Assembly (NCBI RefSeq): GCF_030028105.1 | Contig: NC_092390.1 | Coordinates: 56,588,777-56,652,776 of the forward strand | Length of the DNA stretch: 64,000 nucleotides | Direction of reading: 5' to 3' | Source of the DNA: Mobula birostris | Lineage: Eukaryota | Part shown: piece by piece, positions 1 through 64,000 of the stretch | Numbering within the stretch: the first letter of the stretch is position 1 | How the letters are laid out: each line of letters starts with the position of its first letter | Made by a program: the position numbers and the translations under genes | Notes under the pieces: model-generated | Told to the model about the DNA's origin: nothing | Databases searched by the model: none | Seen by the model: only the letters and a program-made list of their open reading frames with translations

Positions 1-699
1 CCCTGATTGCAGAAGGGCCTGATTCACATAAATATAGACTTTTTTCCATTCTACAAGTGATACTTTAGTGATTATAATTCCTATCCTTTCACACATACAT
101 ACAGAAAGAGAAGACTTTACTCAACAGGCAGGAAATCTCTCCTCCCTGATGGTAGTAATGAGAAGACAGTACGTCCCAGAAGGTGGGGGTGGGATGGTCC
201 TATGGATGGAATTCTGTCTGGTCCACAACTATAAAATCCCCAAGATCTTCTTTTTTCCATATTCCATAACAGAGTTGGCCTGAATAATTTGACTCACACG
301 CATAAAAAGGTTTCCTACTTCAATGAATATCTCACCAACCCTCTGCTCCACCAAAACTTTTCTCCTGCAATGCTAATTATTTCTGGGAAAGGTTTCCACA
401 GTTGCAACTTGTGTGTGTCACCCAGTGATAGAATTTAGGCAGCAGAGGACTCAAAACCGTAAGACCCAGGAGCTGAATCGGGCCGTTCGGCCCATCAAAA
501 CCTCCTACTAACGGCATGGGAGGAGAACAAATTTGGTAGGATTGGTGTAAAAATAGATGATTAGTGATCAGTATCGTTTCAAAGAGTTGAAGGGCCTGTT
601 TCTATGCTGTATGATTCTATTGTTTCTGCATCCTATTAAGGATTCTAAATAGTATCGTCCATCCATCTTTCCTTTTAATATAGAAATGCTTGTAATATA

Positions 700-915
700 A
701 TTCCCGCCGCTGCATATGAGGAGTTCTCCCCGTGACCGCGTGGGTTTTCTCCGGGCGCTCCGGTTTCCTCCCACAGTCCGGTGAGACGTACCGGTTGGTA
801 GGTTCATCAGTCATTGTAAATTGCCGTGATTAGGCTAGGATTAAATCGGGAGATTGCTGGACGGAGTGGTTTGAGGGACCGGAAAGGTTTACACTGCGCT
901 GTATCTCAATAAATT
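700..915 (+). mobile_element. V-SINE (HE1-like); related copies at about 9300-9455, 21705-21985, 38470-38785, 61845-62090
   Basis: V-domain core GTGGGTTTTCTCCGGGCGCTCCGGTTTCCTCCCACA and an A-rich tail, repeated across the window. Confidence 0.8.
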
Positions 916-2879
916 TAAAAAAATACTCCAGTAGAATACTTTTACACTATATAACGACTTTCCATGGAGGCAAAACAATGATATATTTGCATGGATACAA
1001 CGCACTGTATTAATATGGATACAATTTAATATTGTATATAGCCCTGGAAGCAATAAATGCATCACCGCCGTATGCCGAACAATTTATTTCACTTACTTTC
1101 CAAAGTATAATCGTTTAACTATTTCTCAATATAATATTTTATGTAATATGACATAATGTAAGTGAAATCACGTCCAGAAATGCTACGGTGGAATCACTAT
1201 TTTCTACGTGGAACAAACAAAAAAAAAATGAAGATTATATTAAGGAGAGTAGGGGCTGAAATCCGACAACCTGTACTCCGAACTGACCGCACATCGTGTT
1301 TTTTTTTACTTGTATACCTGCCGCATGCAAATACAATGTAATATTCACGCTGTCGCTTATAACGCTGCAAAAGCAGAAACGTGCGTAAAAGCTCCCGTCC
1401 CTCCGGTCTCCATCGCAGCTTCCGGAGACCTGTGCCATCTAACGTCAGATACAGAAAATGTAATGTGCTAAAATGTGTGAATAAAAAACGTAACAGACGG
1501 GCTTTTCTTCTTCGGCAACTCGGGTTCTGCTCACGCCAATTATTTCCTGTCCAATCTTAGATACACAAAGCTCTACGTATTTACAAATAGCGAAAAAAAA
1601 GACATTCAGACGAAGGGATGTACAAAAAACCTCCTCAATATTCACATAAAAATGTTGTACTTTCACGCAAATGTTCATATCTCAAGGCCAGATCACACTG
1701 AAAGGGAAATAACTGCAAATCGTTTAACCATCGTCCCATTCAGAATTACATACAATATCTTGAATTTTTTTTAAAAAATCTTTACATCTCAGACACAGCA
1801 GCTGACGCCAATTTAGATTTGCCTGACGCTTCACTTTTTTAAAATCTATTTTTTTGGAACCCACCAATATGCAGCCCAGCAACTCCCGTCACTTGATTTT
1901 TTAAAAATCCACTCAGAAAGCGGCTAGGTGAGACAGAAAGCCCAAGGGTGACGTCCATCACTAGGTGAACGTGATGTACAGATTTCAATGCAAGTAAACC
2001 ACTTCGCGGCTCACAGACGTACTGCATCTCGTTAAATAAGTAAATCTGTGTTGTTTTAGAAGTCAGTGCAAATATAAATCTTTTTTTTTGTAAACCACTC
2101 ACATTATGGCAATGACCTTTCTTCTCCCACTAACACCTTTTCAACAAAACGGTAAACCGGTTTAATTCGGAACATGCATGCAGTGCAGAAAGCCAAGCGG
2201 GAGCTTCATCGTCCGAATATCCAATTATCAGCCTTTTGAACTGTCCAGCAAATCGATCATTTCCCCACGTAGATAATTCACCCATATCTCTATTCACGGT
2301 GAAGGCTACATTCACACAATCACATATGCCAGCGGAGAAAATATTTCCACTGGCGATATCGCCCGCCGGATGAAAGATGTCAGGGTCTTTCTTAGCACTG
2401 AAGCCCTCCTGAAGCACGATCCGCAAGAAAGATTCTCACACTGCGAAACCAGAACGTGATGCCCATGTACAACATTTCAGTCCAAACAAAAGCTCACAGA
2501 GCAACCCCCCCCCCATCTCTACCTAAAAGATGATTAAAAACGGAGTGAACGGGGTATTTATTGGGGTGGGGGTGGGGGGTACACACCACGAATGTTTGTT
2601 TTGAATAAAAACCAGCCATTGCTGGAAATGCCAGCCTGTCTGCTATTAGCACTAGAAGCTCGCACAGTGAAACATTTACATCTAACCAGGAAATCCCTCA
2701 GCTCCTCAACAAGTCATGAAAAAACAGTGCATTTCAGCTCTTGGTTGCAACAGTAATTCATTTGCTGGCGTTTCTCTTATCCATTCCAGTTTTTTTTTCT
2801 CTCTCTCTCTGTCTCTCACCCCCAAATGTACACCAAAAACCCTCCCAACATCCCCCAGGCTGCTGTTCATTCTCGTTAC

Positions 2880-2931
2880 CTTCTCTGGCTTTTAACAGGA
2901 CCGTGTTGGCCACTATATTCTCCAGCTCCAT
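2880..2931 (-). CDS. GRK5: G protein-coupled receptor kinase 5, first coding exon (gene continues off the left edge)
   Basis: Reverse strand reads ATG GAG CTG GAG AAT ATA GTG GCC AAC ACG GTC CTG TTA AAA GCC AGA GAA G|gtaacg = MELENIVANTVLLKARE(G), the GRK5/GRK6 N-terminus. 52 nt, phase-1 GT donor. GRK5 rather than GRK6 because it is divergent from PRDX3, as in human. Confidence 0.9.
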
Positions 2932-3084
2932 TGACCTGCAGAGATATGTGGCTCAGGAAAAGAAAAGCTCTTCTGCTTCTGACAGCTTCTGTGTTTCTAA
3001 GGTTGCTCGCCGAGCTGGACTTTCTGTCTGGGGCTTCCCCTCGGCGTGTCTCCGCTGTATCGGAGACAGCGAACGCACCGGGAC

Positions 3085-3190
3085 ATCACACACAACACTC
3101 AACACACACACACACACATACACACACATATACACTCACACACACACACTCACACACACACTCTCTCACACACACACACAACACACAGAG
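3085..3190. repeat. Imperfect (CA)n microsatellite upstream of the GRK5 ATG
   Basis: About 100 bp of interrupted CA repeats. Confidence 0.95.
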
Positions 3191-3337
3191 ACAGAGACTG
3201 CGAACGACTCGCCGCCGAACGAAACTCCTTCCTGATGCTGGGCTCCTGCCGGGGTTGTGGTACCCTCCCGTCCTGCAGGGGGAGCTTTAAACGCAAAGCC
3301 TACGTTTCCTCTGCGCAGCTGCTGCCTCCCGCGGCTC

Positions 3338-3355
3338 AATGGGAGCTGTAGTCCC
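3338..3355 (-). promoter_or_regulatory. ZNF143/SBS motif (ACTACAnnTCCCA) in the CpG-rich GRK5 promoter
   Basis: TGGGAGCTGTAGT at 3340-3352 is the reverse complement of ACTACAGCTCCCA; flanked by CpG-rich sequence (about 3000-3420). Confidence 0.6.
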
Positions 3356-3415
3356 TAAGTTACCAAGATTTCTTGCACCGGTAAACGCACGAAACAACAG
3401 TAGGACGTACTCAAC

Positions 3416-4402
3416 CGTCTTGCTAACTATTTATTAGTGTATACAGTATTGCAGAACTGGTTGCCATCATTTTGGGCTTACAGCGGCTGGAGGAAATCTG
3501 TCCTTGCAAAGTTATAATTTGTTCAGATTCTTTTACGATTTTGACTAGTCTTAAAACAGGTCATTCTAGCAATAGGTCAAATTTACTGCCGGAAGCTCTT
3601 CAAACTTTATTTCATATTCAAAGTATTGGTCCATATGTCTTCTTCTTATGGGTCCCTGCACATAGAGGTGTTGAGGGGAATGAGCAGGTTAATAGTTTGG
3701 CCAAAAAAGCTGTTAAAAGTTCATCTGTGGATATAGACCTTCCACTTGGCAAATCAGAAGCCAACGGTTTGGTGGGACTAAGAATTAGGGGATTATGGCA
3801 AGATTTGTGAGATAATGGGCATAAGGGAAGACACCTTTATAGAATACATAGAACTGTTGGATTGACGTGAGAACGGGGTAAAACAAGAAGAGAAAGAATT
3901 GTATTGACTAGACTTAGAATTGGGCATACTATGCTTAATTATTCCTTACATCTTGTAGGAAAACATCACTCTGGGGTGTGTAGGTGTTGTTATCATTATG
4001 AAACAGTTGAACACATTCTTTTACAATGTGAAGCATACCAGGTTGAAAGAAAGCAAGTACAGGCTGCAGTACTAGCTTTGGGGGTTTAAAAACGCAAACA
4101 CGAGGAAATCTGATGCTGCCTGGCCTGCTGCGTTCACCAGCATTTTTTGTGTGTGTAGCTTTGGGGGTTGACAGTTTTCATTTAAAAACTTTACTAAGTT
4201 ATGGAAGTGACTTTAATTTAATTCACAATATTGTTTTACATTATTTATAGGGCTTTTGGGGTAATTTAGTTTTCAGCAGGTAAAGAACTAGTAGGGGTTT
4301 TATTTCCCAACTCTCTACACCATACTCCAGTCCAGTTGGTGGTGGTAATGCACCTTTAAGTTGGACTGCCAACCGTCATTAAAACTCAGAAGGAAAAGAA
4401 GA
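3416..4402 (+). mobile_element. 5'-truncated RNase H-containing LINE (I/Nimb clade), degenerate
   Basis: RNase H motifs CSDS and WVPAHRGVEGNEQVNSLAK, Cys/His motif RLRIGH...CRCC...ETVEHILLQC, GAA-rich tail, 7-bp TSD ACTCAAC at 3409-3415 and 4403-4409. Confidence 0.85.
4087..4155. mobile_element. Tiny Penelope terminal fragment (inverted junction) nested in the LINE
   Basis: 14-bp TSD TAGCTTTGGGGGTT at 4073-4086 and 4156-4169; insert matches Penelope terminal sequence elsewhere (e.g. 35778-35858). Confidence 0.75.
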
Positions 4403-4847
4403 ACTCAACGCTCTACAAGTTATGCGACATCTGTGGAAGAAGAAACAGAAACAAGGTTCTATGTTGAAGAGTGTTCAACAGAACTTTATTGGATGAATAT
4501 ACTCTGCATTCTTAGGAGTTCATCAAGATGGACGACGACTAGCTCCCATTCCATTTCAGCTGTGTGAAATGTCGGTGATGAGGTCAATGTTGGACCCATC
4601 CGCTCCACGATCAGAAAAGGAGCCATTTTGAGCAGATGAACAAGTAGTTGGGGAAGTCGTGACTTACTACTGCTTTTGCTAGGCTTCTGTGTGCTCTAGA
4701 CTCACAGCAGAGATTCTTCATGCTTCCCAAAATTCCTTCTTTATTTTGAATAGCCATGGCGCAAGGATTCCACGAAGTATGTGAGTATGTTGTATGTATT
4801 TCAGGGAAGTGCTTTTTTTAACCTCCCCACCAATTAATCTCTTGTCA

Positions 4848-5372
4848 TGTCAGGGTCACAAACAAACTCAGGTGCAGGAATCACAGAGACTTCAGCAATT
4901 GAAATAAAACTGAAGATTTATTACAGAAATTAACAAGGAAAAACTAACAAGAGTTCAGGCAAACTGAACAGAATCTTGATGAGCTGAAATCACTCCTGAT
5001 ACACAGAGGAACTCAGTCTGTGTTTCACCCAACAAGGAACCACAATGACCCACCAAAGAGGGGTTTGCATGTCCTTCTGGAATACTCCCTGGGGCACATA
5101 GGAGTTCTGGACATTGACAATACCATGGTAATTAAGTTATCCCAAATTGAATAAATGTGATAAAAACAAAGAGAGTTTAACAATCCCCATGATCCCAAAT
5201 AAGACACCTGCAACACAAAGAGCTAGTCCGAAGACAAACAATTAGACATAAAGGGTAATCAATCCAAGGACAATGCATACACACGAGGTGACATTGAGAG
5301 AGAAAGATAACAGTCCACATACTAACTGACAGAAAAAAATGTTTTTTGAAAAAAGGTTCCCTGGTTGTGACA
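4848..5372 (-). mobile_element. Solo LTR candidate
   Basis: TGTCA...TGACA inverted termini, 5-bp TSD TGTCA (4843-4847, 5373-5377), AATAAA on the minus strand near 4920. Confidence 0.65.
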
Positions 5373-6039
5373 TGTCATGTTAATGTCTTTCTGAAGTCAG
5401 GTGTAAACCCTACCCAGTGGAACTGGCTTGTTATCAATAAGGTTTCAGTGCTGAGGATACTGGCCAGGGGAAGTTGTTCATAGATTCTGCCAGTGGGTTT
5501 GAAGAATTTGAGGAAACAGCTTGATTGTATGCCTCCAGTGTTCTGAGGTGCCTGCTGTAAGTAGTCCAAGATGGAAAAGCACTTAGGAAGACAGGAATAT
5601 TGCCACCTGGTGGGCCATCAGCTTTGAACTAGGTTTCAGGTTATGATCTTAAAACACTCTTTCCCTCAGTCATCAATTGGTGCTCCTCCCATTGACCAAA
5701 GGACTGCTGGCTGAATCCATAATGTGCTTTCCATCCAACAAGAAGCATGTTGAGCAAAATTTTCACCACACAACATTTCAAAAGAAGTCCAAGAAACAGC
5801 ATCAACCATACCTTGTAGCTTTTATGGCATCAATAAAGTACTTGACTCCATTAGTTGAGAGGAACTGTGAAGCATCCTCCTCAAATTCGGCTGGTTGAAG
5901 AAATGTATCAGCATCTTATATTTGCTTCATGGTGGTGTGCTATATGTGATCCTAATGAGTGGGCCACATCAGTTCCAATCTCATTACAGACTGATGTCAA
6001 GCAAGGCCACAGACACACTGTAACACTTTTCACAAGCAG

Positions 6040-7170
6040 TACACACAAAATGCTGGAGGAACTCAGCAGATCAGGCAACATCCAAGGAAATGAACAGTCG
6101 AAATTTCAGGCCGAGACCCTTCCTCAGGACTCTTTTTTTTTCACAATCTTTCTTACCACAGCGCTGCCTCTCAACTCCAACTGAGTTTTTAGTAGAGTGC
6201 AGTTAATATACAGGACAAATTGAAAACTCTTTAACTTACACCTCCACTCCAGTACCATGGTCTTCCCAACCTTCAAGCTTCACTGTGGAGATGTGGCTCG
6301 CAGAAGTTTGCATTCAGAGCAACGACACCTCCATCCTCTTTCTTGATCTTTCTGTCTCTATCTCTGGAGACAGCTTATCTACTGATGTCTACTATAAGCC
6401 TACGGACTCTCACAGCTACTTGGACTATTCCTTGGCAGGAGAAGATGGCGGCGCGACTGCAGCACGTGCAGCCTCTCCAGTGAATGATATCCGTAATCTA
6501 TCAAGTAGGGGACCATGCACACTTCTGATTTGATGGAGACAGATGTGAGAGTACGGAGGAACATCTGGAAAACTTCTGAAATGCCCGCTTCGCTGCCGCT
6601 GCTACTGTGTGGTAACCAGAATCTCTGGAGCAGAAGGCCCCAAATCCTAGGCTTTGCTTGTTTCAGCGGCCAGGGCTAGGTCGAATGCACTCGGCAGAGG
6701 ATGGCGCTCGGGAGTCTGTATCGGAGGGGCTGGTCAGAGGCTCGAAGTTTTCGGCTCAGTGTCGGCTGTGGTCGGCTGCTTCCAAGGCATCGGCAAGTTG
6801 ATGGTGCCTGGAGGTTTATGGTGGGGAGTTTCTCCCTTTTGCTGCCTGCTATCAGGGACTCGGGGGTCGATCGACTCAGGGACTTTGAGACTATTTTTAC
6901 CATGCCCACTGTTTGTTCTTCATCAAATTATGGTATTGCTTTGCACTGCTGTAACTATATGTTATAATTATGTGGTTCTGTCAGTGTTAGTCTTTGGTTT
7001 GTCCTGTTTTCTGTGATATCACTCTGGAGAAACATTGTATCATTTCTTAATGCATGTATGCATTTCTAAATGACAATAAAAGAGGACTGAGTATTCTCAT
7101 AATCTAAATTATTATAAATTATAAATTATTCCTCATCCCACCTTGTCTCTTGAAAAAATGCCGTCCCCTT
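6040..7170. mobile_element. Penelope fragments (terminus with hammerhead motif at 6095-6131; RT fragment 6315-6432) interrupted by a TSD-flanked insertion at 6433-7126
   Basis: FLDLSVSISGDSLSTDVYYKPTDSHSYLDY is a Penelope RT C-terminal motif; the insertion is flanked by TATTCCT (6426-6432, 7127-7133). Confidence 0.75.
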
Positions 7171-7744
7171 CTCGCAAACAGCATCTGCAGATGTTCTCGT
7201 GTTTGCATTCAGAGGCGCAGCTCATTATCAATTCATCCACTGAAGCATGTAAGAACGATTGGCCTTAACATTCCCAGAACAGGAGCTCTATCAATCTGCC
7301 CTGCTGTTCAAAGCTGCCCTCGGAAACTGAAGCTCCATGAAACCCTAATAACCGTGGACTACTTCTCATATCTTACAATTCTCACCAAAGCAAGATATCA
7401 GTGAGGAGATTCATCATAACCTTCAAGGCATCAGCAAAATTACCAGCCATCTGAAGTAAAGAGTATTTTAGATGGTGCACATGCTTTCCCTCCTCATTAT
7501 ATCCAGTGTAAGCATAAACCTTTCAAAATTCTCCTGCTATTGAAGAAACCAAACAATGCTTTATTTACCCATCCTTCTTGCCCTTGCTACCTGATTGGCA
7601 ACTGAACCAGAAAAATCTGTTATTGGTTTTGTTGTTTGGAATCTCTGAAATCCCACCCACCCCATGAACCATTCCTCCATTTCCTGCCTTTAAAGCTTTC
7701 CCAGATTTAATCATCTCACCGTTGATAGGCATGCTTTCAGCTCT

Positions 7745-8155
7745 CTACTGCCCATTACACCGCTGTCGTTTGGGGATCAATGAAGGTCCTCCATCTCTGG
7801 CGGTGTTCTGGGTTTCATTCATCACGTCAGTAGTTTCCTCTCAGTTTTCACTACTGTCAGTCATGCAAGTCCCAGGTGGAGACTCAGGAATACTATCACA
7901 CTCAGATGTAGAATTCTTCTTTGCTGCTTCTGTAACAGTTTTGTTTCACCAGTCAGGGTTGTTAGCCCTGAGCTGAACCCCCGAACTTGAGTGGAACACT
8001 CTTAGACTGTCCTCTACCCTTTGATCTGTTTGGCATGGGTATCCTACCAAGAGCTAAAGCATAAAGCCCCTGACTCCAACTAACATAACCCTCCGGGTCA
8101 CTGAGGGACACAAGCTTCCAAACCACAACAAGGTGGTGATCCTCTTGGAGGGTGC
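7745..8155 (-). mobile_element. Non-autonomous RTE-related short element; second copy at about 28078-28488 (+)
   Basis: Two copies of about 410 bp align in opposite orientation; shared hairpin GGGGGTTCAGCTCAGGGCTAACAACCC resembles RTE 5' regions; no ORF. Confidence 0.6.
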
Positions 8156-8904
8156 CTTCAGCTGCCTAGGTCATAATTTTTAGGATTCTCTTCATATCTT
8201 TTGTGAACTTCAGTTCTGAATGCTATTTGCTTACTTTTATTGTTTGCACGATTTTTCTTTTTTCTCTGCACATTGGGCTCTATTTGGTTTCTTTGTTTTG
8301 TGGCTGTCTGTAGGAAGACAAGTCTCAAGGTTGTATAAAGTATACATACTTTGATAATAAATGTACTTTGAAGTTTGATATCTTTATCTCTCTATTCACC
8401 TTGCATCCTTTAATTTGCACCTTAAAACCTACCTCTCTGACCTGGCTTTTGTACCATGTAAAATGTTGCTTGTTAAAGATGCTGTAAATGCTGTTGAATT
8501 ATGATACAACTATTGAAAACACCAACATCTCTTCATTCAGCTATGAACTTCATTGTCTCACATTAATCTTTCTTCCAGTTCTTCTCTTCCTTGTATACTA
8601 GATATTCATTGTTGCTAATTGCCTGAACCACAGCGGATTCACATTCTCAAATTTCACTGGGTAAAGATGTTTCTTTTCAATTGGATACATTAGTGATTAG
8701 ATGTTATGACTCTAGTATTGGTGCTTTAAAAAGAAAACCTGAAAATCTGGTTTAATTTGAACTTCTAAATTATACTTGAATTTCCTGTATTTCATTCCTA
8801 TCAGAAAATAGTTGCTTCATATATAATTTTGTCAAATTCCTCCACCTTGTGAAGCTCTTCAAAAAAATTAATGTCTTTACCTGCAGAAGATATCAACACA
8901 ACTA

Positions 8905-9270
8905 AAAGTCTAGAGCACTACAGCACAGGAACAGGCACTTTGGCTCATTTAGTCCATGCTGAGCTATTCTGCCAGGTCCTATCAACCAGCAGTGGGACCA
9001 TAACCCTCCGTACCCCTCCCATCCATGTACGTATCCAAACTTCTCTTAAATGTTACAATTGAACCTGCATCCACCATTTCTGCTGGCAGTCTATTTCACA
9101 CCCACACCACACCCCCTGAGTGAAGAAGTTCCCCCCAGGTTCCCTTAAATATTTCACCTTTCACCCTTAAACTATAACCTCTCATTCTAGTCTCACCCAC
9201 ACTCAATGGAAAAGGCCTGCTTGCATTTACCCTATCTATACCCCTCATAATTTTGTATACCTCTATCAAA
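8905..9270 (-). mobile_element. CR1 LINE 3' fragment (similar fragments at about 10945-11150, 13640-14420, 42965-43165, 44730-45090, 47290-47850)
   Basis: Translates LIEVYKIMRGIDRV...TRxRGYSLRVKG, matching the C-terminus of the CR1 ORF at 16781-18103. Confidence 0.8.
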
Positions 9271-9514
9271 TTTATATTGATTATAAATATTTGATATGAT
9301 AGCACAACACTTTACAGTACAAGGGAACCAAGTTCAACTTTCGCCACTGTCTGTAAAGTTTTCTATGTTCTCCTCGTGACTATTTGGGATTACACCGGGT
9401 GCTCCAGTTCCCTCCCACAGTCCAAAGGCCTGATTAATTGATCATTGTAAATTAAATCATTGTAACCACTTGTAGTAACCTGTAAGAGGAATGTAACCTG
9501 TAAGAAGGGTGTAT

Positions 9515-9699
9515 GGGGTGTGAGGGAGGGGTAGCACCTCTGGTGGGGGAACATGTCGCGTCCTTTTCAGGGCAGTTTGTCCACCTTTGGTCCCCACCTG
9601 GCACTCAGCTCTCACCTGTGGCTCCCGGTAGCTGTTTGCACGTGACAGCAGCCATACCCCGGGCAACGGCTTCGACAAGCCGGCTAAACCAGGTGAGGG
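9515..9699 (+). ncRNA. HDV-like self-cleaving ribozyme candidate
   Basis: P1 9515-9521/9654-9660; P2 9609-9618/9690-9699; P3 GGC/GCC; L3 starts TCC; P1.1 CC/GG; P4 CGGCTT/AAGCCG; J4/2 GCTAA with putative catalytic C9684. Confidence 0.7.
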
Positions 9700-10065
9700 T
9701 AGCCGATGGGTCTCAAGCTCTTGGTGAGATAGGGAGTTGTCTATCCCAGCATGTGAAGACAGACTCCAGCGGATCGAGCAGATGAGACCAATGGAAGGTC
9801 CAACGGTCAAGAAGGCGGTCTCTGCAAGCGTTGTGGAACATGTAGAGCAGGACAAGACACAGAAGACATCCTGGTCATCCACTGCGCCTACTCCCATCTC
9901 CAGCGTCTCGACTCTGTCTTGCCACGGGAGCCAGATGGGAATTGGGAAGAGAGAGTGAGGCTGACGCTGAGCAACCCTCCCTCTCCTAAATCCAAATCAC
10001 GCGCTAGTCTCGACACCATCAATAATGGTGTCAAGGTCCTCATCGACATCGACCATGGACGAACA
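9515..10065 (+). mobile_element. About 550-bp GC-rich non-coding retroelement beginning with an HDV-like ribozyme
   Basis: Sharp GC-rich block in AT-rich DNA, no credible ORF, 5' end folds as HDV-like. Confidence 0.6.
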
Positions 10066-10562
10066 TAAATGTAGATATAGATAACACTGAGACCACAGAA
10101 ATCTTTTCGCGTTTCATGAACAAATCTGGAGATTTCCCATGTATTATAAAAACATCAAAAAAGGTCTGGCAAGACTATCTTTCTGTTTTCCCTTGATCTC
10201 CTTTCTCTTCAACTTTAAATTCCTTGAATTAACATCTGAAGTTCAATTGTGTTCTACTATCTTCAATGGCTCATTTGCTGTTTACCTCTTCCACTCTCAA
10301 GCTACACAGGCTGATGTATCAGTGCGTGACAGAACTTGTTCTGAACACACCAGATTCCTAACTTACTAACTTCAAACTGCTCATGTACAAAGTAAAACAA
10401 ACTCATCCCATTCTCAGTTATTAAGGATTGCGTAATTCAATGTAGATTGCGTAAAACTCTCAGAAAACTCAGGTAGCTTCACTCGCAATGTCTATGCTGA
10501 ACATAAACTCAATGCCTTCGGCCTACACACTATCCATATCCACTTATTTAATGCATATTCAT

Positions 10563-10930
10563 TCCTTCGTTATGTGCTGTGTTGAATGACATTGACATAG
10601 GCTATTATGATCTTTCCATAACCATGATTGTTCCTGGCAAATTTTTCTCCAGAAGTGCTTTGCATTGCCTTCTTCTGGGCAGTGTCTATACCCTTCAGAG
10701 ATTGTCTGGCTGGTGCCAGTGGTCACATAACCAGGACTTGAGATGTGCATCAATTGCCCGCAGGACCATACACCACCTGCTCCCATGGCTTCGCGCGGGA
10801 CGTGGGTAGGAGTTGGGGAGGCGGGGGCTAAGCAGGTGCTACACCTTGTCCAAGAGTGACCTGCAGGCTAGTGGAGGGAAGGAGTGCCTTTCACCTCCTT
10901 TGATAGTTGTATCTCCACTCCGCCACCCAG
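10563..10930 (-). mobile_element. About 380-bp SINE-like family with RTE-type 3' part, copy 1 of 5
   Basis: Aligns with 12287-12677, 22278-22660, 34170-34511 and 59045-59416; TSD about AATGCATATTCAT. Confidence 0.8.
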
Positions 10931-11152
10931 AATATATATTCATGTGCCTATATAAAAGTCCCTTAAATCTTACTATCTTATCTCCTTCCACTTCTATGCC
11001 TGGCAGTTCGTTCCTAGTACTACTACTCTCTGTGTAAAAAACTTGACTAGTACATCTCCTTAAGATTATCTCCCTCTTTCCTTAAATGCCTGTTCTCTAG
11101 TATTTGATATTCCGATCCTGGGAAAAAGATTCTGACTGACTACTTTATCTAT

Positions 11153-11715
11153 GAAGAAGAAGAAGAAGAAAGCCCTTAACTCCAGGTGGAATCATCAGGA
11201 CGTCATCATGACAGAGTTTTTTTTAGCAGTCATAAACATAGTCATACTTTATTGATCCCGGGGGAAATTGGCTTTCGTTACAGTTGCACCATAAATAATT
11301 AAATAGTAATAAAACCATAAATAGTTAAATAGTATTACGTAAATTATGCCAGGAAATAAGTCCAGGACCAGCCTATTGGCTCAGGGTGTCTGACCCTCCA
11401 AGGGAGGAGTTGTAAAGTTTGATGGCCACAGGCAGGAATGACTTCCTATGACGCTCTGTGCTGCATCTCAGTGGAATGAGTCTCTGGCTGAATGTACTCC
11501 TGTGCCCAACCAGTACAATTTGTAGTGGATGGGACACATTGTCCAAGATGGCATGCAACTTGGACAGCAGGCTTTCTTACTTTTACGAGGCTGGATTGCT
11601 AGCTCGATGCTCAACCCAGCATGAATGGAAAGTGTGCAAGGGAGCCGGCTGGATTTGAACTCAGGAGCCTTCGCTCTGAAGTCCGGCGGAGATGCCACTC
11701 TGCTACCAGCCGGCC
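11153..11715 (-). mobile_element. tRNA-derived SINE with (TTC)n tail, interrupted by a Rex/Babar 3' fragment (about 11229-11567)
   Basis: Head with A box-like TGGTAGCAGAGTGG and B box GAGTTCAAATCC; insert encodes CSTERHRKSFLPVAIKLYN; second copy of the insert at about 40953-41212 (+). Confidence 0.75.
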
Positions 11716-12286
11716 ACTTTATCTATGCCCGTCACAATTTTATAAACTTCTATCAGGTTGCCACTCATCCTCTGAAGCTGCAGAGAAAACAGTGCAAACT
11801 TTGCCCAGACTGTCCTTATAGCTCATACCTCTACTCCAGGCAGCATCCAGTAGCCTTTACAAAACCCCCATGTCTGTCCTGTAATGTGGTGACCAAAATT
11901 GCACACAATACTTCAAATGATGGGGTGGAGATACAACTGATATTTCATATAGCTGCAACATGTTTTCCTTACTCTTATGCTCAATCTCCTAAATTATATA
12001 GGTTGCACAAAACCCTCAGAAAACTCAGGCAGTTTCACTCACATGCCAATAGTAGGTCAGTGTTTTTGTCAACAGTGACCAGCAGCACCAGGTGATTTCC
12101 CCTTTTCTGGCAGCTAAAGTCCTGCTGAACGTGACTCTATCATTCAGTGATGTGGAGTTAGAATACAGAACATAGAACAGCACAGCACAGAAAGAGGCCC
12201 TCTGGCCCACAACGTCTGTGCTGAACATAAACTAAATTTCTTCTGCCGACACACTATCCATATCCACTTATTTAATGCATATTCAT

Positions 12287-12677
12287 TCCTTCGTTATGTG
12301 CTGTGTTGAATGACAATGACATGGGCTATTATGATCTTTCCATGACCATGACTGTTCTTGGCAAATTTTTCTCCAGAAGTGCTATTCCATTGCCTTCTTC
12401 TGGGCAGAGTCTTTGCAAGACAGATGACCCCAGCCATTATCAATACTCTTCAGCGATTGTCTGCCTGGTGCTAGTGGTTGCATAACCAGGACTTGTGATA
12501 TGCACCAACTGCTCATACGATTATTCTCCACCTGCTCCCATGGCTTCACGTGACCCTGATCACGGGAGGCGGGGGCTAAGCAGGTGCTACACCTTGCCCA
12601 AGAGTGACCTGCAGGCTAGTGGAGGGAATGAGCACCTTACACCTTCTTTAGAGACATATCTTCACTCCGTCACCCAG
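12287..12677 (-). mobile_element. 380-bp SINE-like family, copy 2
   Basis: Perfect 13-bp TSD AATGCATATTCAT at 12274-12286 and 12678-12690. Confidence 0.85.
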
Positions 12678-13044
12678 AATGCATATTCATGTACCTATAT
12701 AAAGGTCCCTTAAATCTTTCTATCTTATCTGCTTCCATGACCAACCTGGGGTCTAATGGTTAATGGTAGGGATCCATGGCATAAAAAGATCGGGATCCCC
12801 TGATCCTAACCAATTTATATGAAACACATTCCTTAACACACTATCGACTAGTAGCCACTTACAGAAATTTTATATCTAAATTAGAGGAGCCCCAATAATA
12901 TTCATAGCTTATCAGAAACTTTGGGATGTACCATAAGACACGAGCAGAATTAGGCCATTCTCAATGGCCATTACTCCGCCATTTCATCATGGCTGATCTA
13001 TTTCCCTCTCAATCCCATCTTCTGCTTTCTCGCCATAACCTTTC

Positions 13045-13622
13045 GAATGAATGAGGCTTCCTCGGTCAAGGTTGACCATGGATGTCTCGTCTAGATATGC
13101 AAGACAGGGTGGTGCAATATGGAGAGCAAGCTGTTGCCCAGGTGGCAAGCTCCCCCTCTCCATGCATCTGATGAACCCAAAGGAATGGCAGAGACCAACA
13201 CAGTTTGGTACCAGCAGCGTTGCAGGAGTTGCCAGTCAGCACTGAATTCAATGTAAGACTGCCTTAGGGACTCCAGCTCCAGATTTTTGCCTTCGAGTTC
13301 ACTCCCGAAGCCTTCCTCTTGTGTGTGCATAGCCGGAAAGCAGCGGTGGTTTGAGATCAGAGTTTTCCTTCTCCTAGATGAGCTGCCAACCACAGCTGAC
13401 GAGCCCCGTCTACCTGAAGCCACTGGTTCTAAGGCACCAATAGCCTGCCTTTACCCTTCTCCTGTCAGCAGAAATGGTTCCACTGGGCTTAGTAGATAAG
13501 CCACATGTGAAGGTCAGGAACTGGACTTGGTGGTCAGAGGCTATTTAAGCCGCACACCATTGGGAGCATTTAATAGGTAGTGGGAGTCTGTCATCACTGT
13601 CACTCCCGGCTATACAACCTTA
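13045..13622 (-). mobile_element. RTE-related non-autonomous element nested in a CR1 3' end
   Basis: Minus strand has GGCAGCTCATCTAGGAGAAGGAAAACTCTG, resembling RTE 5' regions; CR1 tail sequence lies on both sides. Confidence 0.55.
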
Positions 13623-16600
13623 AGGAACCATAACCACTATCTTTCACACTCTGACCGATCAAGAACCTATTGATCTCTGTCTTAAGTATATCCATTGACC
13701 AGGGCTCCACAGCTGCCTGTGGCAACAAATTCCACAGATTCAACACCCTCTGGGTAAAGAAATTCCTCCTCACCTCCATTCTAAATCGGCGTCCCTCTGT
13801 TCCGAGTTTGCACACTCTGGTCTGAGACTCCCCCACCATTTGAAACATCCTCTCCAGATCCACTGTCTCTAGACATTTCAACATTCGATAAGTTTCAATT
13901 AGATCCCCTCATTCTTCTAAATTCCAGTGAGTACAGGCCCAGGGCCATCAATCACTCCTCATATGATAACACTTTCAATTTCGGAATCATTTTTGTGAAT
14001 CTCTTCTGAACCCTCTCCAATCTTTTCTTAAATAAGGGGCCCAAAACTGCTCACAATATGCCAGGCAAGGCGACACCAGTCACAAACAGGAGAAAATCTG
14101 CAGATGCTGGAAATCCAAGCAACACACACAAAATGCCGCAGGATGTAATTCTGGGGCTTTATAAGGCACTGGTGAGGAAGGGTCTCAGTCCGAAATGTCA
14201 ACTGCATTCTTTCCTAGATTTTATATTCTAGTCCTCTCAAGATGAATGCTGGCATTGTATTAGACTTCTTCACCACTGACTCAATCTGCAGATTAACCAT
14301 TAGGGAATCCTGCATGAGAACTCCTTAGCTCTTTGCACCTCAGATTTTTTAAATTTTCTCCCCGTTTAGAAAAAGAGACCAAGTTTTTATTCCTTCTACC
14401 AAAGTGTATGACCACATTGTGAACCGGGAGACTTACCAGACAGAGCACTGAGTATTGTGATTATCATGGATGATGCCCATAAATTTACCAAGATACAAGT
14501 CATTTTCACTTACAATAAATGGCACTGGATGCCAGCAGGATGTCAAGAGCCACATTTGTTTCCAGTTCTAATGAATGTTTTCTATCATCATAGCCAACAG
14601 TTTATGTTAATTGAAAATCATTTTGCTCTACGTATGCTTACCTGTGCAGTGCAGTTTGAGCTTGCCCTGTAATAGAGACGTGGCCAAGTGAAGTGAAAGT
14701 TAGACATAAGACCATAAGATATAGGAGCAGAATTAGGCCATTCAGCCCATTACATCTGCTCTACTATTTCATCATGGCTGATCTATTTCCCTCTCAGCCC
14801 TAATCTCCTGCCTTCTCCCCGTATCCCTTCGTACACTGAAATGTGCTTCTTTAGGTATATGAAGGTGCCCAGGGCCTTGCTGGGAACACTTATTGCTAAG
14901 GACAGTGTTGTATTATGTTGCTGACTGGTAGCCGGTCTTTATTTTGGGGATGACTTGGCTCCTCCTCAGAAGGTGTGTTTAGATGAGTCCAATTATAATT
15001 TTTGAACGTATTAAGGTATCTTACAAGTGTGTTCTAAATTCCACATGTAAGTATCTTCTATCTTATTTTGATCTGTGCTGGTCCTCCAATGTTATATCTA
15101 TTCTTAGAAAACCCTTTAAAACATAACATTTAATTCAGGATCCCCAGCCTTTTTTTTTAATGCCATGGACATCTACCATTAACTGAGGGGTCCATGGACC
15201 CCAGGTTGGGACTCTGGGTTAAGTTGGTCCACACAAAGCTTCTGGAACATACGGTACCTATGCACCTGATGACCTTTTGATTCCACCATCAACAGAAAAA
15301 TTATACACAAGAGAATTATGAATTTAATAAATAACTTGGTTAGCAGATGTATTTTAAACATTATAAATGTGCCAAGGCAGCTTGACTGTTTTTAAATGTA
15401 GGAGTGACTGTAATATAATTTCAAATTTAATCAGGACTGAAATAATTCAAGGAATATTTTTTATCAGTAATTCATAGACAATCAAAGTATATTCCTTTAA
15501 ATCAGTGAGATTATGAACGTGCTTTCTCCTTCATTTATAACTAAAGTACTCGCAGTGATCGAAATAAATTAAGATACAAACACACTGGATACTTTTTGAC
15601 TTTGAGAGCTCGTGAGGATGTACTAGCATGGTGATTAAGTTACTGGATTATTGATCTGAGACCAGGAGTTCTGATCCAGCACAGCAGATGGGGAGTTTAA
15701 ATGCAAGTATTTCATAAATCCAGGATATTAAAAAATGTTATCAATATTAGTAACCATGAAACTATCATATTTTTGCAAAGCCTCATCTGGTTCACTACTA
15801 GTCATCCATAATAATCTGGTTTATATGTAACTCCAGACCCACAAAGATGGTTGATTTTTGGGTGCTTCTTAAAGTCAGGATAGACAATAAATGGTGAACA
15901 AACAAATAAAGATAAAGTTTGAACTTCCTGGAAAAGAATAATACAATAAAAATGCCTTTCATTTCTGGAAAATCTGAACCCAGTTCAGAAAGATATCAGA
16001 ACCTCTATTTTTTCCTTAAAAAGAGCATTGTAATGTCAACACCTGCTAAAAAAAATGTTTTACACTCGCAATTTCACTGAGAATTCACAGACTGTCAAGA
16101 GAAATGAATTGAAAAATACTCATACTCCACAACAGAGGTGATCTTGAGGTTGGGCCTAACGCATGTTATGAAGCAGAGGGATGGAGAATCATTGAATCAT
16201 TGCTGTACTTGAGTGAGATGGAATGACAGAAACACAAAACCATTATGTTTACAAAACTAATCAGAATCAGGTTTAATGTCACCGACATATGTCATGAAAT
16301 GTGTTGTCTTTGCGGCAGCAGTACAATGCAATACATAATAATAGAAAAACTGTGAATTACAGTACATGTAATTAAATTAAAGATAAATTAAATAAATAGT
16401 GCAAAAATAAAAATTAATTAGTAATGATGTAGTGTTCATGGGTTCAATGTCCATTCAGAAATCTGATGGCGGGGTGGGGGTGGCGTGAACGAGCCGTTCC
16501 TGAATCATTGAGTGTGTGCCTTCAGGCTTCTGTACCTCCTTCCTGATGATAGCAATAAGAAGGGGGCGTGCCTTGGGTGATGGGGGTCCTTAATGATGCA

Positions 16601-16643
16601 CGCTGCCTTTTTGAGCCATTAGTCCTTGAAGATGTCCTGGATG

Positions 16644-18252
16644 TTGATATTAAGGGAGAGGAGATGTTGAAGTTGTTAAAATAAATTAGGACAGATAAGT
16701 CCCTGGGGCCTGACGGAATATTCCCCAGGCTGCTCCACGAGGCGAGAGAAGAGATTGCTGAGCCTCTGGCTAGGATCTTTATGTCCTCGTTGTCCACGGG
16801 AATGGTACCGGAGGATTGGAGGGAGGCGAATGTTGTTCCCTTGTTCAAAAAAGGTAGTAGAGATAGTCCGGGTAATTATAGACCAGTGAGCCTTACGTCT
16901 GTGGTGGGAAAGCTGTTGGAAAAGATTCTTAGAGATAGGATCTATAGGCATTTAGAGAATCATGGTCTGATCAGGGACAGTCAGCATGGCTTTGTGAAGG
17001 GCAGATCATGTCTAACAAGCCTGATAGAGTTCTTTGAGGAGGTGACCAGGCATATAGATGAGGGTAGTGCAGTGGATGTGATCTATATGGATTTTAGTAA
17101 GGCATTTGACAAGGTTCCACACGGTAGGCTTATTCAGAAAGTTAGAAGGCATGGGATCCAGGGAAGTTTGGCCAGGTGGATTCAGAATTGGCTTGCCTGC
17201 AGAAGGCAGAGGGTGGTGGTGGAGGGAGTACATTTGGATTGGAGGGTTTTGACTAGTGGTGTCCCACAAGGATCTGTTCTGGGACCTCTACTTTTCGTGA
17301 TTTTTATTAACGACCTGGATGCGGGGGTAGAAGGATGGGTTTGCAAGTTTGCAGACAACACAAAGGTTGCTGGTGTTGTAGATAGTGTAGAGGATTGTCA
17401 AAGATTGCAGAGAGACATTGATAGGATGCAGAAGTGGGCTGAGAAGTGGCAGATGGAGTTCAACCCAGAGAAGTGTGAGGTGGTACACTTTGGAAGGACA
17501 AACTCCAAGGCAAAGTACAAAGTAAATGGCAGGATACTTGGTAATGTGGAGGAGCAGAGGGATCTCGGGGTACATGTCCACAGATCCCTGAAAGTTGCCT
17601 CACAGGTGGATAGGGTAGTTAAGAAAGCTTATGGGGTGTTATCTTTCATAAGTCGATGGATAGAGTTTAAGAGTTGTGATGTAATGATGCAGCTCTATAA
17701 AACTCTGGTTAGGCCACACTTGGAGTACTGTGTCCAATTCTGGTCACCTCACTATAGGAAGGATGTGGAAGCATTGGAAAGGGTACAGAGGAGATTTTCC
17801 AGGATGTTGCCTGGTTTAGAAAGTATGCATTATGATCAGAGATTAAGGGAGCTAGGGATTTACTCTTTGGAGAGGAGGAGGATGAGAGGAGACATGATAG
17901 AGGTGTACAAGATAATAAGAGGAATAGATAGAACGGATAGCCAGTGCCTCTTCCCCAGGGCACCACTGCTCAATACAAGAGGACATGGCTTTAAGGTAGG
18001 GGGTGGGAAGTTCAAGGGGGATATTAGAGGAAGGTTTTTTACTCAGAGAGTGGTTGGTGCGTGGATGCACTGCCTGAGTCAGTGGTGGAGGCAGATACAC
18101 TAGTGAAGTTTAAGAGACTACTAGACAGGTATATGGAGGAATTTAAGGTGGGGGCTTATATGGGAGGCAGGGTTTGAGGGTCGGCACAACATTGTGGGCC
18201 GAAGGGCCTGTACTGTGCTGTACTATTCTATGTTCTATGTTCTATGTTCTAT
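16644..18252 (+). mobile_element. Young 5'-truncated CR1 LINE (reverse transcriptase), inserted into a Rex/Babar fragment
   Basis: 440-aa ORF 16781-18103 with NYRPVSLTS, QHGF, DFSKAFD, GVPQGSVLGP and FADN (FADD mutated); (TTCTATG)n tail. Confidence 0.95.
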
Positions 18253-19049
18253 GGAGGAAAGTGGCCATGATGGAGCTGACTAGGTTTACAACTCTCTGCA
18301 GCTTATTTTGGTCCTGTGCAGTAACATCAATCATCTAATTATTGAAATGTAATGGAATAATTATTTAAAAAATAATGTGATTTACATTTCACCTGTAATT
18401 ATTTACCTACTTGAGATTTTTTTAAAAAAAGAGAGCTGATATTAACCTGAAGCAAAGAGAAATATTTCAATATTTAGTATAGTCTTTGCAAAGGGCATCT
18501 GAGGAAGTCATACCAATAAGACTCTGTTGACTTTAGAATAGGAGAATCGGTATCTTTACTGTTGTCATAGTTAATTTTCAGATTATTCATTACAGCATGT
18601 ACTGTATTTCACAGGATATAACAAGAGCTTTCTCCAAGCAATCAAAACACTAAATATATTCTGCAGTGAACAGGAGAACCGAATCATTTCAACCTTCCAT
18701 AATTTGTAATGACAACTCACGTCATTGACCATTTTGCACCCCAGATGGTAGGAAGGTAATATAACATCTCTGCGTGTGTTTGATTTAAAATGGATGGAGA
18801 GGAGAGGTTAGTTCATTAAAATGTAAATGCAAATATGACAGCATTTCATAGAGGTGAATTACTGCTCTCTGCTTGTATATGAGGAAGGATGAACATACAA
18901 TGTAGAACTTTTTGGCAAAGTACAGGCCCTTCGACCCATGATATTAAGTCGACTCTAAGATCAATCTAGCCCACCTCTCATACGCAGACCTTTACTTTTC
19001 TATCATCTATGTACCTAGCTAAGAGTTTCTTAAATGCCTCTAATGATAT

Positions 19050-19618
19050 AGATGCACCGTAGCAAGCATTTTTCTAGGGTGCTTCACAATCTGGTATGGA
19101 AGTTGTCCTATCCGAGACCGAAAGAAGCTGCAGAAGATCGTGAACACGGCGCAGCACATCACACAAACCAATCTTCCGTCCTTGGACTCACTTTACACCG
19201 CATGCTGTCGGAGCAGTGCTGTCAGGATAATCAAGGACACGACCACCTCCCCCAGCCAACAAACTTTTTGTCCCTCTTCCCTCCAGGAGAAGGCTCAGGA
19301 GCTTGAAGACTCGTACGGCCAGATTTGGGAACAGCTTCTTTCCAACTGTGATAAGACTGCTGAACGGATCCTGACCCGGATCTGGGCCGTACCCTCCAAA
19401 TATCCAGACCTGCCTCTCGGTTTTTTTGCACTACCTCACTTTCCATTTTTCTATTTTCTATTTATGATTTATAATTTAAATTTTTAATATTTACTAATTT
19501 TTACTATTTTTAATATTTAGTATTTGTAATCCAGGGAGCGGGAAGCGCAGAATCAAATATCGCTGTGATGATTGTATGTTCTAGTATCAATTGTTTGGTG
19601 ACAATCAAGTATAAAGTA
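19050..19618 (+). mobile_element. Rex1/Babar-type LINE 3' fragment (others at 16255-16643 -, 23410-24020 +, 40620-40950 +, 60450-61420 -)
   Basis: Family translates ESILTGCxxxWYGN...IIKD..HP...LFSxLPS.RRYRS; frameshifted. Confidence 0.75.
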
Positions 19619-22277
19619 TAATGTATCAAGCTCTACCACTGCCCTTGGCAGGGTTTTCCATGCACCCTCCACTCTCTGTGTAAAGAACTTATCTCTGACA
19701 TCCCCTCTATGCTCAAAACAGCTTAAAATCATGCCCCTTGTCTTAGCCATTTCTGCCTTGGGAAAATGTCTCTGGCTATGCATTTGATCTGCACCTCTTA
19801 TTGTCTTGGCACCTCTAGCAAGCCACCTCTCATCCTCCTTCGCTCCTGAGGTAAAAGCCTTAGTGACCGGCCGATGTGCATGTGGGACGAGTCAGGGTAT
19901 GATCAGGGAATATAGGCAGTTCCACCACAGTCTGAGTGTTGTGGTGATAAATGACCCTACACCATCATTGATCATGTAAAGAGTGAGGAGTTGAAGGGCA
20001 AAACAGGATTTAGCCATGGTGCACTCATTCTGTTTGCTGTAGTTACCCACTTTTATTGACAGATCACACTGCAGTCAGAACTAAGAAAGCAAACTGTCCT
20101 CCTCCCTGGATCCATTCAGGAAGATTAGAAGACATACTAGGTCTTGCCTAATTCAGGCAGGAGAACATGACTACATCAGAGATCAGCACTTCTGTTAACA
20201 TTGTGACAAGGTTGTGAAATTGCCCCAAATTTCAGCCCCAGTGTATTACATGCATCATGTACTGGCAACTCTTCATTGTATTCTTCTTCTGAAATTCTGA
20301 TCTGCTGAAGCCAAAAGCTATGAATTAGTTACTCATGTATTTAAAAAGCTTAAGCATGCAGGAAGATAAACTTGTTTGAAAGGAAATGATTTCTGTCTTT
20401 TTTTTTTTCAGTTTCCACATCTCTTGAAACGAATACATCAATGACAAAACCAACCTTTATTGGAAAGTTGATGGGCCACATTCTTGAACTGCAGCCACCA
20501 TTTCTCAGAAGGTTCTGCATGCTCCTGGGTGGGGAGCTTCAGGATTTAGATCTATGAAGGAATTATGATATATATTTCCAGTGAGGATGGTGTGACTTGG
20601 AAGAATTTCTGCAGATGGCGGTGTTCTAACAACAGTAAAACAGCACACAAGGAACTTTCTAATTAAAAGATATAAGGCATCATCAACATTTCTTAAAAAT
20701 TGGGAAGTACTTGAAACTTTGAGGTTACAAATGATCTTTGCTTCATGCAGTATAAAGAACTGAAGTCATTTCAAATTTTTGACAGAATTTTGACCATGTC
20801 CAAGAGGAAGAGATTATGTTGTCATTCTCCCCAATGAGCTAAAATAATTATATTTATTTATTTACTGATACAGCAGGGAATATGTCCTTCCAGCCATTCC
20901 AACTCAGCAACCCCACATCCCCAATTAATCCTTATCTAACTACAGAACAATTTACAATGACCACCCGACACATCTTTGGGCTGTGTGATGAAATTGGAGC
21001 ACTCGGGGAAAACCTACACATTCCATGTGGAAGACGTACAGAGATCCCTTACAGAAAGGCACCCATGTGGATAGAACAAGTTAATACTGTGGCGTCCATG
21101 TGGATAAAACAAGTTAATGCAAGAATGAACTACTAATAAGCCATTGAAGAAGGCTTAAAGATAAATGATATTATCAACCACAATCACAATCACAATGGAT
21201 AACGCTGCAAATTTTTGTTTTGGAACTCCACTCTCCATGTTCTTTTACTTGATGACGATATTAATTATTCCCTACAGCATAGAATACTTGAGATCCAAAT
21301 TTATTATTTTTAACAAGGTCTGGGCTTTCTTAATCAGAAAGTTGAGTTCCAAGGCAGCCCAAACTAGAAAGATGAAATAGCATACTGTTTCATCCTTGCA
21401 TGGTGACAAAACGTTTGTAAGGAAATTGCCAAGATTGGAGAAAAGCTCAATCCAACCCAATGCAACTTTACTTGATGGAATGGCTCTAAATGCAAGTGGT
21501 TGGAAAAGTTTCAAATCGGGATTTAGCAAATTATATAATTCTATGTTGATTGTCACTTGAACATTGATGTGGGAAAGAGAGAAAATAAATATACTTATTT
21601 GCTTAGGAAACAGTCTCTTCTGAAACTGGGACTGAGGTTTCATTTTAGCCCATATTAGAGGACCTTTGCTTCATTAGTTTGGTAGAGGATGCTTGAACTG
21701 ACACACGCTATTGTAGCAGTTAGCACAATGCTTTACAGTACAGGCCACCCACGTTCCCGCTGTTGCCTGCAAGGAGTTTATACATTCTCCCCATGACCAC
21801 GTGGGTTTCTTCCGGGTGCTCCGGTTTCCTCCCACAGTCCAAAGACCTATACCACTTAGTAGGTTAATTGGTGATTGAAAATTGTCCCAAGATTAGACTA
21901 GGATTCAGTTGGGAGATTGCAGGGTAGTGCGGCTTGATAGCCCAGAAGGGACAATTCCGTGGTGTATGTCAATAAATAAATAAATAGCCAATGAAAATGC
22001 CTTAGTTCTTAGCATTTAAATCCCTCAGTATAATACGTTTGAGCCTTCCTGGGTTCAAGTGTCATCATGTTTTCTCATAAGCAATCTGCTCATCTTTTAG
22101 GAGGGCTGAGTCACACTGCCCTACATCTTACATGATAGTGTGCGCAGCTGCATATCAATATGACCTGCACTCGCACTGTGTATATCAAACGTGTGCTTCT
22201 TTCATCCTTCCTTAGGCAATATTTGAGGATGGCCATTAAAAAATTTCCAGGATTTATTACTGAATAAACGGGATAGT

Positions 22278-22660
22278 TGGGTGGCGGGGTGAAGATACGC
22301 CTCTACCAAAGGAGGTGTAAGGCGTTCATTCCCTCTGCTAGCCTGCGGGTCCCCCTTGGGCAAGGTGTAGCACCTGCTTAGCCCCCTGATCAGGGTCACG
22401 TGAAGCCACAGGAGCAGGTGGTGGATGGTCATTTGAGCAGTTGGTGCAGATCACAAGTCCTGGTTATGTGACCACTAATGGCAGGAAGACAATCTCAGAA
22501 GAGTATTGATAATGGCTGGGGTCATCCGTCTTGTAAAGACACTGCCCAGAAGAAGGTAATGTCAAACCACTTCTGTAGAAAAAATTGCCAAAAACAATCA
22601 TGGTCATAGAAAGACCAAGATCACCAATGTCATACAACACGGCTCATAATGATGATAATG
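22278..22660 (+). mobile_element. 380-bp SINE-like family, copy 3
   Basis: Full length, (ATG)n-like tail, 12-bp TSD AAACGGGATAGT/AAACAGGACAGT. Confidence 0.85.
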
Positions 22661-24464
22661 AAACAGGACAGTAAAGGTACACTTTACACATTCAGTACAA
22701 AACATAATTAAGTAGTAGAAAAAAACACATCCTTTGCTTCTCAGAGTTGCAATTCACTTTACTGAAAATTGTTAGTTTTTCTTCAAGTCTCAGTAAAAGC
22801 TTTCACAGCTTTTGTTTTAAGAACTTAAATATTTTCTTGTTTCTTAAAAAATCTCCCATTATTTGTACGTCGGCAATTTTAGTCATGCAGGCAGGATTAA
22901 AACCACCCCTTCATTTCTTAAATTTCCACCTGTGTTATTATTTTGCAACAAAAAATATTGCGTGCTCTCTTCCATTTATTTATATTGCAGATCGTATAAG
23001 TCACTTGCTAGTTGGTCACTCTGTAAAGTATTTTCAGTGTCAAGGATATAGCTTTCAATATTATTGTTGGCTTACAATTTGAAATAAGATTTAATTAAAT
23101 GGTGGTTCAAGAGGCTTTATGACCCACTTTGCCAAATTTCAAGCTGAGCTGCATTTCCCTGCTGTTTTCAGAATCAAGTTTATTATCACTGACATATGCT
23201 ATGAAATGCGTTGTTCTGTGGCAACAGTGCAGTGCAATACATAAAATATTGCTATAGGTTACAATAACAAATATATAAATGAATAGTGCAAAAGGAGGGC
23301 AAAATAATGAGGCAGCTCTCATGGGTCGGTGGATCACTCGGAAATCCGGTGGCGGAGTGAAAGAAACTGCTCAGTTGAATGTGCCGCCACGCATTTTTCC
23401 CTCCCTTTCATTGCCTTTATTAACTTATATAGATGTGTGGCGGAGAGCATATTGACTGGCTGCGTTATGGCCTGGTATGGAAACACCAATGCCCTTGAAC
23501 GGAAAATCCTACAAAATGTAATGGATGCCGCCCAGTCCATCACGAGTAAAGCTCACCCCGCCATTGAGCACATCTGCACGGATCACCGTCACAGGAAAGC
23601 AGCATCCATCATCAAGGACTCCCACCCCCCAGGCCATGCTCTCTTCTCAACACTGCCATCAGAAAGAAGGTACAGGAGCCTCAGGACTCACTTCAGCAAG
23701 TTATTAGCCCTCAAACTTTAGGTTCTTGATCCAGAGCAGATATCCTCACTCAACTTCACTCACCCCATCACTGAAATGTTCCCACAACCTATGGACTCAC
23801 TTTCAAGGACTCTTCATCTCATGTTCTCGATATTAATGGCTTATTTTTTCTTCTTCTTCTTTTGTAAGTGCACAGTTTGCTGTTTGTCCTGTTGGATGCA
23901 GTCTTTCATTGATTTTATTATGTTTCTTGGATTTACTGAGTATGCCTGTAAGAAAATGGATCTCAGGATGGTATATGGTGACATATATGTACTTTGATAA
24001 TAAATTTACTTTGAACTTAATGCCCGAACACAGCATTTCTTTCTCAGCTACAGTATATGCTACTAGTTTTTTTTTAGATTTACAATAATCCCTTTCTTTG
24101 TATAGTTTTTATTCACATATTTTATTTCTATCGCTTTGCTTATTCAAGTTTTGACACTGGTCTTTATTTACCCAAGTGAAATATAAACAAAATATGTATT
24201 AATGCAGGTCAGATCATGAAGATATTATATGGTTGACATATCTTCCATGATCTTCGCAAAGACTGACAATCTTTCTGTTATCATTTCCATGTTGGTGCCA
24301 TATTCTAATGTAAGCCTAACATTGCTCCTTGGGCAAAATGGACTGTTCACTGTCACCAATTCTGATCAAAACCTCCAACATTTAACCATATTAACAAAAA
24401 GACAAGCCTGGGACTTCTGTGCATACATGATTAATATACAAATGTTTAACAACCATGGGGGATT

Positions 24465-24962
24465 ATACACTCAGTGGCCACTTCTTTAAGGTGTCTCCTA
24501 ATGTTTGTGGTATTGTGCTGTTGTAGCTCATCTGCTTCAAGATTCAATGTGGTGTGCATTCAGAGATGCTCTTTTGCCTGCCACTGTTGTACTGTGCGGT
24601 TATTTCAGTTACTGTCAGCTTCCTGTCTGGCTATTCTTTTCTGACTTCTCTCATTAACAAGGCATTTTCACCCTCAGAACTGCTCACTGCATGTTTTTTG
24701 CACCATTCTTTGTAAACTTTAGAGATTATTCTCTGTGAAAATCCCATGAGATTAGCAGTTTCTGAGATACTCAAATCACCCCGTCTGGCACCAATGATCA
24801 AAGTCACTTAGATCACATTTCTTCCCCATTCTGATATTTGATCTGAACAACAACTGAACTTCTTGACCATGTCTGTATGCTTTTATGCATTAAGTTGCTG
24901 CCACAGGATTGGCTGATTGCATTAATGAGCAGATGTACCGGTGTACCTAATAAAGTGGCCAC
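24465..24962 (-). mobile_element. Tc1-derived deletion element; second copy at about 59920-60430 (+)
   Basis: Inverted ends containing CAGTGGCCACTT/AAGTGGCCAC; the second copy encodes Tc1 N-terminal HTH-like SDFDRVIIASARQGGLSISETADTLGFSHTTIS. Confidence 0.7.
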
Positions 24963-25164
24963 CAAACATATCGGTCAGAGCCACTGGATTTTGCAGAAGG
25001 TCTAGCAGCAGAGCTCAGCTCTTTCATCCACTAGGGAAATTGCTTCTTGAAATTAGTGTCAGTTCAAACATGCTAAAGAATTCCAGACTGGCTTTTTCAA
25101 TGAGGGTTGGAGAGCCCCAGGTTGGGAGACAAGAGGAATTTTTTAAGCTATTGTGTTTAAATTG

Positions 25165-26200
25165 CATCTCCTCCATTTCCCATACATCTGCTCAGTCTAG
25201 CTTCCTGCCGCCTTATTAGTGATAGAGTTCCACTTGTCCTTACTTACCACCCATCAGCCTCTGCACCCACAGCATTATCCTCCTGTAACTTATACTATCT
25301 CCAAAGGGCTCCTACTACTAAACGTATTTTTATTCCCCACCCCCAACCCCTCTGCTCTCCGCAGGCATCACCTTTCTGCAATTCCCTTGTCCATTCGTCA
25401 CTCTCTGCTGATCTCCCTCCCAAGCACTTATCCCTGCAGGTGGCCTAAGTGCTACATCTGCCCATACACCTCCTCCCTCACTGCCATTCAGGGCCCCAAA
25501 CAGTCTTACCAGGTGAGGCAACGCTTCACCTGTGAATCTGCTGGGGTCGTCTATTGCGTCTAGTGCTCCTAATGTGGCCTCCTCAACATTGGTGAGACCC
25601 ATCGTAAATTGGGGGAGGCTTCGTCGAGCACCTCCACACCATCTGCCACATGCAGGACTTCTGGGTGGCCAAACATTTTAATTCTGATTCCCATTTCCCT
25701 TCCAACATGTCAATCCATAGCCTCCTCTTGTGCCAAAATGAGGCCACCCTCAGGGTGAAGGAGCAACAGCTTGTATTCTGTCCAGATAGCCTCCAATTTG
25801 ATGGCACAATTATCAATTTCTCCCGGTAAAAACACTCCCCCTCCTCCCTCATCTGTTCCCCACTCTGGCCTTTTACCTCTTCTCACCTTCCTATTACTTT
25901 ACACAGGGTTCCCTCCTCCTTCCTTTTCTCCTATGGTCCACTCCCCTCTCGTAACAGATTCTTTCTTCTCCAGCCTTTGACCTTTCCCCACCTGCCTTGC
26001 TTCACTGATCACCTTCCAGTTAGCCTCTTTTCCTCAGCCCCCCCCCCAACTGTTTTGTTCTGACATCTACCTGCTTCCTTGTCAGTCTGAAGAAACGTCT
26101 TGGCCCAAAACTCTTTTCCATAGATGCTACCCAACCCCACCATTTTGTGTGTGTTGCTTTGGATTTCCAGCACCTGCAGACTTTTTCATGTTTGCTATTG
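25165..26200 (+). mobile_element. Penelope-like element, degenerate GIY-YIG endonuclease region plus terminus (others at 43170-43635 -, 50180-51000 -, 55930-57120 -, 57240-57880)
   Basis: CYICPY...QVRQRFTCESAGVVYCV...IGET...KHFNS with stops; shared terminal repeat. Confidence 0.8.
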
Positions 26201-27218
26201 TGTTTTAGTTTAAATATTTTTAAATATTGGCAAATTGGTTTATTATTGTCACGTGATACAGTAAAAAACTTTTTTTTGCATGCCATCCATATAGATCATT
26301 ACATTACAACAGTGAGTCGAGGTAGTACAAGGGAAATAGCAGAACGCAGAAGAAATTGTGCAGGGAGCAGTCTCATCTAGCTTTGCCTCTGGATCTCAGA
26401 CATTTAAAAATCTCTCATATTTCTTATGGCTATGCTGCTGAGAGGCTGGGATACTTTGGGCCAGTAACATTAGTTCTTTGTGTCCTAAGTAAAGACTGGT
26501 TGGGGGAATCCAGGTCAACAAGGTCTAGTCCATTATCTGTCAGCTCTACAGAAAACATTCCTTTATCAATTAGTCACTGTAACATTAAGTCAATGGTAAA
26601 TAAGTTCTCAACAATTTATCAAACGTCAGCAAATTAATTGATAGTTGAGTTTTTAGCCAATGAACTGAAAATCAGAATTAATAAAACAGAATTGTCAAGC
26701 TGCCTATCTTCACAAAGCTACAACCTGTAAAGTTTGACTAACAGGTATGCACCTGATTTGTGAACAATGGCAAATAAATCAGCTGAAATTATATTATTTC
26801 TTAACTAAACAAAATTTCAGTTTCCACCTATAGGAATTTTTTTTAATTTTCAGTAAATGCACAGCAATTTAGTTTGTGCAAGAAAATGTACTCATGGATA
26901 ATGCATTGATTAATATTGTCATTCTTCCACAGAATGGGGAACCCATCTCTTTCAGCTAAAGGTTCATTATGGTGAAGACTCTTTATAGTTATATTTTCTA
27001 ACCAAGAAGATGGAAACTAGTGAAGTTGCTCAGTATATTCTTTCTGAAGCATTGTCTTTTAAAAGTATGGCAATTCATATTTACCACTGAAAAATATAGC
27101 TTGAAAGCATTTTGTTTTGTTTAGTCATTTTTAGATACAATCAATGCCAGTTCAGCAAGAAGATCCAGTAGGTCAAGTCCCCTACAGGTGGTTTAAAAGT
27201 CTGGTATTGTACTTTTAC

Positions 27219-27389
27219 TTAGTATTCATCAAGAGCATCAGTTCGAGGGATGGATAATCCTCGCTCCTTTAATGCTTCACTTTTTGCCTTTTCTGCCTCT
27301 TGCTTTTCATGCTGCTGAACTCTTTGAGCTTCCAGAATCTCCTCGATTGACACTCGCTGCAAAGGGGTATCGGTCTCCCTCTCTAGATC
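27219..27389 (-). CDS. LSM1: LSM1 exon 4 (last coding exon)
   Basis: cacag|DLERETDTPLQRVSIEEILEAQRVQQHEKQEAEKAKSEALKERGLSIPRTDALDEY*; 171 nt. Confidence 0.95.
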   Translation of the reverse strand, partial: DLERETDTPLQRVSIEEILEAQRVQQHEKQEAEKAKSEALKERGLSIPRTDALDEY

Positions 27390-27600
27390 CTGTGAGGATA
27401 ATGTCAGTCATTTAACCATCACAAAGAAACTGGCAAGTTTAAACATTGTGAGACAATTACTTTACTAAATGAATTAGAAGCAAACTACAGTCTATTGAAT
27501 TAAACTGCAAGACTGAATCTGCATGCAAAGTCTTCCCCATACAAGCAATAATTGAATCCATTTTAAAAAATCCATGAATTGAATATTTCATGAAACTTAC

Positions 27601-27716
27601 TATTTCCCCCAGAAGCACCACATTTTCCCCTCGGACAACGAAAATCCCTCTTGGAATATCACCGTACTTCCTTCCTACATGGATTCGCTCCACCGTCCGA
27701 TGAAGAACCAAATTAG
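27601..27716 (-). CDS. LSM1: LSM1 exon 3
   Basis: (A)NLVLHRTVERIHVGRKYGDIPRGIFVVRGENVVLLGEI, Sm2 motif RGENV; AG/GT sites; 116 nt. Confidence 0.97.
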
Positions 27717-28684
27717 CTGCAATATGGAGAGGATGTGTGTTAAGGAATTAGCACAACTGAATACCAAATGTCTCTAGTCATAAAAGACATAATGCGTTAA
27801 TTAATCCAAATAGTAAAGTACAATTCTCAATAAAATTGATTTTTTAGGTTGCCATTGCTCCGCAGTTTTGAAGCTGGATCATTCTTGCCTTAGACAAACA
27901 TGACTCTTAAATTATGTTTTATTTAAATATACAGTACAAAATGCAAAATAAAAATCTCAACTGGAGTAGACAAACCAAACGATCAGAGTACCAATCTAGA
28001 TTAATTGGGGCAAGTGGGATTCTGAACTTTTAGGGTGCATATCAAAACTAAAGGAGTTAAAGAAATTTATATTTACATCCCTTCAAGAGGAACACAACCA
28101 TTGAGGCTTTCCTGCCTCAATGACCTGGAGAGCCATGTTGGCTGGAGAGAGGGCTTTATACTTCAGCTCTTGATAGGGTCACCCATGCCAAACAGGTTAA
28201 AGGGTAGAGGCCAGACTAAGAGTGGTCCACTATCCTCCAGGTTCGGGGGTTCAGCTCAGGGCTAACAACCCTGGCTGGTAAAACAAAACTGTTACAGAAA
28301 CAGCAATGAAGAATTCTACATCTGAGTGCAATGGTATTCCTGAGTCTCCACCCGAGACTTGCGTGACTGACAGTGGTGAAAACTGGGTGGAAGCTACTGA
28401 CATGATGAAGGAAGCCGTGAACGCTGCCAGAGATGAAGTACCTTCACTGCTCTCTCAAATGCCAGCGGCGTAATGGGCAAAAGAAGAATATTTATATCAC
28501 ATTTTATTACCAAACCTGATTAGTTGAACAGTACAAATGAAATGACGTTGTCTCAAAATGTTCACTGTTTTTCTCTCTAGGTTTTCACTCTCTCTATGGA
28601 TACTGCCTGACCTACACAGCATCTTCAGCATTTTCTGCTTAACACAGTTAAATAATAGTCATTTGTTACTGTACCAATACTTAC

Positions 28685-28753
28685 CAAACTGATCCACACT
28701 CCTCAAATATCCTATTAATGTTCTTCCATCTCGAAGTACAACTAAATGCTTTT
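28685..28753 (-). CDS. LSM1: LSM1 exon 2
   Basis: (K)KHLVVLRDGRTLIGYLRSVDQF, Sm1 motif; AG/GT sites; 69 nt. Confidence 0.97.
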
Positions 28754-29764
28754 CTGCAAAAGAAAAAATGAACATTTTAAGTGATACAAAGTATTCTGAA
28801 ACATCATTCCTGATAACTGGAACTAATGTTAATTTCTAACTATAGTCACTACTAATTTCCAGTTCTATCCTGAAAGAGAGGAAGGATGCAAAGGAAACAG
28901 AAGTAAATGGATAAGAACATCAGCTCAGATTTGATCTGATAAGAGGTTGGTTTTATTGCAAAAATCTGTGAATATATTCACATTAAATCAAATGCATAAA
29001 TCCACAAAATTGTAATGTACAGAGGTTAGTAGGTAGTATACAAATAAATGTTAAGCTTTAACACAAATGAAGTAATAATTTATGAGATTCTGAAACTACT
29101 TTTGCACCTGTACCAACACTGCCTTATTCTAACCTCTTTAACATTACTTACCTCCTTCACACTGCTCACATTCTCCTCCTCCTCTAATTTTCAACTCATA
29201 AAACTTTTCTGTTTGTGCCCTATTCCACCCAAAGAATTGCTCAACCATTATCCTGTTCTTACTGGTTACGGTTGCCATAATGCATCCTACTTTAGGGCTT
29301 CAGTCTTGTTCTCTAACTACCCCAAATCCACTTTCAGACTCTCCAATCCTTTTATGAATTATGCCTGCCCTTCAATGTCAGCCATATCCTCAGCTGCCTT
29401 GGCCCACTCTCTCGAATTCTCCCTCTGCATTCCTTTGCTCCTTTATGTTAAGGCCTTTATAAAGCTACCACCCAAACCAAATTTATCCTCATCTTTGCAT
29501 GATGGTATCATTTGATGGATATTCCCGTAAATAATGTTTTGGATTAAATAAATTAACATCATCATTAAAATAATGGACAAATGGATTTCAATTAACTAAT
29601 GGGGCAAAAATCGTCTCCAGTGATCTGAATCCCAAAGAAGGGTCTTGGCCTGGAACATGGACTGCTTATTCATTTCCATCGATGTTGCCTGACCTGATGA
29701 GTTTCTACAACATTCTATGGGTGTTAATCTGCAGAATTAATTATTTTACTAAAACTTGTAATAA

Positions 29765-32670
29765 AACCATAAGAAATAGAAACAGAATTAGGCCATTTGG
29801 CCCGTTGAATCTGCTCTACAATTACATCATGGCTGATCCAATTTTCTTCTCAGCCCCAATCTCCTGCCTTCTCCCCGTATCCCTTCATGCCTGATCAAAG
29901 AAGAACCTATCAACCTCTGCCTTAAATATATGAAACCCCTTTTTATCGGGCATCTCTAAAAACACGGCTGGTTAGCCCCTCACTAAGAAGCCAATGGACT
30001 CAGTGGTGAGAAAACCACCTTTCTCGAACTCCGTATTTCTAGGGTCAATATGACTTGGATCCTACCAGACCAGGTGAGCCAGGGTGTTTTAACCACCTGC
30101 ATCCCAATCTGAGAAAATACTGTGTAAATGCAATTACCTGTCAGCAAGAAATAACACATCATACACTGCATATAATTATAAGAAAGGTGTACTTATGAAT
30201 GCCACATAATCAAACAGTTATTAAAGAAGAATGAAAAAGGGAAAAAAAATAAAAGGGCCCATTATATTTAAAGCAGTCCAATCTGCACAAAGGTGGTGCT
30301 CAGATCTTTCAAGAGCTGGAGGTGTCCATGTACTCAGAGCGCCAACTCCTATTCACCAATCATTGATAGAACTTTTCCATTTGGACCCCATCAAACCACA
30401 CATTCTGGTTGGATCGAATTCTACTGCCAGTTCTCTTGATCATCTTCTCTCTCTCCACCTACCACCGAAAAGGGCCTTGACTCCTATAGTGTCCATCACA
30501 AAACCTCTCTGCCCAGATCTCTCTAGAACCTTCTCCCAATTCCACCTTCCTGATTGGCTGACCTGACTTTCCTAAGCTGATCACAACCTCTTATCTTTAA
30601 TAGTAACTCAAACACTACTACCAGCAGAACACACTGCTCTTACACAAACCAATCAAATGAAATATCTCACAGCATTAGCAGTAAACACTTTGTAAAATCT
30701 TAACCAGGGCATTACATACATGTAAAGGCCTGGTCTCCACAGCCACCTGAATTCCACAGATACACCTATCTCTGGCAAAAGAAATTCCTCCTCATCTTCT
30801 AAAAGGACGCCCCTCTATTATGAGGCTGTGCCCTCTGGTCTTAGACTCTCCATTCATAGGAAACATCCTCTCCACATCTACTCTATCAAGACCTTTCACC
30901 ATTCAACAGATTTCAATGTGGTCACCCCCTCATTCTTCTGAATTCTAGTGAACACAGGCCCAGAGCCATCAAACGCTCTTTATATGAAAAGCTATTCACT
31001 CCTGGAATAATTTTCTTAAACCTCCTTTGAACCCTCTCCACTTTCAGCACATCCTTTCTAAAATAAGGAGCCCAAAAATGCTCACAATACTCCAAGTGAG
31101 GCCTCACCAGTGCTTTATAAAGTCTCAAAATTACATCCTTGCTTTTATATTCTAGTCCTCTTGAAATGAATGAAACATCACATTTGCCTTCTTCAGTATA
31201 GACTTAACCTGCAAATTAACCTATAGGGAATCTTGCACAAGGACTCCCAAGTCCCTCTGCATCTCAGTTTCTTGTATTTTCTCTCCATTTAGAAAATGTT
31301 CAACCCTTTCATTTCTTCTACCAAACTGCATGATCGTACACTTCCCAACACTGCATTCCATCTACCTCTTCTCCTAATCTGCCTGTCCTTCTGGAGCCTC
31401 TCTACTTCCTCAAAAATACCTGCCCCTCCACTTATCTTTATATCATCTGTAAACTTTGCAACAAAGCCATCAATTCCATCATCCAAATCATTTACATATA
31501 ACATAAAAAGAATTGGTCCCAATACAGACCCCTGTGGAAAACCACTAGTCACCTGCAGCCAACTAGTAAAGGCTCCCTTTATTTCCACTCTTTGACCCTG
31601 CCAATCAGCCATTGCTTTATCCAAGCTAGACTCTTTCCTGCAATACCATGGGCTCATAGCTTGTTAAGCAGCCTCATGCCTGGCACCTTGTCAAAGGCTT
31701 TCTAAAAATCCAAGTACACAACATCAACTAATTCTCCTTTGTCTATCCTGCTTGTTAATTCTTCAAATAATTCCAACAGATGTCAGGCAAGATTTTCCCT
31801 TGAGGAAACCATGTTGACTACAGCCTATTTTATCATGTGTCTCCAAGTTTCCTGAGACTTCATCCTTAATAATCAACACCAACATCTTCCCAACCACTGA
31901 GGTCAGACTAGCTGGCCTATAGTTTCCTTTCTTTTGCCTTTCTCCCTTCTTGTAGAGTAGAGTGACTTTTGCAATTTTCTCGTCTTACGGAACCATTCCA
32001 GAATCTAGTGATTCTTGAAAGATCATTACTAATGCCTCCACAATTTCTTCAGCCATCTCTTTCAAAACCTTGGGATGTACTAGTTGGTCCAGGTGACTTA
32101 TCTAACTTCAGACCTTTCAGTTTCCCAAGAACCTTCTCTCTAGCTATGTTAACTTCACACACTTCATGACCCCTGACACCTGGAACTTCCAACACACTGC
32201 TAGGGCCTGACACAGTAAACAGTGATGCAAAATACTTATTCAGTTCATCTGCCATTTCCTTGTCCCCCCATTACTACCTCTCCAGCATCATTTTCCAGTG
32301 GTCCAATATCCATTCTCACCTCTGTTTTACACTTTACGTATCTGAAGAAACTTATAGTATCCTCTTTAATATTATTGGCTAGCTTACTTCTGTATTTCAT
32401 CTTTACCTTCTTAATGACTCTTTTAGTTACCTTCTGTTGGTTTTTAAAAGCACCCATTCCTCTAACTTTCCACTAATTTTTGCTCTATTAAATGCCCTCT
32501 CTTTAACTTTCATATTGGCTTGGACTTCTCCTGTTAGCCACAGTTGTGTCATCTTTCCTTTAGAACACTCCTTCCTCTTTGTGATGTATATATCTTGTGT
32601 CTTCTGAATTCCAGCCATTGCTACTCTGCCGTCATCCCTGCCAGTGTTCTTTTCCAATCAATTCTGGCCA
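29765..32670 (-). mobile_element. Degenerate CR1 LINE in LSM1 intron 1
   Basis: Broken ORFs GFPQGSVLGP...KFTDD, LYKALVRPHLEYC, DKSPGP. Confidence 0.9.
29931..30716 (-). mobile_element. Solo LTR candidate inserted in a CR1 3' end
   Basis: TG...CA ends (TGAAACCCCT...AGGGCATTACA); flanks TATA/TACA form an imperfect 4-bp TSD; CR1 sequence resumes on both sides. Confidence 0.55.
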
Positions 32671-33429
32671 AATTCAACAATTCCATATATTTGTCAGGCA
32701 TAGATGCTGTTAATATGAATGACAAAAAAAAACCTGCTTCCAACAAATAGTTTCTTTAGAATTGCATTATCTTGTTAGTGATCTAAAATAATAAAAAGCA
32801 AAACCCTTCCAATTTTTAACAAACTCCTTCATGAAACTTATAATGCTTATGAAGCTATTTTCCTCGAAAGTATGTGAAATAAAGGCTTCTGTCAATGTTG
32901 ATTTAATGGTCCAATTCCTTTTATCCTCTAGCACAGCACACATTGAATACATCACAGAGACAATCCTTGGAGATTCTAAACAGTTTTGTAAGGCAGAAAC
33001 ATTTTGTTAGACAGCATTATTTCTGCTGATAAATTTATTTAAGGTGTTCTTTGCTTGGAACATAAAATCAACATTATTTGTAAGTCTGTAATTTATGAAT
33101 ACTACATATACAATTGTGAAATGCAGCAGTGTCTCAAGGGCAAAGCAGCAGTATCCACTTCATGAGTCCCATTGTAACCAAACTTGCAACCGTTCTCCAC
33201 AGTGTTACCTGGATGAGCGTTTGTCACTTATACAATATCTATTATGAAAATGGCTCACTGCTACATGGCTTTTCTGTAAACAGATTAAATTTTTTTTTAT
33301 TGAATACTAATAGCCCTTCAACTTAAAGGCAGCAAAAGAATTCTTTCGTTTAGAAATAATGGGGATAAAATAGAGATATATTGCATGCTAACATTTTCTT
33401 CATATTTAATGCAAAATGAAATGTTTTTA

Positions 33430-33434
<5 letters not shown>

Positions 33435-33490
<56 letters not shown>
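33435..33490. repeat. Compound (TA)n(GA)n microsatellite
   Basis: Direct reading. Confidence 0.95.
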
Positions 33491-33493
<3 letters not shown>

Positions 33494-34169
33494 TTTACTA
33501 TAACTTACAGCTTTTATTCTTAACGTATTGCATTGTAATGTTGCTGCATAATGACAAATTTCTCGACATATACCAGTGATATTAAACCTGATTCTGATTT
33601 GTGGAAAAGTCTTGTAGATCAGCAGTGCCTCTGCTAAATACTCCGTTAACACCCTGCATGCTTTCAAATTAGCAATTTATGGGGAATACCTCTGACTTCG
33701 GCAGAGTATTTATTCATGATTACACCTCTAATGTATCTTGGAATGTTGTCTCTCATTAAATACAGCTAATATATAAATATTTTGTGTGGTGCAAGGTGAA
33801 GGTTGAGAAGCAGAAAGAGTGTCCAATCACAGTGTCCACAGCTGTTGAACTGTCATCAACAAGTCTGATTAAAGTGAGTCATCGAAATGCGGCTCATCAT
33901 TCTTTTTAGATCAAACTGTACGTCAAGTTTTTATAGTGGGGTTTGTATGAATAGTTTTATTTAGTGTTTCAAATTTTAGCCCTCAGTGTAAATAAAAAAG
34001 GGACTAACCATGTGAGTGCATTAACCACAAAAGGGTTTGTGTATCATCCCAAATCAAGAGTTTAACTTAAGCTATTTATCTCAATCCAAAACATATTCAT
34101 ATGTTTAAAATACAAAAATGTTGTTAAGTTTATTTTGGATAGGCTATAATTATGGCAGGGACCGACTTC

Positions 34170-34511
34170 TGTCATCACCACATGCCGTGTCGTATGACGT
34201 GGACAATCACGGTCAATGACCATGATTGTTCTTGGCATATTTTTCTACATAAGTGGTTTGCCATTGCCTTCTTCTGGGCAGTATCTTTACAAAATGGTGA
34301 CCCCAGCCATCATCAATACTCTTCAAATTGTCTACCTAACGTCATAACCAGGGCTTGTGATATGCACCACCTGCTCCCATAGCTTCACGTGACCCTGATC
34401 TGGGGGGCTAAGCAGGGGCTCCACCTTGCCCAAAGGTGACCTGTAGGCTAGCGGAGGGTAGGAGCATCTTGTACCTCGTTTGGTAGAGACATATCTGCAC
34501 CCTACCACCCA
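34170..34511 (-). mobile_element. 380-bp SINE-like family, copy 4
   Basis: Aligns with the other copies, with small deletions. Confidence 0.8.
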
Positions 34512-34859
34512 TTTGACCTCTGTAGGTTTTTCGACTGAAAATTCTGAAAGAGATATAAGAAACCACTTAGGTTGCACAGCATTACATTTATGCCAAGTGG
34601 AGAATAATGTAAATGAAAATTATGATAAATATGTAACTTACTGCAGGACCAAGCCATTTGGCCTCTTGAGTCTGTTCTGCCATTTACTAAGATTATAGGT
34701 GATCAGATTCTACACTGCACACTCTTGTCTAGTTGTGGTAAACTTTCAATCCCTTACTGACTAAGAAGCTATTAAACACTGGTCTTTAAAATGCTGGAAG
34801 ACTCTAACTCCACCACCTTTTCTGAGGTACAGAGTACCAAAGACACACAACCTTTAGAG

Positions 34860-34938
34860 AAGGGGTTCCCAACCTTTTTTATGCCATGGACCAATACCAT
34901 TAAGTAAGGGATGGTGGACTCCAGATTGATAACCTCTG
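34860..34938. mobile_element. About 80-bp hAT-type MITE (copies at about 12735-12803, 15137-15217, 50817-50896, 63939-64000)
   Basis: TIR about CAGGGGTTCCCAACCT; 8-bp TSD CTTTAGAG/CCTTAGAG. Confidence 0.75.
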
Positions 34939-35726
34939 CCTTAGAGAAGGAATTTCATCTCATCTCTGTGTTAAGTGGGTAAACTTTAAAGACCACTTTA
35001 AGAGGAAACATAATGTTCACATGTACTCCTCGTTAGGGTGTTTTTGCAGTTACCACATAGTGCAATTAACTTCATTAACTAACTTCAGCCACCAATCTTC
35101 AGATCTGAATATGGACTGCAGATTACATTTAAAATGCAGCTCTGGACAATGGGTTCCGAAGAGCGCTGAACCACAGTTAACTGGAAGACCAGACAACGCT
35201 GATTCAAACTCATTTGGGTGTCTAAGGTATGGGTGTGAAGAGGGAGATGTGAAAATTGTGTGGATTTCAAAGGAAGCAAAAAGAACCAATACTCCATAAT
35301 TTTAATTCCTTCCTTAGACTGCCTATTACATGCCTTTTTTTACATTTTGGAAATCTTATAATAATGTAACATTATCAAGTATCAGAATCACAATGAATAT
35401 TACTATTTTCTATTCAAGAGAAGCTCCAAAGACTTATAGATTCAAGGATTTGTGTAACAAAAAGGAGCTTTAAGGCAAGAATAATTCACAAAATTGTTCA
35501 ACCCTTTTCAAGATATTAGTCCCTTTCCTTTGTTAAAATGTATATTGAGTAACCAGTCTTTCTAACAATGTCCCAGGGACCAATATTCTCCCCATTTTTC
35601 GAAGCATGACCAAAATCTAATAGCTAATTCATTAAAGATATGATTTTTGTTTACAGAACAGTTTGCTGTAAAGTCAACTGGTGCATATTATGGAAAACAG
35701 TTGATATAATACCAGTTGATATAATA

Positions 35727-35763
35727 AGTTCTGACGAAGGGTCTCGGCCTGAAACGTCGACTG
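35727..35763 (+). ncRNA. Minimal hammerhead ribozyme motif at the start of a Penelope terminal insertion (35718-35858)
   Basis: AGTT-CTGACGA-AGG(gtctcgg)CCT-GAAAC-GTC-GACT; 17-bp TSD TTGATATAATACCAGTT at 35701-35717 and 35859-35875. Confidence 0.75.
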
Positions 35764-36213
35764 TACCTCTTCCTACAGATGCTGCCTGGCCTGCTGCGTT
35801 CACCAGCAACTTTGATGTGTGTTGCTTGAATTTCCAGCATCTGCAGAATTCCTGTTGTTTGATATAATACCAGTTCCACTTTGGTAGTGCTAAAGCACCT
35901 ATGCTGTTTATCCTTTTGTTTAAACACAGCAGATCTGGGACTCCTTGATGTGACGAGCAGGCATAAAGGATATGAAGTGTTCCAACCCCGGCATGAATAT
36001 ACTGAGCAAAATGTTGATCATGTTTTGCATTTCAACAATGCTTCCAAGGACTTGTAAATATGTACTCAAAGTAGCTTGGTGTATAATTTACTTTGATCTT
36101 TTATGCAACCAAGTTCTTCCTATACTTTAACCTTCACTGATTTTCCATAACATGCAGCTATCTTTTGACCAGGCTGTCGTACATAACCAGCACCTAAAAT
36201 AGATCAGCATATA

Positions 36214-37803
36214 CAGTGGCATGCAAAAGTTTGGGCACCCCAGTCAACATTTCTGTTACTGTGAATAGCTAAGCGAGTAACAGATGACCCGATTTCCAAA
36301 AGGCATAAAGTTAAAGATGACACATTCCTTTAATATTTTAAGCAAGATTACTTTTTTATTTCCATCTTTTATAGTTTCAAAATAACAAAAAAGGAAAAGG
36401 GCCCGAAGCAAAAGTTTGGGCACCCTGCATGGTCAGTACTTAGTTACACCCCCTTTGGCAAGTAAGTGCTTTCTGTAGCCAGCTAAGAGTTTTTCAATTC
36501 TTGTTTGGGGGATTTTCACCCATTCTTCCTTGCAAAAGACTTCTAGTTCTGTGAGATTCTTGGGCCGTCTTGCATGCACCGCTCTTTTAAGGTCAATCCA
36601 CAGATTCTCAATGATGTTTAGGTCGGGGGATCATGAGAGCCATGGCAAAACCTTCAGCTTGCACCTCTTGAGGTAGTCCATTGTGGATTTTGAGGTGTGT
36701 TTAGGATCATTATCCTGTTGTAGAAGCCATTCTCTTTTCATCTTCAGCTTTTTTTTTACAGACGGTGTGATGTTTGCTTCCAGAATTTGCTGGTATTTAA
36801 TTGAATTCATTCTTCCCTCTACCAGTGAAATGTTCCCCGTGCCACTGGCTGCAACACAAGCCACCCACGTGCTTAACAGTTGGAAAGGTGTTCTTTTCAT
36901 AAAATTCTACACCCTTCTTTCTCCAAACATACCTTTGCTCATTGCTGCCAAAAAGTTCTATTTTAACTTCATCAGTGCACAGGACTTGTTTCCAAGATGC
37001 ACCAGGCTTGTTTAGATGTTCCTTTGCAAACTTCTGACACTGAATTTTGTGGTGAGGACGCAGGAAAGGTTTTCTTCTGATGACTCTTTCATGAAGGTCA
37101 TATTTGTGCAGGTGTCACTGCACAGTAGAACAGTGCACCACCACTCCAGAGTCTGTTAAATCTTCCTGAAGGTCTTTTGCAGTCAAACAGGGGTTTTGAT
37201 TTGCCTTTCTAGCAATCCTATGAACAGTTCTCTCAGAAATATTTCTTGGTCTTCCAGACCTCAACTTGACCTCCACTGTTTCTGTTAACTGCCATTTCTT
37301 AATTACATTACAAACTGAGGAAACGGCTACCTAAAAATGCTTTGCTATCTTCTTATAGCCTTCTCCTGCTTTGTGGGCATCATTTATTTTAATTTTTAGA
37401 GTGCTAGGCAGCTGCTTAGAGGAGCCCATGACTGCTGATTGTTGGGACAAGGTTTGAGGAGTCAGGGTATTTATAAAGCTTTGAAATTTGCATCACCTGG
37501 CCTTTCCTAACGATGATTGTGAACAAGCCATAGTCCTAACAAGCTAACTAAGGTCTGAGACCTTGGTAAAAGTTATCTGAGACTTCAAATCTCTTGGGGT
37601 GCCCAAACTTTTGCATGGTGTTTCTTTCTTCCTTTTCCACTCTAAAATTGTATAAAAGAAAAATAATACACTAATCTTGCTTAAGAAAAGAATGTTTCAT
37701 CTTTAATTTTATGACTTTTGGAGATCAGTTCATCTTCTACTCACTTAACTATACACAGTAACAGAAATTTTGACCGGGGTGTCCAAACTTTTGCATGCCA
37801 CTG
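36214..37803 (-). mobile_element. Tc1/mariner transposon, IR/DR type, with defective transposase (about 36433-37429)
   Basis: TA|CAGTGGCATGCAAAAGTTTGG...CCAAACTTTTGCATGCCACTG|TA; about 210-bp TIRs with internal direct repeats; MGSSKQL...GEGYKKIAK, QQDNDPKH, SPDLNIIENLW; stops and deletion. Confidence 0.93.
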
Positions 37804-40800
37804 TAAACACCAAGGAGGCCAGTGCTAGACTGATTTTTGGGTTGAGGACATGTACATTTAGCAATATAATGCTCAATTATAAATTGCACATTGCACATTT
37901 AGATGGAGATGTAATGTGAAGATTTTTACTCGTGCATATGAAGCATGCAAGTAATACAGTCAATTCAATTGATTGCGGCTACCATTCTTCACATCTGAAA
38001 ATATATTGTGCAGCGTTGGACAATGGGTTCCTAAAAGCTGTGAATCCCAGACCAAGCAATGGTGATTAAAATTCATTTGGATGTCTGTGGTGTGGATGCG
38101 AATCAGGAAGTGTGAACGTTGTATATGGTTTCAAAAAAAGCATTATCCATACACTGTAAATATGGAGTTGTCCTTTGATGTTTGGCACATAAAATATCCA
38201 ACCCCATGTTGGGCCAGAAACAGCTTTCGACTGAAAGCGTCTCCATAAGATGCCTGCTGTACCTTGTTTTGTCATATAAAGAAGCTGCTTTGTATCTACC
38301 AATAATTTTCTCCAGTGACTTCATTCATGCAACAAAAGCCAGGACAGATTTCTACCCAGACCTTGAGAAACTTCAGCCCACGATCCTCCTGGACAATTCA
38401 ATGTTAAAATAGCAAAAGACCAAATCCTCTGAAAAATCCTGAAAGGCAAGGATGGAGTATGGAAAGTTAGGGCAGCATGGTAATCGCTTTACAGGGCCAG
38501 TGATCACCAACTGGAGTTCAATTCTCTCCATTGTCTGTAAGGAGATTGTATGTTCTCTCTGTGACTGTGTGGGATTCCTCTGGGTGTTCTGGTTTATTCC
38601 ACTTTCCAAAGACATATGGTTAGGGCTAGTGAGTTGTGAGTGATGCTGTGTTGGCACCAGAAGCATGGTGATACTTGCGGGCAGCCCCCAGCATAACCCT
38701 TACAGATTTGATTTGATACAGCACAGCACATTTTACTGTATGTTTCAATGTACATACATGTGATAAGTAAAGCTAATCTTTAATCTTTTCAGTGAGTCCT
38801 CCATCTGAGTAAGGATTTGTGATAACCAGTACACTGCTTCATTAGAGGGTCAAGCACAGGACTTCTTGGTAATTTCTCCCAATCTAGGCAATGGTACCTG
38901 TCAAATTATCTCTTCATCTGAGCAAGAGATTATAGGAGAGTCTGCTATATCCATACCATAATGGCTACTGATGACCGTGGGTCTGATCCATTCTGTTATC
39001 TCCATCAGTCTGGCTCCAAAGCAAAAAATGGCAACAGAAACAGTGATGCACGTTTCAGACAACCTGAGGACTCTTAACCAACAGGAGGAATAGAGTATCC
39101 ACAGCTTCTAGCCTCCTTTGAGGATCACCATAATTAGCACCTGTGAAGATACTCTTCATATAACTGCTAGCAAAAACCAGAACTTGATTGATGAGGGCGT
39201 ACGGGAGATCCAGGAATTAATTGAAAGCATATGTTTAGTTCCTTTGTAACATAATTCCACCACACCTCAAGGAAAATGAAACAGCTCAGCCTTAACAGAA
39301 AACTACAGTCTATAGAGCAGATGGTTGGTGGAAGGAGAACAGCAAGTCCAGTAACTCACCAATAATCATGACATATGGATTCATAAGCACCGTCAAGACT
39401 ACTTTAGGCCAGACATCCAAGAGTCCACCCTGCTATGAGCCAAGAAGACAGTATTTTTGCTAAAGTTTTAAAAAAATTAACCCTTAAAGGAGACAGCATT
39501 CTTGTCTAAAACACAGCAGAGTAATTCACAAACTCATTTCCCACATTAGGGGAACTCAGAAACACCATAATTATTATTTCTTTCAAGAACAGAAACAAAT
39601 CAATTGCATTAACCGCAGAGGATCAATGTCTCTGCCAGCATTCACCTCAGCCAACTCCTGCCAATGATCAAGAGCTGTTCCCTGAATCACAGTGTGACTT
39701 AACTGTCTCAAATCAAAATGGATAAGACTTAATGGCATATCAACCCTATTCAGTGGATTCATGACCTTTAACAGTTTTTGCAAATTTCATCCTTCAATTG
39801 ACATCATATATCCGAAGCAGATTTGGAAAAATTACAGTCTATGCTTTCAAGAACCAATTCTGAAATAAAACCAGGAAAGGTCGGTGGGGGTGCATGTGTG
39901 CATTCACATCAATGACCTTTCATTGCTGTCAATGATCTGAAATATTAACATTATTTCTGACTCCAGTAATGCTGTTCCATGCATTTAGTTCAGTATTTCC
40001 TGTTTTAATGTTTAAATTAACACTTCAGGTCAATGTTCTAATAAAAAGTTACTGACCTGAAATAATAGCCGTTATTTCCCCCTACATCAAAATCACCTCA
40101 ACTGCTGAGCACTTTGTGTGTCGTTTTCCCCAAAATTTCAGATTTCTAGCATCTTTAGCACTTTACATTTGCAGAAGAAATTCTGATCAGATTTTTAATT
40201 ATGTAGGGAAATTATCGTCAATTAAAATTAATAGCGAAGGAGGTTGCAATTTTTCTCTTGCCTGATCACCAGAACTGATCAAGTTTCTAACACAAGACAC
40301 CCAGTGGACTTTGCCTGTGATCAGTATCTGATGCAGAGAACAAAATGGAGAAATGATTTAAGAATATTCTCAAGCTTCCTTCAATAAAAAAAATGCAACA
40401 TCAGCAGAGACCGAGATCCCCTGAACCACCACAATTTGGATACGGAGCTGTCTGAATGGCATTGAGAACCTCAGTGGGACAGGACCGTAGAGGAGGCCAG
40501 CAGGAATGGCAGGACTGCACCCTAAACAAGCTGGGATCTGCCAATGAAGCATTTACCCTGCTTCCCTTTCCACAATTCTAACTTAGTCAGCTGCGTCATG
40601 GGCACTGGCCTCTGTAGTATCCAGGACACCCGCAAGCAGTGACGCCTCAAGAAGGCGGCATTCATCCCCTATCGCCCAGGTTATGCCTTGTTCTCATTGC
40701 TACCATTACGAAGGCGCTACAGGAGCCTGAAGGCACATATTCAAAAGATTCAGGAACAGTTATTCCCCCCTGCCATGCATTTTCTGAATGGACATTGAAC

Positions 40801-41586
40801 CCACAAACTCTACCTCACTTTTTAAAATTTCTATTTTTGCACTACTTAAATTTATTTTATATATTTACTGTAATTCACGGTTTTTTCTCTATTATTTTGT
40901 ACTGAATTGCACTGTTGCTGCAAAGACCACTTTCACGACACATACCAGTGATACATTCAGCCAGAAACTCATTCCACTGAGATGCAACACAGAGTGTCAT
41001 AGGAAGTCATTCCTGCCTGTGGCCATCAAACTCTATAACTCCTCCCTTGGAGGGTCAGACACCCTGAACCAGTAGGCTGGTCCTGGATTTATTTCCTAGC
41101 ATAATTTACATATTACTGTTTAACTATTTATGGTTTTATTACTATTTATTATTTATGGTGCAACTGGTACCAATTTCCCCCGGGATCAATAAAGTATGAC
41201 TATGACTACGACTATATTAAACCTGATTCTGAGATGCCTCCTGACCTGTCCATCATTTCCAGGATCTTAAGTTTTTATTTAAGATTTCTAGCAGCTACTT
41301 TAAAAAAATCACTAACTACCCAAGCAACTTCTTTCATCGGGCATCCGTGGAAGTACAGTATCTGCGATCTCATCGGTTACCTCAGACCCAAACGAAGGCA
41401 GCTTTGGTCCCGAAGGGCTGCCCAACAAGAGAACATGAAGCAAAAGCAGATGATGCTCCAAGTTTCCTAGGCTGGGGATAAATACAAGCCTGGGTGTCAA
41501 GCAGTGGCACCACTACGAGGGCAAAGCTACCAGGATTCCGCCACGCAAGGGGAGGACGATTGAAGAAGGTGAAAGTGGCGCCTTAC

Positions 41587-41632
41587 TGTCAATGTCGTCA
41601 ATCAGGCTGGCTGTGCCGGGCATATAGTTCAT
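41587..41632 (-). CDS. LSM1: LSM1 exon 1 (Sm-like protein LSm1, mRNA decay)
   Basis: MNYMPGTASLIDDID + A|gtaagg; 46 nt. The four exons total 402 nt (133 aa plus stop), in frame. Confidence 0.95.
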
Positions 41633-41876
41633 CTTGCTCCGAAGCAACCATTGGACGTCACATGGTCCACAGGAAGAGGAGGCGACGTCGGAGCCGCGTC
41701 ACTTCCGCCGCCGCTGATCCTGGGCCCCGGGGTACTCTCTCCTGCTGCCGTTAGCTCCTTCTCGGTGCAGCCGGCCGAGGTCGCATTCGCGGCGGAGTTA
41801 TCCCCCGTCTGTTCCCGTGAATCCCCCACCCTAACCGAAGGGCGGTTTCGCTGAGCGAGGGTCGGCGAGGTGTAAG
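41633..41876. promoter_or_regulatory. CpG-island bidirectional promoter and 5' UTRs of LSM1/PRDX3
   Basis: 244 bp between divergent ATGs; ETS-CRE composite GCGTCACTTCCG (41696-41707); GACGTCAC (41654-41661); YY1-like AAGATGGCGG over the PRDX3 start. Confidence 0.8.
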
Positions 41877-41888
41877 ATGGCGGCTCGG
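41877..41888 (+). CDS. PRDX3: PRDX3 exon 1 (MAAR)
   Basis: aagATGGCGGCTCGG|gtgagg: strong Kozak context, phase-0 donor matching exon 2; read-through hits a stop near 41997. Confidence 0.7.
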
Positions 41889-42616
41889 GTGAGGAGAAGG
41901 GGAGAAACTTCCCTCGCCGCGGCTCAGGCTGGCGAACGGGGGTTGGGGAGCGGGGGAGGGAGGGAGAACACTGCTCCTCATCCCTCCCGTTCGGAATAAA
42001 TTGACAGAGCCCCTTCATGGCCCGTCGGGGGTCTGCAGTTGTGTCAGAGTTGGACTTGACCCCAGAAGGACGCCGTCTCACAATTCATTGCACTCGGTGC
42101 TAGCTGCGGGCCTTGGGCACGTCTGCCTTTATCTTTTCAAATAGGCTTCAGCTTGTCACGAATTTGTGTGCAGGACACCCTTCTCACTCTGTCCCCACCC
42201 CACATATTTTCCACCTAAGTGGGGCTGTGGGGATCTCGAAAACCAGACTGCCAGGTGCCGTGCGACACCACCAAAACTCTCGGATCAGCTCTCTCGAAGA
42301 TTAAATAACTGGCATGACTTCTGTAGTGGTTAGGTCCAACCTTTTATACTCATCCATTCTCCTTGTTCTTAAGATTTAAAATCAAAATGAGATTTATCTG
42401 GGCTGTTTTATAACCTTCATTGTGTCATAACTGTTTAAAGGTCAGGGTTCATCCAGTGCATGTGCGCTAAATTTGGAATTTAAACTATTGTAACGTATTG
42501 AATTTCCTCTGCTTGGAGCCAAATTAATTGTGCGAAAGTTGGAGATGATACAGCTAAGCCTGTTTTTTTTTCAGTTGGATTGATTGACTTGCTTTTCTGT
42601 TTGCATCACTTTTCAG

Positions 42617-42737
42617 ATTTACAGGACATGTATAAGGGGAGTTACAACAGCTTTGCAAACACAATGTATTAAGAAAAACTTGATGCACCGTCGGATTTCA
42701 ACCCCTCTAGCAAAGTATAAATGCAACTTTAGTACAA
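42617..42737 (+). CDS. PRDX3: PRDX3 exon 2 (mitochondrial presequence)
   Basis: ttttcag|IYRTCIRGVTTALQTQCIKKNLMHRRISTPLAKYKCNFST+A|gtaagt; basic, no acidic residues; phase fits exon 3. Confidence 0.85.
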
Positions 42738-44142
42738 GTAAGTGCTGTGGAAAAGTTGTTTATTTTTTTCTAATGAATCTCGGAAATTAATTAGCTTGGA
42801 TGGCTGCCTGGGAAGAAGCCCTTTAGCAAAGAGTCTACTGAATTAAAGTCTACTGAACTAGAGACATGAGGATATTTCTAAAGAGCTCCTTGTATCTAGG
42901 TGTGATGTAATCACAAACCCCCTCAAAAAAACTTGTTGCAATCTCAGAAGAATTACAATAGGTGGATCCATTGAAATTGGGTGAGACTAGAACTAGAGGT
43001 CATAGGTTAAGGGTGAAAGGTGAATTAGGTGAGGAAAATCTGAGTGGGATATTCACTCAGAGGGTGGCATGAGTGTGGAATGAACTGCCAGCAGATGTGG
43101 TGGATGCAGGTTTGACTGCAACATTTAAGAGAAGTTTAGATTATATGGACTGGAGGGCTATGGAGGCTAAACACAAAATACTCTGCAGATGCTGGAGTCA
43201 AAACAACATGCACAACACACTGGAGGAACTCAGCAGGTTGGGCAGCAGCTATAGAAACGAACAGTCAACATTTCGGGCCGAGACCCTTCGTTAGGACTGA
43301 AGAGGGAGGGGGCAGGGGCCCTATAAAGAAGGTGGGGGACGGTGGGAAGGAGAAGGCTGGTAGGCACCAGGTGAAAAACCAGTAAGGGTAAAGATAAAGG
43401 GGTGGGGGAGTTGAAGCAGGGAGGGGATAGGCAGGAAAGGTGAAGAAGGAATAGGGGAAAGCACAATGGTTAGTAGAAGGAGGCGGAACCATGAGGGAGG
43501 TGATGGGCAGCTGGAGGAGGGGGCAGAGTGAAACTGGGAGGGGGAGGGAATTATCAGAAGTTGGAGAATTCATCGTTCATGCCAAGGGGCTGGAGACTAC
43601 CCAGACAGTATATGAGGTGTTGCACCTCCAACCTGACCACAATGGAGGCTGTCAAGTGTAGGTCAATGGGATTAGGTAGAATTACAGTTCAGTACAGATT
43701 AGATGGAGCAAAGGGCCAGTTTCTATGCTGTAGTACTCTGTGACTCTTAAGTTCAAGAACTTTCTAGTATGTATTGGGGGGGTAGTTTTGAGAGTTGCTT
43801 CTGACTCCTTTTTTAAAAAAAAAATGAGACCTTATGAACTTAGTTTTTGGAACGTTCCCTTGGAATATTTAATCTGTGTCTTTAGCCTTTTCTACAGATG
43901 ACCTTTTTTCTTTTAATTAACGAACTTAATTGGCCAAAATCTGTTTTTACTTTAAATCCACACACATAGTTCATAGACCAGTTAATAAAATAGAACCGTG
44001 CTGTTGTATTGCAGATATCATTCAGTCCAGTTGGGACTTTTGTATTTGACAATGCCTGCAGGGAACTCCATTTAAAGTATTAAATGTCAACATTTTTAAT
44101 TGACATCTGACCCTTTAATTGAGACTTATACCTTCTCTTTAG

Positions 44143-44284
44143 CTTATTCAAACTTTGTTCCTGCTGTTACCCAGCCCGCTCCCTTTTTCAAGGGCACTGC
44201 TGTAGTCAATGGTGAGTTCAAGGAAATCAGCCTGGATGACTACAAAGGGAAATACCTGGTTGTTTTCTTCTATCCTCTGGATTT
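44143..44284 (+). CDS. PRDX3: PRDX3 exon 3
   Basis: [46 protein letters not shown](F); 142 nt, AG/GT. Confidence 0.97.
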
Positions 44285-47200
44285 GTAAGTAATTTTTCAC
44301 GGGCTCTTTGCTGTAAAAGAAAATGTTTCTCAGCTAGAATTTCTTCATTGACAAATTTTATACAAATCATATTTATTGCCATGTGCAACTTTAAAATAGA
44401 TATTTTGGATAAAATTCTAAACTATTCCAATATTCTATTAACATGCATGCAAGTAATATTTTGTTATCTGTATCTGACAGCAGCAAATCTAAGTGTTGAT
44501 ATTATGTTGCTCAGAGTTAAGGAAGCCTGAATATCTAAGCTTTGTTATCAACTTTGAAAATATTGACCAAGTGATGGGTGGAGAACCTTTTTTTCTGGAG
44601 CAGTTCTTTCTTACTTAAGCCCATCAACCCTACTGGGTCATAGGCTGCCGACAACAGATTGCCAGAGTCCTCTGTCTTGGGCCAGTCCTTCGAGTTATCC
44701 TAGGTGTAGTCCATCTGCTCCTTCCTATTGAATGATGAAAGCCTTGATAGAGTGGATGTGGAGAGGATGTTTCCTATGGTAGGAGTGTCTTAAGACCAGA
44801 GGTCACAGCCTCAGAATAGAGGGGTGTCCTTTTAGAACAGAGATGAGGAAGAATTTCTTAGTCAGAGAGATGAATCTGTGGAATCTGTGGCCACAGGCAA
44901 CTGTGGAGGCCAAGTCTTTATTTATATTTAAGGCAGAGGTTGATAAGTTCTTGATTTGTCAGGGTATGAAAGGATACGGAGAGGAAGGCGGGAGATTGGG
45001 GCTGAGAGGGAATTGGATCAGCCATGATGAAGCATGGCTGACTCGATGAGCCAAATGGCCAAATTCTGCTCCTATATCTTATGGTCTTCCTCTCCCAGGG
45101 ATGAGGTTTTGGAGCTTCTGTTGGCATTTTTGTAGCACTAGGTTTTTATGGGATGGGGTTGCTAGTCCCATGCCCAGTCCCCTCCTTTCACAGCCAGGCT
45201 TGGGACTGTCCATGGTGGAGTTTCTTTCTTATGTTTTATTTAATCTGCTAATTGACAAGTGGATCTTTATTTTTTTTCTCTCTCGTTTTAATTCCTTTCT
45301 TACCTTTGTTTTTTCTCATTCTGAACCCATTCTGGTACACAACATATGCTCATTTTTGTACATCTGTATACATATACTGAAAAGAACATTTATGATTTCC
45401 CTGTTTATACGTGAGGCAATGTGACGGAGGAGGGTTGATGCTTTTGCATGCTGGGGTGCTTTGGTGTTCTGAAATTTTTTCTGTCATTTGTTCTTTGGGG
45501 TTTATCTTCTGTTTTGTGGGTGTCTGTGGAGTAAGAATTTCAGGTTGTATAATGTGTACGTTCTCTGATATCAAATGGAACTATTGAACATTGAAGCTTT
45601 GATTATTATTGCCACTCCAAAGCTGTATACACTGTAGTAACTGATATAAAAGCTATATTCTCTGTATGAAGTGTTATACATAAACATACACTTAAAATTT
45701 TGTCAATTGCTGGCATGATGAGTACTTTGGAATTTGTTCTAGTCCAATTTGATATTGTTGGTATTTGGGAAAGAAGGTTGATTCCTGTATTGAAATTAAC
45801 AACCACATCCAACAGGCTCTGGAATGTTGGCTCTGTTGCAATCGTTTTTGATTATGATGTTGTACAGTTGAACAGTTTGAACAGTTTTTAACCATAAATA
45901 AGGCTTAGCACTAAGGTCCTTTAGAATTGTTGAAGATTTATGACATAAGTGGATGATATTGGACCCATTGGAACAATGCTGGTCTCTGATCTATAGACTC
46001 AGATCTATCACATGTATATCAAAGCACCCAGTGTAACGTGTTTGCATTAGCAACCAACACACCCAAGAATGTGCTGGGGGCAGCCTGCAAATGTCACCGC
46101 TCATTCTGGCGCCAGCAAAGCACACTCAGAATGTTCAGCAGAACAACACGAGCAGCAGCAGCAGCAGCAAACCAACAACTGAGGTGAGAGCTGAATTCAC
46201 TCACTCGCTCTCCGTGATGCTCATTCCACTTGCCAGGGCGTCGGAGCCTTTTGGTGTTCTGTTGTTGGGTCAATTTAAACGCCAGCCCAGATAGACTGAA
46301 AAGGAAAGGGTTTCAGTTGGGATGAGAGCCGTTCTCTGTGATGGTCATCTCCATGGCGCTGAGACTGTGAAGACTGCCCTGGCTGCTGTGCTCCGAGCCT
46401 GCTGATGTGATAAACTGATAAGCGAGTCTTTGTACCTTTTCCAAGCTGCTCCAGGGTTTGGATCTGAAGACTCCATTTGGGTTTGGAATGTTATCGTTGG
46501 CTTCAATTGTTTGCATGATTTGTATTTTTCTTTCTCTCGTGCATTGAGTGTTGGGTTTTTATTTTTATTCTTTTCCTCTTTAATTGGGTTCTTTCAGGTT
46601 TCTTGCTTTGCAGCTACATGTGAGCAAACATATCTCAAGGTTGTATAACATACACTCTTTGATAATAAATCTTGAATCTTGAACAACAGAACAAATCAAG
46701 ACAGCAGCATAATAACAAGCCTTTTTCTGACCCTTTACAAACATAGGCAGGCCTCTAACCCCAGAACGGTCTGATTCTCTGGACTCTCAGACATTGGGCC
46801 AGTCCCAGGCCTTGACAAGCACCCTTGACCTTCAGATTCTACCTCTGGACTTGCCAACCTCAGTCTCTGACCTTTTTGGGCTTTGTACCTCTGGATTTTG
46901 CTGTGATCTTGACTTTCACCTTTGGTTTTGCCCTCCAGACTTTGCCAGTTCTGGGTCTCAACCTTGGGTCTTGCTGATTGCAGGCTTGACCTTCGAGCTT
47001 CAGCCCCAGATTTGCCAATCATGGATTTGAATTTCGGGCCTTGACTTACGGACTTGCACGACCACTGTGGCATGAGGTGGGGTAGAGTCACAGGCCCTTA
47101 TTACTCCCGCCTGCATGGACCTCCGGATCAGACTTGCTGAATTGGGGATCATTGGTCTCCTCAGCACCTGCCGACCCAGCCTCCAGGAACGCTGATCCTC

Positions 47201-47934
47201 AACTGAGTTGCCCTCTGACCTGGACTCCAAACACCAGCTCCTGCCCCTGACTTTTCACTCTCCCTCATTCTTAAAGTTTGCAGCTCCAGGTTAATCCAAG
47301 CACATATTTGTGATGATGGCATTTACCTCCCTTTCATGCAATGAATCCCAGAGTTCTGTGCTCTGCATTGGGGAGAAATTCACCCAATTATCCTAATAAT
47401 TTCGTCAAACTTTCTGTCCGGAGGCATTGGTCCTCGTAATTTAAAATGCCTTCAGTTAAGTCTCCCCTCAGTGGGTGTGTTCAAATGAACCAAGCCTATC
47501 TAATCTTTCCTCATAGCTGAAATTTTCCAGTCCTGTCAACCTCTTTGAAAAATCTCTCTGCACACTCTCCACTGTTATCTTTTTAAATATGACTATAACT
47601 GTGTGCAGTACCCCAGGCTGTAGTCTCATTGGCATTGTATAAGTTCCAGCATAATCTCCCTGCTTCTGTCTAATAAAAAAAGCATGCAGCTTGTATCCAC
47701 TATATCAATCTGTCCAAATCCTTTGAGGGATCTATGGACATATTCTCTGTGGTTCTTCCTCACCTCAGTGTCCTTCCATCTGTTATATTTGCTTTGCTTT
47801 GTTGCTTCTCCCAAAAACAATATTTCCACTTTTCTGTCCAACAGTGAGGCTTTCTATATTTTAATGCAATCTAAAATATTCCTCAATGGTGCCTATAGCA
47901 ACAATTTTTGTATATATTTTATTGTGCCCTCTAT

Positions 47935-48195
47935 AAAAGGAAAGGTACGTTGCATCCGGAGTTTCTCCGGTTAGCGGACGATTTCCCTCCACGCCTCTCT
48001 GATGTAGTGGGGAACCGCGTACGAGGCAAGTTACAGCAGTGGTTTGCTATTGCCTTCTGCCGGGTGAGTTTCCAAAGAGATCACCAGCTCGTAACCCAGC
48101 ACGGATGGAAAGCGTGCAGGGGAGCCGGCTGGATTCGAACTCGGGACCTTTCGTCCCAAAGTCCAGCACTGATGCCACTACACCACCAGCCAGGT
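47935..48195 (-). mobile_element. tRNA-derived SINE with the same head as 11570-11715 but a different tail
   Basis: A box TGGTGTAGTGG, B box GAGTTCGAATCC; tail includes GAAGGCAATAGCAAACCACT. Confidence 0.8.
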
Positions 48196-48893
48196 CTGTG
48201 CCCTCCATACCCAAGTGTAAATCATTATCCTTCAAAAGGCTAGGGGCCAAGTACTGAAGCCCCAGAGCACCAATGATGATGGCTTCCAGTTACAAAATCA
48301 CTCATTTACTTTCATTTGCTGCTGCTGCTGGGTCAATTTTGGACTCCTGTCAATTTGTCACTGTCCCTTCAGATGAAACTCATGAAAAGTGCGAGCACGT
48401 TTACTGTGTTTTACGAAATAGCTCCTTTTCAACAACCAGTAGATTTTAGATTTGAACAGCATTACTTTGTTCTATGCGACCACTCAAAACTATGGAGTCA
48501 TTTTATTAAGATTGGTGCTCGTATATTAAGATACAACTGAAGTATTGTACTAAATGTGTTTAAAATTTTAACGACTTCAAATGATTTAAGTATTCAAAAA
48601 TGGAAAGTGAAAGCACTTGGGGTTGCTTATGTTTCTATAGTTAACTTTGAAACATGCTAAATTAAATGGGTAGTTTAAATTTCCTTTTGCTAAATGATAT
48701 AGACAAAAGTCTAATTTTTAAGAAGAAATGCAATGTCTGCTTTTGTATCAAAGTATTCTCTAGAATGCAAGCATTGGCGGATATATTTTTGCAGTCAGCT
48801 TTTTGTTTCTTTCTACATACATATAGATATGATTAGAAAAGATGTGTAGTTTTAAATAACTTCTAAAGACAAAAATATGTCCTTTTTTTTCAG

Positions 48894-49029
48894 TACTTTT
48901 GTTTGTCCGACTGAAATCATTGCTTTCAGTAACAAAGCAAGTGAGTTCCATGACGTAAACTGTGAAGTAATTGGTGTTTCTGTAGACTCTCATTTCTCTC
49001 ACCTTGCCTGGATCAACACTCCAAAAAAG
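48894..49029 (+). CDS. PRDX3: PRDX3 exon 4 (peroxidatic Cys)
   Basis: [45 protein letters not shown]; 136 nt. Confidence 0.97.
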
Positions 49030-49452
49030 GTACAGAAGCATGCAGGAAGATTTTACACTCCTGCAATTGATTTTTTAAAATGAATTTTTGTTAGTTTTTG
49101 TGCAATAATTATGTAACTTAGTATTTAACAAAATAATATTCTGAATTATCAGCAATGCACTCAAGTTTTGGTGTTGAAAATTAAGCAGTGTCATCAGACT
49201 ATTTCACAAGTGCAATGTGTTGTGAGGTAACAAATTCTTAAGATCTGTACAAAATAATGTTCTCTAAGTTAATTATCTTGGGATGGGAGATTTTTGTATT
49301 TATTGAGGCAAGAAAACAGAAATTATTGAGTGTGTTTCTATTAAGGTAATAAGAATTATATTTCAAAGTCAGTGTTATTTTAATTTACTAGTAAGTATCT
49401 TTTAAATTTATGCATTGGTTAAGTTTCCCCAATATTCATTCTTTTCTTCCAG

Positions 49453-49556
49453 AGTGGGGGTCTAGGGCACATGAATATACCACTGCTGTCCGATATAACA
49501 AAACAAATCTCACGGGATTATGGAGTGCTACTGGAAAATGCTGGTATTGCTCTAAG
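49453..49556 (+). CDS. PRDX3: PRDX3 exon 5 (GGLG motif)
   Basis: [34 protein letters not shown](R); 104 nt. Confidence 0.97.
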
Positions 49557-49619
49557 GTAAAGTATTTTGTTATAAGGGGTGCTTCCACTTCAGTCCCTCA
49601 GATATTAAATAGCTGATGA

Positions 49620-49970
49620 GACGATTGTGTAACCTGCAGATTCTGCCAGTGGTGGAGCAGGGGAACCTTAATGGCCAGGATGAATGGGCAATGTGGGAGC
49701 TGGTGCATTGCCTCTGCCATTCCACTGGGTGTCTGTGTGTTCCTAGTGAATAGTTGAGATTCTCACTGCCATCCTGAATGCTCCTCATTGACTTTGAACA
49801 ATCACAGCCCAGGGATTCCCATGAGTTTGCGAGGATGTTAGACATGCAGTCATTAAGAACATTCTTCAATGTATTCTCTGTCCTGCAGATAATCTGTTGC
49901 TGTGACGGCATTCCGAACTGAGTGGCAGTTTTTGGAATCTGGTTTGTGCATGTGAATGACATTGGAACCT
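49620..49970 (-). mobile_element. Old RTE LINE 3' fragment (other RTE-like debris at about 39000-39830)
   Basis: Degenerate LKNVL...NI...SWESL..D.S....IQDG resembles an RTE C-terminus. Confidence 0.5.
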
Positions 49971-52620
49971 ATTATGTGTATTTCAAAGATGTCCTGGAAA
50001 AGGTTAGTGTGGGGAGGTAGAGAATAATAGTACAGACAAAAAGTTTAAGATGTTGCAAGGTGCAGGGCTGTGGTAGTGAGGAGAAAAGAACTGAGCCCTA
50101 TTTTAGTATAGATCATGAATTAAAGTTACTTGGTGCTGTAGAATTTGATGTTGAATCAAAAAAGCTGCAGTGTTCAGTTTGAAGATGAGGTAATATTCCT
50201 CGCTTGCAATAGACTTTGTTATAACAATGCAGGTGGCCAGAGTGAGATGAAGAGTTAAAGTGGTTAGGAACAGAAAGCTCAGGGGTAGCCCATGCATACT
50301 GAGTTCAGGTTCTCTGCAGAGTGATCTGCTTTTGGTTTCTCTGATTTAAAAAGTAGACCACCTGTGAACACGAAGTGCAGTATACAAGACTGGATGTGTA
50401 AGCAAATTGCTGCTTCACCCGCAAATCTGCAAAGACTGCTTTCCTGAACGGTGGACGGAGGAGAGATTGAGGGACATGTGTTTCATCTCCTACAGTTGCT
50501 TGGGTATGTGCCAGAAGAAATGGAGTAGTTGGTGGAAAATAATGGGGGAAGGAGTCACCAAAGAATGGTCCCTTCAAAATACTGAAGGGGCATGAGTGGG
50601 GAGAAAAAGATGTCTGGAGCTGGCAGAAGATACAAGGGAGAATCTGCTGAATACAAGTACTGGAGACACAGAATGCAAAAACTATACTTCAGGAAAGGGT
50701 GTGAGAGCAGAGGTGTAGGAAACAAATGGAAAGCATTCAAGGGTACTGACTGTTGAAATGGAGGGAGAGCCACTGTTTAGAAAGATGGAAGATATTTTAG
50801 AGGCATCCATATAGTACAGTGATTCCCAATCTGGGGTCCACGGACCCCTCAGTTAATGGTAGTGGTCCATGGCATAAAGAATGTTGGGAACCCCTGGTGT
50901 AGTAAGTCTCATCATTGGAGCAAATATAATGGAGATGGGGAAACTGGGAAAATGGAATGGAGACTTTACTGGAAGCAAGGGAGGAAGAAGCATTGTCAAG
51001 ATAGCTGGAAAATTCTGTTTTGTAACAGATGGTGTTTGCTGTGTATGCATGCAAAAAAAACTAATCTCAGGTGCATTTATGGTGACATATATGTAATAAA
51101 ATATGTACTTGCCTCCTTTGGTGGAAACACAGATCCTGTAAGAGAAGAGTCAGAGAGGGACCATGTGAAGCTGAGAGATGCTTGGAAATTTGCAGCAAAA
51201 CTGAAGGCATTTTTTGCATCTTAAGTGAAGGGAACAGAATCAATACAATTGTAGAAAGAGTGGAAAGAGAGAATCACATATCCCAAAAAGGTTGGATTTA
51301 ATTTGGGCCTTTTGTAAGTTCCCATAGTTAACGTTGATCTGGGATTTAAATAAAAGACTCCAGCATGACTATGAGCCACATGTAGAAGTTATTTCCTTTC
51401 CTTTTCACTGTCATGATTAACTTTTGAAGTCCTGGAGAACAGACAGCAATACTTTATTGAGATTGGCTTTGCAGGCTTGCCTGGTGCAACACTTAGAGCA
51501 GAGACATGGAGAAGAGCCAAGTTCTGGTGACTGGAATGGTTTTCGGATACAAATGAGTGTCGGGAGTTTTAGAACTAAGGTGCACCTAAATCCACAAATA
51601 AAGGATAAATGCAGCAAAGTCTTAGATGTGTTGTGCCAAAAGCCAGGTCTAGGAGAGTTGTACAAAAATTATTTCCATCAGTAAACAGAAGATGCATATT
51701 TCTGGTGTTGGAAATTGAGGGATAACTTTTTAGAGTGAATCGAATGTATATTTCAAAACTTAGAGATAATGGGTATTGAGCAAGGACTAATTGGTTGGCA
51801 TTCTCAGAGAGCTTGACTGTTAGTTCACTGTTATGAATTATACCCTTCTGCTCACAAAAGGTTAATGGCTGTGCCTTCTACAACAAAGCTCCACAGTAAC
51901 AAAAAACGTGTCGCATTTTGTGGGATTTCGATAGACCAACAACAAGTAGATATTAGAAGAGAAAAGTGATGCTCCCTGTCATTGGTCTGTCCTTGATTGA
52001 AGATGCTGATTAATGTTAAAGTCAATCAGGCATCTATTTATTGTTTACTCTTTAAATTAGATGATCACCCCAAATTAAATGTTTATGATTGAATTAAATG
52101 TCTATTTTTGTTATTCTCTCTGGTCCTGTACCTGTTTGTTAACACTATTCATGCAAATGTTATTGTTCTTGTTATGTTAAAGCAAAGGGAAAATTTAGAA
52201 TTTTGTGTTAGCATTTAAGCGATTGGAGCAAAGATGTTTCTGCGATGAAGCAATAATATGTTTCAATTACCTAGAGTTCTTTCTACTTCCTTTATCTTGT
52301 ATCTGTGACCTAAACTTGTCAGTATTTTTCAGCTATGCTGGCAAATTTGTTCTTGAATAAGGCATTTCATGCTTGCCGTTCATTTCGCAAAGCAGATTTC
52401 ATCTAATCATTTTGATAAAAAGTGGTCCAAATTGGAAATAAGCATCCATGTGCTAATTGAGAGCTCCTACTTAGTTTTGAATATTCATATTTTTCAGATT
52501 ATTTTAATGGTTTTATCCTGGAAAGTTACAGCTTCAAATCTGACATGAAGTAAAATGTGATTAGCCTTTGAAGTGAAATTTTAAAAAAATGGTAACTTTT
52601 CTAAATTTTAATTTTACCAG

Positions 52621-52786
52621 AGGTCTTTTCATTATTGATGTTAATGGAATTATCAAGCACATAGGCATCAATGATCTGCCTGTAGGTCGCAGTGCTGAAG
52701 AAACTCTGCGCTTAGTTAAGGCATTTCAATTTGTTGAAACCCATGGAGAAGTTTGCCCAGCAGAGTGGACCCCTAACTCTCCAACG
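52621..52786 (+). CDS. PRDX3: PRDX3 exon 6 (resolving Cys)
   Basis: [55 protein letters not shown]; 166 nt. Confidence 0.97.
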
Positions 52787-53747
52787 GTATGTAATATTGC
52801 ACTTAATTTAGCAGCTCAATAAATTAGTTGGGCTAAGCATTTGTGGAACAAGCAAACAATTTAGTTGTAAAGTAATTAACTTAAGTTTTGCATCACTTAC
52901 AGAAGTTATATTTTCCTACAGTTTCTTCAAATGTCAAGCAATTTAAAGCAATTCTTCAAGCAATTTAAAATTGTGCTAGCTAACTTCCTAACAAGTGGAT
53001 AGCTGTGATATCAATATAAACTCAAAAATGTTCTTGCTTTCAGTAAAACAAAAGCTAGATGCCTGTTAGGTCTGAGTTATAATCCTCTTAATGTGGTACC
53101 TTGCTTGTCCCTTTTCAAGTCCTGTTTTGAAAATAAAGGAGCAGTTTGAACTAAAATATGAATGAGCAATTCTATTGTGTGTAGAGTTGCTCTAGAAATT
53201 GGTAGCTCATAGCATTTTGATATGCATTCCCATTCACTGAGATTGTATATACAGTAAATGGGTTTAAAATAGCACTTGATTTGCTAAATCCTAATGATGC
53301 TCTGTAAGCAGACTTTCAAATTTAGGTGGTAATGGGTTTTCTGTGATTTCATAGTTTGGGGTACCATTCCCTGAAATTTTCAATTGCCTCAGAAGGTATT
53401 TGGCATCTTGCCTTGGCTTTCTGCCTGACATAGGCAACTTGGTGTGGAATGGGAGGTTGAAATTATATTTCCATCTGTTTGACTAAATCACTCTATTGTA
53501 CTATTAGTTTAACCTTCTGGTTTTTACTTCTCTCCCCAACCTGCAGTATTTCCCCATTATATAGATTTTAGTGAGAAGTTGCATTTTAATTTTAATTCCC
53601 AGACTAACATAGATGAAGCAGATTCAGTATATCGTAAGTGTCATTATTCATAAATTATTGTTAAACTTCTTGGATTATATTCATTCTATAATATTTTATT
53701 AAACCATAAAACATATTTGTCTGTTAATCCTTCCATTTGTTTTACAG

Positions 53748-53801
53748 ATCAAGCCTTCCCCAGAAGCTTCCAAAGAATATTTTTCTCAAGTCAATGAATA
53801 A
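53748..53801 (+). CDS. PRDX3: PRDX3 exon 7 (YF motif, stop)
   Basis: tttacag|IKPSPEASKEYFSQVNE*; CDS total 735 nt (244 aa plus stop). Confidence 0.95.
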   Translation: MKPSPEASKEYFSQVNE

Positions 53802-53956
53802 CATCTAATATCCATGCCTTTTATTGGTGTATTTTGTTGATGTTTGGACAGAATGACTACTTGGATGTGGAGGTTTTCTTTATCTGGGATAAGTTGTCCC
53901 GTAAGGTTAGAGTCAGCAATAGGCCTAATGTTTAACCATTGAATCTTATCATGTAA

Positions 53957-53962
53957 AATAAA
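53957..53962 (+). terminator. Candidate PRDX3 polyadenylation signal
   Basis: First AATAAA after the stop, followed by a GT/T-rich tract. Confidence 0.55.
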
Positions 53963-53997
53963 AACTATACTACTGAATGTTCCTTTGCTGTTTAATA

Positions 53998-54545
53998 CAG
54001 TATTGTGCAAATGTCTTAGGCACACGTATATAGCTAGGGTGTCTCAGAAGTTGCATAATACTGTAGTTGTCAATATGGAGCAGAGAGCAAGTTTGTAAGT
54101 CTGGCGGGAGCAAAGGATGTTGGGAATGGCAAGGGTGGAGCTCTCCGAAAACAGCGTGGGACGGGTGGCAGAGAAGGAGTGCCGGGGTGCAGGGTGGCAT
54201 GGATGCAGACACACCCAGCCCTGAGACACCAAGCAAAGTCATTTCATTCCAAACAATTGGTTTATTGCTCATTATGGAATGTCTCTCTGGTGCTTCCCAC
54301 TCCCTCCCCTCTTCCTTCCCCTTTTCCCAACCATGATTTCGTTCTCCCAGCCCTCTTTCTACTCTCAGTCCACAGTAGAGACTGGTATTAGAATCAGGTT
54401 TATCATCACATATGTCATAAAATTTGTTCTTGATTTTTGCCGCAGCAGTGTGCAGTGCAATACTTAAAATTAATACAATACTATGCAAAAGTCTTAGGCA
54501 TCCTGGCTATATATGTATGTGCCTAAGACTTTTGCACAGTACAAT
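53998..54545. mobile_element. Tc1-like MITE composite with palindromic units at both ends
   Basis: CAGTATTGTGCAAATGTCTTAGGCAC...GTGCCTAAGACTTTTGCACAGTAC; each end is itself a hairpin of about 70 bp. Confidence 0.65.
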
Positions 54546-57500
54546 ATGATGTTCATCTAAAGTAAACCAGAACAGAAATTCTGTACCAACTAATGAATCA
54601 CAAAATTAAACCAATGTTTTCTTTATACAAGAAAGTTTCAAATATAATCACCTAAATTGCATTTAATTCTGTAATTCTAAGTTATACCCGATACTCTAAA
54701 TAAAGGTACGAGTTCCTAAATTTATTGTCATCCAATTTTTTTCCAAGCCATTGCACTGCTGAGGCGCATCATGCAATTTTTCAAAAATGTAAACCAAGCC
54801 AAATTTTATTTGGTACTGAATGAATCGTTGGCAAGAATTCTACATAGTATTTGTGCATTATTGGTAATTAAAAGATTGTCATTTTGTGTTGTATCTGGTA
54901 TTACCAACCTAGATCTTCTCACAGGAAAATTCATTTGTTTACATGTCTTGTTAGAAGTTCTCTTCCAAGATTAAGTATATCTGCTAAAATGACTGGCTGT
55001 TTTTCCTCATAATTTAGGCAACAGTATTAACAAAGTAAAGGGGAATATTACTATGATTATATTACTAAAGGATGGGTTACTTTGAGATTTATCTCTGGTT
55101 CGACACCTCCAACCTGAGGAAACATTGATTCTGCATCTATCCTATTAATTCCTAAAAGAAGTGTGTAGATTTTGGAAGGGTCATCTCTAATTGTTTATCA
55201 AGACACTACAAGCCCAATGTCCTTAATTTTTCTTCATGACAAACGTGCCATCCCAACTTTCCCTTTTGCAAGCACATTCTTCCTTTGACAGGGAGATGAG
55301 CCCTGTTTGCAGTTTTCTGGATGTGGTCTTATCGGGTAAAACATTTCTTCTCTCATATTCAAATATTATGTTAATGACTTAGACCCTTTTAAAATCTTCT
55401 GGTTCTAATGAATGTCGATGTTTGCTTTCTTTACTGCTTGGAGACCAGTCCCTTGTCCAGTAATTTTAAGGTTTTTTTAGCTTTGATATCTAGTAAATAG
55501 ATATTAAGTATGTGGAACACATTTTTAATGTAAAGCTTCATATGTTACATTACTGATCACAAATCCATTACATTGAAATAAATCTTCACATGTGAACACT
55601 GACAAATTTAACAATTCCTTCCTTCATCGTAATGTACAAATCAAGTGACTTGAATTTAGCCCAGTCTTTCTCATTGATAAAATGATAGTGGTGACCAGAA
55701 TATCAATCCTTGTGAATAGCAGTAGGGGAAAACCAAGTTCTAACTTGATCTTATTAAGAATTTTCTGTATGCTTATCATTTTTTCCATCAGACCTAAATA
55801 AATCTATTTCTTTCAGTACTAATCTTGTACATTTAATTTCTCCTAAATAAGTATAATTCTCTGACATGGTCAGTCTGTTTGTAATGGATTTCTCAAGCTC
55901 TGCTTTCTTTTCCAAATGCAAACATAAAATAACACACAAACTCAAATTCTGCAGATGCTGGAAATCCAAAGCGCACACAAACTACTGGAGGAACTCAGTA
56001 GGTCAGGTAGCATCCATGGAAATGAATAAACAGTTGATGTTTTGGGTGGAGAGCCTTTTTCAGGGCTAGAGAGGAAGGGGGAAGGCGTTAGAATAAAAAG
56101 ATGGGGGAGGGGAAAGGGGATAGCTAAAAGGTGATAGGTGAAGTCAGGTGGGTACGAGAGGTGAAGGGCTGGAGAGGAAGGAATCTGATAGGAGAGGGTG
56201 TGGAGCATAGGAGAAAGGGAAGGAGGAGGGCACCGGTGGAGGGGATAGGTGAGAAGAGGTAAGAGGCCAAAGTTGGAAACAGAAGAGGGGAGAAGGGGGA
56301 ATTTTTTTTTAACTGGAAGCAGGAATGGATACTCATGCCATTGGTTTGGAGGCTATCCAGAAGGAATATAAGGTGTTGATCTGGCGCCCTAATGGTGGCC
56401 TCATTGTGGCACAAGAGGAGGCCATGGACCAACATGTCAGAATGGAAATGGGAATCAGAATTAAAATGCTTGGCCACCGAGAAGTCCACTTTTGCCATAT
56501 GGAGTGGGAGATGCTTGGCAAGGTGACCGACCAATTTACAATGGGCCTCACCAGTGTAGAGCGGGCTGCTTCGGGAAGATTGGATGACAATGAATGAGCC
56601 CAGCAGATTTGCAGGTAAAGTGTTGCCTCACCTGGAAGGACTGTTTATTCCCCTGAATAGAGGTAAATGGCTGTTGTAGCACTTAGACTGCAGGGATTAA
56701 GTGCTGGAAAGGACATTAGTGAGGGATGAATGGGCATGGAATCACAGAGTGCTGAAAGCAGAGAGTGGGGGGAAGTAAAGATATGTTTGGTAGTAGGATC
56801 TCTTTGAAGGTGGTGGAAGTTGCAGAGGCTCATGGGGACAAGATTAAGCTGGTGGGAAGATGGGGTGAGCATGGTTGTTCAGGAAATGGAGGGAATGTAG
56901 GTGTGGGCAGTGTCAATGGGGGAGGAAGAGAAATTGCTTTGAAGGAAGATATTTCTGATATCCTGGGAAGGAAAGCCACGTCTTGGGAACAGATGCGATG
57001 GAAACAATGGAGCTGAGAAAAGGGAATAGCATTTTTACAGGTGATGGGGTGTGAAGAGGAATAGCCAAGATAACCATGGGAATCGGTAGATTTATAAAAC
57101 GATGTTGGTCAACAGTTAAAATAACACAGTAGGCTGTAGAGCATCTGTGGGGAAAAAATCAAGGAGTTGACTCACCTTTCATCAGAGCTTGGAGATGTTG
57201 GCGATAACCAGGATCACTGAGTTTTTCCCATTACATTTACAGCACTTCTCTTGTCACACCTTCATCTCCTTCCCAGCAAAGGATAACATTGCCCTTATCA
57301 CCTTTACCACTCAGCCAATAAACTCAGTAGAGCGTCTTTTGCAATTTTTATGACTAACATGAGGATATGATGAAGCACACATTTCTTTCCCCTCTTGTTA
57401 TTCTGAACTAATTATTCCCTCCAGGGCATTCCATCTCCTCCAATAATCATCCCTTTCACATGGCACCAAGGCAGTAGCTTTAGTACCTGACAGAACTCAG

Positions 57501-59044
57501 CAGGTCAGGGAATTGATACATAGTTGATGTTTTGGGCTGACACCCGTCTTCAGGACTGAGAGGGAAGGGGGAAGATGCCAGAATAAAAAGGTGGGGGGGG
57601 GGAGGAGAAGGAGGTTAGCTGGAACGTGATAGATGAAGCCAGGTGGGTAGGAAAGGTCAATGGCTAGAGAAGAAGGAATTTAATAGGAAAGGAGAGTGGA
57701 CCATAGGAGAAAGGGAAGAAGAGGGGACCCATGAGGAACCTGTCCTTTCCTGCCTATAGCCCTTTCCTACTGTCTAGTTGCAATTTCCAGGTAAAACATC
57801 AATTTCAGATTATACCTAGCTGCTTACTGTGTGGTATTTACACTGAGAGACCAAACACTGATTACAGATATTATGCTAATGAATTTAGCTACAAAGCCAT
57901 TGAGTGTTAATATGTGAGTTTTCCATTTACAATTCAATTTTTCTGGGAAGATTCTACCAACGTACCTATAATATTTTTAATATATGAAATATTGCTGAAC
58001 AAAGTGTCTCTCTGATGCATAATCTACACGTAAATCACAAAATACTTGTACTGCTTTGTGGAAAGCTTCAGTGTTGCAATACGATCCCAACCTGATTGCC
58101 TATCAGTTTCGTTCTCTTTCTGACTCTTGTCTTGGCCTTTGCATTGTAATTTAGAAACATCTGTGGGAGTGGGGTAAAAGGGTGGGTTGGGGAGGTGGTG
58201 GTGTGTACAGAGAGTTTAAGTAGAAGATGAAAGGAGAATTCATAAAACTTATAAAATTCTTACTGGGCTTGACAGGCTGGGAGATTCTTTTTGCCAGATT
58301 TATGAATCACAAGTTTCAAAATAAGTGGTAGGATTTTCCCTTTTCCCTTAAGCACCACAAAGTTCAAAGTAAATTTATCATCAAAGTACATATATGTCAC
58401 CATATACAAATCCTGAGATTGATTTTCTTGCAGGCAATCACAGTAAATACAAGAAGTCCGATGCACTTTTGTAAAGAAGTGACCTGTATAAATGACATGC
58501 AAAACAATTTTTTTCACTACATTTCAGTACATGTGGCAATAATTGCCTTGCTAGTCTGTTTAAGACAGTATAGGGAAAAAAGTATTTTATTTTCTATCTT
58601 AGAGTTAATTGAAAGGAGGGGTTCATCAGTTTCTGTGGTAGAAGGTGACCTTTATCTTGCCGAGTGGCAGGATTGAAGATTCAGGAGGCCTACTGTACTT
58701 CTATTTCTTGTGTTGAACAAGTACCTTGCTTTTACATATGGACATGCTACAGCCTTCTGTGTCCAACTGTTTCAGGAAATGCAGCAAAAGAGCACTTCAG
58801 CCTTAGTTTTTGAACTTCTTTCCTGTGGTAATTTCAAGACTTGAAATTGTCCACTCTGTCAGGAAAAATGCGAATGAAGAAGCAGAGAGATCTAAATGTC
58901 CTAGGAAATATCTGCAAAGGATACAGCGAGTAATTCGGAAAGCTAAGAGAATGTTATTGTTAATGCTTGGAGTTGAATACCAAATTGGCAGGTTATGCTC
59001 TGTGGGCCATTCCTGAGGCCACATCAGGCGGGCAGTGTAAAGTC

Positions 59045-59416
59045 CATTCATTGGTTATGTGCCATATCATATGGCAGAGGCGATCATGGCCTTTTCAGTA
59101 CCGTGACTGCTCTTAGCAAATTTTTCTATAGAACTGGTTTGCATTTGCCTTCTGGGCAGTGTCTTTACAAGACAAGTGACCCCAGCCATTATCAATACTG
59201 TTCAGAAACTGTCTGCCTGGTGCTCGCATAACCAGGAATTGTGATATGCACCAGCTGCTCATACGACCATCCACCACCTGTTCCCGTGGCTTCACGTGAC
59301 CCTGATCGGGGGCTAAGTAGGTGCTACACCTTGCCCAAGGGTGACCTGCAGGCTAGAGGAGAAAAAGAGTGCTTTACACCTCTTTTGGTAGAGGCGTATC
59401 TCCACCCTGCCACCCA
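59045..59416 (-). mobile_element. 380-bp SINE-like family, copy 5
   Basis: Aligns with the other copies. Confidence 0.8.
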
Positions 59417-62400
59417 AAGCACAGTATTGGATGTAAATGTATTGGAAACAGTTTACAGGGATTTACTTGACTAATAGCTGAAATGGTCAGTTGTCCTTTA
59501 AGAAGAGGTTCAATGGGCTTTTATCGCCAACAACTTGAGGAATGAGAAGTGACTTAATTAAAGCAGAAGGTTCTGAAGTCTTGATGCAGAGACAAGTTTC
59601 TTCTAGGAGAATCGAGAGTTAAAGGTCACTTGTTTAAATATACAGGATTTAAGAAGATATGGCAAAATATTTTCTTAAAGGGAGTTGTTGGTCCTTGGAC
59701 CTCCCTTTCTTAAAGGCTGTTGGACTTGGAGTATTTCACTGTTTTAAAGGCTGAGTTGATAAAATTTTGATAGGTAAGAATGTGAAAGGTTACTGGGATT
59801 AAGTGAGAATATGGAATTGAGTTTGCATTCAGATCAGCCATGATTTGACTGAGTGGCCTTCCTTTTTCTGTCTTTCCCCAGCCTTTTCTCAGAATCAGAA
59901 TCAAGTTTATTGTCACTGACATACACTCTATTAATATTAAGTACACCTGTACATGTGCTCATTAACATAAATAGATAATCAGCTAATCATGTGGCAGCAA
60001 CTCAGTACAATAAAAGCATGCAGACATGGCCAAGAGGTTCAGTTGTTCAGACTAAACATCAGAATGGGGGAAGAATTATAAGTGACTTTGACCGTGTAAT
60101 TATTGCTAGTGCCAGGCAGGGTGGTTTGAGTATCTCAGAAACTGCTGATACCTTGGGATTTTCACACACCACAATCTCTTAAGAGTTTACTGAGAATGGT
60201 GTGAAAAACAAGAAAATGTCCAGTGAGTGGCAGTACTGAGGGTGCAAATGCCTTGTTGATGAGAGAGGTCAGAGGAGAATGGCCAGACTGCTTCAAGCTG
60301 ACAGTAACACAAATAGACACACGTTACAACAGTGGTGTGCAAAGACCATCTCTAAGCGGCCAACACATCAAACCTTAAAGTGGATGTGTTACAGCAGCAG
60401 AAGACCACGAACATACAGTCAGTGGCCACCTAAATTGGGAACACGGAGTGTATATCATGAAATGCAATGTTTTGTGGCAGCAGTACAGTGCAATACATAT
60501 ACAATTACTATAAGTTACAAAAAATATATAAAATATAAATGAACAGTGCAAAAAGAGAGCAAAATTGTGAGATAGTGTCCATGATTCATGGGCCATTGAG
60601 AAATCTGCTGGTGGAGGGGAAGAAGCTGTTCCTAAAATTTTGAGTGTGCATCCTTAGGCTCCTGTACCTCCTCCCTGATGCTAGTGAGAAGTTAGCATGT
60701 CATGGATGATGACAGTCCTTAATGATGGATGCTGTATTTTGAAGATATCCTTGATGTTGGGGAGGCTAGTGCCCATGATGGAGCTGGGTGAGTACACAAC
60801 CCTCTGCAGCTTTTCTTGAGAATTCCATAATGGACAGTGATGCAACCAGTGAGAGTGCTCTCAACAATATATCTGTTGAAATGTGTTGGAGTCTTTAGTG
60901 ATATACTAAGTCCCCTCAAACTTCAAAGTTCATAATATGTCACCATCAATAACCATGAAATTTATTTTCTTGTGGGTGTACTCAACAAATCCTATTGAAA
61001 TATTGCTGCTGGCGTGTATTTTTCTTGATTGCCTCAATATGTTGGGCCCAGGAAAAGATCATCTGAGGTACTGACGTCCAGGAACTTGAAGCTGCTCACT
61101 CTTTCCACTGCTGAGGCCTCCATGAGGATGGGTGTGTGTTCTCCTGATATCCCCTTCCTGGCATTGAGAACAAGGTTGTTGTAGGGGCACCACTCAATCA
61201 GCTGATCTACCTCACTCTTGTATGCCTCCTCATCTCCATATACAGTTCTACCAAAAACAGATCTGTCATTGGTGAATTTATAGTTTGCATTTGAACTGTG
61301 TCTGGGCACACAGTCATGGGTGTGGAGAGGGTAGAGCAGTGGGCTAACATGTATCCTTGAGGTGCACCTCGGTTGGTTGTCAGTGAAGAGGAGATGTAAT
61401 TTCTAATCTGCACTGATTGCAACGCCGACTGCAATTTGCAATCTATTGATTTTTTTTCTTGATCTGATGAAAGGACGTTGTCCTGAAATGGTTAGCTATG
61501 ATTTTCCACAAATGCTTCCCAACTTTCTGAGTATTTCCAGTGTTTTGTTTACATACTTAAAAAAATTTCTTAAGTACCTCATGTCGATCAGTATCTCACA
61601 CAACAATCTTTGATATTGCCTTTAAAGTAACTTCGCATGTGGCCTGCAGATGGAAGGATGATGGAATGGTGGAGCAGGTTCAATAGGCTGACTAGCCTGA
61701 TTCTGCTCATACCATTAGATCTTATAATGGTCCAATTAAGTTGCCCGGTTGTAGCCAAATTATGATCATCGGCTCTGATTAAAATTCTGGGTAAAAACTT
61801 CCAGAGGTAGTTTTCTTAGTTTTTTTTTAATATATTCTCTATATTACCAGCGACCTGGGCTCAATTCCTGCCGCTACCTGTAAGAACTTTGTAGGTTCTG
61901 ACCATGACTGCGTGGGTTCCTCTGGGCGCTCCAGTTTCCTCCCACAGTCTACAGGCATTCCGATTGGTAGGTTAATTGTTCATTGTAAATTGTCCCATCA
62001 TTAGGCTAGGGTTAAATAGGGAGTTGCTAGGTGGCACAGCCTGAAGGGCCGGAAGGTCCTACTCCACACTCAATACATAAATAAATAAAAATAGAATTAC
62101 TGAATCTAAGCCTGTCATGATGCTTGACATTCATCCTAATTCGAGTTTAGTTTGTAAAATAGCAATTAAACAATTAAATACACCCTCTTCTAATGTTATG
62201 CTGTGGCTCAATTTGTGTTTGCAGTGTATTTGAAAGTGAACTTGTTTTTGATTCATAACATATTATGACATTGACGATGCCCATATGCCCCTTGTCCTTG
62301 TGTAGACTCTGCAGGAGCTGTCTGTGTGCTCTTTCCCCTCCACTTGTATCTGTAATCCTAGACGGTTGCTATGTACCCTTCCTTTCACTATTTTGCACAT

Positions 62401-64000
62401 TTTGTTGAGTTTGATATTTTCCAGCTGATTTTTATAAAGCTCTTTGTTCCTAACTTGAGTTCGTGAGCCTTGAACCAATTTTCCCCTTTATTCCTTCTGC
62501 AACTTGCCAACTTAGAAAGGTGATTTTCATATTTTGGTTCACATTCTTTGACCCTTTGGCAGATTTCTGGTCTGCTTCATAATGAGAGTTTTCATGTTTT
62601 CTCACTTTATAGTTCAGATTGTTGTCATCTGCGCCATTTTGCTTTTAATGTTATTTTCAATAAAATCAGCATGTTGCCCTGAAGGCATACTTCTCTATTT
62701 CGTACAAAGTGAAGGAATGCCATACCAATAAGAGCACTAGCCGTGGGCAGGTCGTGCTCCATTGCCCTCCATTTTGGTGTTAGAGATTATTATTTGGTTT
62801 CAAGATTTAAAAGATTCAAAGTACATTTATTATTAAAGTATGTATGCAGCATACAACTCTGAGATTCATCTTCCCCATAGACAGCACCAAGACAAAGAAA
62901 ACTATGGAACGCCTTCAAAGAAAATAACCTCCCCCCCACCACACCACATGCAGAAAAGTGCAAATTGCAACAAAAAAGAGTGAAAACACAGGATATAAAA
63001 CACAAAATCAAAAGAGTCCAGGCATATTCAGTTCAGCTCAGCAAACAAACTTTTTACTCCAGGTGATTGAATTCCCCTTTACATCATCGTTTTGAGGTCT
63101 GGAATCTGTCCTCATTTGAATGAGAGCCACTTAACTTTTGCAGACACCAGATAATTTTTGTGTGCAGTGACAAATTAATGTAGAGCCACACTGAGGTGGG
63201 TGAAGTCACCTGAAGTGCAAAAGCTGGCAGCCACTGATAACTGATTCGGAGAAGGAAAACCCTTTTGAAACTTTGACCACCAGATCGTTGAATGGTCAAA
63301 CCCACAATTTGGTTATTCTTTAAAATAAATATAATCACAGTGCAAATACTTTATTTTGTGTCCAAATGCCTTCAATAATAGTGTGTTTCTTACCAGATTA
63401 AACATAGACTAAAAGTAGTAATTTTCCTAATGACATTTGGATTCTTCAGTCAGGCATACTCTAGATTTGTCTGGATGTTGCAATGTACCTACTCTTTTTT
63501 CATTATGTGGTCTATGTATGCATCCAGTATTTTACTGGCCAGATTTTGGCAAGACAAGATTGTTATACATATAGCTTATGTGAATAAAATTAAATGGCTG
63601 TGGCCACTTAATATTTAGTAGTAAATATGGGAATAAAATTTATTTATGGGCTTCAAGGAGTTGGATTATATTATTCGTGAGTGTGAACCTTTAAACTAGT
63701 GTTCAGGACCTTATACGGACCGGCAAATCTCAGTGCCCAGCAGAACAAATTTGATAACAAGAAACTGTGTGTGCCATTGAGACTGTTGTTTTCGCTTAAT
63801 GGACAAATTGGGAATACTGTAATTGTTCTATTTGGAAAAAGTGGTACATGGTTAACTGAATGGCTTTCATAAAAAGTTATAATCTTAAATGGATTGGGTT
63901 GATGCATTTGAAGAAAGATTTATTGCCCTGGTATATGGTAGGGGTTTCCAGCCTGGGGTCCACAGACCCCTCAGTTAATGGTAAGGATCCATTGCGTAAA

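Follow-up and report, generated by a model that had tools for sequence, protein, structure and literature searches.

The 64,000-nt stretch of DNA analyzed here (the window) carries, on its forward strand at positions 9506..10065, a short non-autonomous RTE-type retroelement of about 560 nt, supported by genome matches and core counts, which belongs to a family that we denote family A. The first 194 nt of the element, from 9506, make up a predicted ribozyme with an HDV-like double pseudoknot. Downstream, on the same strand, lie a block homologous to the internal 5' UTR of RTE LINEs (9730..10015) and an RTE-type 3' tail (10025..10065). No second copy of the element was found within the 64-kb window.

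Two further features of the window were noted. Directly before the element there is an older dispersed repeat (9330-9500), seen again at 716-823, 21722-21884, 38515-38611 and 61870-61991, which resembles a SINE of the tRNA/CORE type. Farther downstream, a 472 amino acid open frame on the forward strand (16685-18103) contains an RVT_1 domain (E 3e-36) and resembles a CR1/L2-type LINE; no link between this frame and the element was found.

A large family of short elements starting at position 9506

A search of the 4.0-Gb genome assembly with positions 9505-10085 yielded 5,554 candidates. One of the best 40 is the window copy, the rest are 92-94% identical, and nearly all of these 40 cover the query from positions 1-5 to about 561. 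Exact matches to a 38-nt core number 673 in the genome, and a relaxed pattern of this core gave 1,959 genome matches against 0 in the control, with 100/100 of the relaxed-core matches listed being family A copies with a long L3 loop; the size of the family is put at no fewer than (at least) 1,959 cores in the 4.0-Gb genome.

The ends of the copies were mapped in two samples of 30 loci each that have some loci in common. Among the loci anchored at the core, which were chosen by exact core match, the 5' start falls at 9505-9508 in 27 and at 9512-13 in 2, and 1 is rearranged; among those anchored at the tail, 20 are full length, 10 are 5'-truncated, and 0 start at the inner copy of a repeated 7-mer described below. 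The original prediction had assigned P1 to this inner copy (9515-21), with cleavage at G9515 and copy 5' ends expected at or just before that nucleotide, which is 9 nt off, given that copy ends and target-site duplication (TSD) ends map to 9506. TSDs were detected in 18 of 28 analyzable family A loci (3 of 31 loci, without head or tail, were left out); with one mismatch allowed, they are 11-14 bp long in 15 of the 18, and in 13 of these 18 TSD-bearing loci the TSD end lies 0-2 nt from position 9506. Most copies end in (CAA)n, which is short in the window copy, where no TSD was found. These TSDs and (CAA)n ends fit the range of animal RTEs, namely, TSDs of 7-15 bp and (CAA)n tails (PMC6007223).

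Private changes of the window copy relative to family A are located at 9522, 9627, 9641, 9650 and 9655; the majority letter of the family is C at 9522 (29/29 copies) and G at 9506 (23/29), and the window copy differs at both. At the 5' junctions of 4/29 copies (L036, L037, L038 and L059), an extra full or partial terminal 9-nt unit is found upstream, which suggests that integration itself can duplicate the P1 strand. The nucleotide at position -1 (window 9505) is T in 17/29 core-anchored copies and in 19/29 top matches. HDV cleaves fastest when U occupies -1 (PMC1874588), but the T across copies could stem from target preference.

None of the four longest frames of the element has a Pfam match above cut-off, and tblastn detected no match inside the element in the tail-anchored loci. 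No tRNA was found in the element, nor were A or B boxes with simple patterns, nor was a tRNA-, 5S- or 7SL-derived head, Rfam giving no match in positions 8500-11000 (E up to 10). These results argue against a canonical Pol III SINE. The proposal of an ORF-less, multi-copy short element headed by the fold accordingly holds, with 9506-10065 as its extent; the description of the family as SINE-like stands as far as the missing Pol III head is concerned, but it is more precisely that of a bipartite non-autonomous RTE.

Part of the element is present in 24 SRA rows from 13 studies. The four sets examined are contigs, their RNA status mostly guessed; two span the element end to end without flanks (28/30 bins), and the other two cover it partially (22 and 16 of 30 bins). 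These sets are silent on expression or cleavage.

Origin from RTE LINEs and the likely helper

The UTR block (9730..10015) is 72-74% identical over about 280 nt to RTE copies L175, L183 and L185, and the tail (10025..10065) aligns to the tail of an RTE family in the same genome. By eye, the block resembles the UTRs of RTE-1_PSi and RTE-3_AMi, and the tail that of RTE-1_PSi (PMC5786205 supplement). A tail pattern with one degenerate letter gave 537 genome matches against 67 in the control and led to a LINE family, with 28/30 loci carrying a tail homologous to that of the element. This tail-sharing LINE encodes an AP-type endonuclease and a reverse transcriptase (RT), and its 5' UTR has 72-75% identity to window 9737-10009; its layout, together with the UTR and tail resemblance to RTE-1_PSi and RTE-3_AMi, suggests that it is RTE/BovB-like. 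Judged by sequence comparison, family A is a bipartite non-autonomous RTE that consists of an RTE 5' UTR and an RTE tail. Over their last 300 nt, copies of the short element are 93.4% and those of the LINE 95.6% identical pairwise, and such similar ages are compatible with overlapping activity of the two.

A ribozyme at the LINE 5' end is absent in 40/40 5' loci of the tail-sharing LINE. When the genome was searched for a ribozyme-headed autonomous RTE with L247, a metagenomic relative of the element described below, none appeared in the best 40 of 3,381 matches, where only RTE copies aligned from after the ribozyme were seen. Since neither of these samples contained a ribozyme-headed autonomous RTE, parent and helper may be different families, and the direct parent may be extinct or rare in this genome.

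Where a ribozyme would be expected, the tail-sharing LINE has a GC-rich head (L230:1649-2257 on the minus strand, L217-L246, L175:54-611) that encodes about 100 amino acids resembling methylmalonyl-CoA epimerase, with a TIGR03081 match of E 2e-28 that falls below the curated cut-off. This epimerase-like head was observed in 13/40 LINE 5' loci on several contigs, five of these loci being one segmental duplicate set, and its sequence looks like the capture of a 5' piece of a host gene by an active LINE.

Other RTE sequences were encountered in the same genome. Compared with L175 and L186, RTE copies L183 and L185 have a common internal deletion of about 300 nt in the 5' UTR, which starts soon after the stretch homologous to the short element ends. 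The genome also holds several more RTE-like LINE families (L061-L090, detected with PF20049), with tails of the form (GAA)n, (TAAC)n or (GAC)n. The RTE families found via PF20049 were rejected as partners, having other tails and no similarity to the element (0/30 loci).

Relatives in the genome and in metagenomes

A second family in the genome, family B (L187-L216), comprises older short elements that have the ribozyme and the doubled head in common with family A but differ in the 3' half and end in a (CCA)n-like tail. Pairwise identity is about 75% within family B and about 72-75% to family A, and no ORF was found in 30 loci. A scan of metagenomes produced 5 matches, of which 4 are true relatives in three lineages and one (L249) was discarded as a chance match. 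Among the relatives, L248 is a further short element of bipartite build that ends in this tail, and in L247 the same ribozyme is joined to a UTR that is 78% identical over 570 nt to the UTR of the tail-sharing LINE, almost up to the LINE ORF. The contigs of L247 and L250 showed no ORF within their extent. The 53 pattern matches in viral contigs included none with family sequence or, by eye, a convincing HDV layout, and there were 0 pattern matches in prokaryote genomes.

An HDV-like fold at the 5' end

P1, P1.1, P2, P3 and P4 are all pairable as a nested double pseudoknot, and all helices of the original prediction, its P1 included, can form at the positions given there. On the forward strand, the 5' strand of P2 (9609..9618) pairs with 9690-9699, with 95% of cells paired across the alignment described below, and P3 is formed by 9620-22 and 9651-53. 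The segment 9620..9630 comprises the 5' strand of P3 and the first 8 nt of L3, and the segment 9651..9667 the 3' strands of P3 and P1 (the latter at 9654-60), the GG of P1.1 (9661-62) and J1/4; P1.1, paired by hand, joins CC 9624-25 with this GG. The P4 hairpin (9667..9682) shows a G-C/C-G swap at pair 2 and U-A, U-G or C-G at pair 5, and J4/2 with the putative catalytic C9684 is followed by the 3' strand of P2 (9683..9699).

The equivalents of HDV U20, C21/C22:G38/G39, G25, C75 and A77/A78 are present (numbering of PMC1874588). The majority sequences of both families, A and B, carry U9623, C9624, G9628 and C9684; the C9684 equivalent is C in 12/12 aligned sequences and in 27/30 family-B copies, and G9661, a CpG site, is often A in old family-B copies (17/30). 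At the start of L3, the equivalents of HDV U20, C21, C22 and G25 are kept, and positions 23 and 24 vary.

In an alignment of 12 sequences, which represent about five related lineages and include old copies with CpG decay, pairing is seen in 93.4% of cells across 39 pairs, compared with 37-47% when partners are slid. Unprompted, RNAalifold recovered the terminal P1, J1/2, P3, P4 and the hairpin in L3; 13/53 of its pairs show two-sided changes. By helix, two-sided changes occur in P1 (1), P4, the closing pair of the L3 hairpin and J1/2, and none occur in P2, P3 or P1.1 among these roughly five lineages. Some of the pair changes read as compensatory in the alignment. RNAalifold prefers an extended P3 (9618-23 with 9650-55) that, in the predicted structure, would compete with P1 and P2 and occupy U9623.

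The P1 register and the J1/2 domain

The element starts with a doubled 7-mer, 9506..9512 and 9515..9521. J1/2 (9516..9606) is a structured domain, a long hairpin of the P1.2 type with an energy of -29 to -46 kcal/mol and several two-sided changes across lineages; the inner 7-mer is most likely the 5' arm of its base helix, pairing with 9601-9606 in all lineages and, with the family A letters, with 9597-9606. With P1 formed by the terminal 7-mer, the first P1 nucleotide coincides with the element 5' end given by copy ends and TSDs, and the predicted cleavage site is located just 5' of 9506. Position 9506 is G in most copies and A in the window copy, which results in an A.C pair; A1:C37 is the most effective substitute for G1:U37 (PMC1874588).

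Could either 7-mer form P1, so that the RNA would be cut at 9506 or 9515, perhaps through a folding switch? In most lineages, P1' can pair with either 7-mer equally well, and whole-structure pair counts are the same for the two registers (93.4% and 0.144 versus 93.7% and 0.155), each register having one two-sided change. The 2/30 copies that start at 9512-13 and the C-to-G change at 9522 in the window copy, which weakens the base of J1/2, would fit such a two-register ribozyme, and doubled P1 strands with shifting, alternative cleavage sites have been discussed for R2 (PMC3774820). We nevertheless consider dual cleavage unlikely, because 27/30 copies retain the terminal repeat, and a cut at the inner site would eliminate it permanently. 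Furthermore, L247 has U-A in place of G-C as the second P1 pair of the terminal strand, and its inner repeat is a poor partner for P1', so that the terminal strand alone matches. Summed helix energies, computed without pseudoknot penalties, favor the terminal register by 6-11 kcal/mol in 6/7 rows, the seventh row (L037) having been mis-anchored and dropped, and RNAalifold pairs the terminal strand with P1'. The terminal 7-mer is, then, most likely P1.

A hairpin inserted in L3

The original prediction of an L3 of about 28 nt with a hairpin was confirmed: L3 is 28 nt long in the window copy and 26-28 nt in all lineages, the length of the insert varying by 2 nt. The inserted hairpin (9631..9649, forward strand) consists of a 5-bp stem (9631-35/9645-49), a 1-nt bulge, 1-2 bp and a CAYG loop, and follows the eighth L3 nucleotide, that is, the equivalent of HDV position 27. 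HDV can do without its U27, which is looped out. All 12 aligned sequences (12/12) have the outer 4 bp of the hairpin paired, the fifth stem pair, misaligned by MAFFT, having been judged by eye; the sole two-sided change in the outer stem comes from a decayed copy. As for the pair that closes the loop, it is G-C in 6, G-U in 3 and A-U in 2 of the 12 sequences, and is unpaired in 1. As aligned, the HDV core residues and the L3 hairpin are kept in about five lineages, namely, family A, family B and three metagenome lineages.

Families A and B, L250 and L247, the last with a two-sided change, have a self-complementary hexamer as the hairpin loop with its closing pair (9638-9643), and this self-complementarity is absent in L248, L251 and the window copy; the hexamer is either a tetraloop with closing pair or a kissing loop. 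No sister family with a short L3 was seen: the 39 matches to the short-L3 version of the core motif comprise 30 family copies, matched via deletions or a TCC farther on, and 9 sequences that appear to be unrelated.

L3 belongs to the catalytic core (PMC4908430), and the insert of the 28-nt loop of family A is absent from HDV and CPEB3, in which L3 loops are 7-8 nt long (bioRxiv 10.1101/2022.09.22.508989). An HDV-derived fold rendered dead or very slow by the insert might persist as a protective or protein-binding structure, with the element's 5' end set by transcription initiation. The predicted competing P3, the description of the L1Tc 5' end as both promoter and ribozyme, and the use of a ribozyme fold to protect RNA 5' ends in R2 tools (PMC13708176) would all be in line with such a relic. 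It appears improbable to us, given that lineages of about 72-77% identity have unchanged core residues and vary at L3 positions 23-24, in J1/4 and in P4, and that the element end coincides with P1 position 1.

Rfam HDV-type models matched neither the window stretch (8500-11000, E up to 10) nor four relatives (second scan, E up to 5). An HDV descriptor with an L3 of 7-9 nt gave no match on either window strand, and a loose descriptor allowing an L3 of up to 35 nt gave 1 match over the two window strands together (P3 at 9620, C9684), with two possible P1 starts, 9506 and 9515. In 40 dinucleotide-shuffled windows, the loose descriptor gave 5 matches (5/40 windows, mean 0.125), so that pairing by itself is only modestly beyond chance, and the argument rests on position and conservation. 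Despite these shuffled matches, the view that a GC-rich repeat pairs by chance can be dismissed, being contradicted by the exact position of the 5' end, conservation in about five lineages and the compensatory changes. The comparisons across lineages indicate that the HDV-like fold at the head of the element, L3 hairpin included, is real and conserved, with cleavage predicted.

Discussion

We propose, with a probability of roughly 75%, that the ORF-less element combines the 5' end of an RTE-clade LINE with the 3' tail of such a LINE, and that its predicted HDV-like ribozyme with an L3 hairpin likely frees the element RNA from read-through transcripts of the host by cutting just before 9506. 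Release by self-cleavage is the likeliest role of the fold. Under this model, host Pol II would read through a copy, consistent with the lack of detected Pol III boxes. The J1/2 hairpin is predicted, from the copy ends and one compensatory pair, to take up the inner P1-like repeat and to leave the terminal 7-mer free for P1. C9684 would catalyze cleavage, as its homology to HDV suggests, and the L3 hairpin would exit after the equivalent of HDV nucleotide 27 and point away from the active site. An RTE protein would then recognize the common tail and insert the RNA by target-primed reverse transcription, with the tail and the similar age pointing to trans-mobilization; target-site duplications and 5'-truncated copies, the products that such insertion would leave, are seen.

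HDV-like ribozymes are found at the 5' ends of R2, RTE, baggins and L1Tc (Ruminski 2011 as cited in PMC5786205 and PMC6765202). Family A resembles the HDV-like ribozymes of non-LTR elements, such as drz-Agam-2 (PMC4908430), in the nested double pseudoknot, the core residues and a (here predicted) cut at the 5' end, as well as in the large structured J1/2 and the extended P2. A stable J1/2 domain and an extended P2 speed cleavage in drz-Agam-2 (PMC4908430), and both are likewise predicted in the family A element. Unlike these ribozymes, family A has an L3 of 28 nt with an inserted hairpin and a doubled P1 5' strand, the inner copy closing J1/2, is without Rfam match and in most copies has a G1-C pair, not G.U.

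Non-autonomous elements of bipartite build, of the RTE, Ingi, Vingi and R2 types, have been described and linked to 5' ribozymes (PMC5786205), and the ribozyme motifs that were looked for do not occur in the supplement of that paper. Family A is similar to RTESINE1/2, WALLSI3, MAR4_MD and RTE-N2_Lch from the same source in that it combines an RTE 5' UTR with a short RTE tail, has no ORF and no small-RNA head, and shows a (CAA)n end and TSDs of 11-14 bp. Ribozymes in RTE, R2 SIDEs and L1Tc have been reviewed (PMC6765202), and active ribozymes are present in NARTc and SIDER elements (PMC4035085). R2 SIDEs and the trypanosome NARTc and SIDER elements are, like family A, ORF-less, internally deleted LINE derivatives, with the ribozyme release reported there being predicted here; they belong to other LINE clades, and no L3 insert is described in the portions of those sources available. 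Hence, the class of bipartite elements, the mechanism of ribozyme release and short elements headed by ribozymes are already known, and the new part is the L3 hairpin with the doubled P1 strand. The literature searched describes neither an L3 insertion nor a doubled P1 combined with an L3 hairpin, though such a feature may appear in figures or supplementary files of the early surveys of HDV-like ribozymes.

In the available descriptions of natural HDV-like ribozymes, variation is in J1/2 and P4, and L3 is regarded as core. A conserved L3 helix would show that insertions are tolerated at a third place, adjacent to the active site, and would give a handle for ribozyme engineering; it would also imply that surveys relying on descriptors or Rfam overlook entire families of thousands of copies. 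Going further, we tentatively suggest, stopping somewhat short of even odds, that active HDV-like ribozymes with an L3 hairpin and a doubled cleavage-site strand are an undescribed subclass and the ancestral 5' end of a wide RTE lineage. If so, such ribozymes are invisible to short-L3 descriptors and to Rfam, and animal ribozyme counts are underestimated. Within this subclass, the L3 hairpin may be a protein-docking or dimerization module, because its loop is a self-complementary hexamer in several lineages. On this view, the parasites in this genome would have kept the ribozyme, and the likely helper LINE would have swapped it for a captured piece of a host gene. RTE UTRs are already used in gene-insertion tools (PMC13708176). 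Family A makes testable the proposal, put forward in PMC5786205, that 5' ribozymes explain the bipartite, Pol III-less parasites of RTE-type LINEs.
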